Both the position numbers and the translations under genes were made by a program. From a virus (Duplodnaviria; Caudoviricetes), in the IMG/VR virus record IMGVR_UViG_3300024283_000007, positions 1 to 44,220 of that record: 44,220 nucleotides of DNA. One strand, given 5' to 3'. Under the pieces are notes generated by a model. The model saw only the letters and a list, made by a program, of their open reading frames with translations, searched no databases and was not told the origin of the DNA. Positions 1 to 44,220 of this stretch are shown here, piece after piece; positions within the stretch are counted from its first letter, which is position 1, and every line of letters begins with the position of its first letter.

Positions 1-127
1 ACCCGTACCTGCTCTACAAGTGCTTGGCTGCGTGAGCTGCGCGGGGTGATGAGATGCCGGGCACAGAACCGTATCTAACGTTCGACGAGTTCAAAGCGAT
101 ATCGGTCGTGCCCGCGTCTTACATCGA
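1..127. repeat. 127-bp terminal duplication (copy 1); circular assembly overlap
   Basis: Identical to 44094-44220; capsid gene end and start of the 54..539 gene read through the join. Confidence 0.95.
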
Positions 128-539
128 CGAGATCGAGACTGTGACTGCTGGCTGGGTGGCGAAGCGTATTCTGATGTTGTCTGCATACATCGATTCTAGA
201 TTGTCGAAACGCTATGACGCCCCGTTCAAGGCGCCGTATCCGTTCGCCGTACAAGACTGGGTGGCGAAGATCGTTTCGCTCGACGTCTGGATGCGCCGGG
301 GCGTGCAGCCCAATGACGAAGAGTTCGCCGAGTACAAAGCACAGGCAGCACAGTCATACGATGAGCTGAAAGAAGCTGCGAACTCTGAGATCGGCTTGTT
401 CGATCTCCCACTGCGCGCAGACACCAGCAGCACAGGCATCGTGAAGGGCGCGCCGCTGGTCAGCTCTGAGATGTCGCCCTACGCATGGGCGGACGAACAA
501 GCACGCATCGGGCGTCAAGAGGACCAGGGCATCCGATGA
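54..539 (+). CDS. Head-tail connector/adaptor (Mu gp36/DUF1320-like)
   Basis: Follows capsid gene; N-terminal Y-x-T, 'SAYIDSRLSKRYDAP' resembles the IDxxLxxRYxxP motif. Confidence 0.7.
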   Translation: MPGTEPYLTFDEFKAISVVPASYIDEIETVTAGWVAKRILMLSAYIDSRLSKRYDAPFKAPYPFAVQDWVAKIVSLDVWMRRGVQPNDEEFAEYKAQAAQSYDELKEAANSEIGLFDLPLRADTSSTGIVKGAPLVSSEMSPYAWADEQARIGRQEDQGIR

Positions 540-922
540 TTACCGTGGAAGAGATGCAGCGCCGCATCCAGGAGCTGCCTGAAGCTCTCACACGGGGCTC
601 CTGGCAGAAGCTCACAGCAGCCGCACGTGAGGAGCTGGAGCGCACGATCAATGCGGGCAAGACGCCAGACGGCGTGCCCTGGGCGAAGCGGAAGCGCGGC
701 ACCGGCGCAGTGCTGGTGAATGCAGCTGCGGCGCTCAAGGTCGCGACCATCCAGAACGTCATCTGGATGCGCCTCACTGGGCCTGAAGCCCGGCACCACC
801 GCGGCGCAGTCAAGGGCGGCGTCACGCGCGAGATAATCCTCACGCACCTCACAGACACCATGGCGACAGTTATCCATGACGTCTTGACTAAGGCGTTCAG
901 CGAAACAGTGAGCGGTGCCTAG
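536..922 (+). CDS. Virion morphogenesis / tail completion protein (Mu gpG-like)
   Basis: 'GKTPDGVPWAKRK' motif; ATGA overlap with upstream stop; position. Confidence 0.65.
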   Translation: MITVEEMQRRIQELPEALTRGSWQKLTAAAREELERTINAGKTPDGVPWAKRKRGTGAVLVNAAAALKVATIQNVIWMRLTGPEARHHRGAVKGGVTREIILTHLTDTMATVIHDVLTKAFSETVSGA

Positions 923-1502
923 TGAACTTGCACTCCCATGGCTGTATCGGACTGTCAGTGCTGCGCTCGCCGCAGACGGCACGCCAGTACAGAACCTATT
1001 CGGCTGGCGCATCCCAGCGCAGCACCCGACAGGCAACCGCATTGCGTGGGTGCCTGGCGATCCTACCGGCACGCTCGGGCTGGTCACAGCGCCGCGCAAC
1101 CCCGGTGGCAATCCCCGCACGCTCGGGACACTCACCGAACTGTTTACGTGCATCATCTTCGGGCAGGACCCCGCAGACCCAGAGAACGAACTCTTACAGT
1201 ATTCGATTGTCAGGTACCTGCGTGACGCTTGGTATCGGGCTGTCTACAACGCAGCGCACGGCTCGTTTCAAGTGCGGGCGGAGAAGTGGGAGATCGCCAA
1301 GCTAGAGCGCCGCTACGGCGCCGCGCTCTCTGTGCTGTGTGAGATTCAAGCGACGATCCCCGATGAGCCGTTCCCGGCGACCGACCCGCCCGCTGTGATC
1401 GAGATACCGAACCCGGACCTGCATCCGGTCGAAGCAGAACTAACAGTCAGCGAACTGGATGTTGACGAAGTCATTCACGTGTCAGGAGACGACCCAATAT
1501 GA
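915..1502 (+). CDS. Putative tail terminator/completion protein
   Basis: Position before sheath; overlaps both neighbours. Confidence 0.45.
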   Translation: MPSELALPWLYRTVSAALAADGTPVQNLFGWRIPAQHPTGNRIAWVPGDPTGTLGLVTAPRNPGGNPRTLGTLTELFTCIIFGQDPADPENELLQYSIVRYLRDAWYRAVYNAAHGSFQVRAEKWEIAKLERRYGAALSVLCEIQATIPDEPFPATDPPAVIEIPNPDLHPVEAELTVSELDVDEVIHVSGDDPI

Positions 1503-2944
1503 CATTGCCTCAAGTAATCATCACCGAGCGTGATGGAGCGCTGGGAGTGCTGCCGCCGTCAGCGGGTCGCCTCACAGTCTTCGTCGGCTGCTGCAGCAGT
1601 GGACCGCTGAATCAGCCAGCGACGTTCGCACGTGTGCCGGACCTCATCAGCATGTTCAAGGACGGCCCGAACGTGGAGGCTGCTGCGTTCTACATTGCGA
1701 ACACTGGGCGGCCGATCGTGTTCGTGCGCGCTGAGACCACCGTTCCAGGATCGGTCGGGGTCATCACGCACACTGGGACTGGGACGTCGGTGATGACGAT
1801 CTCACCGACCGAACACACGCCGGTAGACTCCTACCAGTACATCATCGTGATCGACGTCGGCGGCGTGATCGGCACAGCCGGCATCATGTATTCGATGTCG
1901 TACGACGGCGGGTATACGTTCGGCCCGAGCACACCGCTCGGCACGTCGACAGAGATCGTGCTGCCAACCGGCGTCACTCTGCTGCTGGCTGCCGGCACGC
2001 TGGTGACTGGTGACTTGTTCACAGCCACAGGCGTCGGCCCTAACTACGATGGCCCGAGTCTGACTGCAGCGCTGGCAGCACTGGGACTGTCGGCGACGGT
2101 CTACGACCAGGTCGTGCTCACTGGCCCGATCATTGGGAGCATGGTCGGCATTGCCGATCAGTTCGTTGCCACCATGCGCGCGCGCGGCCGCATGCGTTCA
2201 TGGCTGGGCTGCGCACGCATGAACGATGACGGTGAGGCGTTCGCCGCCTACCAGACGTTCCTGCAAGGCGCGTTCGGTGGAGTGCAGACCATCCACGGCG
2301 CAGTCACTGCTGGAGCTGCACGCATCACGTCGGCAGTCAGTGGGCGTTACTACCGCCGGCCGCTGCTGAACGGCTTCACTGCGCTGCAGTGCAACGTCAG
2401 CGAAGAGGTCAACACCGCCGACGTCAACCTCGGCCCGATCCCCTCGGCTGCCATCATGGACCGGAACGGGAACCCGATCGAACACGATGAGGCCCTCAAT
2501 CCGGGTCTGGACGACTTGCGCTTCGTGACCGCGCGTTCATGGGACGGCTATCCGGGTGTGTACATCACACGGCCGCGTCTGCTGTCGAACGAGACCAGCG
2601 ACTTTCAAATCATCCCGTACAGGCGGGTGCTGAACCTCGCAGAAGAAGCACTGCGCTCATACTTCATTCGGCGCTTGAACAAGCCGATCAGAGTGGACAC
2701 TGCGACAGGCTTCATACTGGAAGCTGACGCTGTGGAGATCGAAGGCGGGGCGGTCGCCGTCATGCGCTCCGTACTACTCGCCAAGCCGAAAGCATCAGAC
2801 GTGCAGTTCAGTCTGTCACGTATAGACAACGTGCTGTCGACCAAGACCCTCACCGGCGTCGCGCGTGTTCTGCCCCTCGCATACCCCGAGTTCATCGAAC
2901 TTGAGGTTGGCTTCTATAACCCGGCGATCGCCACAGCAGCGTGA
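1499..2944 (+). CDS. Contractile tail sheath protein
   Basis: 481 aa; C-terminal 'GYPGVYIT...SDFQIIPYRRV' sheath-like motif; followed by tube gene. Confidence 0.85.
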   Translation: MTLPQVIITERDGALGVLPPSAGRLTVFVGCCSSGPLNQPATFARVPDLISMFKDGPNVEAAAFYIANTGRPIVFVRAETTVPGSVGVITHTGTGTSVMTISPTEHTPVDSYQYIIVIDVGGVIGTAGIMYSMSYDGGYTFGPSTPLGTSTEIVLPTGVTLLLAAGTLVTGDLFTATGVGPNYDGPSLTAALAALGLSATVYDQVVLTGPIIGSMVGIADQFVATMRARGRMRSWLGCARMNDDGEAFAAYQTFLQGAFGGVQTIHGAVTAGAARITSAVSGRYYRRPLLNGFTALQCNVSEEVNTADVNLGPIPSAAIMDRNGNPIEHDEALNPGLDDLRFVTARSWDGYPGVYITRPRLLSNETSDFQIIPYRRVLNLAEEALRSYFIRRLNKPIRVDTATGFILEADAVEIEGGAVAVMRSVLLAKPKASDVQFSLSRIDNVLSTKTLTGVARVLPLAYPEFIELEVGFYNPAIATAA

Positions 2945-2957
2945 GGGAGGTTGAGTC

Positions 2958-3440
2958 ATGGCTGACCAGATTCGCGTGAATGATAGTCAACTGTCATGGG
3001 GCTCCATTCGCCTCATGATAAACGGAGAAACGTACTCAGGCTTCACCTCAATTTCGTACGCGGACAAGCGCGAACGGGTGAAGGCATACGGCATGGGGCG
3101 CCATCACGCCCCGCGCGGCCGATCGTCGGGCAAGTACTCCACCGAACCGGTCAAGCTGGTCGGGTGGAAGTCGAGCGTCGCAGCTGCGCGGGATGCGCTG
3201 GTGCGGCTGGCGCCTGACGGCCGCAGCTATGGCAGCGTCCTGTTCTACATCGTGGTGTTCTATTCCGAACTGTCAGAGCCCAACCAGGACATACAGATTA
3301 GTGACTGCGTCTGGGTGGGCTCAGCGAGCAGCGAAGAAGAGTCACCCGACCCACTCAAAGAAGAAGTCGAGATCGACTGCATGTCGATCCGGCGCAACGG
3401 CTCGACCCTGTTCGATTCAAGTGGTGAGGTTCCTGTATGA
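2958..3440 (+). CDS. Tail tube protein
   Basis: 160 aa after sheath; RBS GGGAGG; 'AYGMGR..PRGRSSGKY' tube-like motif. Confidence 0.75.
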   Translation: MADQIRVNDSQLSWGSIRLMINGETYSGFTSISYADKRERVKAYGMGRHHAPRGRSSGKYSTEPVKLVGWKSSVAAARDALVRLAPDGRSYGSVLFYIVVFYSELSEPNQDIQISDCVWVGSASSEEESPDPLKEEVEIDCMSIRRNGSTLFDSSGEVPV

Positions 3441-3865
3441 GTGATGACCTAGAAGAGCGCCTGGCAGCAGTGCGGGCGCAGCGTGCTGCACTGGCAGAAG
3501 CTGCAGCTGCCCGGCAGCAGCCGAGCACTGAGGAGCAGCTCGCGATCGAAGAGCGCGGCCTGAAAGAAGACGAAGCGTTCGACGCGTTCTCCAAGGAGCA
3601 CGGCGCGCGCGCAGTGGCACTCATCCGCACAGAGGTCGGCGCTGTGATTCTGCGCCGGCCTCACATTGCTGCGTTCCGCAAGTTCCAAGACGCAGGCGGG
3701 CTGACGTCTGACACAGCTGAGGAGCTGGTGAAGGCGTCGTTGCTCTACCCGAGCAAGCCTGAGCTCGACAAGATGCTGCGGCAGCTGCCGGGCATCCTCA
3801 CCGGGCTCGCGAGTCAGTGCGTCGAACTGTCAGGCTTCCGCAATCAGGAGCTGAAGGCAAAATAG
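3437..3865 (+). CDS. Tail assembly chaperone
   Basis: Between tube and tape measure; ends at G GCA AAA TAG. Confidence 0.7.
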   Translation: MSDDLEERLAAVRAQRAALAEAAAARQQPSTEEQLAIEERGLKEDEAFDAFSKEHGARAVALIRTEVGAVILRRPHIAAFRKFQDAGGLTSDTAEELVKASLLYPSKPELDKMLRQLPGILTGLASQCVELSGFRNQELKAK

Positions 3866-4068
3866 AGGACCTGCGGAGCGCTGCCCGCCGGCAAGACGCA
3901 GTAGCAGCGCAGGCCGTGCTCGAAGTGCTCGGCTACGAAGAGGACGATCAGTCAGTCGGAAGCACGGCGCGCGCCTGGGTGGGAGCGCTCATCATCGTGG
4001 AGGTGTGGCGCGAACTAACACTCATCAGACGCATCATCACAGCAGCGCTCAAGCAGCGGGAGGACTAA
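3856..4068 (+). CDS. Putative -1 frameshift extension of the tail assembly chaperone (G-T type)
   Basis: -1 frame is open across the chaperone stop, ends 4 bp before the tape measure ATG, and has no convincing start of its own. Confidence 0.55.
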   Translation, partial: GKIEDLRSAARRQDAVAAQAVLEVLGYEEDDQSVGSTARAWVGALIIVEVWRELTLIRRIITAALKQRED

Positions 4069-4072
4069 CAGC

Positions 4073-6178
4073 ATGGCGAATCAGGACTACGCAACCTTCC
4101 GCATCGGCTTGATCGACGACGTGTCACCGCAAGCCAAGACTGCAGCCGAAACGCTGCAGGGCTTGCAGACGCAGATGTCGAAGGACACGAAGGCGCTGAG
4201 TGAGCTGCAGCGGGCGCTCAAGAACTTGAAGGGTGCTGCGCAGCCGAACACTGCGGAGATCGCCAAGCTTGAAGCAGCGCTCACAGCCACCAGGCAGCGC
4301 CTGTCAGAGACGCAGCAGCAGTTCTTAGACTTGGGCGGCACGTTCGGGCGCGCTGGGAAAGGGGCTGGCTCTTTCAAGGACCGCCTAGCCGAGCTGGCGA
4401 AGACCGCACAGGCAGCGCCCGGCCCGATCGGGATGCTGATGCAGAAGCTGTCAGCGTTCATCGGCAACGCCAGCACCAGCCGTCTGGCGCTGCTGGCGCT
4501 TGCTGGTGCGACGCTCGCGATCGGCGCAGCTGCAGTCAAGGCCGCAGCCGGCATGACTCAGTTCGCCATCTCCACAGCGAACGCACGGCGCGCAGAGCTG
4601 CTCCAGTTTGAAGCAGTGGGCAAGCTCCGCACGATCTACTCGGCGACGTTCGGACGCGCAGCAGACAAGGCGACCGACATGCAGGCTGCAGTCGATGAGG
4701 TCAGCGCGAGCGTATCCATCGCGCGTGACAAGGTCGCCGAGTACGCCATGCAGCTCGAGCGCTCGCACGTGCGCGGCAAGAACTTCAAGTCAGCACTCGA
4801 AGCTGTGGCGACCGCCGCATCGGGGTGGGGCGAAGAGCAAGCGAACCAGACGCTGGCCTGGGCTGCCTCACTGGCACACACAGGACAGTCAGTCGACAAG
4901 CTCACCCAGCGTGTGAAGAATCAGATCGGCGGCGTGGTCAAGGGCAAGATGCTCGACCTGAACGTGCAGCAGCAGAAGCTGGCAGAGTCACAAGCCGCAC
5001 TGTTCGCTGACGTTGATATCAGTGGTTTCGCTGTGGCGAAGAAGGCGCTCAACGATCTCTTCTCACAGGGCACTAACAGCGGCAAAGTCATGAAGCAGTT
5101 CCTGAGCACGCTGATTCAGCCGCTCATCGACGCTGCGTCTGCGGGGCTGCGTGGCCTGAAGATATTCTTTCAGGAGGTCATCATCTTCACGCTGAAGACC
5201 CAGATCGCTTGGTACCGCATGCGCATCACACTGCAGCAAGCCGGCGCCACGATCATGAAGGACTTCGGCAAGTTCAAAGACGGCATCGTCCAGACGTGGA
5301 ACGATCTGACTGCTGGCGTCGGCAAAGCGTTCGACACGCTCATGGAGTATCAGGACTCTCTAGCTGCTGTGGCGCTGGTGACTGCCGGCAAGCTGGGCAT
5401 GACTATCATCCCAGCACTGTGGGCGATGGTGCCGCCGCTGGTGGCCTCAGCGAAAGAAGCTGTGGCGACTGGCGTCGCGTTCTCAGTGAACTTAGCTAAG
5501 AGCATCTGGAAGGCTATTCCAGCGCTGGCAGCTGCAGCCTGGCAGGCTGGTGTTACTGCAACCGCATACCTGGTCGGACTGCTCCCAGCTATCTGGGCGA
5601 GCATCGTTGGATTCGGCGCGATGGCAGTGGCAGTCATCGCAGCAACGTGGCCGTTCGCAGCTGCAGTGGTCGGCGTGTGGCTGCTCATCAAGGCGTTCAA
5701 GTTCTTATGGTCATGGGCCTCACAGCAAGACTGGGGGCAGATAGGCATCAACATCATTGACGGCTTCATGAAGTTCATCACCAGCGGGAAGGACCTGATT
5801 GTCAACGGGTTCAAGTCACTCGCCGAAGCGGGTGCGAACGCGTTCAAGTCTGTGTTCAAGATCGGCTCGCCGTCCAAGCTGATGCAGCAGTATGGTGATG
5901 ACATCACTGCTGGCCTGACGGTCGGGCTCGATGAGGGTGAGCAGCAAGCGCAGGGCGCGATGTCCTCACTGGTGGCTCCGCCCGCTGGAGCTCCGGGCGT
6001 CGGGGGCGGAGCTGCGCGGGGCGGCTCTGTCGGCCAAGTGAACATCACCGAGCTGCACGTGCATGTCGGCGCGGACGCAAAACAGTCAGACGCTGCGGGG
6101 ATCGCACAAGCTCTGAAGCGTGAGCTGGAGAGCATTCTCGAAGGCGTCGCCATCCAGCTGGGGGCGCCGGTCACATGA
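4073..6178 (+). CDS. Tape measure protein
   Basis: 701 aa, Ala-rich helical with hydrophobic segments; C-terminal 'FKIGSPSKLM'. Confidence 0.85.
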   Translation: MANQDYATFRIGLIDDVSPQAKTAAETLQGLQTQMSKDTKALSELQRALKNLKGAAQPNTAEIAKLEAALTATRQRLSETQQQFLDLGGTFGRAGKGAGSFKDRLAELAKTAQAAPGPIGMLMQKLSAFIGNASTSRLALLALAGATLAIGAAAVKAAAGMTQFAISTANARRAELLQFEAVGKLRTIYSATFGRAADKATDMQAAVDEVSASVSIARDKVAEYAMQLERSHVRGKNFKSALEAVATAASGWGEEQANQTLAWAASLAHTGQSVDKLTQRVKNQIGGVVKGKMLDLNVQQQKLAESQAALFADVDISGFAVAKKALNDLFSQGTNSGKVMKQFLSTLIQPLIDAASAGLRGLKIFFQEVIIFTLKTQIAWYRMRITLQQAGATIMKDFGKFKDGIVQTWNDLTAGVGKAFDTLMEYQDSLAAVALVTAGKLGMTIIPALWAMVPPLVASAKEAVATGVAFSVNLAKSIWKAIPALAAAAWQAGVTATAYLVGLLPAIWASIVGFGAMAVAVIAATWPFAAAVVGVWLLIKAFKFLWSWASQQDWGQIGINIIDGFMKFITSGKDLIVNGFKSLAEAGANAFKSVFKIGSPSKLMQQYGDDITAGLTVGLDEGEQQAQGAMSSLVAPPAGAPGVGGGAARGGSVGQVNITELHVHVGADAKQSDAAGIAQALKRELESILEGVAIQLGAPVT

Positions 6179-6705
6179 CTTGGAACCCGATCGAACAGCC
6201 AGTCGATGAGTGCTGGCTCGGCGGGTATGCCACGCCGGGTATCTGCGAAGTGGTCGGCGCCAGCTCTCCGCGCAAGTGGGACGAGCAGGCGGGCTACGCC
6301 ATGTCAGGCGCGATCCTCATCTACCGGGGAACGGGGCTCGCTCACTTCTCGATCAACCTGAAGCTCTACACGCTGGAGCACTGGAATACGTGGGACCTCA
6401 TCAAGCCGATCCTCATGCGCCCGCCGGTGGGCAAGCGTGCGAACGCGCTCGACGTGATTCATCCAGTGCTCAACGAAGTCGGCATCTCACAGCTGGTGAT
6501 CGAAGACGTCGGCGCGCCCGAACAAGTCGAGGACGGCGTGTGGAGCATCAGCATCAAGTGCATCGAGTGGCGCCGCTATGGGCTCGGGGTGTCGAAGCCT
6601 GACGGGAGCACAGCCACACCAGCAGACCCGCGCGACGTCGAAATAGGGGAACTGACAGGTGAGCGGAACATGATGAGCATCGCCGCTGACGGGGGCAATC
6701 CATGA
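6175..6705 (+). CDS. Tail tube initiator / baseplate-proximal protein
   Basis: Position after tape measure; translational coupling. Confidence 0.5.
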   Translation: MTWNPIEQPVDECWLGGYATPGICEVVGASSPRKWDEQAGYAMSGAILIYRGTGLAHFSINLKLYTLEHWNTWDLIKPILMRPPVGKRANALDVIHPVLNEVGISQLVIEDVGAPEQVEDGVWSISIKCIEWRRYGLGVSKPDGSTATPADPRDVEIGELTGERNMMSIAADGGNP

Positions 6706-7967
6706 GCGAGCAGGAGCAGTACGTCTCAGTGAGCGGCATGCCGTGCACTTCGGCGAAGGTGACTGTCGGCTATGCCGGGCCCTGGACTGCTGAGGTTCGG
6801 CTCGGCGTGGATGGCGTCATCCCTGACCGGTGCGAACTGAAGATCGGCAACCTCACGCTGGTCGGCGCTCCGCTGCGCGAGATGGATGGCACCCATGCGT
6901 TGCAGCGCCATGCGCGCATCGTGGGCGGCGCTGCGGGCTGGGGGCGTGAGGTCGCGAAGAAGGGCTACCACAACGACGCGGGCGTCAAGGCGCGCCTGGT
7001 GGTGGAGGACGCCGCACGTGAGGTGGGTGAGCAGCTCGGGACGTTCATCCCGACTCGCGAGCGCATCGGCATCGACTACGCCCGCCAGGCCGGCCCGGCG
7101 TCCCGTGCGCTCATAGACGCCATCGGCGGGGCTGCCTGGTGGGTCGACTATGCCGGGCTCACTCAGGTCGGCCCGCGCACGCTCACGACGCCCGATGAGG
7201 CGACCTACACGGTGCTCGCGTTCAATCCATCGGAGCGCACTGGGACGCTGACTGCAGACGACCCGAGCACCATCCAAGTCGGCGCGCAGATATCCAACGG
7301 CATCGATCAGCCCGGCATCGTGCGTGAGCTGGAGATCGTCGCCGGCGGCGAAGACAAACTGCGCATCAACATCTGGCTCGGCGGCACTGCTCAAGACCCT
7401 GGGCGGCTCGCTGGCCTCATGACCACCATCACCACGGCGCTCGCCACGCAGCGCCTGTTCGGTGTGTACCGATACCGCGTCGTCCAGCAGTCAGGTGATG
7501 ACCGGGTCGACTTGCAAGCCATCGAGCCAGGGCTGCCGGACTTGCGCGCGATCTCAGCGTGGCCCGGCATCCCCGGAGCTCGAGCCACCATCACGCCTGG
7601 TGGTGAGGCGCTGGTGATGTTCATCGGCGGCGACCGCGCGCAGCCCATAGTCATGGGATATGCGCACTACGGTGCAGCTGGTTACGTCCCTGTCAGTCTC
7701 ACGTTAGGCGGGAACTCGGGCGAGCCAGCAGCGCGGAAGGGTGACGCAGTGGCAGCTGGTGGGCCGCTCACGCTCGCCACGTTCTGGCCGCCTGGCTTGC
7801 CCCTGACGACCACGCCGCCCCCTGCGATGCTGTGCGGCACTCCGTACTGGGTGAGCTTCGACGGGAACAAGCCCACTGCTGCGAGCGCTGCTGGCCTCAG
7901 CGGCAAAGTCACGTCGGGCAGCTCCATCGTCAAGATCGCTCCAGTCATCCCGGTGCCGACGCCATGA
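6702..7967 (+). CDS. Baseplate hub fused to spike OB-fold with PAAR-like C-terminus
   Basis: Hub-like N-terminus; gpV-like 'PGGEALVMFIGGDRAQPIVMG'; 'PAARKGD...GKVTSGSSIVKI'. Confidence 0.6.
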   Translation: MSEQEQYVSVSGMPCTSAKVTVGYAGPWTAEVRLGVDGVIPDRCELKIGNLTLVGAPLREMDGTHALQRHARIVGGAAGWGREVAKKGYHNDAGVKARLVVEDAAREVGEQLGTFIPTRERIGIDYARQAGPASRALIDAIGGAAWWVDYAGLTQVGPRTLTTPDEATYTVLAFNPSERTGTLTADDPSTIQVGAQISNGIDQPGIVRELEIVAGGEDKLRINIWLGGTAQDPGRLAGLMTTITTALATQRLFGVYRYRVVQQSGDDRVDLQAIEPGLPDLRAISAWPGIPGARATITPGGEALVMFIGGDRAQPIVMGYAHYGAAGYVPVSLTLGGNSGEPAARKGDAVAAGGPLTLATFWPPGLPLTTTPPPAMLCGTPYWVSFDGNKPTAASAAGLSGKVTSGSSIVKIAPVIPVPTP

Positions 7968-8452
7968 CTTACCTGCAAGACCTCATCGACGCAGAGATCG
8001 AACTGCTCGGGCCACCCGTGGACCGCGTTGCGCCCGACGCGTTCGGCTATGGCCGGGACCTGTCATGCATCACTGATGTCACTGCAGCGCTCGACGAAGT
8101 GGACCCGATGTCAGCCAGCGCAGTGACACAAGCCATCATCCGCCGACTCATCACCCCGCGCGGGGGCGTGATCGATGACGGGGCTTACGGCTTCGATCTA
8201 CGCGGCTACTGCAACCGCGGCGTGACGCAGCCGGACCTCAATCGCGTGCAGGCTCAGGTCCAGTCCGAAGCCCGCAAAGATGATCGCGTCGCCACAGCGA
8301 ACGCCGTCGTGCAGTTCACCTCACTGCTGCGCAACCGCATGCTGGTGAATGTCACAGGCACGCTCAAGGACTCGGGCGAAGAGTTCAAGCTGGTGTTCTT
8401 CGTGACGACCGACGGCGCCGAACTCCAAGAGAGCATCGACAAACATGGCTAG
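7964..8452 (+). CDS. Baseplate wedge / sheath initiator (gpW/gp25-like)
   Basis: 'IIRRLITPRG...YGFDL...KDDRV'; ATG 7964 overlaps upstream stop. Confidence 0.7.
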   Translation: MTYLQDLIDAEIELLGPPVDRVAPDAFGYGRDLSCITDVTAALDEVDPMSASAVTQAIIRRLITPRGGVIDDGAYGFDLRGYCNRGVTQPDLNRVQAQVQSEARKDDRVATANAVVQFTSLLRNRMLVNVTGTLKDSGEEFKLVFFVTTDGAELQESIDKHG

Positions 8453-9620
8453 GCTAACAGTCGACGAACTGACCACGCCGCTAACGCGCGCCGAAGTGCA
8501 GTCATCTATCTATGAGGTGCTGACGGCGCTCGGCGTCAACACCACTGCATGGAAAGCGGGCGGCGTTGTCCGAACCATGATCGTGGCGACGAGCGCGATC
8601 TTCGCAGCTTACTCACAGCTGATGGCGAACATCGCCCGCTCAGGGTTCCTGGCCACAGCGTCACTCGACTGGCTGACGCTGGTGGCTTGGTATGTGTATG
8701 GGATCGAGCGGCGCGCTGCTACGTACGCGAGCGGCGTCGTCGTACTGGAGAACGGCGGGGGCGGCATCTACTCGCTCGACCCGTCTGACCTCATCGTGAA
8801 GAATCACGACACCGGGCACACGTATCGGAACATCGAAGCGTTCACGATCAACCCTGGTGACACCATCGAAGTCGGCGTCGTCGCCACTGAGCCTGGCACA
8901 GCATCGAACGCTGATGCGCTCGACATCACTGACATGGTCTCGACGCTGCTGGGTGTGACGTGCTCGAACCCGGTCGGGCTGTTCGCCACTGACACTGAGT
9001 CCGACACTGAGCTGCGGCAACGCTGCACGGAGATGTTAGGGGCCTTATCGCCGATGGGTCCGTGGGATGCATATTTCGTGGCGCTTCGGAATGCGACGCG
9101 CGAAGCGGACGGATCGAACCTCGGCGTCACTCGCGTCAACATTGAGGTGGACGGGTATGGACACGTTGACTGTTATGCAGCCACGAAGACTGGAGCGCTG
9201 CCCGCTGAGGACTTGCCCACCGCGCAGCTTGCTGTGGAGCAATACGCGGAGCCGCTCGCTGTGACCGCACGCGTATACAGCGCCGTGCCGCTGGTAGTGA
9301 ACATCACCTACAGCGTCTGGATGTACAACACTACCGGCGCCACCGAACAGGAGATCAAGGACGCTATCACTGCGTCTCTGACTACGTTCATTCAAGCGCA
9401 GCCCGTGGGCGGTAACGTGATCGATGACGCGACCACCGGGTACATCTATCTAGACCGCGTGCGCGGTGCGATCGCTGCGACCTACCCCGAGATATTCCAT
9501 GTGGTCGTCACGTCACCCCTGACTGACATAGCGATGTCAGTGCAGCAGGTGGCGACAGTCGGCGTGATGACTGCTGCGCTTATCAAACAGGTCCCGCCCC
9601 CGGAGGCGTTCCATTCATGA
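8445..9620 (+). CDS. Baseplate J-like protein
   Basis: 'FLATASLDWL', 'GIERRAATYASG', 'ESDTELRQR' J-family motifs. Confidence 0.85.
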   Translation: MARLTVDELTTPLTRAEVQSSIYEVLTALGVNTTAWKAGGVVRTMIVATSAIFAAYSQLMANIARSGFLATASLDWLTLVAWYVYGIERRAATYASGVVVLENGGGGIYSLDPSDLIVKNHDTGHTYRNIEAFTINPGDTIEVGVVATEPGTASNADALDITDMVSTLLGVTCSNPVGLFATDTESDTELRQRCTEMLGALSPMGPWDAYFVALRNATREADGSNLGVTRVNIEVDGYGHVDCYAATKTGALPAEDLPTAQLAVEQYAEPLAVTARVYSAVPLVVNITYSVWMYNTTGATEQEIKDAITASLTTFIQAQPVGGNVIDDATTGYIYLDRVRGAIAATYPEIFHVVVTSPLTDIAMSVQQVATVGVMTAALIKQVPPPEAFHS

Positions 9621-10285
9621 CGCTGCCGAGCGCCATCATACGGACGTTCCGTGACGTCGTCTGGGCACTGTCACCACCGTGGCTGCGGCGCGGGCTCGCG
9701 CAGAAGATTCTGTACTCGGTAGCAGTGCAGCTCGATGCGGGTGGTGACGCTCTGAATGCTGGCATCAAGATTCGGTTTCCGGGTGTGTACTCGAACGAGT
9801 CGCTATCCATGATCGGTCAGGAGCGGCGCATCCGGCGCGGGCTGCATGAAGAGCCACCGAACTATGCGGCGCGGCTGACGCAGTGGCTGGTCGACCATCG
9901 GGTGCGCGGTGGCGCATACGCCATGCTCAAGCAACTGTGGGTGCACTACTATCCCGAGAACTTCCCGATCGTGCTCTGGTACCCGTCAGGCGCGCGCTAC
10001 TCACTGGCAGAAGACGGGACGATCACACGCTTCGTTCCACCGGTGCCGCTGCTCACGCCGAAGTGGGCAAGCTGGTCGCTGCTCTACTTCTCCGACTCGT
10101 TCACTGCAGCCGATGAGACTGACCTAGTCCTCATCCCGCGCGACTGGAATGCAGCTCACTGTCTCGGGCAAATCATCGTGATGCCGACTGACTCTGAGCT
10201 GTGGGACTACCCGCCCGACTGGCTGTGGAATGACGCTCTGCCGTGGAACTCGGCTGACAGTTCGATACGCATGCAAGTGAGGTGA
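9617..10285 (+). CDS. Baseplate wedge protein (gpI/Mu gp48-like)
   Basis: Follows J; 'IGQERRIRRG..E...YAARL'. Confidence 0.6.
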   Translation: MTLPSAIIRTFRDVVWALSPPWLRRGLAQKILYSVAVQLDAGGDALNAGIKIRFPGVYSNESLSMIGQERRIRRGLHEEPPNYAARLTQWLVDHRVRGGAYAMLKQLWVHYYPENFPIVLWYPSGARYSLAEDGTITRFVPPVPLLTPKWASWSLLYFSDSFTAADETDLVLIPRDWNAAHCLGQIIVMPTDSELWDYPPDWLWNDALPWNSADSSIRMQVR

Positions 10286-10288
10286 CAC

Positions 10289-11275
10289 GTGTCTTACGTT
10301 CTCGCAGAGACGCCAACATTCGACCCTGACATCGTCGTGCCTGAAGGCACTGACTCACGTGTGGACGCAGCCGAGAAAGTGGCAGCGATCGCGCAGAAGC
10401 TGGCGAACCGCACGCGCAATCTGCAAGGCATCACGAACAACGCTGCGCTGAAGAACGCAGCGAACGTGTTCACTGCAGCGAACGTGTTCAATGCGGGGCT
10501 GACTGCGAACGCTGCAGTCATCACCGGACAGCTCACTGTGAACGGTGGCATCAAGGCCACTGACGGCACGCTCGAGCTCACGTCCACAGTCAACGCTTCG
10601 GGCGCAGTCAACGTCGGCGGCGCTCTGACTGTGACGGGCGTGACGAACCACACCGGCCAGGTCCGCGTGAACGGCGGGCTCGCTGCAGCTGATGGTGAGA
10701 TCGAAGTGGTGAGTGAGCTGCACGCGAACGGCTCTGTATACGTCAACGTGCCGCACCTGTTTCTGGATGAGGGCGTCGACATCGTGCACCCGACGTTCGA
10801 CGGCGCAGTGCAGCCGCAGCGTCTGGTGCAGCTCGACATCTCACGCGCAACTATCGTGTCGGGCGCAGCCGCGTGGGATGACCTCGGGGGCTTCTGGTAT
10901 ACGAGCGGCAGCGCTGCCAAGCTCGAAGTGCCGATCATACTGCCGCGCGTAACAGAGCAATGGTCCTTCCAGGTGCTGTGGTCATGTGACGGCGTGTCGG
11001 GCTCTGCGACTGCAGAGGTCTGGCGCTGGAGCCGTGACTATTCGATCAGCGGCTATCAGGCTCTGTCTGACGGTGAGTCACTCGGGCTCGCGACACTGTT
11101 GACCTACAGCAGCACGCCTGGTCAAGGCATCGTCAACGCTGGGCCTGTCATCACAGATGCAGTTGACCCGGCGAACTCAAGGCTCGCTGTGATCGTCCGT
11201 TTGCCAGCTGGCGCGAACAACAGACTATTCGGTCTGCGTCTGCAGTTCTGGGACCCAGGCCCGAGGAACGGGTGA
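10289..11275 (+). CDS. Tail fibre / fibre-attachment protein
   Basis: 'QKLANRT' fibre N-terminal motif; 'ANVFTAANVF' and G-x-L-T-V beta repeats. Confidence 0.65.
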   Translation: MSYVLAETPTFDPDIVVPEGTDSRVDAAEKVAAIAQKLANRTRNLQGITNNAALKNAANVFTAANVFNAGLTANAAVITGQLTVNGGIKATDGTLELTSTVNASGAVNVGGALTVTGVTNHTGQVRVNGGLAAADGEIEVVSELHANGSVYVNVPHLFLDEGVDIVHPTFDGAVQPQRLVQLDISRATIVSGAAAWDDLGGFWYTSGSAAKLEVPIILPRVTEQWSFQVLWSCDGVSGSATAEVWRWSRDYSISGYQALSDGESLGLATLLTYSSTPGQGIVNAGPVITDAVDPANSRLAVIVRLPAGANNRLFGLRLQFWDPGPRNG

Positions 11276-11282
11276 GAGTGTT

Positions 11283-13607
11283 ATGTCATTCTTAGATACG
11301 ATCCTGAGCAGCGGTCCGGCCGACTCACTGCTCACCACTGCAGCGCCGGTCAACGTGTCGCACGCTACGCCGCCCGCGCCCGGCATGGTGCTGACTGCGA
11401 TCGACGCTCTGAATGCAAAGTGGCAAGTGCCGGCAAGCGCCACTGCTGCGGGCTCACTTCTGACTGCGACCGGTGAGGTGGATGTCAGCGGGTCTGGAGC
11501 GCCAGCGCCCGGCGATGTCCTCACTGCAGTCAGCGCGACCGAAGCGATCTGGGCTCCGAGCGGGACTGTGTCTGATGCCATGCCGAGTGAGATCACGCCG
11601 AACGACTCGGGCGGGCCTGGCGTTGACACTGCGGTGTCGCGTGCTGACCATGTGCATCCAGTGGCGATCGCCGAGCCTACTGCGCTGGTGGTCGGTGGCC
11701 CGAACGTAACAGGCACTGCCACTGCGCTCGCAGCGTCCGACCACCAGCATGAGCTGCCGCCGTTCGGCGTCACACCAGGCACGATCGCTGAGGGCTCAAG
11801 CGCGCGACTCCAGTACACTGATGATATCGCCACGCTGACTGTCGGTCAGTGGGGCGTGCTGCCGCCGACAGGCCCAGGCGAAGATGTCGAGTTCATGGTG
11901 TTCTTTCCCGACGACCCGGTGACCGGGCAACGCTTCGGCATCATGCACATGGACAACGGCTCACCGTACTACTTGATCGGTGTGACCGGTGGCGCGATTC
12001 AAGACTTAGACGGGACTATCACTGACCTCTGCACCTTGTACAAAGGTCAGTATGCAGAGTGGACGTATAGTGATGACCTCACTGCCTGGCTCATAACCAC
12101 GGTGACGTCAGGGTTCGGTGATGCGCGTTCGCCGCAGACAATCTATGCAGACGCATTCGGCAGCGTCGGCAGCCTGCTCACCCCTGCGCGGTCAGACCAT
12201 AAGCACGCGATCGGCACGAGCCTCTCAGTCACAGCACTGACGGTCGGCGGCGTGGGCAACCCTGGCGCCTCAGCGCTGGTCGCTCGCGCAGACCACGCGC
12301 ACGGCATGCCGGGGCTCGCGACAGGCTCAGTGAATGGCTTCATGTCCAGTGCGGACTTCACGAAGCTGGCAGGCATCGCAGCTGGAGCTGCAGCGCTCAC
12401 GAGCACTGCACCCAGTCAGATAACTGTCACCACCGCAGCGGCCGGCGCTGCCACTGATGCAGCTCGGCGCGATCACGTGCATAGCGTGTCAGTCGGGACG
12501 CCGACCGGTCTAACGATAGGCGGAGCGAACGCGGGCGGAAGCTCGAACCAGTTGGCGCGTGCTGACCACGTGCACGCGATGCCGAACGCTGCGACGAGCG
12601 GCGCGTCGGGCTTCATGTCGAACACGGACAAAACCAAGCTTGATTCGATCGCGAATCTCTCGACGCTTACGGTCGGCAACGTGCTCACGGCGAACTCCGG
12701 GACCAGTGCCGTGTGGCTGCCTCCGAGCGGCGCGGCACAAAACAATCTGCGCATCTCGGCTTCCAGCGTGGTGCCGGTTCCTGCTGATGGCACGTACTCC
12801 ACGGTCTATCTCACGCCGTGGAACGGACTACACATCAGTCTGTTCATCCCACTGACTAGCGGCATCGTTGCTGCTGATGGCGTCTATCACGTGCAGGTGA
12901 ACACGTCGGCGATCCCGTCGATCAATATCACCAGCGCCGTTGCCGGAAGGCCGATAGACATCTTTGCGTATGCGGTCAACACGACCGCGCGCATCGCGCT
13001 TGAACTGCAACATTGGTCGAGCGCGACCTCACGGTCGACATCGATCTCGCAAAGCACGTACGGGTTTTGGACGAAGGGTATTGATGCGACGCGACGCTAT
13101 GTCGGAACCATCTTGCCTTCGAGCGCGACGCAGTATGTCCAAGCTCTCACAGGTGGTGGCACCACTCCTGCAATCTGCGGGATCTGGAACCAGGACAACC
13201 GCGTCCCGCTCCAGTATTCATGGCAGGCGACCACGTCGACCTACACGATTCCGACAGCGAGCACATGGCTTCCATATGACGGCGTGACGACGTCACGCAT
13301 CACAGGAGTGTGCGGCATTCAGTGCGACTCGTGGCCGCTGACGATGGTCGGGTCGATTGACTGCAAAACCTTCGCGTGCGCTGTGGGCATCGGAGCTGAC
13401 TCCAGTTCGTCGGCGTCGGGCTTTCGTACTGTTAGTAACTCGGCGGCCGGCGTCTACGCTCCGCTGATGTCGACTCTAAACGCGCGTCCGTCAGAAGGCG
13501 TGCATAACTTCTACGCGCTCCTGTTCGCGACGGGGACGACGACCGCGATCGCAGCCGGCACACTTGCGCCGGGACAACTGGGCCTGATGGCGTCGATCCC
13601 CTGCTAG
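11283..13607 (+). CDS. Long tail fibre / receptor-binding protein
   Basis: 774 aa, rich in G/A/T/S; six DHxH repeats; two 'GFMS..D.TKL..IA' repeats. Confidence 0.75.
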   Translation: MSFLDTILSSGPADSLLTTAAPVNVSHATPPAPGMVLTAIDALNAKWQVPASATAAGSLLTATGEVDVSGSGAPAPGDVLTAVSATEAIWAPSGTVSDAMPSEITPNDSGGPGVDTAVSRADHVHPVAIAEPTALVVGGPNVTGTATALAASDHQHELPPFGVTPGTIAEGSSARLQYTDDIATLTVGQWGVLPPTGPGEDVEFMVFFPDDPVTGQRFGIMHMDNGSPYYLIGVTGGAIQDLDGTITDLCTLYKGQYAEWTYSDDLTAWLITTVTSGFGDARSPQTIYADAFGSVGSLLTPARSDHKHAIGTSLSVTALTVGGVGNPGASALVARADHAHGMPGLATGSVNGFMSSADFTKLAGIAAGAAALTSTAPSQITVTTAAAGAATDAARRDHVHSVSVGTPTGLTIGGANAGGSSNQLARADHVHAMPNAATSGASGFMSNTDKTKLDSIANLSTLTVGNVLTANSGTSAVWLPPSGAAQNNLRISASSVVPVPADGTYSTVYLTPWNGLHISLFIPLTSGIVAADGVYHVQVNTSAIPSINITSAVAGRPIDIFAYAVNTTARIALELQHWSSATSRSTSISQSTYGFWTKGIDATRRYVGTILPSSATQYVQALTGGGTTPAICGIWNQDNRVPLQYSWQATTSTYTIPTASTWLPYDGVTTSRITGVCGIQCDSWPLTMVGSIDCKTFACAVGIGADSSSSASGFRTVSNSAAGVYAPLMSTLNARPSEGVHNFYALLFATGTTTAIAAGTLAPGQLGLMASIPC

Positions 13608-13623
13608 GGAGGAGAGCTGAGGT

Positions 13624-13666
13624 CCGAAACTCGCGCTACGGGCTGGAGCTCGAGCGTGAGTTTCGG
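13624..13666. other. Stem-loop after late operon
   Basis: CCGAAACTCGCGCT ... AGCGTGAGTTTCGG (14-bp arms, one G-U). Confidence 0.6.
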
Positions 13667-13668
13667 CG

Positions 13669-13703
13669 CCCGCCGTGACACTCAGGGTCACGGCGGGTTC
13701 TAT
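13669..13703 (+). terminator. Probable intrinsic terminator between convergent units
   Basis: CCCGCCGTGAC-7nt-GTCACGGCGGG followed by TTCTAT. Confidence 0.65.
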
Positions 13704-13729
13704 ATGCTTGGCGCGAAGAAGCCCCCGCG

Positions 13730-14089
13730 TTAGGCGCTGTATCGTTGCTGCAGCTCACCCAGCAGCGCGAGCGCCCGCTCTACACCTACGCGGAGCGCTG
13801 CTGCCTTGAACGCATCCTCAGCTGATGCTGCAGCTGCAGTGTCCTCACTGCGCGGCGTGTAGATATGTTCGACGCGTTCTCCAGCTGGCGCCACTGCCAC
13901 CGGCGTGACAGCAGTGCGCTTCACTTTGCTGCTAGGGCTGCGCGATCGCGCCCGCTCCCGCGCAGCCCAGACTTGCTTCGGCGTGATGATGATGCCGCGC
14001 CGGGCTGCTGCGTTGACGACGTCGGTCGCCGGCATGGCGCGGGGCTGCTGCTGGATGAACGCTGCTGCTGTGCTCTGTAGTCGTGCCAT
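13730..14089 (-). CDS. Small basic hypothetical protein, possibly DNA-binding
   Basis: RBS GGGGAGGG upstream of ATG 14089; 119 aa. Confidence 0.6.
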   Translation of the reverse strand: MARLQSTAAAFIQQQPRAMPATDVVNAAARRGIIITPKQVWAARERARSRSPSSKVKRTAVTPVAVAPAGERVEHIYTPRSEDTAAAASAEDAFKAAALRVGVERALALLGELQQRYSA

Positions 14090-14259
14090 GGGCCTAGGCC
14101 CTCCCCTTGGGTGAAAGAGCTGAAGCACTACCACACAACTGTGAGCGCACGCGACAACAGACATTGCAGCATCATGCGCCGCCGTGTTACGGGCATGCTT
14201 GTGTGACTCTGCTGGAGCAAAGTCACACAGCACTACCAGACCCAGTGGAGCAGCAAGAC

Positions 14260-15561
14260 ATGTCCAAGAATCGTGGTAAGCAAGTCACCGGCACGTTGTA
14301 CCGAACTCGGGACGGCAGCTGCAGCGCCCGACTGTCCCTGTCTGCGGGACGCAAGATCGCAGTTCCGCTGGCGCGCAAGCATGGAGACCCCGCGCTCATG
14401 ACAGCGCTCCCAGTGATTGCTGCGTACGCCAGAGAGCTGTCGACACGCGGGGTGCTGACGCCCCGGCAGATAGCAGAGCTGCTCACTGTGGCAGCGTCCC
14501 GGATGCGGGATATCGACGCGAGCATCTACGCACAGAAGTGGGCACAGGTAGCGTCTCAAGACACGCTCTCCAAGCTCATTCCGACTGCTCACGCTGGCGC
14601 CACTTTCCGGGAGATCGCGCAGCTCTGGACGAGTGGCGCCATCCATGCAGAGCACGCTGAAGTGCCACTAGTGAAGCTGGCGCACAGAGACGAAGGCATG
14701 TTCGTGAAGCACGTATATGACTTGGTCGGCAACGTGCCAGTGACGCAGATGACTAAGCGCCAGTTCAGCAGCGTGTATCATGAGCTTGGCAGAAAGGGGC
14801 TGCGTGACGAAACCAGAGTCTATATCTGGAAGCTGATGTATCGGGTGATGCAACTGGCACATGACCCGCTCGAACTGCTGCCGAGCAATCCGATCCCGCG
14901 TGGGAAGAAGCCCGCGATCGAAGACCACCGCCGAACACCCGCACTGCTCCCAGAAGACGATGAGCAGTTGCTAGGCTGTCAGTCAGTGTCGATCCACAAT
15001 CGGATGCTGTGGGGCTTCTTAGCGCGTGAGGGCATGCGCCGGGGTGAAGCTCTCAAGCTCCAGTGGTGTGATGTCACTGCTGCAGTGTTGAATGCGTTCT
15101 CCCAGAAGACTGGGAAAGAGAGCGCACGCATGTGGCAGCACGATACGCACGCCGCACTGGTGGCATACCGTGAGCGCTACTGCGCGGACGCCAAGCCAGC
15201 CGACTACGTGTTCGCGCGCGCGCAGCACATGTCATCTGTCTTCCGCACAGCGCTGAAGCACGCTGGAGTATTCGCGCGCAGACCCGAGCTAGCCATGCAC
15301 TCGAAAGAGCGCGGGGAGCGGCGCCAGATACGTCTGCACGATCTCCGGCGCTTGTTCATCACGCTGGCAGTGGCCTCCGATAAGTCGGACGCATGGATAC
15401 GCACCCGCACTGGACACACTAGCAGCCGCATGATCGTACACTACACAGACTTGGCAGACATGCACCGGTCTCGGGGTCGGGTCACTCTGGTCGCCATGCA
15501 CGTCTCGATCCCTGAACTGCTCACGCCGCTATCTGGACAGTATGAGACAGCAGCAGAATGA
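14260..15561 (+). CDS. int: Tyrosine recombinase / phage integrase
   Basis: 'EGMRRGEA' (R), 'LHDLRR' (HxxR), 'GHTSSRMIVHY' (H,Y); RBS TGGAG before ATG 14260. Confidence 0.9.
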   Translation: MSKNRGKQVTGTLYRTRDGSCSARLSLSAGRKIAVPLARKHGDPALMTALPVIAAYARELSTRGVLTPRQIAELLTVAASRMRDIDASIYAQKWAQVASQDTLSKLIPTAHAGATFREIAQLWTSGAIHAEHAEVPLVKLAHRDEGMFVKHVYDLVGNVPVTQMTKRQFSSVYHELGRKGLRDETRVYIWKLMYRVMQLAHDPLELLPSNPIPRGKKPAIEDHRRTPALLPEDDEQLLGCQSVSIHNRMLWGFLAREGMRRGEALKLQWCDVTAAVLNAFSQKTGKESARMWQHDTHAALVAYRERYCADAKPADYVFARAQHMSSVFRTALKHAGVFARRPELAMHSKERGERRQIRLHDLRRLFITLAVASDKSDAWIRTRTGHTSSRMIVHYTDLADMHRSRGRVTLVAMHVSIPELLTPLSGQYETAAE

Positions 15562-15846
15562 GCCTGTCAGCATTCCGCTTGTTTCAAGCACTATGCTGAC
15601 ACTCGCGTCTGATACTGCCAGAAGCATGAGTGTAATACGTAACGCCACGAAACGATTGATATCACTGTGACGCCGGGGCTGCCAGAGTGCCCAGCAAGCA
15701 CTGCTAGCAGCGTCTAAAGACAGCGTGATGTCTACTGGAAAGCACTGCGCCCCCGCCGGGGTTACCGGCGGGGGCGCTTGACCATCCCAGAAGCATCACG
15801 ACGCGGGCTGCAACGCAGAGCCCCGGCAACGTACACGAGCCCAGCG
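15562..15846. other. Non-coding gap after int; candidate attP with hairpins at 15565-15601 and 15747-15777
   Basis: Adjacent to integrase, AT-richer core; TGTCAGCAT/ATGCTGACA and GCGCCCCCGCCGG/CCGGCGGGGGCGC inverted repeats. Confidence 0.4.
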
Positions 15847-16203
15847 CTACGCGCAACGCTGGCGCAGCAGCGCATCCAGCGCCACTCTGGCGCCAGCGTC
15901 ACCAGCTAGCGCGTCAACGCAGCGCTGAATGAGCGCCACGTCTCCAGCGTGCCCAGCTTCAAGCATGAGCTGCATCAGCTGCGCATCCAGCAGCGCGCGC
16001 GCATGGCTGGCGCCAGAGTGCTGCGCATTCAACGCAGCGTGATGAGCACAGCGTGTGAGCCCCGGCTCTGCTGCAGCTCCACACTGAATGCAGCGCTCCA
16101 TGGCTCTGTAGTGGGCTCGGCGCTCACGAGCGCGCTGGGCTCTTCTGGTCTTGCACGTCTGGCATGGCGTCCCACGCACGCATTGATTGCAGCTGTATGG
16201 CAT
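15847..16203 (-). CDS. Cys-rich (zinc-finger-like) hypothetical protein
   Basis: CNQC, CQTC, CIQC, C-x-HH motifs. Confidence 0.55.
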   Translation of the reverse strand: MPYSCNQCVRGTPCQTCKTRRAQRARERRAHYRAMERCIQCGAAAEPGLTRCAHHAALNAQHSGASHARALLDAQLMQLMLEAGHAGDVALIQRCVDALAGDAGARVALDALLRQRCA

Positions 16204-16218
16204 CTGTACTTTCCGCAG

Positions 16219-16255
16219 CAGCGCCCCCATGCGCGCTGGGCACATGGGGGCGCTG
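16219..16255 (-). repeat. Conserved intergenic hairpin, copy 1
   Basis: 13-bp perfect arms around CGCGCTGGGCA (+ strand). Confidence 0.75.
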
Positions 16256-16273
16256 GGTGGGTGGGTGCTGGGC

Positions 16274-16561
16274 TCAGTCAGTCACCACTTCATGTCCATG
16301 GTAGTGAGCCCAGCCAAGCACTGCATACAGCGCTGGCGTTGCGCGCGGCTTGGCATCCATGAATGAGATCGTCACGCGCAGCTTGGCGCCAAGCTGCTCC
16401 ACTCCACATGGATAACCACGCATCCCATCTGGGTGTCTGGAAGCGTGCGCGCTCCAGTACAATCCATGTCCCTGTGCGGTGGTGAATGGTTCGCCCAGCG
16501 TGGCGCTGATGAATGCCACAGCTTCGGCCATCGGTGTCCATTGGTCTGGCTTCTTACTCAT
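16274..16561 (-). CDS. Hypothetical protein
   Basis: RBS TGGAG; ATGA coupling. Confidence 0.6.
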   Translation of the reverse strand: MSKKPDQWTPMAEAVAFISATLGEPFTTAQGHGLYWSAHASRHPDGMRGYPCGVEQLGAKLRVTISFMDAKPRATPALYAVLGWAHYHGHEVVTD

Positions 16562-16779
16562 GTCACTTGCTCCACACGTATCAGAATCGTCCACTCATCA
16601 CGCTCACCACTGTCTGGGTCATCTACGTGCCCATAGAAGAGCGTGCCAGCTGGCGTAGTCTGCTGCCAGTCACACACAGCTTCCAAGTCATCCAGCGCGC
16701 TGGGTGCGTGCTCCAGTTCGACCACTGCTCCAGCGCGCTCTACAGAGCGCACGATTGCACACTCGACATCGTATCCCAT
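16558..16779 (-). CDS. Small acidic hypothetical protein
   Basis: TGATG coupling to upstream gene; D/E-rich, 73 aa. Confidence 0.6.
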   Translation of the reverse strand: MGYDVECAIVRSVERAGAVVELEHAPSALDDLEAVCDWQQTTPAGTLFYGHVDDPDSGERDEWTILIRVEQVT

Positions 16780-17366
16780 CACACCAGCTCCCACTCGAAG
16801 TCGGCCACACCCATGTGCAAGTCTTCAAGTGGTCCCACTAGCTTGAGCTTGCCAGCTGCAGTCAGCTCACCCAGCGCATACGCCAGCCAGCCAGCTGACA
16901 CATGCTCCAGATGCCAGCGCACGCTTGCTGCTGACATCTTGCGCTTCCCACTGAAGACAGCCAGCACACGCACTGCCAGCGTGCTTAGCTGCGCAGCTGG
17001 AGCTGGTGCTGCTGGCTCTGCGTTGCGTGGAATGGTGATGCGTATGCTGCTCTCACTCAACTGCTCCACGCTGGCACGTGCCACAGCTTCAGCGCGCGCA
17101 GCTCTGATGCCATCGGCGCCGGGGTTCTTCGTTGTGGGAATGGCTGCCACTGCTGCAGCTGCGCGCTTGTTCTTGAGATAGTCCATGGTCTGGAGCTTGG
17201 CAGCGCTGCGCACTATCTCACGTGTGTGCTTCCCATCATTGCGCTCACACACGAACATCAGAGTGCCATCAGAAGTCGAGCGCACTGCTTTCACTTTGAC
17301 TGCTGTCCACTGACTATTGATGCGCGTCAAGACCACTACGCCAATCTGAACTGCTGCTTGCTTCAC
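16779..17366 (-). CDS. Hypothetical protein (beta-rich N-terminus, possible winged-helix C-terminus)
   Basis: GTG after AGTGGAG, directly downstream of repeated promoter A. Confidence 0.6.
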   Translation of the reverse strand: MKQAAVQIGVVVLTRINSQWTAVKVKAVRSTSDGTLMFVCERNDGKHTREIVRSAAKLQTMDYLKNKRAAAAVAAIPTTKNPGADGIRAARAEAVARASVEQLSESSIRITIPRNAEPAAPAPAAQLSTLAVRVLAVFSGKRKMSAASVRWHLEHVSAGWLAYALGELTAAGKLKLVGPLEDLHMGVADFEWELV

Positions 17367-17444
17367 TGCTTCTGCTCCACTGCTTTTCTGCCAGCACGCT
17401 GCTGACACTTCTCAATATGCTCCCACTCTTATGGGACTGCAACG
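17361..17444 (-). promoter_or_regulatory. Repeated sigma70-type promoter + leader, copy A
   Basis: TTGCAG-17nt-CATATT on minus strand; 59 bp identical to 18554-18612. Confidence 0.8.
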
Positions 17445-17481
17445 AGTGTGCAGAGTGTCTCTGTGCACACGTGTCAGACGA

Positions 17482-17520
17482 CCAGACGCCCCCAGCGCGC
17501 TGGGCACTGGGGGCGTCTGG
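17482..17520 (-). repeat. Conserved intergenic hairpin, copy 2 (terminator-like)
   Basis: CCAGACGCCCCCAG / CTGGGGGCGTCTGG arms around CGCGCTGGGCA. Confidence 0.75.
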
Positions 17521-17542
17521 GAGCGCGCTGGGAGCGCTGCGT

Positions 17543-17902
17543 CTAGTACTCTGATGGAACCATCAGCACGCCATCCACCAGCCACAGCTTGAGCTTCCAG
17601 CTGGGTGGGACGTCTGTATATGGTATCTGCTGCATCACCATGTTCAGCTGCCCATTGCCATCATCACAGAAGAGCTGGCAAGAATGGTCAGCACGCACTG
17701 ACAGATGCCACGCTTGAAACTCCAGCTTCTTCACAGCTGGATTACGCTGGTGTGACACGATGGCATCTACCAGCCAGCCACACCCATGCGTAGCCATGAA
17801 TGCCACACCATCAGTCAGCTTGACTGGAGAAGCCCAGTGTCTGTGATACGCAGTGGTGCCACTGAACTGTGCCAAGTCAGACTCTTCAAACTGGATTGTC
17901 AC
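17543..17902 (-). CDS. DUF6876-like protein
   Basis: 'QFSGT..YHRH', 'LTDGV', 'WLVDAI', 'DDGNG', 'IPYTD', C-terminal 'MVPSEY'. Confidence 0.7.
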   Translation of the reverse strand: MTIQFEESDLAQFSGTTAYHRHWASPVKLTDGVAFMATHGCGWLVDAIVSHQRNPAVKKLEFQAWHLSVRADHSCQLFCDDGNGQLNMVMQQIPYTDVPPSWKLKLWLVDGVLMVPSEY

Positions 17903-18099
17903 TTGCGCGCTCCATTCTTCTTACGCTTGTCAAGCTCACGCTTAGCTACTGCACAGACTTCTGGTGTCACTCCATGCACACTGAGTGTCTCTAAGTCATC
18001 ATCATGTAACTGTGTGTAGTCAAGTAGATGCGCTCTAGCGTCGAACGCAGCGTACTTAGCATCGATCTTGGCTTGCTCTTTTTTGCTGGGCTTCTTCAC
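17899..18099 (-). CDS. Small basic hypothetical protein
   Basis: GTGA coupling at both ends; RBS TGGAG. Confidence 0.55.
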   Translation of the reverse strand: MKKPSKKEQAKIDAKYAAFDARAHLLDYTQLHDDDLETLSVHGVTPEVCAVAKRELDKRKKNGARK

Positions 18100-18536
18100 T
18101 TGCACTGCTCCAGCTGCTGGGCTGTGCACAAGTCACCAGCAGCGCGCTTGTACACCAGCGCAGTGGCGCCATCAGCACGCACGCACGTATATTCAAGTTC
18201 ACAGCCCAGTGACTGGCTGGAGCTGATGACTTTGACAGCCACGTGGCTGGTGTGCGTGCCCCCGATGCGTGTCATGTATGTGTGATTCAGCTTGATGTCA
18301 CTGGGCTGCATTGGGTGATAACGCATCACCAGCTTGCCCACATTAGACAGCTTGACAGCCCAGCCATTCTCATCACGCACAACGAAGTTCTCTGCAACGA
18401 AGTGCTTCTCTAGCTCCAGCAGCCCACTGTCTGGGCACGCTGCCACTGCACGCTTGCTGACTGCTGCGCACGCTGCGCGCTTAGTCTTGAAGAGCGTCCA
18501 CTCTGGGTCTAGCGCTGCACTTGGTACTTTCTTCAC
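18096..18536 (-). CDS. Hypothetical protein
   Basis: GTG after AGTGGAG, downstream of repeated promoter B. Confidence 0.6.
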   Translation of the reverse strand: MKKVPSAALDPEWTLFKTKRAACAAVSKRAVAACPDSGLLELEKHFVAENFVVRDENGWAVKLSNVGKLVMRYHPMQPSDIKLNHTYMTRIGGTHTSHVAVKVISSSQSLGCELEYTCVRADGATALVYKRAAGDLCTAQQLEQCK

Positions 18537-18612
18537 TGCTACTGCTCCACTACTTCTGCCAGCACGCTGCTGACACTTCTCAATATGCTCCCACTCTTAT
18601 GGGACTGCAACG
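18531..18612 (-). promoter_or_regulatory. Repeated sigma70-type promoter + leader, copy B
   Basis: TTGCAG-17nt-CATATT; near-identical to copy A. Confidence 0.8.
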
Positions 18613-18660
18613 GGTGTGCGTTCGTGCTACACGGCGCGCCCCCAGCACGCCCCCAGCACG

Positions 18661-18698
18661 CAGAACGCCCCCAGCGCGCTGGGCACTGGGGGCGTCTG
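18661..18698 (-). repeat. Conserved intergenic hairpin, copy 3
   Basis: ACGCCCCCAG-CGCGCTGGGCA-CTGGGGGCGT. Confidence 0.75.
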
Positions 18699-18714
18699 GG
18701 GGCGCTGGGTGGCT

Positions 18715-18936
18715 CTACTTGGCGTCGCGTGGATCGATGCCCACATTGAAGTCGCCCACCCATTCACAAGCTTGCTGGAAGCTGGCAGCAGTAGCCACGC
18801 ATCTGTGCGTGTGCAAGCTCATGATATGGTAAGTGGTCGGTGTGACAGTGCCATCATTGTTCTCGCGTTCTGGCACTGAGACCACTGCGAAGTTCTTCAG
18901 TGTCATGGTGGCTGGCTTGCTGCTGCGCTTCTTCAT
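18715..18936 (-). CDS. Small hypothetical protein, probably leaderless
   Basis: ATG 6 nt after the -10 of promoter C. Confidence 0.6.
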   Translation of the reverse strand: MKKRSSKPATMTLKNFAVVSVPERENNDGTVTPTTYHIMSLHTHRCVATAASFQQACEWVGDFNVGIDPRDAK

Positions 18937-18942
18937 GTTCTC

Positions 18943-18971
18943 AATATGCTCCCATGCTGGGAGCGTTGCAA
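18943..18971 (-). promoter_or_regulatory. Repeated promoter, copy C
   Basis: TTGCAA-17nt-CATATT; shares TGGGAGCATATTGAGAA with copies A/B. Confidence 0.75.
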
Positions 18972-19043
18972 CGGGGAGCAAGTGTGATTGTCGTGCTACA
19001 CGGCGCATCCATTACAGCGCGCTGAGAACGCATCCAGCGCGCT

Positions 19044-19274
19044 TCACTTCCCAGCCAGCAGCAAGTCGAGTGCATCTGGCTGGCGCGCTGCAGCCACGCA
19101 CCCAGCGCGCTCCAGCGCAGCTACGAACGCAGCCCCATGCACTGCAGTGGTGCGCTCTGACAGCGTGAAGACTGGGACGCCATGCTCACGTGCGAAGCGC
19201 AGCACACGCGGCCACGCCATGCCGGTGCACTCCATGCAGTTCTTGCGTGTGATAGTCAGCGGGGTGTGAGTCAT
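19044..19274 (-). CDS. Small hypothetical protein, possible excisionase-like DNA-binding protein
   Basis: 76 aa; last gene of recombination operon; helix-helix-beta pattern only. Confidence 0.4.
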   Translation of the reverse strand: MTHTPLTITRKNCMECTGMAWPRVLRFAREHGVPVFTLSERTTAVHGAAFVAALERAGCVAAARQPDALDLLLAGK

Positions 19275-20458
19275 GGCGCCAGCTCCACAGCTTCCAGTGT
19301 GTTGCGTATGCGTTCGACTAACGTAGTCTCACGCCGCGCAGCGTCTGACTTGAGAGCGCGCGCGAGCCCGACGTCGTCACCGACCAGCGTGACCTTGACG
19401 CTCGCTCGAGTCACCGCCGTGTAGAGCAGACTTCGAGACAGCATGTGCGAGTGGGTCGAGTGACACACCACGATCACGTGCGGGAACTCGGAGCCCTGAG
19501 TCTTGTGGACAGTCAGTGCATAAGCCGGCGCGAGCTGCGCGGCTTCGGAGCGTGCGTACGTCACGAGCCGGCCGAGCTCGACGAACCACACTTCGACTGG
19601 ACCGCCGTCCCCGTCGATCGAGCGGACCACTCCGATCTCGCCGTTCATCACGTCGAGGCCATAGTTGTTCTGCGTCTGGATGACGCGCATCCCGAGTCGC
19701 ACCAGCTTGCCGACGCGGGGCTCACCAGTCTTCGGCACGCGCGAAGCTTCGTTGAGCAGCAAGTCGAGCCCGGCGTTCAGGGAGTCACACCCAGCAGCCC
19801 CGGCGTACTGCGGCGCGAGTACAGTTGCAGTCAGATCACGCGCGACTGCAGCGAACACAGCGTCAGCGATCTGCTTCGCGTCGGGCACTTCGATGCGCTC
19901 GAACGTCGGCTCATTCGTGAGCGCTGGCATCTCGCCCAGCATGATGAGGGGAGCGTTACGCATCACCCAGCTGCCCGAGCCCGCGCGGTGCTGGCGCCTG
20001 AGCCGCGCCACCGGGACGCCGCCCAGGTCGACCAGGTCACCGAACATGCGGCCTGGCCCGACCGGTGGGAGCTGGTCGGCGTCACCGATGAGCATGATGC
20101 GTGACTGACATGCGCCGGCGAACAGCGAGCACGCCAGCGGGTAGTCGATCATCGAAGCTTCGTCGACGAAGACCACCGACTCCGGGAGCGGGTGGTCTTC
20201 GTTGTGGATAAAGCCCTCACGGGTCCAACCGAGCAGCCGGTGGATCGTGCAAGCCTCACGTTCGGTGAGCTGCGCCATGCGTCGCGCTGCCTTCCCGGTG
20301 GGAGCACACAGGCGGTAGGACTCACCGTCCTCATCGGCCTGTTGGATCGCAGCCTTGAGCGTGTGCGTCTTACCCGAGCCCGGCGGCCCGGTCATGATGC
20401 CGAACCGGGTGCGACGCATCATCTCCACTGCTTCACGCTGTGAGTCATCTAGCTCCAT
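19271..20458 (-). CDS. RecD2-like SF1B helicase, motor half only
   Basis: Q motif 'LDDSQREAV', Walker A GPPGSGKT, 'APTGKAA', 'TIHRLL', 'DEASM', 'GDADQLPPVGPG', 'AYALTVHKTQGSEF', 'LLYTAVTRA'. Confidence 0.92.
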   Translation of the reverse strand: MELDDSQREAVEMMRRTRFGIMTGPPGSGKTHTLKAAIQQADEDGESYRLCAPTGKAARRMAQLTEREACTIHRLLGWTREGFIHNEDHPLPESVVFVDEASMIDYPLACSLFAGACQSRIMLIGDADQLPPVGPGRMFGDLVDLGGVPVARLRRQHRAGSGSWVMRNAPLIMLGEMPALTNEPTFERIEVPDAKQIADAVFAAVARDLTATVLAPQYAGAAGCDSLNAGLDLLLNEASRVPKTGEPRVGKLVRLGMRVIQTQNNYGLDVMNGEIGVVRSIDGDGGPVEVWFVELGRLVTYARSEAAQLAPAYALTVHKTQGSEFPHVIVVCHSTHSHMLSRSLLYTAVTRASVKVTLVGDDVGLARALKSDAARRETTLVERIRNTLEAVELAP

Positions 20459-20672
20459 CGTCCAACCTGCTCCCCTCTCCGACTGTGATAGTCAGCTGAC
20501 GCGCGACGTCGGCAGTGATGACAGCTGCGCGGATGAGGCTAACCAGCACCCGCACACCATCACCATCACCAGCGCAGCCCTCGATCAATGCAGCTGCAGT
20601 GCGCAGTCTGCTAGCGCATGCGTTTACTGAGAGGCTTCGTGCGACTGCTGCCATGTCGAACACGTCGGGCAT
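20445..20672 (-). CDS. Small hypothetical protein
   Basis: RBS GGAGG before ATG 20672. Confidence 0.55.
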   Translation of the reverse strand: MPDVFDMAAVARSLSVNACASRLRTAAALIEGCAGDGDGVRVLVSLIRAAVITADVARQLTITVGEGSRLDDGAR

Positions 20673-21094
20673 CGCGGCACCTCCGGTGGAAGAACACAAG
20701 CACACTTATGACAGAGCGGGATGTCACGCCTGAACAGGTATCGATACTCAACACGCTGGCCGACAGGGCGTCTGGAGATGCTGTCTTGCATGCCACCGGT
20801 GATGCCGAAGTCGCAGTACACCGCACGCTTGTGAGCAGCTTGCCCCCATGCGTCCGCGCACTCGAACCCGGTGGAGCGCTCCCCGCCGACGTGGTCTCGG
20901 AGCACTGTCGTGTATTGGATATGCGAAGCGTATGGAGCTTCACCGCGCGTGATCGAGTCGAGCACGCAGCGCTGGGCATACTCACGATTCGACGCTTGTC
21001 GCCACCAGCGCAGCAGCGGCACCAGCAGCCCTGGCATGCTGGGCGGGGGCAAGTATCTGTACGGTGATTCGATGACTACCAGCGGGCGCATCAT
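20624..21094 (-). CDS. DUF7768/DUF4406-like (nucleoside deoxyribosyltransferase-like fold) protein
   Basis: 'VVIESPY', 'RGEAPYASH..Y..VL.D....ER..G', 'VY.D.GITGGM'. Confidence 0.65.
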   Translation of the reverse strand: MMRPLVVIESPYRYLPPPSMPGLLVPLLRWWRQASNREYAQRCVLDSITRGEAPYASHIQYTTVLRDHVGGERSTGFECADAWGQAAHKRAVYCDFGITGGMQDSISRRPVGQRVEYRYLFRRDIPLCHKCACVLPPEVPRCPTCSTWQQSHEASQ

Positions 21095-21336
21095 GTGCCC
21101 CCCGGCGTGAATGCTGGGAAGCACTGAGGCAGTGACGGCAAGTCCGCGCCGAGCTGGATGAGGAAAGCTTCACGCCCTGCCGGCGCATACGCAGCAGCAT
21201 AGTTGATTAGCACCATGCTGACTGCGAGCACGTCTGACGCATGCATCGTTGGGTCGGGCGCCCGATCCACCAGGATGTTCAACGCTGACAGTGATGCGTC
21301 CTTGATTGCTTCCGATCTCTTCTCTTCGTCCGTCAT
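21091..21336 (-). CDS. Small hypothetical protein
   Basis: ATGA coupling at both ends; RBS GGAGG. Confidence 0.6.
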   Translation of the reverse strand: MTDEEKRSEAIKDASLSALNILVDRAPDPTMHASDVLAVSMVLINYAAAYAPAGREAFLIQLGADLPSLPQCFPAFTPGGT

Positions 21337-22241
21337 GATGCAAGCCTCCCTGTGACTAGTTCTGCGACCCGTGCTTCGATGCGGTCCACGACGCGCAGAT
21401 ACACCCGCGCGCCGCGCTTCACGATCACGCCCTCACGCAGCGCCAGCACGATCCCGCTGAGCACTGCTTCTCGGATGACTTCAGGCCCGAGCAGCTCCCG
21501 CACCGCGCGCGAGAAGTAGCCGGGCTGCATGTAGATATGTCCGGCGCCGAAGTGTTCATGCATGGTGTGCTTGATGGCAGCGCGGATGCGCGTCGGCGCG
21601 TCGGGCGGCACACCGGACGCTCGCGCGACATCATCGGCACGCTTCCAGCCGAAGCCGTCAACGTGATCGAACAACTGGTAGGGGTCCGCTTGGATCGCGC
21701 GCACTGCTTCGGCTGCTGACTCCCAGTGCTTCAGGCAGCGTCCGATCTGACTCTCCGTCAGCCCCCAGCCCCGCAGTGTTATCTGTGGCTCGCGGTCGTC
21801 ACGCGCTGCTAGGTAGGCGTCTCGGATGTCCCGAGCTCGAGCGCTGGTGATGCCTGGCACTTCGGTCAGGCGCTCAGGCGCGTCGACCACTGTGCTCCAC
21901 AGCATGTCGACGTCACCACGGAAGTGCTCCAGCAGTGCGGCCGCGCGCCCGCGCCCGACGTTCGGGAACGTGGCTGCGATCCATGCGATGACGCCTTCCT
22001 CAGTGCGCGGGGCTGACACCTGCGCGCGCTGCACGATGAACTGCGCGCCGAATCGTGGGTGCTCTTCATGCCGGCCTGACACTTCGAGCGCATAGCCCTC
22101 GCGAGCGCCAGCGATGACGCCGACGATCGCGAGGACTAGACCAGAGTCATCGACGCGCATGCGGCCGCGCCCCCATGACTTCGTGCCGAACTCACGCCAC
22201 TCGATGAGCGAGCCGCGGAGCTGGAGCACTGCGCTCGACAT
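21333..22241 (-). CDS. RecD2 N-terminal half (OB + HhH domains)
   Basis: 'HPRFGAQF', HhH 'PNVGRGRA' and 'LTEVPGI', 'DPYQL...VDGFGWKRAD', 'RIRAAI......GH'. Confidence 0.85.
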   Translation of the reverse strand: MSSAVLQLRGSLIEWREFGTKSWGRGRMRVDDSGLVLAIVGVIAGAREGYALEVSGRHEEHPRFGAQFIVQRAQVSAPRTEEGVIAWIAATFPNVGRGRAAALLEHFRGDVDMLWSTVVDAPERLTEVPGITSARARDIRDAYLAARDDREPQITLRGWGLTESQIGRCLKHWESAAEAVRAIQADPYQLFDHVDGFGWKRADDVARASGVPPDAPTRIRAAIKHTMHEHFGAGHIYMQPGYFSRAVRELLGPEVIREAVLSGIVLALREGVIVKRGARVYLRVVDRIEARVAELVTGRLAS

Positions 22242-23044
22242 CAGAACTCGCCCGGCGTGAACGAAGTGTCACCCGAGTCAGCGCGCGCAGAGTCATCATC
22301 GTCGACCGACCGGTCGGTGACCGCAGCTTCGAGCACGGGCTGCATGGCGATGATGGTCTCGCGAGCCATCGCAGCCTCTTCGGGTGTGGAGCGATCACCG
22401 AACGTCAGCACCGGCACGGCATAGTTGCCGTTCTCTGACAGCTCCAGCGTGATGAGGCAGTGATGCGCGTAGAGCGGTAGGTTGTAGCTCTTGAGCGATC
22501 CCTTCGGGCGCAGCCGCCCGTCGTGGTGCCGAGCCATGTACTGGGTGAGTGTCTTCGTCGAAGTCTTCTGGAAGCGCAGCAAGAACGGCTCGTGACGCTC
22601 TGCATCCACGCACAGCACTGTGCGGACGTCGGTGCAGTTGACTGTTAGTTTGCCTTCTTCGTCCTTGTACCACCGGGTGTCTGGGCACGTGTCTCCGCAC
22701 TTGCGTGACTTGCCGGTGGCTTCGAGCACTCCAGTGATCGCGTCCTTCGACGTGCAGTAGAACTCGTTACGCTTCGCAGCGTTCGACCACTTGAACCATG
22801 CACGGCTGCGGACAGCCAGCACCATGATGCAACGCAGCTCAGGCTGTACGGTGTCGTAGACCGAATCCCAGAACACGTCGGGCGTGATGCGTACGCCGGA
22901 CGCAGTCACACCCTTGCGATTGTAGAGCTTGCGCGGGAGCGTCGGGCCGTCGGTTGAATGCGCGTAGCCGTCGTAGGCTTCGGCGTCTGGGATGATGTCA
23001 GAGTAGTCATGTGGCTGCACGATGCTCGTTGATTCGGTAGTCAT
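22241..23044 (-). CDS. Putative single-stranded DNA-binding protein
   Basis: Cys cluster; acidic tail 'DDDSARADSGDTSFTPGEF' ending in Phe; between exonuclease and helicase. Confidence 0.55.
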   Translation of the reverse strand: MTTESTSIVQPHDYSDIIPDAEAYDGYAHSTDGPTLPRKLYNRKGVTASGVRITPDVFWDSVYDTVQPELRCIMVLAVRSRAWFKWSNAAKRNEFYCTSKDAITGVLEATGKSRKCGDTCPDTRWYKDEEGKLTVNCTDVRTVLCVDAERHEPFLLRFQKTSTKTLTQYMARHHDGRLRPKGSLKSYNLPLYAHHCLITLELSENGNYAVPVLTFGDRSTPEEAAMARETIIAMQPVLEAAVTDRSVDDDDSARADSGDTSFTPGEF

Positions 23045-24078
23045 TCGCCTAACACGTCCTTTCCGTAAAGCTCCCACAGCTCGGTCTGAGCAGCGGGTGT
23101 CATGTCCGCGTAACCATCATTGAGGCACGGCGTCTGGTGCCGGCATCGGGTGCACTGCTCACCCGGCATGTCGAAGAGCTTGCCCATACGCACAGCGCCG
23201 ACGACTTGCTTCAAGCGCCACGCGAAGCGTGTGAGGTCACCCTCACGCAGCGGGACGGAGATCCAGGCGCCGCCGCGCATCTCGGTCGGCTTGTACGTGT
23301 GCTGTCGCGCGCTCGGGTATCCGTAGTGCAGCAAGTCTTCGGGCCGGTGCACACGCTTCGAGCCAGTCTTACGATAGGGCACGTAGTCAGCTAGATGCAC
23401 GTGATGCACGGCGCTCGGGAACGTGCCGTAGGTCGGTGTCACACCGAACTGTTCGGCGTGTTCGATGAGAGCGCGCTCCAGCTCGTCACGCGTGCGGCCC
23501 GAGCGCTCCATGAAGAAGCCGTGACGGAGCGCGGCGGAGTAGACGCCTGCCTCCCAGCCATGCGCCAGCTCCAGCAGGTGCGGCTTCGACGCGCCCGTCT
23601 TCCAGTCTGCGAGTGCGATAGTCAGCGGTGCTGTAAGGGGTTCGTATACAAGGTCCACATGACCGCATAACCAATAGGGACCAAACGGCGCGATGAACCC
23701 GGACTCACAGGCGATCACGCGGCCGACGTGTCGCGACAGACCATGCGCGAGCAGCCCCCGCACCATCTCCGCGCGCTCGCGCAGCATGTCTCGATCCACT
23801 GCAGCTGCAGCATCACCGAGCCAGTGGCGCAGCTCGAACTCTAACTGCGTGGTCGTATTCTCCTCACAGCGAATACCTGTTGTTAGATGCGCGGCGATGA
23901 CTTCGTGCGTCGCCGTGCCCAGGCCCAGTTTATCGGGGGTGACTGCTTCAGCGTCCCGAGGGTTCAACCGGTCGAGTACGAAGCGTCTCGGGCACGCGTA
24001 AGGTCCCGCGATCGTTAGGAGATGTGACTTGTGTACTGGGTCCCGAAGCTGGCCGTATGCGCGGTGAGACCAATGCAT
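23041..24078 (-). CDS. PD-(D/E)XK exonuclease (RecB/AddB/Cas4-like)
   Basis: 'ACPRRF', 'GTATHEVI', 'GHVDLV', 'DWKTG', C-terminal 'CTRCRHQTPC' (1+3 Cys staple). Confidence 0.85.
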   Translation of the reverse strand: MHWSHRAYGQLRDPVHKSHLLTIAGPYACPRRFVLDRLNPRDAEAVTPDKLGLGTATHEVIAAHLTTGIRCEENTTTQLEFELRHWLGDAAAAVDRDMLRERAEMVRGLLAHGLSRHVGRVIACESGFIAPFGPYWLCGHVDLVYEPLTAPLTIALADWKTGASKPHLLELAHGWEAGVYSAALRHGFFMERSGRTRDELERALIEHAEQFGVTPTYGTFPSAVHHVHLADYVPYRKTGSKRVHRPEDLLHYGYPSARQHTYKPTEMRGGAWISVPLREGDLTRFAWRLKQVVGAVRMGKLFDMPGEQCTRCRHQTPCLNDGYADMTPAAQTELWELYGKDVLGE

Positions 24079-24084
24079 GTGACT

Positions 24085-24114
24085 GCTATAGCAATGTCAC
24101 ACACACGACCGCAA
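24085..24114 (-). promoter_or_regulatory. Promoter of recombination operon (leaderless)
   Basis: TTGCGG-18nt-TATAGC with extended TG; ATG 6 nt downstream. Confidence 0.55.
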
Positions 24115-24205
24115 GCATGATCCTCACGCTCCAGAAAAAGCACTTGCGATCGCGAGACAGCAATGCGATCACGCTGTGACACTCGTGTTAGGGGAGGTTC
24201 ACCGC

Positions 24206-24553
24206 GTGACAACGCCGACCGCTATCACCATGTCACCCGACGCTGTGGCAGTAGACTCGAACTACTACCTATGCCCGTCTGGGGCTACGCCTAGCGCGCA
24301 CAACGAGCTGCCCGTCATCTATTACAATGCCGAGCAGCCGTATGATGCGCAACTGGAGCAGATAGCCGAAAGGCACCGGCTGATATTAGCTATTCGTCGC
24401 GCGCTTTCGCGCGCGCGGATGTTGCCTGACTGGTCTGAGTGGTCCGAGCTGATGTCGCCGGTCTCTTTTTCTTCTGAGGTTTTCCGGCGCTACTTTGCTG
24501 TGCTTCGGAACCAGTCTCTGCATTCTGACTATTCGTACCGGGCACGGCTGTAG
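24206..24553 (+). CDS. Hypothetical protein convergently overlapping the repressor gene
   Basis: Strong RBS AGGGGAGG before GTG 24206. Confidence 0.4.
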   Translation: MTTPTAITMSPDAVAVDSNYYLCPSGATPSAHNELPVIYYNAEQPYDAQLEQIAERHRLILAIRRALSRARMLPDWSEWSELMSPVSFSSEVFRRYFAVLRNQSLHSDYSYRARL

Positions 24554-25106
24554 TCGTCGTCACCGGAGCGCGCGGTTGCGCCAGTACTGCAGACACCGCC
24601 GCGCGCTTGTTCACTGCTTCGGCGAACGCGACTTGAGCTGCATGGTGAGCCGTCGCTCCGTTGCTCAGCTCTGCGTCGAACGCTTGCGCGTAACGCTGAA
24701 CATAGTCGAACGTGAAGTGTTGATACTTGCCCGCTGTGGATTGTGTGTGCTCTGCGAACGCTGCCCGTGCTGAGGGTGTTGCGCGCACCGAGTCGAGCGC
24801 ATGCATAATCATGGCGTCTTCGGGTGGCTTCTTCGTGGGCCGTGGTCTGCCAGATGAACCGAACACCAGGTCATCGAGCGGCGTGTCGAGCTGCTGTGAG
24901 ATGTTGCGTAGGTGTTCGAGTCTGGGCTCGTGATCGCCGAAGTCCCAGTGAACGACCATGCTGTAGACAACGTTGATGGACGCTGCGAACTGCGCCCGAG
25001 AGTAGCCCTTCTGCAAGTACAGCCCCCAGATGCGCCGGCCGAGGGTCGGCTCATCCAAGGGCCGCAGCGTGTCAGGCGGCGGCGGTGTCTCTCTGCGTTT
25101 AGGCAT
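24390..25106 (-). CDS. XRE-family HTH repressor (CI-like)
   Basis: 'LGRRI...GYSRAQFAASINVVYSMVVHWD.G.HEP..EHLRNISQQL..PLDDLVFG'; divergent from Cro-like gene. Confidence 0.8.
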   Translation of the reverse strand: MPKRRETPPPPDTLRPLDEPTLGRRIWGLYLQKGYSRAQFAASINVVYSMVVHWDFGDHEPRLEHLRNISQQLDTPLDDLVFGSSGRPRPTKKPPEDAMIMHALDSVRATPSARAAFAEHTQSTAGKYQHFTFDYVQRYAQAFDAELSNGATAHHAAQVAFAEAVNKRAAVSAVLAQPRAPVTTTTAVPGTNSQNAETGSEAQQSSAGKPQKKKRPATSARTTQTSQATSARAKARDE

Positions 25107-25188
25107 GCGCGCGCATGCTTGCAGCAAGCTTGCAGCGCTGTCAACTAATGCTTGACGAGCGAGTGCAACAGGATGATACGTGTTCGTT
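25107..25188. promoter_or_regulatory. Divergent lysis/lysogeny switch region
   Basis: Back-to-back -35 boxes TTGACA (minus) and TTGACG (plus); GCTTG-CAG-CAAGC palindrome. Confidence 0.6.
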
Positions 25189-25629
25189 ATGGAACTCAGA
25201 GAGTGGATCATTCAACAAAACGGCACAGTGTTAGGCTTCGCAAGGGAGTGGGATATCACGTATCAGACCCTGAAAAAGATTGTCGAGAAGCGTTCTGAGC
25301 CCCGCTGCGGGCTCGCCAAGTACATCAGCCAGCGCACGGGCGGCGGCGTCAGTCTCATGGAGCTGCGCGGCTGGGAAGCACAGCCCGTGATACCTACCGT
25401 GCAAACAACGCAGGCGCCTAATATCGCGCAGCCTGCACGTCAAGTGTATGCGCCCCCACAGCCAGTGGTGCAGGCTGCCCCGTTGACGGCGCCACCAGCA
25501 CGGCGCGGTCGGCGCGCTGGAGCTGCAGCAGGCGCTACTCCCGTCACGCTGCCACCCGTTCCCATGCAGGCGCCATCAGCACCGGCCCCGCAGCGCAGGC
25601 AGCGCCGCACAGCCCAGGCGGGGGCGTAG
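25189..25629 (+). CDS. Cro-like HTH protein with Pro/Ala/Gln-rich tail
   Basis: 'MELREWI...FAREWDITYQTL......P...LA..I...TGG.VS..EL'. Confidence 0.7.
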   Translation: MELREWIIQQNGTVLGFAREWDITYQTLKKIVEKRSEPRCGLAKYISQRTGGGVSLMELRGWEAQPVIPTVQTTQAPNIAQPARQVYAPPQPVVQAAPLTAPPARRGRRAGAAAGATPVTLPPVPMQAPSAPAPQRRQRRTAQAGA

Positions 25630-26022
25630 ATGGCGCGCCGCACGAACGGCGTGGCAGCAGTCCGAATCGAGCGCGAACAGCGAGAGCTGCAGTGCGACCT
25701 CACAGAGTCCGAAGTCCGGCAGCGCGGTGAGTCACTCGCGACCGCGCGGCTGGAGATCGAGCAGCTCAAGCAGACCCGCAAAGGCATCAACGGTCAGATC
25801 GCTGACCTGGATGACCAGATTCTCAAGCTCGCGAACGTCGTCGACCAGAAGCATGAGACACGCATGGTGCAGTGCACTTGGTCTCCTGACTACGCGTCCG
25901 GGATGACTGTCTGCACCCGCGATGACACCGGCGTCGCCATCGAGCAGCGCGCGCTGACAGCAGCCGACAAGCAGGGCTCGCTCCAGATGCACGAATACGC
26001 ACCGCAGGACGCGAATGCGTGA
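25630..26022 (+). CDS. Coiled-coil hypothetical protein
   Basis: Coupled to both neighbours. Confidence 0.6.
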   Translation: MARRTNGVAAVRIEREQRELQCDLTESEVRQRGESLATARLEIEQLKQTRKGINGQIADLDDQILKLANVVDQKHETRMVQCTWSPDYASGMTVCTRDDTGVAIEQRALTAADKQGSLQMHEYAPQDANA

Positions 26023-28625
26023 GCGATCCTCACAAGCCCGGTGAGTCGGATGTCGTTCCGATAACTGAGGCAAAAAAACGGCGCAGCGGTCATCGCTCCG
26101 CTACGCCGTTCACCGTCCCGCCACTGCCTGATGCTCGCACTCTCACAGAAGAGCATCGGCAACATCTTGCCAGCTCAGCGATTGATAGTGCAGAGCTAGC
26201 AGAGGCGCAAGTCTACTCCGAGACAGAGCGTGCGAACATCGTGCGACTTCTCGGACGCTCACAGCCGTTGCCTGGTGGCAGTGCCATCGTGTTTCCGTTC
26301 TATGAGCCTGATGCTGAGGCGCCCTACGGCTATCGCATCCGCCCAGACCACCCGCGCCGCGCGCCTGACAATCACGTCATCAAGTACGATCAAGCGTCCA
26401 AGGCACAAGGTGTCAGCAACCTGGTTTACTTCCCGCCGCGCGCTCGAGCTCGGCGTGCGTATCGGGAGCTTGTTGCGGACTTGTACGCAGTGGAAGGCGA
26501 GAAGAAGGCGCTCGTGCTCGATCAGCTCGGGTACGCATGCATCGGCCTGACAGGAGTATGGAACTGGCTCGACGGTGATCGCGAGCGCTCCAACGGTGAC
26601 GCACTGCATGCACTGATACTCAAGCACGTCACGCTGACTGGTCGGCGCTGCGTCATCGTGTTCGATCAAGACGCTCGGACCAACGGCCACGTGATGAAGG
26701 CCGCGCGCAGACTCGCCGGCGCCTACTACGCAGCAGGCGCAGCCGAAGTCCTGTTCGTGTGCCCGCCCGACCACCAGCCAGCCAAGGGCATCGATGACTA
26801 CTTCGCAGCGTTCGGCGCCGAAGCCACGCACGCACTGCTCGGGACGGCTGAGCCGCTGTCACCAGCAGACCCGACAGAGATACGCGACCGACTACTCACT
26901 GACTATCCGGCCTGTGAGGGCGCTCCAGTGCCTGACGGGTACGTCATCCCGCGCGGGTACATGATCGCGCCCGAGTCCGGGCTCGTGACGTCGGTTGCTG
27001 GTGAGCGCACTGTCGAAGTCTCCACCGCACCCATACTCATCATCCGCCGCTTCGTGGATCGCGACGTCAACGAAGAGTTCGTCGACATCACGTTCCGACG
27101 CTTCGGCCAGTGGTCGAGCGCCACTGTCACCCGGCGGGCCCTGACTGACCCGCGCGCGATGGTGACCGAGCTGGCGCCAGTCGGCGCGCCGATGCACTCA
27201 GGACACTCGAAGCATCTGCTGCAGTGGTTCGCGCGGCTTGAGCTCGTCAACGAACAACGGCTGGCGCCAGTGGTCGTCACGAACCGAACAGGCTGGCGCG
27301 GTCCGACTGCGTTCATGCTCGACACCATCATCGCGCCCACGCAGCCAGACGCTGGCTCTGTGGTGCCCGGCGTGCTGCTGCGGCGTGCTGTGGCACCCCT
27401 ACGCGCACGCGGGACGCTGGAAGCTCATCTAGCTGCGCTGCGTGGCTTCTGGGTGGCATCACCCAGCGCCCGCATGCTCATCTGCGCCGCACTGGCAGCG
27501 CCACTGCTGCGCCCGCTGGATGAGCCCGGCTTCGGCGTCCACTTGTTCGGAGACACGAACACCGGGAAGTCGAGCATGCTGCGCGCTGCAGCCAGCGTGT
27601 TCGGAGACCCGCAGACCGGCGCAGGCTGGTGCGGGACATGGAACATCTCTCCGAGCGCCGCTGAGGCGCGCGCAGCGATGTTCAACGACCTGCCACAGTG
27701 CTTCGATGAGGTCGGCGTCGCTGGCGCTGAGCACGTGCAGAAGCTCATCTACACTCTGATCGGTGGTGAGGGCCGCTCACGGGCAACACGTGAGGGCACG
27801 ATGCGAGGCTCGAACCAGTGGCGCACGATCGTGCTCTCAACCGGTGAGATAACACTCGCAGATGACGCCATGGCAGCTGGCGCGCAGGCGCGGGTGATCG
27901 ACATGCGGGTGCCAGACTTCGGCGCGCTCAAGGGCGAACACGCGGAGATCGCCAAGCTGCTGCGCGCATGCAGACAGAACGCCGGGTGTCTCGGGCGTGA
28001 CTGGCTGGAGTCTCTGTGCGCGGTCGCGCCTGACTATTGGGACTGGCTCACCAGTGAGCTGGTGCGACTGCGCACCCTGCACGCTGGTGCGAACAACGCG
28101 AACGCCAGGCAGCTCCACTACATGGCGCTGCTGCAAGTGGTCGAGCGGCTGATGCACCAGAACTACGACTTTCCGATGCAGGGGCTGCCCAGTGTCAGTG
28201 AGTCGTATGAGTCATCTGACACTCGCGAAGTGCTGCCAGCGCACGAACACATGGCCGACGTGCTCGAAGACTGGGTGTCGTCACGCCCCGATGCGTTCCC
28301 GTACGGGGAGCGCCATGCGCCATTCACTCCGATCGTCGTGAAGTCGAACCTGCCAGCTCGGGAGCGTTGGGGCATCCGACTGCACTCCACGAACGGTGAG
28401 CTGGTCGAAGTCCTCATCAACCGCACCGAGTTCGCCAGGCTCTGCAAACTGCACGGCCAGTCTGCTCAACACGTGCTCCGAACATGGGCCGATCTCACCT
28501 GGATCGGTGTCGACACTTGCAACGGCAAACGGCGCCTGCATGTCAGGCGTGGAGTGAGCGGCGGAGGCCAAGCAACCTGGATCGCTTGGCGCGGGCGCCC
28601 GAACACCGAATCGGAGGAAAAGTGA
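26019..28625 (+). CDS. Primase-helicase (DUF3854-like TOPRIM + DUF927-like P-loop)
   Basis: 'VEGEKKA', 'GLTGVWNW', 'IVFDQD', 'KGIDDY'; Walker A 'GDTNTGKS', Walker B 'FDE', 'LSTGE'. Confidence 0.85.
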   Translation: MSDPHKPGESDVVPITEAKKRRSGHRSATPFTVPPLPDARTLTEEHRQHLASSAIDSAELAEAQVYSETERANIVRLLGRSQPLPGGSAIVFPFYEPDAEAPYGYRIRPDHPRRAPDNHVIKYDQASKAQGVSNLVYFPPRARARRAYRELVADLYAVEGEKKALVLDQLGYACIGLTGVWNWLDGDRERSNGDALHALILKHVTLTGRRCVIVFDQDARTNGHVMKAARRLAGAYYAAGAAEVLFVCPPDHQPAKGIDDYFAAFGAEATHALLGTAEPLSPADPTEIRDRLLTDYPACEGAPVPDGYVIPRGYMIAPESGLVTSVAGERTVEVSTAPILIIRRFVDRDVNEEFVDITFRRFGQWSSATVTRRALTDPRAMVTELAPVGAPMHSGHSKHLLQWFARLELVNEQRLAPVVVTNRTGWRGPTAFMLDTIIAPTQPDAGSVVPGVLLRRAVAPLRARGTLEAHLAALRGFWVASPSARMLICAALAAPLLRPLDEPGFGVHLFGDTNTGKSSMLRAAASVFGDPQTGAGWCGTWNISPSAAEARAAMFNDLPQCFDEVGVAGAEHVQKLIYTLIGGEGRSRATREGTMRGSNQWRTIVLSTGEITLADDAMAAGAQARVIDMRVPDFGALKGEHAEIAKLLRACRQNAGCLGRDWLESLCAVAPDYWDWLTSELVRLRTLHAGANNANARQLHYMALLQVVERLMHQNYDFPMQGLPSVSESYESSDTREVLPAHEHMADVLEDWVSSRPDAFPYGERHAPFTPIVVKSNLPARERWGIRLHSTNGELVEVLINRTEFARLCKLHGQSAQHVLRTWADLTWIGVDTCNGKRRLHVRRGVSGGGQATWIAWRGRPNTESEEK

Positions 28626-28849
28626 TCGCACCAGCAGCCCGGCTCGTTCACCTAGCCAATGCAGGTAGGGAGCGAGCGAGACCGGACCTAACTATTCGTA
28701 ACTCCCCCGGTTCATGCCTTGCACCGCTTGCACACGATTTTCCACCGCACAGAGGTATAGAGACTCTTAGAAGTACATGTACGGGTCATCGAACCAGTCA
28801 TGTCCCAAGTCTGGGTGGAGGGTGCTGGCAGTCGCGTCTGACTCCTAGA

Positions 28850-28966
28850 CCTCTCTATATATATATGTATGTAGTTAGAACATACATATATATAAATAGG
28901 CGAGATCCTTCAGCTTTCCCCTGCACACTCGGCTGCCCACTGGCTTGCTCACAGCCTGCCCACTGG
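28850..28966. other. Putative replication origin
   Basis: 15-bp AT-rich inverted repeat (28858-28872 / 28880-28894) plus 11-12 bp repeats downstream of primase-helicase. Confidence 0.55.
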
Positions 28967-28974
28967 GTGACGCA

Positions 28975-29487
28975 GTGAGGGGGCTCAGCAGATACGTGAT
29001 CGAAGCGGGAGCGCCCTGCAGCCCCGCAGAGGCGCTCACCCCCGCCCCCACCAGGGGTGACAGCGCCCTAACGCCTAACTCGTCACCTGCGGTCGCTGAG
29101 GTGGCTTCGTTGCCAGCGTTCGCGCTGGGCGGGCTCCCGGTTCCGTTCGCGATCGAGACCTCACACCAGAGCGGCGCTGTGGTGTGGTTCGCGTTCTGTC
29201 AGCGTCGCTATGCCATGGCCCGCGCGCGCGGAGCGTACGTCTTCGCGCGCGCAGAGTGGGACGCCCTCATCGTGGGCACTGAAGCCGACCGAGCCACCGC
29301 TCAGCAGTTCGGCAAGTACCTGGCCACGAAGTCGAAGCAGCCCGGCAAGCTGCTCGAAGCGCACCACACGCTCGGCGGCGTTGCTCCAGAACGGCGACGC
29401 CCGAAGTGGAACGTGTGTCGAGTGCTAGCCAGCTGGGGCCTGGTGCTAGCTAGCGTTGACGTGGACGAACTATCAGGTGAGGACTAG
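28975..29487 (+). CDS. Hypothetical protein (start uncertain)
   Basis: ORF ends 6 bp before resolvase ATG. Confidence 0.5.
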   Translation: MRGLSRYVIEAGAPCSPAEALTPAPTRGDSALTPNSSPAVAEVASLPAFALGGLPVPFAIETSHQSGAVVWFAFCQRRYAMARARGAYVFARAEWDALIVGTEADRATAQQFGKYLATKSKQPGKLLEAHHTLGGVAPERRRPKWNVCRVLASWGLVLASVDVDELSGED

Positions 29488-29493
29488 CACGAC

Positions 29494-30072
29494 ATGTCAG
29501 GCATCACACGTGTTCAGAAGGGGAAACCCTTAGCGCGCCCTACTGGTGACACGATCAGTCCCCTACAGCCAGTCAATGCTGCCATTCTGGGAGTGGACAC
29601 TGCAGCTGTGAGCGGCGTGGCTGTCCGTGTACGGGGACGGCTCGTGATGAGCTGTGAGGTCCGAATAGACCGTCCCGAAGAGGTGACGGAAGTCGTCACC
29701 TACTTAGGACGCGTCGCAGAGCGTGCTGGGCTGCCGATCGGAGTGGTGCTCGAACGCCCGTGGGGCGGACCATCACGCACGGTGGAAGGGCTCGGCGTCG
29801 CGCGGGGATCGTGGCTGACTGCGCTCCAGCGCGCGGGCTACCCGAAGGGCAAAGTGGTCTCAGTGATGCCGAACACGTGGCGATCAGCGGTGTTCGGTGG
29901 GCACTGGGTGCGGGCGAAGCGGGATGACATCCGCGCGCATGAGCTGGGCACGGCGCGCGTCGAAGCAGGCAGACCTGACATCGGTTCAGATGAGGCTGCA
30001 GCCATCTGGATTAGCTATTGGGCCTGTTACTCCGACGAAGTGCGGGCGCGGCTTGGGAAACGTGGCCGGTGA
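29494..30072 (+). CDS. RuvC-like Holliday junction resolvase
   Basis: 'ILGVDTA..SGVA', 'VVLERP', 'P..WR', 'SDEAAA'. Confidence 0.7.
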   Translation: MSGITRVQKGKPLARPTGDTISPLQPVNAAILGVDTAAVSGVAVRVRGRLVMSCEVRIDRPEEVTEVVTYLGRVAERAGLPIGVVLERPWGGPSRTVEGLGVARGSWLTALQRAGYPKGKVVSVMPNTWRSAVFGGHWVRAKRDDIRAHELGTARVEAGRPDIGSDEAAAIWISYWACYSDEVRARLGKRGR

Positions 30073-30160
30073 AGCAACAACACACTGTTATAGGAGTATT
30101 TCCGGCCACACGGATCGTTGCTATTCAAAGTCACACAACACACTCAGGAGGCTTGAGACA

Positions 30161-30340
30161 GTGAAAGCATCACTCGCATCAGTGTCACTGCAGATCGGCG
30201 GACATCCATTCGATCCAGAGCAGAAACTCTTCCAGCATGACGGATGCGGGCCACAGCTGGAGCCGCGCAACCGAGCAGAACGCAGAGCTGCGCGCGCAGT
30301 GCGTCGGAAGAAGCAGCGCGCGCGCCGTCGAGCTGGCTGA
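30161..30340 (+). CDS. Small Arg-rich protein
   Basis: RBS CAGGAGG before GTG; 'NRAERRA' motif. Confidence 0.55.
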   Translation: MKASLASVSLQIGGHPFDPEQKLFQHDGCGPQLEPRNRAERRAARAVRRKKQRARRRAG

Positions 30341-30433
30341 CACGCTCCAGCGCTCGCGTGTCAACAACACGCTTGATCGCGTGCTGCGCTTGCTGGCGTT
30401 AGAGAGCTTGTACTATATCGCTCTCACACACCT

Positions 30434-30958
30434 ATGAGCATCAATACTCCCGACACGGCGGCCGAAACCAATGCCCAGCAGCACGCCAGAGTCACGTTTG
30501 AAGCGTGCCAGCTAGCGATGCAGCACATAGCAGCCAGCTTGCCGGTCGTCCTACCAACAGACGTCATTACCACGGCCTGTATGCTCATCTCCGCTGTGGC
30601 AGATGCATCTGGAGACCCGGCCGGCATGCTGCAGCTGGTGTCTGACGTGATTAGAACGTCACCGACCATGGACAGCTCAACACTGCACGCGGAATGCGTG
30701 CGCGCCTGGGTGCTGCGCGGTGGTGAAGACAGTGAGGACCAGCGGAAGGGCAAAGTGCTGGCGATCTACCGCAGCGTGAACGGGCTGTTAGAGCTGCTGG
30801 AGCTGCACACAGACGGGCTCGCCCGACTGCAGGTGGCAGCTCTGTTGATCGATGACGCCTGTCAAGCTGCTGGGCACGGGCACCCGCTCGGGCTGAAGTT
30901 CGTGACTGACACGCTGGCAGTCATCAAGAGCAAGCGCGCGAACGGCTGGAAGCCATGA
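30434..30958 (+). CDS. Helical hypothetical protein
   Basis: C-terminal domain paralogous to the next gene. Confidence 0.6.
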   Translation: MSINTPDTAAETNAQQHARVTFEACQLAMQHIAASLPVVLPTDVITTACMLISAVADASGDPAGMLQLVSDVIRTSPTMDSSTLHAECVRAWVLRGGEDSEDQRKGKVLAIYRSVNGLLELLELHTDGLARLQVAALLIDDACQAAGHGHPLGLKFVTDTLAVIKSKRANGWKP

Positions 30959-31257
30959 CCAAGTCGAGTGACGAGAAGCGCATGCGTGACATCAAGCATG
31001 TGTACGCTGGCATTGAGGCGCTGCTGCGCGCGCTGCGCCTGGACCATGACGGGCTCGCGAAGCTCCAGCTCGCGACCGTGCTGATCGTCCATGCGTGCCG
31101 GCACGCCCGGCAGAGCCACGCTGCTGCGCTGTGCGTGGTTCAAGAAGGCATCGACGCCATCACAGAGTCAGACACGCAGCAGAAGCAGCAGCGCAGCGCA
31201 GCCCAGTCAGAGCTGCTGGAAGAGCTGCTGCGCTGCTGCTCCAAGGAGACCAGATGA
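30955..31257 (+). CDS. Helical hypothetical protein
   Basis: ATGA coupling; paralog of upstream C-terminus. Confidence 0.6.
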   Translation: MTKSSDEKRMRDIKHVYAGIEALLRALRLDHDGLAKLQLATVLIVHACRHARQSHAAALCVVQEGIDAITESDTQQKQQRSAAQSELLEELLRCCSKETR

Positions 31258-31619
31258 CACCAGACGAGTGGGAGCTATGGGTCGCAGCGCGCCCGCCCAG
31301 CGTGCAGGCTGCAGCGCGCAACTATCCAGGCTGGCGCAATGGCGTGCAGTGTTGCTATCGCTCGCTGGAGAGCCCGCGCTACCACTACACGATCTTCTCG
31401 TACTCTGAAGACTACGACGGCCAGGTGACTGTCACGCTGACACATGGCTCTGATAGCTCACTGCCGGGGCTGGGAACGTTCGGACAACCGCTCGCGCTAC
31501 TAGTGCCATGCAACTGCGGGCACTGGCAGCCAGCCACTGCAGAGCAGCACGCAGCCACGTCTGAGCATGTGTCAGCTATCATCAGCGCGCGGCGGCGTGC
31601 GCGACGTACGCAGTCCTGA
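31254..31619 (+). CDS. Hypothetical protein
   Basis: RBS AAGGAG; ATGA coupling. Confidence 0.6.
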   Translation: MTPDEWELWVAARPPSVQAAARNYPGWRNGVQCCYRSLESPRYHYTIFSYSEDYDGQVTVTLTHGSDSSLPGLGTFGQPLALLVPCNCGHWQPATAEQHAATSEHVSAIISARRRARRTQS

Positions 31620-31765
31620 CTGTTAGGCGCACACGGCGCACACCTCACCGCCTCAGCGCCATGGGGGGCGTCACAGTGCCAGCTTCTGGAGGTAACTGCT
31701 TACCTCACAGTGTGAATGGGCCGAAAATCACGTTTTCAGAAAACAGTAGACAGGTGGAAACCACT

Positions 31766-32140
31766 ATGACCGCGGAAGAGATGCAGCAGTCGTCCATGGA
31801 GTTCGCAGAGCTGACTGTTAGGCTCTTCATGCATGAGCAAGCAGCGCTCGAGCTGCTTCCAACACCAGCGCGCCGCGCAGAGCTGTCGAACATGGTCGAC
31901 GGCACGTTAGTCGCCACGCTGCGCTACCATCTAGTGCCCAGCGCAGAAGCTGCCCAGATGTTGCGGACTTTGTTCCTAGCAGTGCTGACGTTCTGCCATT
32001 GCGTCCTAGACCACCAGCCGATCGACACGCCGGCCGGCGTCGGACTGCAGCATGCACTGGCGCTGCTGATGTCCACAGTCAATGACGAAGAGCGCGCATC
32101 AGTGGCCGGCATGCGTGAGTCATTCAAGGAGACACTATGA
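31766..32140 (+). CDS. Hypothetical protein
   Basis: RBS-like AGGTGGA before ATG 31766. Confidence 0.55.
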   Translation: MTAEEMQQSSMEFAELTVRLFMHEQAALELLPTPARRAELSNMVDGTLVATLRYHLVPSAEAAQMLRTLFLAVLTFCHCVLDHQPIDTPAGVGLQHALALLMSTVNDEERASVAGMRESFKETL

Positions 32141-32865
32141 GGAACCGATCACCAGATAGCATCATGCACACCCTGAGCATGCTGGGCACGACCGTAGCTC
32201 AGGGCTCGCGCTTCGTGTCATGGAGCGCCGAAGAAGGCCTCAAGATGCGCATGCGCACTGGCCTGAAAGAAGACACGTCAGACACGCCTGGGCTCGACGT
32301 GATGCTGGCGCTGTCCGGCCAGTGGGTGGATAGCGGGCTGCCAGTTGTGAGCCTGTCACCGAAGCGCATGCAGAACATGCTGGAGCACACCCCGCATGAG
32401 CGGCCGCGCTCCCCGTGGCCCGCATGGGCGCTGCGCTTGCCACGCAGCCAAGCAGTCAGCCTGATCGACTCCGAGAACGAAGTCGATTGCGTCGAGCTGG
32501 TGTTCGCCGTCTGCGTCAGCGAGCGCTGGAGCTACATGGTGTTCGGTCAGCACGTCGAATACATCGAACTGTCGGTGTCGCCCGAAGACATGCGTGACGG
32601 CGTGATCGCGCCGAGCATGAAGAGCGCCCCCGATGCTGGGATGGAAGTCATCCCGCTCACCCCGCACGACATCACGTCTTGCAAGCGTATCCAGCACCTC
32701 ATCCTGATGGCATCACTGGGTGTGCTCGGCATCAGCGGCATCACCCGACTTGGCACCGAGCGCGCAGCCGAGCTCAAGGGCCTAATCCCCGCTGGTGACT
32801 ATCTCCTCACGCATGCCGGGTACGACCGCATCGAGTGGGAGGACCATGGCGTTCGCAATGTATGA
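32137..32865 (+). CDS. Hypothetical protein
   Basis: RBS AAGGAG; ATGA coupling; 242 aa. Confidence 0.6.
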   Translation: MRNRSPDSIMHTLSMLGTTVAQGSRFVSWSAEEGLKMRMRTGLKEDTSDTPGLDVMLALSGQWVDSGLPVVSLSPKRMQNMLEHTPHERPRSPWPAWALRLPRSQAVSLIDSENEVDCVELVFAVCVSERWSYMVFGQHVEYIELSVSPEDMRDGVIAPSMKSAPDAGMEVIPLTPHDITSCKRIQHLILMASLGVLGISGITRLGTERAAELKGLIPAGDYLLTHAGYDRIEWEDHGVRNV

Positions 32866-32992
32866 CCCCGAAGAATGGGAGCGCCTGCTCAAGGAGCAGG
32901 ACGACAAGCATGTGCTCCGCATCGTGTTAGCAACATTCCTCATCGTGGCAGGTACAGCAGCAATCGTTCTAGTGATCGCGATATTCCTATGA
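32846..32992 (+). CDS. Small single-pass membrane protein
   Basis: RBS GGAGG; C-terminal hydrophobic stretch 'IVLATFLIVAGTAAIVLVIAIFL'. Confidence 0.55.
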   Translation: MAFAMYDPEEWERLLKEQDDKHVLRIVLATFLIVAGTAAIVLVIAIFL

Positions 32993-33282
32993 CCGAACAA
33001 GAGCAAGAATCCAAAGCAGCCTACGCCAGCGAGCTCGTCGAAGAGTTCGTCGCACTCCTCGACATCTCACACGCGACGATCGCCAAGCTCGGCGCGCGCC
33101 ATGGCAACATGGTGTCGAATACCGAAGTGTTGACAGTGGTGAGCCTGCTGCTCATTCAAGCGTCGATCGCCAGTCAGACACCCATGGACATGATGCTGGT
33201 GCTCCTCGGCGCCCGCATCCCAGGCGTCGAAAAAGTGGTCAAGCTGGCGCGCCTGCAGTCGGCAACTGGAGTCACACCATGA
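32989..33282 (+). CDS. Hypothetical protein
   Basis: ATGA coupling. Confidence 0.55.
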   Translation: MTEQEQESKAAYASELVEEFVALLDISHATIAKLGARHGNMVSNTEVLTVVSLLLIQASIASQTPMDMMLVLLGARIPGVEKVVKLARLQSATGVTP

Positions 33283-33473
33283 CCCGCCGCAAACAGGCGC
33301 GGCTGCAGCGCTGGAGCAATCGCTGCCGCCGCGCAGTGAAGCGCAGCACGTGGCAAGTCGTGCAGCTCTACGGGCTCGAACACGAGGTCTGCGACACCGC
33401 GCGGAAGTTCCACCGCCACAACAGGAGCATCACACAGTCAGTGTGCGATGCCTTGTGGGACTGGGACCTGTGA
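33279..33473 (+). CDS. Small basic hypothetical protein
   Basis: RBS TGGAG; ATGA coupling. Confidence 0.5.
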   Translation: MTRRKQARLQRWSNRCRRAVKRSTWQVVQLYGLEHEVCDTARKFHRHNRSITQSVCDALWDWDL

Positions 33474-33649
33474 CACGTGGATTCAAGCGCCCGCCGAGCG
33501 CGCTCATGAACCATCCAACAGTGGACGAAGCCATCGAAGCAGCAGCCCGGTGTGAGGGCACGCCGATGCGGTGGGCTCGATGCATGGTGGTGCTCGCGCG
33601 AGAGATCATCCGACTGCGCGGGCAACTGAACCGAAGTGTCAGCGTGTGA
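33470..33649 (+). CDS. Small hypothetical protein
   Basis: GTGA coupling. Confidence 0.45.
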   Translation: MTRGFKRPPSALMNHPTVDEAIEAAARCEGTPMRWARCMVVLAREIIRLRGQLNRSVSV

Positions 33650-33655
33650 GGACAT

Positions 33656-33982
33656 ATGAGGCAACCGAAAGTGCAGATTCACTTCACTCACCAGTCGCGG
33701 CGCGTGCATCCGTGCCCGACGTGCAAGGCCCCGCTCGACATGGCGACGAACGCGGACCCTAACGACATGACCGGACCCGTGCCGGGCTCAGGAGTGCTGT
33801 GCATGCGGTGCGGCCACGCGGCTGTCTTTACGCCTGACATGATGCTGCGTCTCATGCGGCTCGAAGAGCTGCGCACTGCATGTGATGAGGCGACATTCAG
33901 GCAAGCGTATCTCATCATGCTGCGGAAGCGCCGGGCATGGCGCAGCACGCACGGCGGCCCGTCCGACGGGGGCGAAGCATGA
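33656..33982 (+). CDS. Zinc-ribbon hypothetical protein
   Basis: CPTC...CMRC; RBS GAGGA. Confidence 0.6.
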   Translation: MRQPKVQIHFTHQSRRVHPCPTCKAPLDMATNADPNDMTGPVPGSGVLCMRCGHAAVFTPDMMLRLMRLEELRTACDEATFRQAYLIMLRKRRAWRSTHGGPSDGGEA

Positions 33983-34236
33983 CTGCGCCACGCTGGAAGC
34001 ATGACTGCACTGACTGCACGTATCTCGGCGCCTACGAGAACGCTGACTTGTACCGCTGCATGGAGTGCTCCCTGGCAGCGCTGATACCCGTACTGATCGC
34101 ACGCATCGGAGACGCATGCCTCGACTACATGACGATCAGTGCGATCGTGTTCCCAGCGCATGCAGAGCTGGTGCGCGCCAGCTCCCCGGCGCTCTTCAAG
34201 GCGTACGAACTGGCGCAAGCACGGAGGCTCATATGA
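33979..34236 (+). CDS. HDCxxC-motif small protein, paralog 1
   Basis: 'TAPRWKHDCTDCTYLG....DLYRC'. Confidence 0.65.
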   Translation: MTAPRWKHDCTDCTYLGAYENADLYRCMECSLAALIPVLIARIGDACLDYMTISAIVFPAHAELVRASSPALFKAYELAQARRLI

Positions 34237-34484
34237 CAACTGACAGTGATGACGAAACGCCCGCAGAGCTGCAGCATGTGCTCGACATGGTGCGACGACT
34301 CTTCCGCACACGACCGAATGAAGGCCTCACCGGCGCAGCAGTCATCGAAGCGTTGCCGCTGCTGAGTGAGACATGGGTCTGGGTCGCGCTCGGCTGGCTG
34401 ACTGCAGAGCAGTGCCTCAGCATCGAAGGCGGCTACCGCGCAGACGTGCTGGCGCGCAAGCAGGTGTGGAGGTTGGTCAAGTGA
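34233..34484 (+). CDS. Small winged-helix-like hypothetical protein
   Basis: RBS GGAGG; ATGA coupling; three helices then beta hairpin pattern. Confidence 0.5.
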   Translation: MTTDSDDETPAELQHVLDMVRRLFRTRPNEGLTGAAVIEALPLLSETWVWVALGWLTAEQCLSIEGGYRADVLARKQVWRLVK

Positions 34485-34741
34485 CTGCGCCGCGCTACGT
34501 GCACGACTGCACCGATTGCGTGTATCTCGGCGAGCACGAACACTATGACCTGTACGTCTGTAAGGTCCGCACGCTGATGGCGCCGATCCCGACGCTGATC
34601 ACCCGCTTCGGCAGTGACGGGCCTGACTACACAAGCATGAGCATGATCGTGTTTCCCGAACACGCTGAGCTGGTGGCGATTAGCATGCCGCACATGTCGG
34701 AAGCGTATCGGCGGGCGCTGGTCGCACTGGCGAAGCGGTGA
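34481..34741 (+). CDS. HDCxxC-motif small protein, paralog 2
   Basis: 'TAPRYVHDCTDCVYLG....DLYVC'; RBS GGAGG. Confidence 0.65.
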   Translation: MTAPRYVHDCTDCVYLGEHEHYDLYVCKVRTLMAPIPTLITRFGSDGPDYTSMSMIVFPEHAELVAISMPHMSEAYRRALVALAKR

Positions 34742-34938
34742 TGCTCCGTAAGCCGCCGCTCGGCAGGCCGCCGATATGCTTCGAGTGCGGGCTCGTGCTT
34801 GGCTTGACGCCTGGTCACTGCAGGAGTGAGGGCGCTTGCGCTAACGCGCCGCTTCGCAGCTGGTGCGCTGGCCTCAACCGCTGGGAAACTAAGCAGGAGG
34901 CGCAGCGTCGTCGAAGTGTGGAGCGCCGGGGTCAGTAG
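34738..34938 (+). CDS. Small Cys-rich hypothetical protein
   Basis: Coupled to upstream stop; CFEC motif. Confidence 0.4.
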   Translation: MMLRKPPLGRPPICFECGLVLGLTPGHCRSEGACANAPLRSWCAGLNRWETKQEAQRRRSVERRGQ

Positions 34939-34978
34939 CGAACTGCCGTCTCAGAGCTGGAAGGCTCTGCGCACTGCT

Positions 34979-35608
34979 CTATGCTACCGGCGCATCGGGC
35001 GGTGTAGCACGTTTCGGATAAGGGCGGCTCGGCAGTGATGCCCGGAGCTCTGGCGCGAGCGGATACAGGTACCGGTGCTTCTGCGCTGCGGGGCGCTTCG
35101 GCAAGTTCGAGTAGTCACGGATCGCGCCGCCCTTGCCGAACGCCCCCGAAGTAATCTCTCGCTGATGACACCAGCGCCCGCGAAAGTAGTATTCGTTCGC
35201 CGCAGCAGTGGTGCCCGAATACACCCAGTTCGTGGCCTGGTAGAGCGTCCCGACGTGGCCCTGGGAGATGTCTGCGAACGAGACCACCAGCCGCAGCCCA
35301 GGGTTCGTGCGCGCGAGCAGCCTCAGTGACACGCTGAGGGCTCGGCTGGTCGGGTGCACCCGTCCCGGCGCCAGCGCCACGCGAACCAGCTCACAGACCT
35401 GCAGGGAGCTGCAGCCGTACGGCGCGCCGAGGTGTGGAGTGGCGCCGCGCCCGTAGATGATCGCACCTACGAACCGGGGGGCTTCCCAGACGCCGTGACA
35501 TATGAGGCGGCCGACTGGCATGCGCGGCGCGTAGTGCCAGCGCTCTGCAGCTCCACGGGCGTCTGCAACCGTGCAGGGCGTCACTTCAAGGTGTGAGGTG
35601 TGGCGCAT
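34979..35608 (-). CDS. Mom-family (GNAT-fold) DNA adenine modification protein, copy 2
   Basis: 'WHY', 'G.IIYG', 'ELVRVAL', 'SRA', 'VVSFAD..QGHVGTLYQATNW.YSG', 'KHRYLYPL', 'PYPK'. Confidence 0.8.
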   Translation of the reverse strand: MRHTSHLEVTPCTVADARGAAERWHYAPRMPVGRLICHGVWEAPRFVGAIIYGRGATPHLGAPYGCSSLQVCELVRVALAPGRVHPTSRALSVSLRLLARTNPGLRLVVSFADISQGHVGTLYQATNWVYSGTTAAANEYYFRGRWCHQREITSGAFGKGGAIRDYSNLPKRPAAQKHRYLYPLAPELRASLPSRPYPKRATPPDAPVA

Positions 35609-36209
35609 GCTTCGGGTACGGCTGCGCGGCTATCACGCGGCGCAGGCGCTCATCGAGAGGGTAAACGTATCGATGCTTCGGGGGCGTGCGGCGCCGGGGC
35701 AAGAGGTTCCACCCGACCACTGCGGGTGAGCCGTCGAGCTGCGGGCCCGACACCACCCGCAGATGCTTCCAGACGCCCTGGTACATGAACTGGTAACTCT
35801 TCGCCGTCTCGCCCGTGTATATCCAGTTCGTGGCCTGATAGAGCGTGCCGACGTGTTGCTGCGCTGTGTCCGCGTATGAGACCACACAGCGCAGCCCAGG
35901 GTTCGTGCGCGCCAGCATCCGCAGAGACACTCCCAGCGCGCGACTCGTCGGGACCTTCCGCCCGGGCGCGAGTGCGATCCGCACCAGCTCGCAGACCTGA
36001 ATGTTCGAGCACCCGAACGGGCGGCCGAGCTCCCGCGCTGCGCCGCGCCCGTAGATGATGACCCCGACCCATGCGCCTGACTCCCAGACGCCGTGACAGA
36101 TGAGCCGCCCGACTGGGATAATGCGCGAGTAGTGCCAGCGCCTCACTGCATCGGTGGCTTCTTTGACGCGACACGGACGGACCTCAAGTCGTAGCCGCAG
36201 CTCGGACAT
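35586..36209 (-). CDS. Mom-family (GNAT-fold) DNA adenine modification protein, copy 1
   Basis: 'WHYS', 'ELVRIAL', 'VVSYAD..Q.HVGTLYQATNWIYTG', 'KHRYVYPL', 'PYPK'; RBS GAAGGAG. Confidence 0.8.
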   Translation of the reverse strand: MSELRLRLEVRPCRVKEATDAVRRWHYSRIIPVGRLICHGVWESGAWVGVIIYGRGAARELGRPFGCSNIQVCELVRIALAPGRKVPTSRALGVSLRMLARTNPGLRCVVSYADTAQQHVGTLYQATNWIYTGETAKSYQFMYQGVWKHLRVVSGPQLDGSPAVVGWNLLPRRRTPPKHRYVYPLDERLRRVIAAQPYPKHAPHLTP

Positions 36210-36691
36210 GAACTGACTCCTTCGACCTCACCGGGTCGGTCTAGACGTGGCGCTGCGTCCTCATCGAGCTTGGTCGCGTCGGGCACAGTCATCAGCCGAT
36301 CCAAGTCAGCGCGCGACCAGCCGGCGATGTGGATGTCAGCTTGATCGAAGCCAGTCAGCAGCGCAGCCAGGTCACCCGTCCACTCTGACAGCTCACCCAG
36401 CCGATTGTCTGACAGCGCCATCAAGTGAGCAGTCTGCTCATCGACATCCATGAGACGCACAGGCACACGCTCCAGCCCGATGAGCAGAGCTGCCTTCCAT
36501 CGCGTGTGCCCAGCGATAATCTCCAGGTTGGCTGCGCGGGCCACGATCGGCGCGCTGAACCCGAACTTGCGTATAGCTGCAGCCACCCGCCGCACAGGCT
36601 CACCATCGTTCGCGCGCGGGTTCTCCGCCCACGGCGTGAGCTTGCTCGGGTCGAGCCATACCGCTGCAGTTGTGTCACTGGTAGTCGTCAT
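36143..36691 (-). CDS. ParB/Srx N-terminal domain protein with C-terminal CPxCG ribbon
   Basis: 'L.PW..NPR.N', 'IRKFGF..PIV', 'IIAGHTRWKAA', 'LSDNRLGE..EW', 'CPSCGY'. Confidence 0.85.
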   Translation of the reverse strand: MTTTSDTTAAVWLDPSKLTPWAENPRANDGEPVRRVAAAIRKFGFSAPIVARAANLEIIAGHTRWKAALLIGLERVPVRLMDVDEQTAHLMALSDNRLGELSEWTGDLAALLTGFDQADIHIAGWSRADLDRLMTVPDATKLDEDAAPRLDRPGEVEGVSSCPSCGYDLRSVRVASKKPPMQ

Positions 36692-36718
36692 GATGCTTCG
36701 CATGCTAGACCTAACGTC

Positions 36719-37141
36719 GTGCCTAAGCCACGGCTGCCAGACTACACGCGTGCGATCCACGACCGGCTGATCGAATACTTCAAGGCCGGCGCGTTCAAGC
36801 GCCACTGCGCGCAAGCGTGTCGGCTCTCCGAAGCGGACCTGGATGCATGGCTCGAGCTCGGGCGCGCTGGGAAGGAGCCGTATGCCACGCTGCTGCGTGA
36901 CGTCGAACAAGCGATCGGTGATGACGCTATTCGTAACCAGCTCACTGTCTCTCGCGCTGCGGCTGGGCAAGGCAATCCGCGCGCGGACGTCCGCGCAGCG
37001 CAGTGGAACCTGGAGCGCAAGCACCCAGACCTGTACGGGCGGCAAGCCACTGAGGTCACGCCGTCAGGCCCGACGCGTCAGCCAGCTCCACCCGATGACG
37101 GCGTGCATGTTCCCAAGTTCAAGCCGTACATCGTGACCTGA
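36719..37141 (+). CDS. Putative terminase small subunit / HTH protein
   Basis: N-terminal HTH-like; 'RAAQWNLERKHPDLYG' motif; upstream of TerL. Confidence 0.55.
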   Translation: MPKPRLPDYTRAIHDRLIEYFKAGAFKRHCAQACRLSEADLDAWLELGRAGKEPYATLLRDVEQAIGDDAIRNQLTVSRAAAGQGNPRADVRAAQWNLERKHPDLYGRQATEVTPSGPTRQPAPPDDGVHVPKFKPYIVT

Positions 37142-37704
37142 TGGCGTCAGCCCTGAATCAAGTAGTCATCCGCTCCGAAGGGCAAGCCCGGTTTCTGCAA
37201 GTGACAGGCTCACTGGCAGCGATCGCAGCGCGCCTGACTATGCGCTCCCCGCAGAGCATCGCTGACTGGCGCTCAGGTCGTAAGGTCCCGAGCCCCGAAG
37301 CGCGCGCGCGCATTGAAGGCGAGTTCGGGATCGACGCTGCGCTGTGGGACGTGCGGGCCGGCGCAGACCCAGCAGACCCCGAAGAGCATGAGGTCGGCGC
37401 CACCTCACTGGATGACTGCATCAACGTACTCAAGACGATCCAGCGTGAGAGCAAGCGTGACGGGCTGCTGGCCGCTGAGCGGGTGAAGCTGGCCGACGCT
37501 GAAGCCCGCATACTCACGCTGCGCGCGCGCCTGGAAGCTGCAGCCGAACTATCAGAAGACCGCTATGTCAGAGACCATCCAGCATTCCGACGATTCTGCG
37601 ATCTTGTGATAGAAGCACTGAGGCCACACCCAGCTGCTGCGAAAGCAGTGCACGAAGCCATTCAACGCGCGATGAGGCAACGTGACGAGGTCGATAGCTC
37701 GTGA
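37141..37704 (+). CDS. XRE-like HTH + helical protein (alternative TerS candidate)
   Basis: 'SPQSIADWRSGRKVPS'; immediately upstream of TerL. Confidence 0.55.
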   Translation: MASALNQVVIRSEGQARFLQVTGSLAAIAARLTMRSPQSIADWRSGRKVPSPEARARIEGEFGIDAALWDVRAGADPADPEEHEVGATSLDDCINVLKTIQRESKRDGLLAAERVKLADAEARILTLRARLEAAAELSEDRYVRDHPAFRRFCDLVIEALRPHPAAAKAVHEAIQRAMRQRDEVDSS

Positions 37705-39352
37705 GCTTGCACTGCGGAAGTCAGCCCCGGCACCGTCCGTGTGGACGTTCCCGGAAGCGTTCGACTTGCGGCTCATCAAGCTGCTCGAAGAGACCTTACA
37801 CATTCAGTTCCCGAGCCCGGTCTTCCAGCAAGACCCGGTCAAGTTCTTCCGTGACATTCTCGGCGTCGCGCCCTGGTCGCGGCAGATCGAGATCATCGAA
37901 GCAGTGCGCGATCACAAGCGTGTCGCAGTGTGCTCAGGCCACAAGGTCTCGAAGTCGCACACTGCTGCAGGCATAGCACTGTGGTTCTACTGTTCGTTCG
38001 AGGACGCCCGCGTCGTACTCACGAGCACCACCTCACGCCAGGTCGACCAGATACTCTGGCGTGAGCTGCGCATGCTGCGCGCTCGAGCTGGGCGGTGTGT
38101 GGAGTGCAAGCTCGAAGACCCGAGCGGGCTCATCATCCCGCGCCCGTGCGAACACTCCACACTGATCGAAGGTGAACAGGGTGAGCTGGCGCGGACGGGG
38201 CTCAAGTCATCTGACTTCCGTGAGGTGGTCGGCTTCACTGCGCGTGAGGCAGAAGCTGTGGCCGGCATCAGCGGGCGCAATCTGCTCTACATCGCAGACG
38301 AAGCTTCGGGCATCGGGGATGAGATATTCGACGCCATCGAGGGCAACCGCGCCGGCGGCGCGCGCCTGGTGATGCTCTCCAACGGCACGCGCAACGAAGG
38401 CGCGTTCTTCGAAGCATTCACTACGAAGTCAGCGTTCTACTTCACGATGCGTGTGTCGTCAGAAGAGACGCCGAACGTGATCGAAGGGCGCGAGGTCATC
38501 CCCGGTCTGGCAACGCGTGAGTGGGTGGAAGAGAAGAAACAAGAGTGGGGCGAAAACAGTCCGCTCTACCTCATACGTGTCAAGGGTCAGCACGCACTGT
38601 CAGAAGAAGCGAAAATCTTCTCGGTGCACATGATCGGCCAAGCCGAAGCACGCTGGGCTGTGACGCCCGACGCAGGGCGCCTGTACATCGGCATCGATCC
38701 AGCTGGTGAGACTGGGCTCGGTGATGACACAGCGTTCGCTGTGCGGCGCGGCATGAAGCTGCTAGCTGTGCGGCGACAGCGCGGGCTGAACGATGAGCAG
38801 CACTTCGTCCAGCTGATGCTGCTGATACAAGAGTTCGCGCTGCCGCGTGAGCTGCCGGTCGTCGTGCTCGACCGCGACGGCCCGATCGGCATGAAGCTCT
38901 CCGCTCATCTGCGCGCGCACGAAGAAGGCGACGCCCGCCGCTTCGAGCTGGTGACAGTCCGCGCAGCTGACAAAGCGATCAGGCAGCCATACATCTACGA
39001 CCGCATGCGTGATGAGCTATGCGCGAACTTGTACGCATGGTTCCGTGACGGCGGCGCCATCGTGGAGGACGTCAAGCTCGAAGCAGAGCTGCACGCCATG
39101 GAGTGGAAGCAAGCTATCACTGGCCGACTCAAGCTCACGCCGAAGGACACGCTGCGGAAGCTGCTAGGCAGGTCACCTGACACTTATGATGCAGTCGCAC
39201 TCTGTGCATGGGAACCACTAAGCATGATGCAAGCCCTCACGACTGATGAACGCGCGAAGCTCGATGCAGCGCTCGCTCCAGCTGCGCCGATGCAGCCGTA
39301 TGCAGAGCAGACGTTCGACCCATTCAGCGGAGGTGAATGGTGGAGGCGCTAA
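37682..39352 (+). CDS. terL: Terminase large subunit
   Basis: Q motif 'WSRQ', Walker A 'SGHKVSKS', Walker B 'IADEAS', 'LSNG', nuclease 'IGIDPA..G..DD', 'GRSPD.YDA'. Confidence 0.9.
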   Translation: MTRSIARELALRKSAPAPSVWTFPEAFDLRLIKLLEETLHIQFPSPVFQQDPVKFFRDILGVAPWSRQIEIIEAVRDHKRVAVCSGHKVSKSHTAAGIALWFYCSFEDARVVLTSTTSRQVDQILWRELRMLRARAGRCVECKLEDPSGLIIPRPCEHSTLIEGEQGELARTGLKSSDFREVVGFTAREAEAVAGISGRNLLYIADEASGIGDEIFDAIEGNRAGGARLVMLSNGTRNEGAFFEAFTTKSAFYFTMRVSSEETPNVIEGREVIPGLATREWVEEKKQEWGENSPLYLIRVKGQHALSEEAKIFSVHMIGQAEARWAVTPDAGRLYIGIDPAGETGLGDDTAFAVRRGMKLLAVRRQRGLNDEQHFVQLMLLIQEFALPRELPVVVLDRDGPIGMKLSAHLRAHEEGDARRFELVTVRAADKAIRQPYIYDRMRDELCANLYAWFRDGGAIVEDVKLEAELHAMEWKQAITGRLKLTPKDTLRKLLGRSPDTYDAVALCAWEPLSMMQALTTDERAKLDAALAPAAPMQPYAEQTFDPFSGGEWWRR

Positions 39353-39573
39353 CGTACGGACGCCGCGTGCTCTGGAAGCTCTGCCAGCGGACCACCCAGC
39401 GTGAGGTTGCGCTGCGCTGTGGAGTGGTCAAGTCATGCGTGTCGGAGTGGCTGTCAGGCGCAGCGCGGCCGTCCCGGACGTCAGCAGCGCGCATGCAGGC
39501 GCTCTACGGGATCACGCCTAACGCCTGGGGACCACCGCCGAGCTCCGGGTGGCAGCGTCACCGTGTTCGCTGA
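39337..39573 (+). CDS. Small XRE-family HTH protein
   Basis: 'TQREVALRCGVVKSCVSEWLSGAARPS'; RBS GGAGG. Confidence 0.75.
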   Translation: MVEALTYGRRVLWKLCQRTTQREVALRCGVVKSCVSEWLSGAARPSRTSAARMQALYGITPNAWGPPPSSGWQRHRVR

Positions 39574-39604
39574 GTAGTTCGCGCGCCCGCGGCACGTTCG
39601 CCGT

Positions 39605-41212
39605 GTGGAGCTTCTAGACGGCATCGCGCTAGCGACTTCCCGACTACTCGGGCGCTCGACCTACACGCCCGCAGCGTACGCGGCCGGACAGATCGACATC
39701 GACGAAGCCCGGCGCAGCGTCAACGGCGGCCAGCTCCAGATGCCGACCCAGACGCAGGCGCGCTGGTACCTGGCTGACCTGGAGCACGCTGAACACTGCG
39801 CGGACATGGGTGACTTGCGCCTGGCTGGTAGGCTGATGGCAGCAGCGCGCAGAGATGGCGTCATTACCGGCGTACTGTCGACCCTCACGTCAGGGCTGGT
39901 GCAACTGCCGCGGCGCTTCCGTGGCAACCCGGATGTCGTCGCAGCCCTCAGTGTCGGCCGTGACTCTGTGCGCTCGCTCTACGATGAGATGTTCCCGCCC
40001 GCCGAAGTCTCAGCGCTGGTCGCTGATGGTGAGGTGTTAGGCGTCGGCGTTGCAGAGCTTATCCCAGTGGTCGGCCGTGACTTCCCTGTTATGTGCCGGC
40101 TCGACCCACAGTTCTTGCAGTACGTCTGGAGCGAGAACCGTTGGTACTATATGAGTGTCATTGGTCGGCTGCCTATCACTCCAGGTGATGGCCGCTGGAT
40201 GCTCCATATGCCAGGCGGCCGTGTGGCTCCGTGGAACCAGGGAAGCTGGCGCGCAGTCGGGCGCTGCTACATCCGCAAGGACCACGCAAACTGGCACAAG
40301 GACAACTGGGAGGCCAAGCTCGCGCACCCCGCACGCGTCGCCGTAGCGCCACAGGGCGCGACCGAAGCCATGCGTGAGTCATGGTTCAAGCGTGCAGCTG
40401 CCTGGGGCATAAACACTGTATTCCAAGTGACGCCGGGCTATGACGTCCGCTTGGTCGAGTCGAACGGCCGTGGAGCTGACAGCTTCACCCGAACCATCGA
40501 CGAGCAGAACCGGGAGATCGTCATCACGATCGCCGGCCAGACAGTCAGCACTGAGGGCGGCAAGGGCTTCAGCTCCACCGACCTGCACCGCACGATCCGC
40601 GCGGACCGCATTCAAGCTGCAGCTGAGGCGCTGGCCTACACGCTGAACACTCAGGGCATCCCGGTGTTCGTAGCTGCGCGGTGGGGCACAGCTGCGATCG
40701 ATGAGATGCCATGTGTAGTCGAATACGACGTCACTCCGCCCAAGGACAAGAACGCTGAGGCGCAGGCCATGGTGACGCTCGCGAGCGCGATCCAACAGAT
40801 GCAGACCGCACTGACGGGCTCGACCGAAGTGTTAGACGTCACGACGCTGTGTGAGGATTACAACGTCCCGACCATGCCGCCTGAGCTGAAGGCTGTGGAG
40901 CCGACGAAGCTGCGCCTGGTGGGCGGGACCGACGTCGACGGGACCACCGAAGAGAACCCGGTCGCCGGCACTGGCAAGCCCGCACAGGACAGCGCCATGA
41001 ACGGCGCGCAGATCGCTTCGATCGTACAGGTCGTGCAAGCCGTCGTGGAGGGCACGCTCCCACGCGACGCTGCGCACGGCATCATCAAGCGGGCGTTCCT
41101 CGTGGACGATGCAGCCGCTGATGAGATGCTCGGCTCGGCAGCGCCGAAGCCAGCTCCGACCGTCGAGCCGGGCACGCCCCCAGCACCTAACAGTCAGGAG
41201 GCAGCTGCATGA
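39605..41212 (+). CDS. Portal protein (Mu gp29/DUF935-like)
   Basis: 535 aa between TerL and protease; 'EI..TIAGQTVSTEGG.G'. Confidence 0.75.
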   Translation: MELLDGIALATSRLLGRSTYTPAAYAAGQIDIDEARRSVNGGQLQMPTQTQARWYLADLEHAEHCADMGDLRLAGRLMAAARRDGVITGVLSTLTSGLVQLPRRFRGNPDVVAALSVGRDSVRSLYDEMFPPAEVSALVADGEVLGVGVAELIPVVGRDFPVMCRLDPQFLQYVWSENRWYYMSVIGRLPITPGDGRWMLHMPGGRVAPWNQGSWRAVGRCYIRKDHANWHKDNWEAKLAHPARVAVAPQGATEAMRESWFKRAAAWGINTVFQVTPGYDVRLVESNGRGADSFTRTIDEQNREIVITIAGQTVSTEGGKGFSSTDLHRTIRADRIQAAAEALAYTLNTQGIPVFVAARWGTAAIDEMPCVVEYDVTPPKDKNAEAQAMVTLASAIQQMQTALTGSTEVLDVTTLCEDYNVPTMPPELKAVEPTKLRLVGGTDVDGTTEENPVAGTGKPAQDSAMNGAQIASIVQVVQAVVEGTLPRDAAHGIIKRAFLVDDAAADEMLGSAAPKPAPTVEPGTPPAPNSQEAAA

Positions 41213-42654
41213 AAGCTGCGAAGTACGATCGGCGCGGGCTTCTGGCTGTGCTCCCTGAGTCACTCGACAAAGTGTTCGTCGAGCCGCAGCGGCACGCGGG
41301 CGCGGACGCTGAGGCAGACGCCAGCGGCGTCGTGATCGTCGACGTGTGCGGGCCGCTGGAGTCAGAGCCGCATCCGTTCTGGGATTCGTACCCGGCAGTG
41401 CTCGCGCGGGTGCAGTTCGCCATGGAGATGTCTGGCTGCCGAGCTGTGGTGCTGCGCATCAGCAGCCCCGGCGGCGAAGCGCATGGATGCTTCGACGCAG
41501 CTCGAGCTCTGCGCGCGCTGTCAGAGCAGAAGGGCATCCCGCTGTGTGCGTACGTCGAGGACCGCGCATGCAGCGCTGCGTATGCGCTCGCGTGTGCCGC
41601 GCAGAACATCTACCTCAGCGCCTCATCACTGGTGGGCTCGATCGGCGTCTTGTACGTCCGCGAGGACATCAGCGCGCGCAACGTGGCGATGGGTCTGCGG
41701 GTGGAGTTCGTTGCGTCTGGCGCGCGCAAGGCGGACGGCAACCCGAACAACCCTGTCACCAGTGAAGAGCTGTCCTCACAGCAAGCCATCGTGGATGAGA
41801 TGGCCGACTTGTTCTTCGATCTCGTGCGTGAGCTCCGCCGCGGGCTGGATGCGCGCGCGCTGCAGGCTGGTGTGTTCCTGGGCTCCAGCGCTGTGCGCAT
41901 GAAGCTCGCTGATGATGTTGTGTCATTCGACGGGCTGCGTGCCCTCATAACAAGTGGTGAACTAACAATGAACGCATACGAGAAGGCGCGTAAAGCGCTC
42001 GCTGAAGCCGCTGAGGGTGACGACGCCAATGCAGCAGCGGCGAAGCGTGCGCTTGCTGCCATGGACGACAAGCCTGCTGAAGATGCCGAAGGTGACGAAG
42101 AGAAGCCCGACGCTGAGGGTGACGAAGAGAAGCCCGACGCTGAGGGTGACGACGCGGAGCCAGCTGCTGCAAGCGCAGAGGGCAGTGATGGTGAGGTCGA
42201 TGAGAAGAAGGACAAGGACCCGCCACCAGCTGCACGCAAAGCGAAGAGCGGTGACGCTGGTGCAACTGCGCTCGCCGAAGTGCGGAAGCTCACCGCACAG
42301 GTCGCGAAGGAGCGTGACGCCCGCCTACGCGCAGAAGTGTATGCGACGCGGCCTGACTGGTCGCCAGCGTTCATCAAGACGCTGGCCGGCATGCCGATCG
42401 CAGCGCTCAAGGACGGCGCGAAGAACTGGCCGAAGCAGCAGAGCGGCGTGACTGCCAGCTCGGCGCTCGCAGCCACCCGCGCGAAGCCCACAGTCGGCGG
42501 CGCTCCCACGCTCGCAGACGGGACGCCTCTCAACTCACTGTCGGCGCGCATGGGCCTCGGCGGAGAGACGCGGGGTGTTGTGTCATCCGAGTTCAAACTG
42601 CAGTTAGGCGCACCGGTGCAGACGCTGCCGGTGCCAGGAGGCAGCAATGGCTGA
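41209..42654 (+). CDS. S49 (SppA/ClpP-type) head maturation protease fused to scaffold
   Basis: 'LRISSPGGE', 'ACSAAYALA', 'VGSIGV', 'SGARK'. Confidence 0.9.
   Translation: MKAAKYDRRGLLAVLPESLDKVFVEPQRHAGADAEADASGVVIVDVCGPLESEPHPFWDSYPAVLARVQFAMEMSGCRAVVLRISSPGGEAHGCFDAARALRALSEQKGIPLCAYVEDRACSAAYALACAAQNIYLSASSLVGSIGVLYVREDISARNVAMGLRVEFVASGARKADGNPNNPVTSEELSSQQAIVDEMADLFFDLVRELRRGLDARALQAGVFLGSSAVRMKLADDVVSFDGLRALITSGELTMNAYEKARKALAEAAEGDDANAAAAKRALAAMDDKPAEDAEGDEEKPDAEGDEEKPDAEGDDAEPAAASAEGSDGEVDEKKDKDPPPAARKAKSGDAGATALAEVRKLTAQVAKERDARLRAEVYATRPDWSPAFIKTLAGMPIAALKDGAKNWPKQQSGVTASSALAATRAKPTVGGAPTLADGTPLNSLSARMGLGGETRGVVSSEFKLQLGAPVQTLPVPGGSNG
41968..42654 (+). CDS. Putative nested scaffold protein (internal in-frame start)
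   Basis: GGTGA-ACTAACA-ATG at end of protease domain; acidic low-complexity helical product. Confidence 0.5.
   Translation: MNAYEKARKALAEAAEGDDANAAAAKRALAAMDDKPAEDAEGDEEKPDAEGDEEKPDAEGDDAEPAAASAEGSDGEVDEKKDKDPPPAARKAKSGDAGATALAEVRKLTAQVAKERDARLRAEVYATRPDWSPAFIKTLAGMPIAALKDGAKNWPKQQSGVTASSALAATRAKPTVGGAPTLADGTPLNSLSARMGLGGETRGVVSSEFKLQLGAPVQTLPVPGGSNG
42091..42152 (+). repeat. 27-bp tandem repeat (GDEEKPDAE x2.3)
   Basis: GGTGACGAAGAGAAGCCCGACGCTGAG repeated exactly. Confidence 0.9.
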
Positions 42655-43102
42655 CCGCATGGTTACCGAAGCGGTGTGGGGCTACCACGACTTCGTCTTG
42701 AAGTCGGCGACTGTGGCCGAGCGGGGCAAGCTCGCAGTGATCGACACTGCGGACGGCTCGATCACTAAGGGCGGCGCAGCTGCAACGCTGCTGCCGCTCG
42801 GCATCTTCATGCAGAGCCTGACAGGTGATGGCGTGAAGAAGGTGCAGGTGCAGATGTTCCACCCGATCAACGCCCGGTGGTGGGAGAACGATGCAGGCGG
42901 CACGCCAGCTGTAGCAGCCGACGTCGGCAAGGCCGCATACATCAAGGACGACCAGACTGTTACGCGTGCGACCACGGGTAGCGTGCTGGGCCTCATTCTC
43001 GAAGTGAGCACGCAAAAGGGCGTCCTCGTCTACTCGTCATACCCGTTCGCGAAAGCGCCCGCGGGTGCGCCGCTCGGCGGCGAAGAGAATCCGGAGGTCT
43101 GA
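42647..43102 (+). CDS. Capsid decoration/cement protein
   Basis: Between scaffold and capsid; 'ADVGK.AYI.DDQTV'; RBS AGGAGG. Confidence 0.7.
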   Translation: MADRMVTEAVWGYHDFVLKSATVAERGKLAVIDTADGSITKGGAAATLLPLGIFMQSLTGDGVKKVQVQMFHPINARWWENDAGGTPAVAADVGKAAYIKDDQTVTRATTGSVLGLILEVSTQKGVLVYSSYPFAKAPAGAPLGGEENPEV

Positions 43103-43105
43103 GCC

Positions 43106-44128
43106 ATGCCAACTATCACACCACAGTTCTTGTACGACCTCGAGTCGAACATGCGGACGATTACCTCACAGGAGTATAATCGTCTCAACAGTCAGGTCTG
43201 GTGGAACAAGATCGCCAAGACCACTCCGTCGATGGCGCTCAAGGAGCGCATCACATGGCTGCTCGACACAGCGCGCATCCAGCGCACTGGGCACGGCGGC
43301 AACCTGGAGTTCGAGGACATCGTTGCTCAGACCACTGAGGTCGAGAACTTGAACGCCGCTGCGGGGCTCAAGGTCAAGAAAGAGAAGTTCGAGGACGTCG
43401 ACGGCAACGGCATCGACTACGCCTCACACTGGTCGCGCGGGATCGGTGCCTATGCGGCGTACTGGCCGCAGAAGATGGTGGCGCAAGCCATCCTCACGAA
43501 CCCGGTCACGTACGACAACAAACAGTTCTTCGCGACGGATCACCCGGTGAATCCATTCCGCGCATCGGCTGGCACGTTCACGAACGTGTTCACTGCTGGT
43601 GCTGGGCCTGGGCCGCTGCCGATCGATGACTCTGTGACTGTCGACGTGGCAGTCAAGAACGTCGCGAAGGCGATCGCGTACATCGCCAGCATCAAGATGC
43701 CGAACGGTGAGGACCCACGGTTCCTGCGGGTGGCTTCGCTGTTCGTTCCACCGGCCATGACTGCGCGCGCGCAGCAAATCACTAACGCCAAGTTCATCGC
43801 TCAGGCTGCAGCGACAGCTGGTGGCTCGGGTGATGTCGAAGCGATGATTCGGAACTTCGGTCTAGGCCAGCCGGTCGAAGTGCCAGAGTTCGGTGCGGGC
43901 TTCGTCGGGGGCTCTGACACGACGTGGTTCCTCGGCATGGAAGACATCCTCACGAACGAGCTCGGCGCGTTCTCATATGTGAACCGCGAGCCGTTCAGCG
44001 TGCTGTTTTACGGGCCTACTACGGACGCCGCGCTCGCGCGCATCCGAGAGTTCCAGTGGACCACTGAGGGTCGTAACTCGATCCTGCCGGGCCACCCGTA
44101 CCTGCTCTACAAGTGCTTGGCTGCGTGA
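43106..44128 (+). CDS. Major capsid protein (Mu gpT-like)
   Basis: 340 aa; 'YDNKQFFATDHPV', 'LFVPP'; RBS GGAGG. Confidence 0.85.
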   Translation: MPTITPQFLYDLESNMRTITSQEYNRLNSQVWWNKIAKTTPSMALKERITWLLDTARIQRTGHGGNLEFEDIVAQTTEVENLNAAAGLKVKKEKFEDVDGNGIDYASHWSRGIGAYAAYWPQKMVAQAILTNPVTYDNKQFFATDHPVNPFRASAGTFTNVFTAGAGPGPLPIDDSVTVDVAVKNVAKAIAYIASIKMPNGEDPRFLRVASLFVPPAMTARAQQITNAKFIAQAAATAGGSGDVEAMIRNFGLGQPVEVPEFGAGFVGGSDTTWFLGMEDILTNELGAFSYVNREPFSVLFYGPTTDAALARIREFQWTTEGRNSILPGHPYLLYKCLAA

Positions 44129-44220
44129 GCTGCGCGGGGTGATGAGATGCCGGGCACAGAACCGTATCTAACGTTCGACGAGTTCAAAGCGATATCGGTC
44201 GTGCCCGCGTCTTACATCGA
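44094..44220. repeat. 127-bp terminal duplication (copy 2)
   Basis: Identical to 1-127. Confidence 0.95.

Follow-up and report, generated by a model that had tools for sequence, protein, structure and literature searches.

A cassette of small genes in a soil myophage is purged of short words that may be targets of the phage's own ParB-coupled modifiers

The leading regions of phages T5, T7 and Murciavirus are free of restriction sites (PMC12455610). Mom of phage Mu makes 6-NcmdA at SAS motifs, drawing on Gly-tRNA (PMC13219725; PDB 8bv8), and phage CAjan uses DpdA to place 7-deazaguanine modifications at GA and GGC (PMC7544227). A need for ParB in activity on double-stranded DNA has been shown only for dioxygenases (PMC13229309). 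The window analyzed here, the 44,220 nucleotides of record IMGVR_UViG_3300024283_000007, is the complete 44-kb genome of a soil myophage with an integrase, and Polyangiales genomes hold most relatives of its terminase. One zone of this genome (15,566–19,392) is nearly devoid of CCT/AGG, retains about a quarter of its YCG/CGR and has doubled CCA/TGG, and there is a little better than an even chance, judging from sequence comparison, that it is kept free of words that the phage's own ParB-coupled enzymes would mark.

Within this block AGG/CCT occurs once, against the ~78 that the remainder of the genome would predict (first-order Markov O/E 0.01), with an AGG/CCT-free gap of 2922 bases at 16,471–19,393, where the longest gap outside the block is 345. 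CGG/CCG falls to 37 (183 expected) and CGA/TCG, a third purged word overlooked in the original prediction, to 55 (195 expected), so that the avoided set becomes CCT plus YCG (70 YCG vs. 311 expected); TCT, TCA, CCC, and RCGY show no depletion in the block. A recount agrees with the earlier report of no AGG and a single CCT (16,471) on the plus strand of the block, gives exactly 10 CCT and AGG within bases 1–600, where about ten had been reported, and finds CCG and CGG absent from 17,120 to 18,262, slightly beyond the 17,125–18,260 first given. The statement that CC is nearly always followed by A was overstated, with CCA at 242, CCC at 115, CCG at 37, and CCT at 1 (61% A, both strands). Likewise, the described fading at both edges is seen only in the tyrosine integrase gene (14,107–15,561, plus strand, probable start 14,263), which is partly depleted (8 AGG/CCT vs. 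26.5), whereas the gene for a RecD-like helicase (19,271–20,458, minus strand), the right boundary of the zone, has normal word counts from ~19,300–19,400 and no long fade.

The purge is robust to GC, amino-acid and codon controls. With the island proteins fixed, the single AGG/CCT compares with 55.8 expected when codons are redrawn by genome usage (lowest of 600 draws, 43) and with 42.9 when they are redrawn from the island's own usage (lowest draw, 31), the depletion thus persisting under the codon-shuffled control first proposed as a check. Both strands are equally purged and all three frames are hit, as had been claimed, and template bias is slight and inconsistent. AGGAG is absent from the block (4.2 expected) and TGGAG occurs 25 times (10.8 expected), in line with the observation that Shine-Dalgarno sites here read TGGAG or GGGAG, which holds upstream of most island starts inspected. 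Weakly in the same direction, 24 variant bases in other runs make a purged word three times (7.9 expected) and AGG/CCT never (3.1 expected). A local mutational process acting without selection, such as excess modification or deamination where transcription is heavy, would suit the smoothness of the valley and, through C-to-T change, part of the gains of CTG, CTT, TTG, and CCA. Such a process is improbable, however, given that only 1 of ~78 AGG/CCT is left, that Shine-Dalgarno sites have been rewritten, that the strands are equal, that TCA/TGA gain barely any, and that whole-genome O/E (CCG 1.04, TCG 1.07) reveals no genome-wide loss. Neither mRNA-cutting toxins nor template-only blocks fit a two-strand purge, and a CRISPR PAM is a poor fit, since TGG and GGG persist.

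The block forms a cassette of small genes, likely the first expressed, behind three repeated sigma-70-type promoter-like elements, and genes and elements alike lie on the minus strand. The putative promoter P1 (18,938–18,975; TTGCAA-17-CATATT with an inverted repeat in the spacer) emerged from repeat family D2 and a pattern scan and is absent from stock promoter scan output. P2 (TTGCAG-17-CATATT) and P3, from repeat analysis and pattern scan, lie in 66-bp direct repeats at 18,554–18,619 and 17,386–17,451, and a variant in one run is without the 1168 bases separating two copies of this repeat. A search with the 17-base promoter pattern returned six unrelated loci. GC-rich hairpin repeats upstream of the promoters (17,486–17,526, and also 16,222–16,262 and 18,665–18,705) likely act as terminators. 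Of the 12 copies of AGCGCGCT, 10 lie in the block, but a parS-type point source was discounted: these words come with the hairpin repeats, and it is to promoters that the valleys are anchored. The valley starts near the promoter-like site and recovers over ~2 kb downstream. Nevertheless, an AGG-free stretch extends ~400 bases upstream of P1, and the repressor, primase, and recombination genes are unpurged although they also need early reading; both observations count against avoidance of the phage's own modification.

The first gene behind P1 encodes 73 amino acids (18,715–18,936) and has a homologue within the purged cassette of a relative, G067; this homologue also matches inside the valley of another relative, G068. 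The first gene is followed by a 146-aa ORF (18,096–18,536) and a small basic ORF (17,899–18,129), both without a family, a DUF6876 protein (17,543–17,902) with homologues in G002 (47%) and G071 (38%), and a ~200-aa ORF of no named family (16,779–17,408) that shares 44–46% identity with a gene of the CC-purged G067 cassette. Beyond these are a small ORF without a family (16,558–16,794), another (16,274–16,564) whose 65%-identical G002 counterpart lies in unpurged DNA, and a small Cys-rich ORF (15,847–16,200) whose counterpart in G067 is homologous to genes of G029, G028, and G077. A 76-aa ORF (19,044–19,274) lies after the helicase and upstream of P1, within the AGG-free stretch. Apart from DUF6876 (Pfam), the island proteins had no match in PHROG, Pfam, or PADLOC; the Atlas likewise gave DUF6876 only, with no 0.9 match for the ~200-aa protein. 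Rfam and tRNA scans were empty, and no RNA holder was listed.

The block has a slightly reduced GC content (0.59 vs. 0.63) and its genes move among relatives, as might be expected of a foreign insert carrying its donor's genome-wide bias. This explanation is largely refuted and barely credible, since orthologues of cassette genes in G002 lie in AGG-rich DNA (49, 71, and 27 per kb), the lowest genome-wide AGG O/E among 31 genomes is 0.49, and the edges of the block cut through the native integrase. The original preference for position-dependent selection over an insert is upheld.

The block was further predicted to be first-entering DNA as in T5/T7, or a collapsed long terminal repeat, and its small early-type genes with repeated promoters do recall the pattern known for leading regions (PMC12455610); the DNA ends of this phage, moreover, are placed from relatives only. 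Contig ends lie 0.5–2.6 kb upstream of the terminase large subunit gene in 45/80 terminase loci, including those of the valley-bearing G015 and G019, and at the same distance downstream in 3/80. In this phage (TerL, 37,682–39,352, plus strand) the virion end would fall 0.7–2.6 kb upstream of TerL, at least 15 kb from the purged block. Depth is flat rather than doubled, at 38 for a contig wholly within the block (17,492–18,583) vs. 37.2 for its flanks (one run, contigs only), and the cassette has moved in G067. The block is therefore probably not first-injected DNA, and the prediction, which these comparisons do not support, now appears very improbable. A 92%-identical strain, the sole match in single-protein scans with helicase and integrase, is uninformative on the block as its contig stops inside the integrase.

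Adjoining the terminase (37,141–39,352), as in ParB-terminase modification loci, is a minus-strand operon headed by a ParB N-terminal-domain protein (36,143–36,691; longest ORF to 37,045) with 57% identity to the ParB domain of a G067 fusion. It is followed by two GNAT proteins, one with a divergent insertion seen in alignment (35,586–36,209; PF25680, E 3e-40) and one 56% identical to it (34,979–35,608; E 8e-39). On sequence grounds both are Mom family members, scoring above the PF25680 cut-off and showing homology to the Mu Mom structure. TET/JBP enzymes were found in 0/36 family genomes.

Valleys are present in 5/36 family genomes, all five with a ParB-coupled DNA modifier. By genome this is 5/9 with such a modifier vs. 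0/27 without (Fisher p 3e-4) and by lineage 3/7 vs. 0/25 (p 0.007), a grouping made after the valleys were seen, except for G077. The log10 p is −32.7 for this phage, −23.0 for G067 (CC), and −20.6, −16.9, and −12.5 for the GCC valleys of G068, G015, and G019; in the remaining 31 genomes it is no lower than −9.5. The three valley lineages are not one clade: G011, sister of this phage, has no valley and G002, sister of G067, only a weak dip. The word varies with the enzyme, being CCT plus YCG with ParB and two Mom copies and GCC or CC with a ParB-methyltransferase. G067 shares cassette genes yet retains CGA/TCG (O/E 1.24, rising to 1.35 when proteins are held fixed) while CCA is lost (11 vs. 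32), the reverse of this phage; its cassette occupies another map position and is nonetheless purged, with a sharp valley start. Conversely, the same enzyme family (54%) accompanies an overlapping word in other cassettes and map positions (CC in G067; GCC over ACC in G015, G019, and G068). In G077, a sixth genome picked by its enzyme with the prediction written first, small genes that follow repeated promoter-like elements do lie in a valley (22 vs. 93, log10 p −18), so that 5/5 genomes of its enzyme subfamily have one; the predicted CC-type word failed, GAC/GTC being observed. No valley was found in 4/9 family genomes with ParB-coupled modifiers (G002, G004, G029, G071), in 4/4 distant ParB-methyltransferase records (G072–G075), or, over an early cassette, in 17 further records with Mom, of which 3 are cultured, 14 uncultured, and several partial, and whose lowest values (−14.9 and −10.7) fall in compositionally biased tail-like genes. 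Mom alone as the cause of the valley is ruled out by these Mom-carrying records and by Mu, which lacks one.

A host defence reading unmodified words, as first suggested but now without first entry, with the modifier shielding DNA elsewhere or merely accompanying such hosts and the cassette exposed, would let differing hosts explain the differing words, including GAC/GTC in G077. This is unlikely, as valleys are missing from all modifier-less family genomes, among them G006 with its seven promoter-like repeats, and nothing explains why this block alone should be exposed. The trinucleotides are, moreover, depleted whatever their context, while AGCT, GCGC, CATG, and TGCA are high in the block; GATC, GGCC, CCGG, and TCGA are low. 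Palindrome frequencies outside the valleys show no relief of avoidance.

The confinement of valleys to genomes with ParB-coupled modifiers instead favors a connection with modification by the phage itself, originally listed only as an alternative. The cassette is likely stripped of CCT and YCG because the Mom enzymes would mark them and the cassette likely needs to be read unmarked. The ParB-coupled enzymes would act on these words late in infection, one word for each copy, and the marks would protect the remaining genome against nucleases of the host. The cassette would have to be read from incoming virion DNA right after infection, when a mark could harm transcription by host RNA polymerase, or have repair-coupled consequences, until relief comes from a phage factor or from replication. 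In favor of this explanation, ParB is an activator of phage DNA modifiers that prefer particular trinucleotides (PMC13229309); against it, C5/C7 major-groove marks blocked initiation and not elongation in vitro (PMC4838386). Also weighing against it are the two-strand purge with only slight template bias, as regards transcriptional harm, the lack of adenine in CCG/CGG, Mu Mom being an adenine modifier, the unpurged state of the measured motifs of Mu and CAjan, the wrong word predicted for G077, and the valley-less genomes and records with ParB-coupled modifiers or Mom. Alternatively, the words may be the phage's modification targets and the agent a nuclease or glycosylase of the host that depends on modification, with the cassette having to escape until the inhibitors it would encode are made. 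This would account for the strand symmetry, the reach upstream of P1, and, through a difference of hosts, the lack of a purge in Mu, CAjan, and further Mom phages, but it is rather unlikely: cutting would extend to the other 90% of the genome, where the words have normal frequency, a promoter anchors the gradient, and the island proteins match no known family save DUF6876.

Taken further, avoidance of the phage's own marks tentatively suggests that a ParB-coupled DNA writer can be swapped and that an early cassette exempt from modification is re-spelled at each change of writer, whose target could thus be read from sequence alone. The two Mom-like enzymes would each have a word of their own, and one or both would modify cytosine (or guanine) within YCG instead of adenine. 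If true, this mark would be an undescribed DNA modification, and the cost of hypermodification would be written into genome layout, with armour left off the first-used genes. Purged blocks would also predict, for free, the target words of uncharacterized modifiers: CCT/AGG and YCG for the two Mom copies, and GCC, CC, and GAC/GTC for the ParB-methyltransferase with a PLP enzyme.

Compared with known systems, both copies share with Mu Mom the PF25680 fold and, in alignment with 8bv8, equivalents of its required residues H58, Y59, R111, S124, D149, Y159, and W181. They differ in being paired in a ParB operon, in having Ala or Ser at R151 (essential in Mu), and in lacking W48 (dimer); SAS is not among the purged words, the block shows no purge of Mu-type SAS words, and Mu itself does not purge its known motif (O/E 0.87–0.97 over the first 6 kb). 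As proposed for the phage studied here, CAjan places a phage-encoded mark at two words of 2–3 bases, with no valley below −6.9 and no purged block for GA/GGC (PMC7544227). ParB-terminase loci and ParB-dependent dioxygenases also have ParB adjacent to, or joined in one protein with, a post-replicative modifier close to the terminase, with short-word specificity; the available portions of those reports describe neither a target-free zone nor a ParB–Mom partnership (PMC4738411; PMC13229309; PMC12704722). The leading regions of T5, T7, and Murciavirus resemble the block in confining motif avoidance to small early genes, but there it concerns a long host Type I RM motif in first-injected DNA (PMC12455610), whereas here it concerns trinucleotides in mid-genome, moves with the cassette, and is tied to the phage's own modifier.

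Within the window, a complete virus record of 44,220 bases, the block at positions 15566–19392 is purged of a set of short words on both strands, and the purge is a real, strongly non-random feature. Against expectations drawn from the rest of the genome, AGG is absent and CCT occurs once where 78 of the two together would be expected, CGG/CCG occurs 37 times against 183 and CGA/TCG 55 times against 195, with CCA/TGG enriched (242 against 127). The purged set is thus wider than the CCT and CCG words of the original prediction, comprising CCT together with YCG (CCG or TCG), with 70 occurrences in the best 3.5-kb stretch against 311 expected. With the island proteins held fixed and codons redrawn, the counts were 1 against 55.8 or 42.9 expected for AGG/CCT, 18 against 152 or 77 for CGG/CCG, and 40 against 129 or 75 for CGA/TCG; by strand, observed/expected values were 1/24.5 for AGG, 0/27.4 for CCT, 4/81.5 for CGG, 10/56.3 for CCG, 21/62.5 for CGA and 15/58.3 for TCG. 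The integrase is partially depleted (8 against 26.5 expected), and no word depletion was found in the repressor, primase and recombination genes of the window.

The window encodes a myophage gene set, with an integrase, a split RecD helicase and a primase; next to the terminase lies an operon that encodes ParB and two Mom proteins (GNAT-like DNA modifiers typified by that of phage Mu). Its host is likely a member of the Polyangiales, since the 12 labels of terminase relatives in microbial assemblies are mostly of this type (seven Sandaracinus, Polyangiaceae or Chondromyces, two delta proteobacterium, three other phyla). Within the block are nine small ORFs on the minus strand, of which DUF6876 alone has a named family; a TTGCAR-17-CATATT element occurs there three times, alongside three hairpin repeats, and this layout suggests that the cassette genes are early genes. 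In a variant from one public run, the 1168 bases between two 66-bp repeats (window 17386–18619; DUF6876 and two small genes) are missing, which points to gain and loss of cassette units through recombination. Throughout the family the RecD2-like helicase (window 19271–22241) is split into two separate genes, and small genes, such as that for a DUF7768 protein, frequently lie between or beside these.

The block had also been proposed to be first-injected DNA. Among the 80 terminase loci listed of 123, contigs end 0.5–2.6 kb upstream of the terminase large subunit gene (TerL) in 45, end closer in 6 and are uncut there in 15; at the same distance downstream, ends occur in only 3 of the 80. Two valley-bearing relatives, G015 and G019, end 1.7–1.8 kb upstream. 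The block lies at least 15 kb from this zone, and depth is not raised (38 for a contig wholly inside the block against 37.2, in one deep run that may be the window's source and leaves 18584–18670 uncovered), so the block is probably not first-injected DNA.

Thirty-five related records were rebuilt, 30 from the best 80 of 123 terminase matches and five from later scans, and scanned in the same way as the window; one Mom-bearing sister strain, which does not include the block region, was left out of the count. Purged valleys occur in five genomes: the window (log10 p −32.7), G067 (CC/GG 114 against 257 expected, −23.0), and G068, G015 and G019 (GCC/GGC 20/97, 30/104 and 71/151 observed/expected), the last three being one lineage (G015/G019 81% alike). 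The remaining 31 genomes have no valley, the lowest value being −9.5. Mom was found in none of the 30 terminase-found relatives by family search, nor in the five others by tblastn. The G015 lineage instead carries a ParB-methyltransferase fusion with an SPPY motif, as does G067 (54%) with an adjoining PLP enzyme, which is also present in G019 and G068 and was not found in G015. No clear valley accompanies the ParB-coupled modifier in four further genomes: G004, with another methyltransferase type, and G002, G029 and G071, with a ParB-like gene and a TAGT-type glycosyltransferase (Pfam-confirmed in G029 and G071, by sequence likeness in G002). Valleys therefore occur in 5/9 genomes with such a modifier against 0/27 without (p 3e-4; G013, whose ParB has an HTH, placed among the 27), or per lineage in 3/7 against 0/25 (p 0.007), and the three valley lineages are separate on a TerL, portal and sheath tree.

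Several other loci were observed. The ParB-methyltransferase (SPPY) adjoins a PALP-family PLP enzyme in G067, G019, G068 and G077 (L362:67–2413; L386:8230–10885), a candidate base-hypermodification pathway not yet described. TET/JBP was not detected alongside the ParB-like gene and TET-associated glycosyltransferase of G029, G071 and G002 (L163:14035–15625; L371:12629–14184; L108:1556–3501). In a fragmentary relative, a ParB gene and then a C5-methyltransferase-like ORF adjoin the terminase (L015:1917–3444). A natural control is G006, a relative lacking both a ParB modifier and a valley, in which seven copies of a TTGAC-type promoter element occur (G006:C1:13681–15818). Genome-wide word biases vary sharply among relatives (O/E 0.35–1.15 for CAG, 0.49–1.35 for AGG, 0.29–1.39 for CCGG) and are perhaps host signatures.

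The purged word tracks the enzyme more closely than the cassette cargo. Homologues of three window cassette genes lie in G067 behind TTGACG-17-type repeats, between primase and terminase and not adjoining its integrase; there CGA/TCG is kept and all CC words are lost, whereas the window has lost YCG and CCT and gained CCA. Orthologues of two window genes lie within AGG-rich DNA in G002. Valleys start within about 500 bases of a promoter-like site, with word counts recovering across about 2 kb; in G067 the first −35 box lies a few dozen bases beyond the end of the CC-rich DNA. For G077, picked solely via its methyltransferase domain (55%) with the prediction written before the scan, a valley was found as predicted at 34.6–38.1 kb (22 against 93 expected, log10 p −18.0), covering small genes that have repeated elements resembling promoters; the purged word was GAC/GTC and not the predicted CC type, and the operon is ParB-PLP enzyme-ParB-methyltransferase. 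The purge is thus two-stranded, promoter-anchored and present only alongside ParB-coupled modifiers, with a word that differs by enzyme.

The block is most likely a modification-exempt early cassette, a reading held with moderate confidence. The purged words would be targets of the phage's own modifier, with incoming virion DNA already marked and the cassette needed before replication dilutes the marks; the step at stake would likeliest be transcription by host polymerase. However, other DNA marks blocked only initiation in vitro, according to PMC4838386, the purge affects both strands, and other early-needed genes are unpurged, which makes a host modification-dependent enzyme acting on marked words a serious rival. 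Regarding the modifier itself, the window's Moms keep 7 of 9 Mu residues checked and, unlike Mu Mom, lack R151 and W48. If a copy writes CCG/CGG, the marked base would be cytosine or guanine, since these words contain no adenine. A ParB gene lies directly upstream of Mom in most of 80 Mom loci (L165–L244), and phage Appa has a tRNA-Gly after its ParB-Mom pair, consistent with a Gly-tRNA donor.

No comparable early valley was found in 17 Mom-carrying records outside the family, nor in Mu, whose SAS target motif is not purged (O/E 0.87–0.97 over the first 6 kb); dips in G060 (−14.9) and G059 (−10.7) lie within tail-like genes of biased composition. There is likewise no valley in the comparison genomes G072–G076 or in CAjan, the DNA of which is modified at GA and GGC (PMC7544227). 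A modifier by itself is therefore insufficient for a valley, and the outcome must also depend on the mark or the host.

The literature searched, which covered few subscription journals, yielded no description of an early cassette cleared of the word that the phage itself modifies, and under the preferred reading of a modification-exempt cassette the feature is of a kind without precedent found. The nearest precedent is first-injected DNA that avoids host restriction sites (PMC12455610); should a host defence reading unmodified words, as first proposed, be responsible instead, the feature would be a form of this already known motif avoidance.
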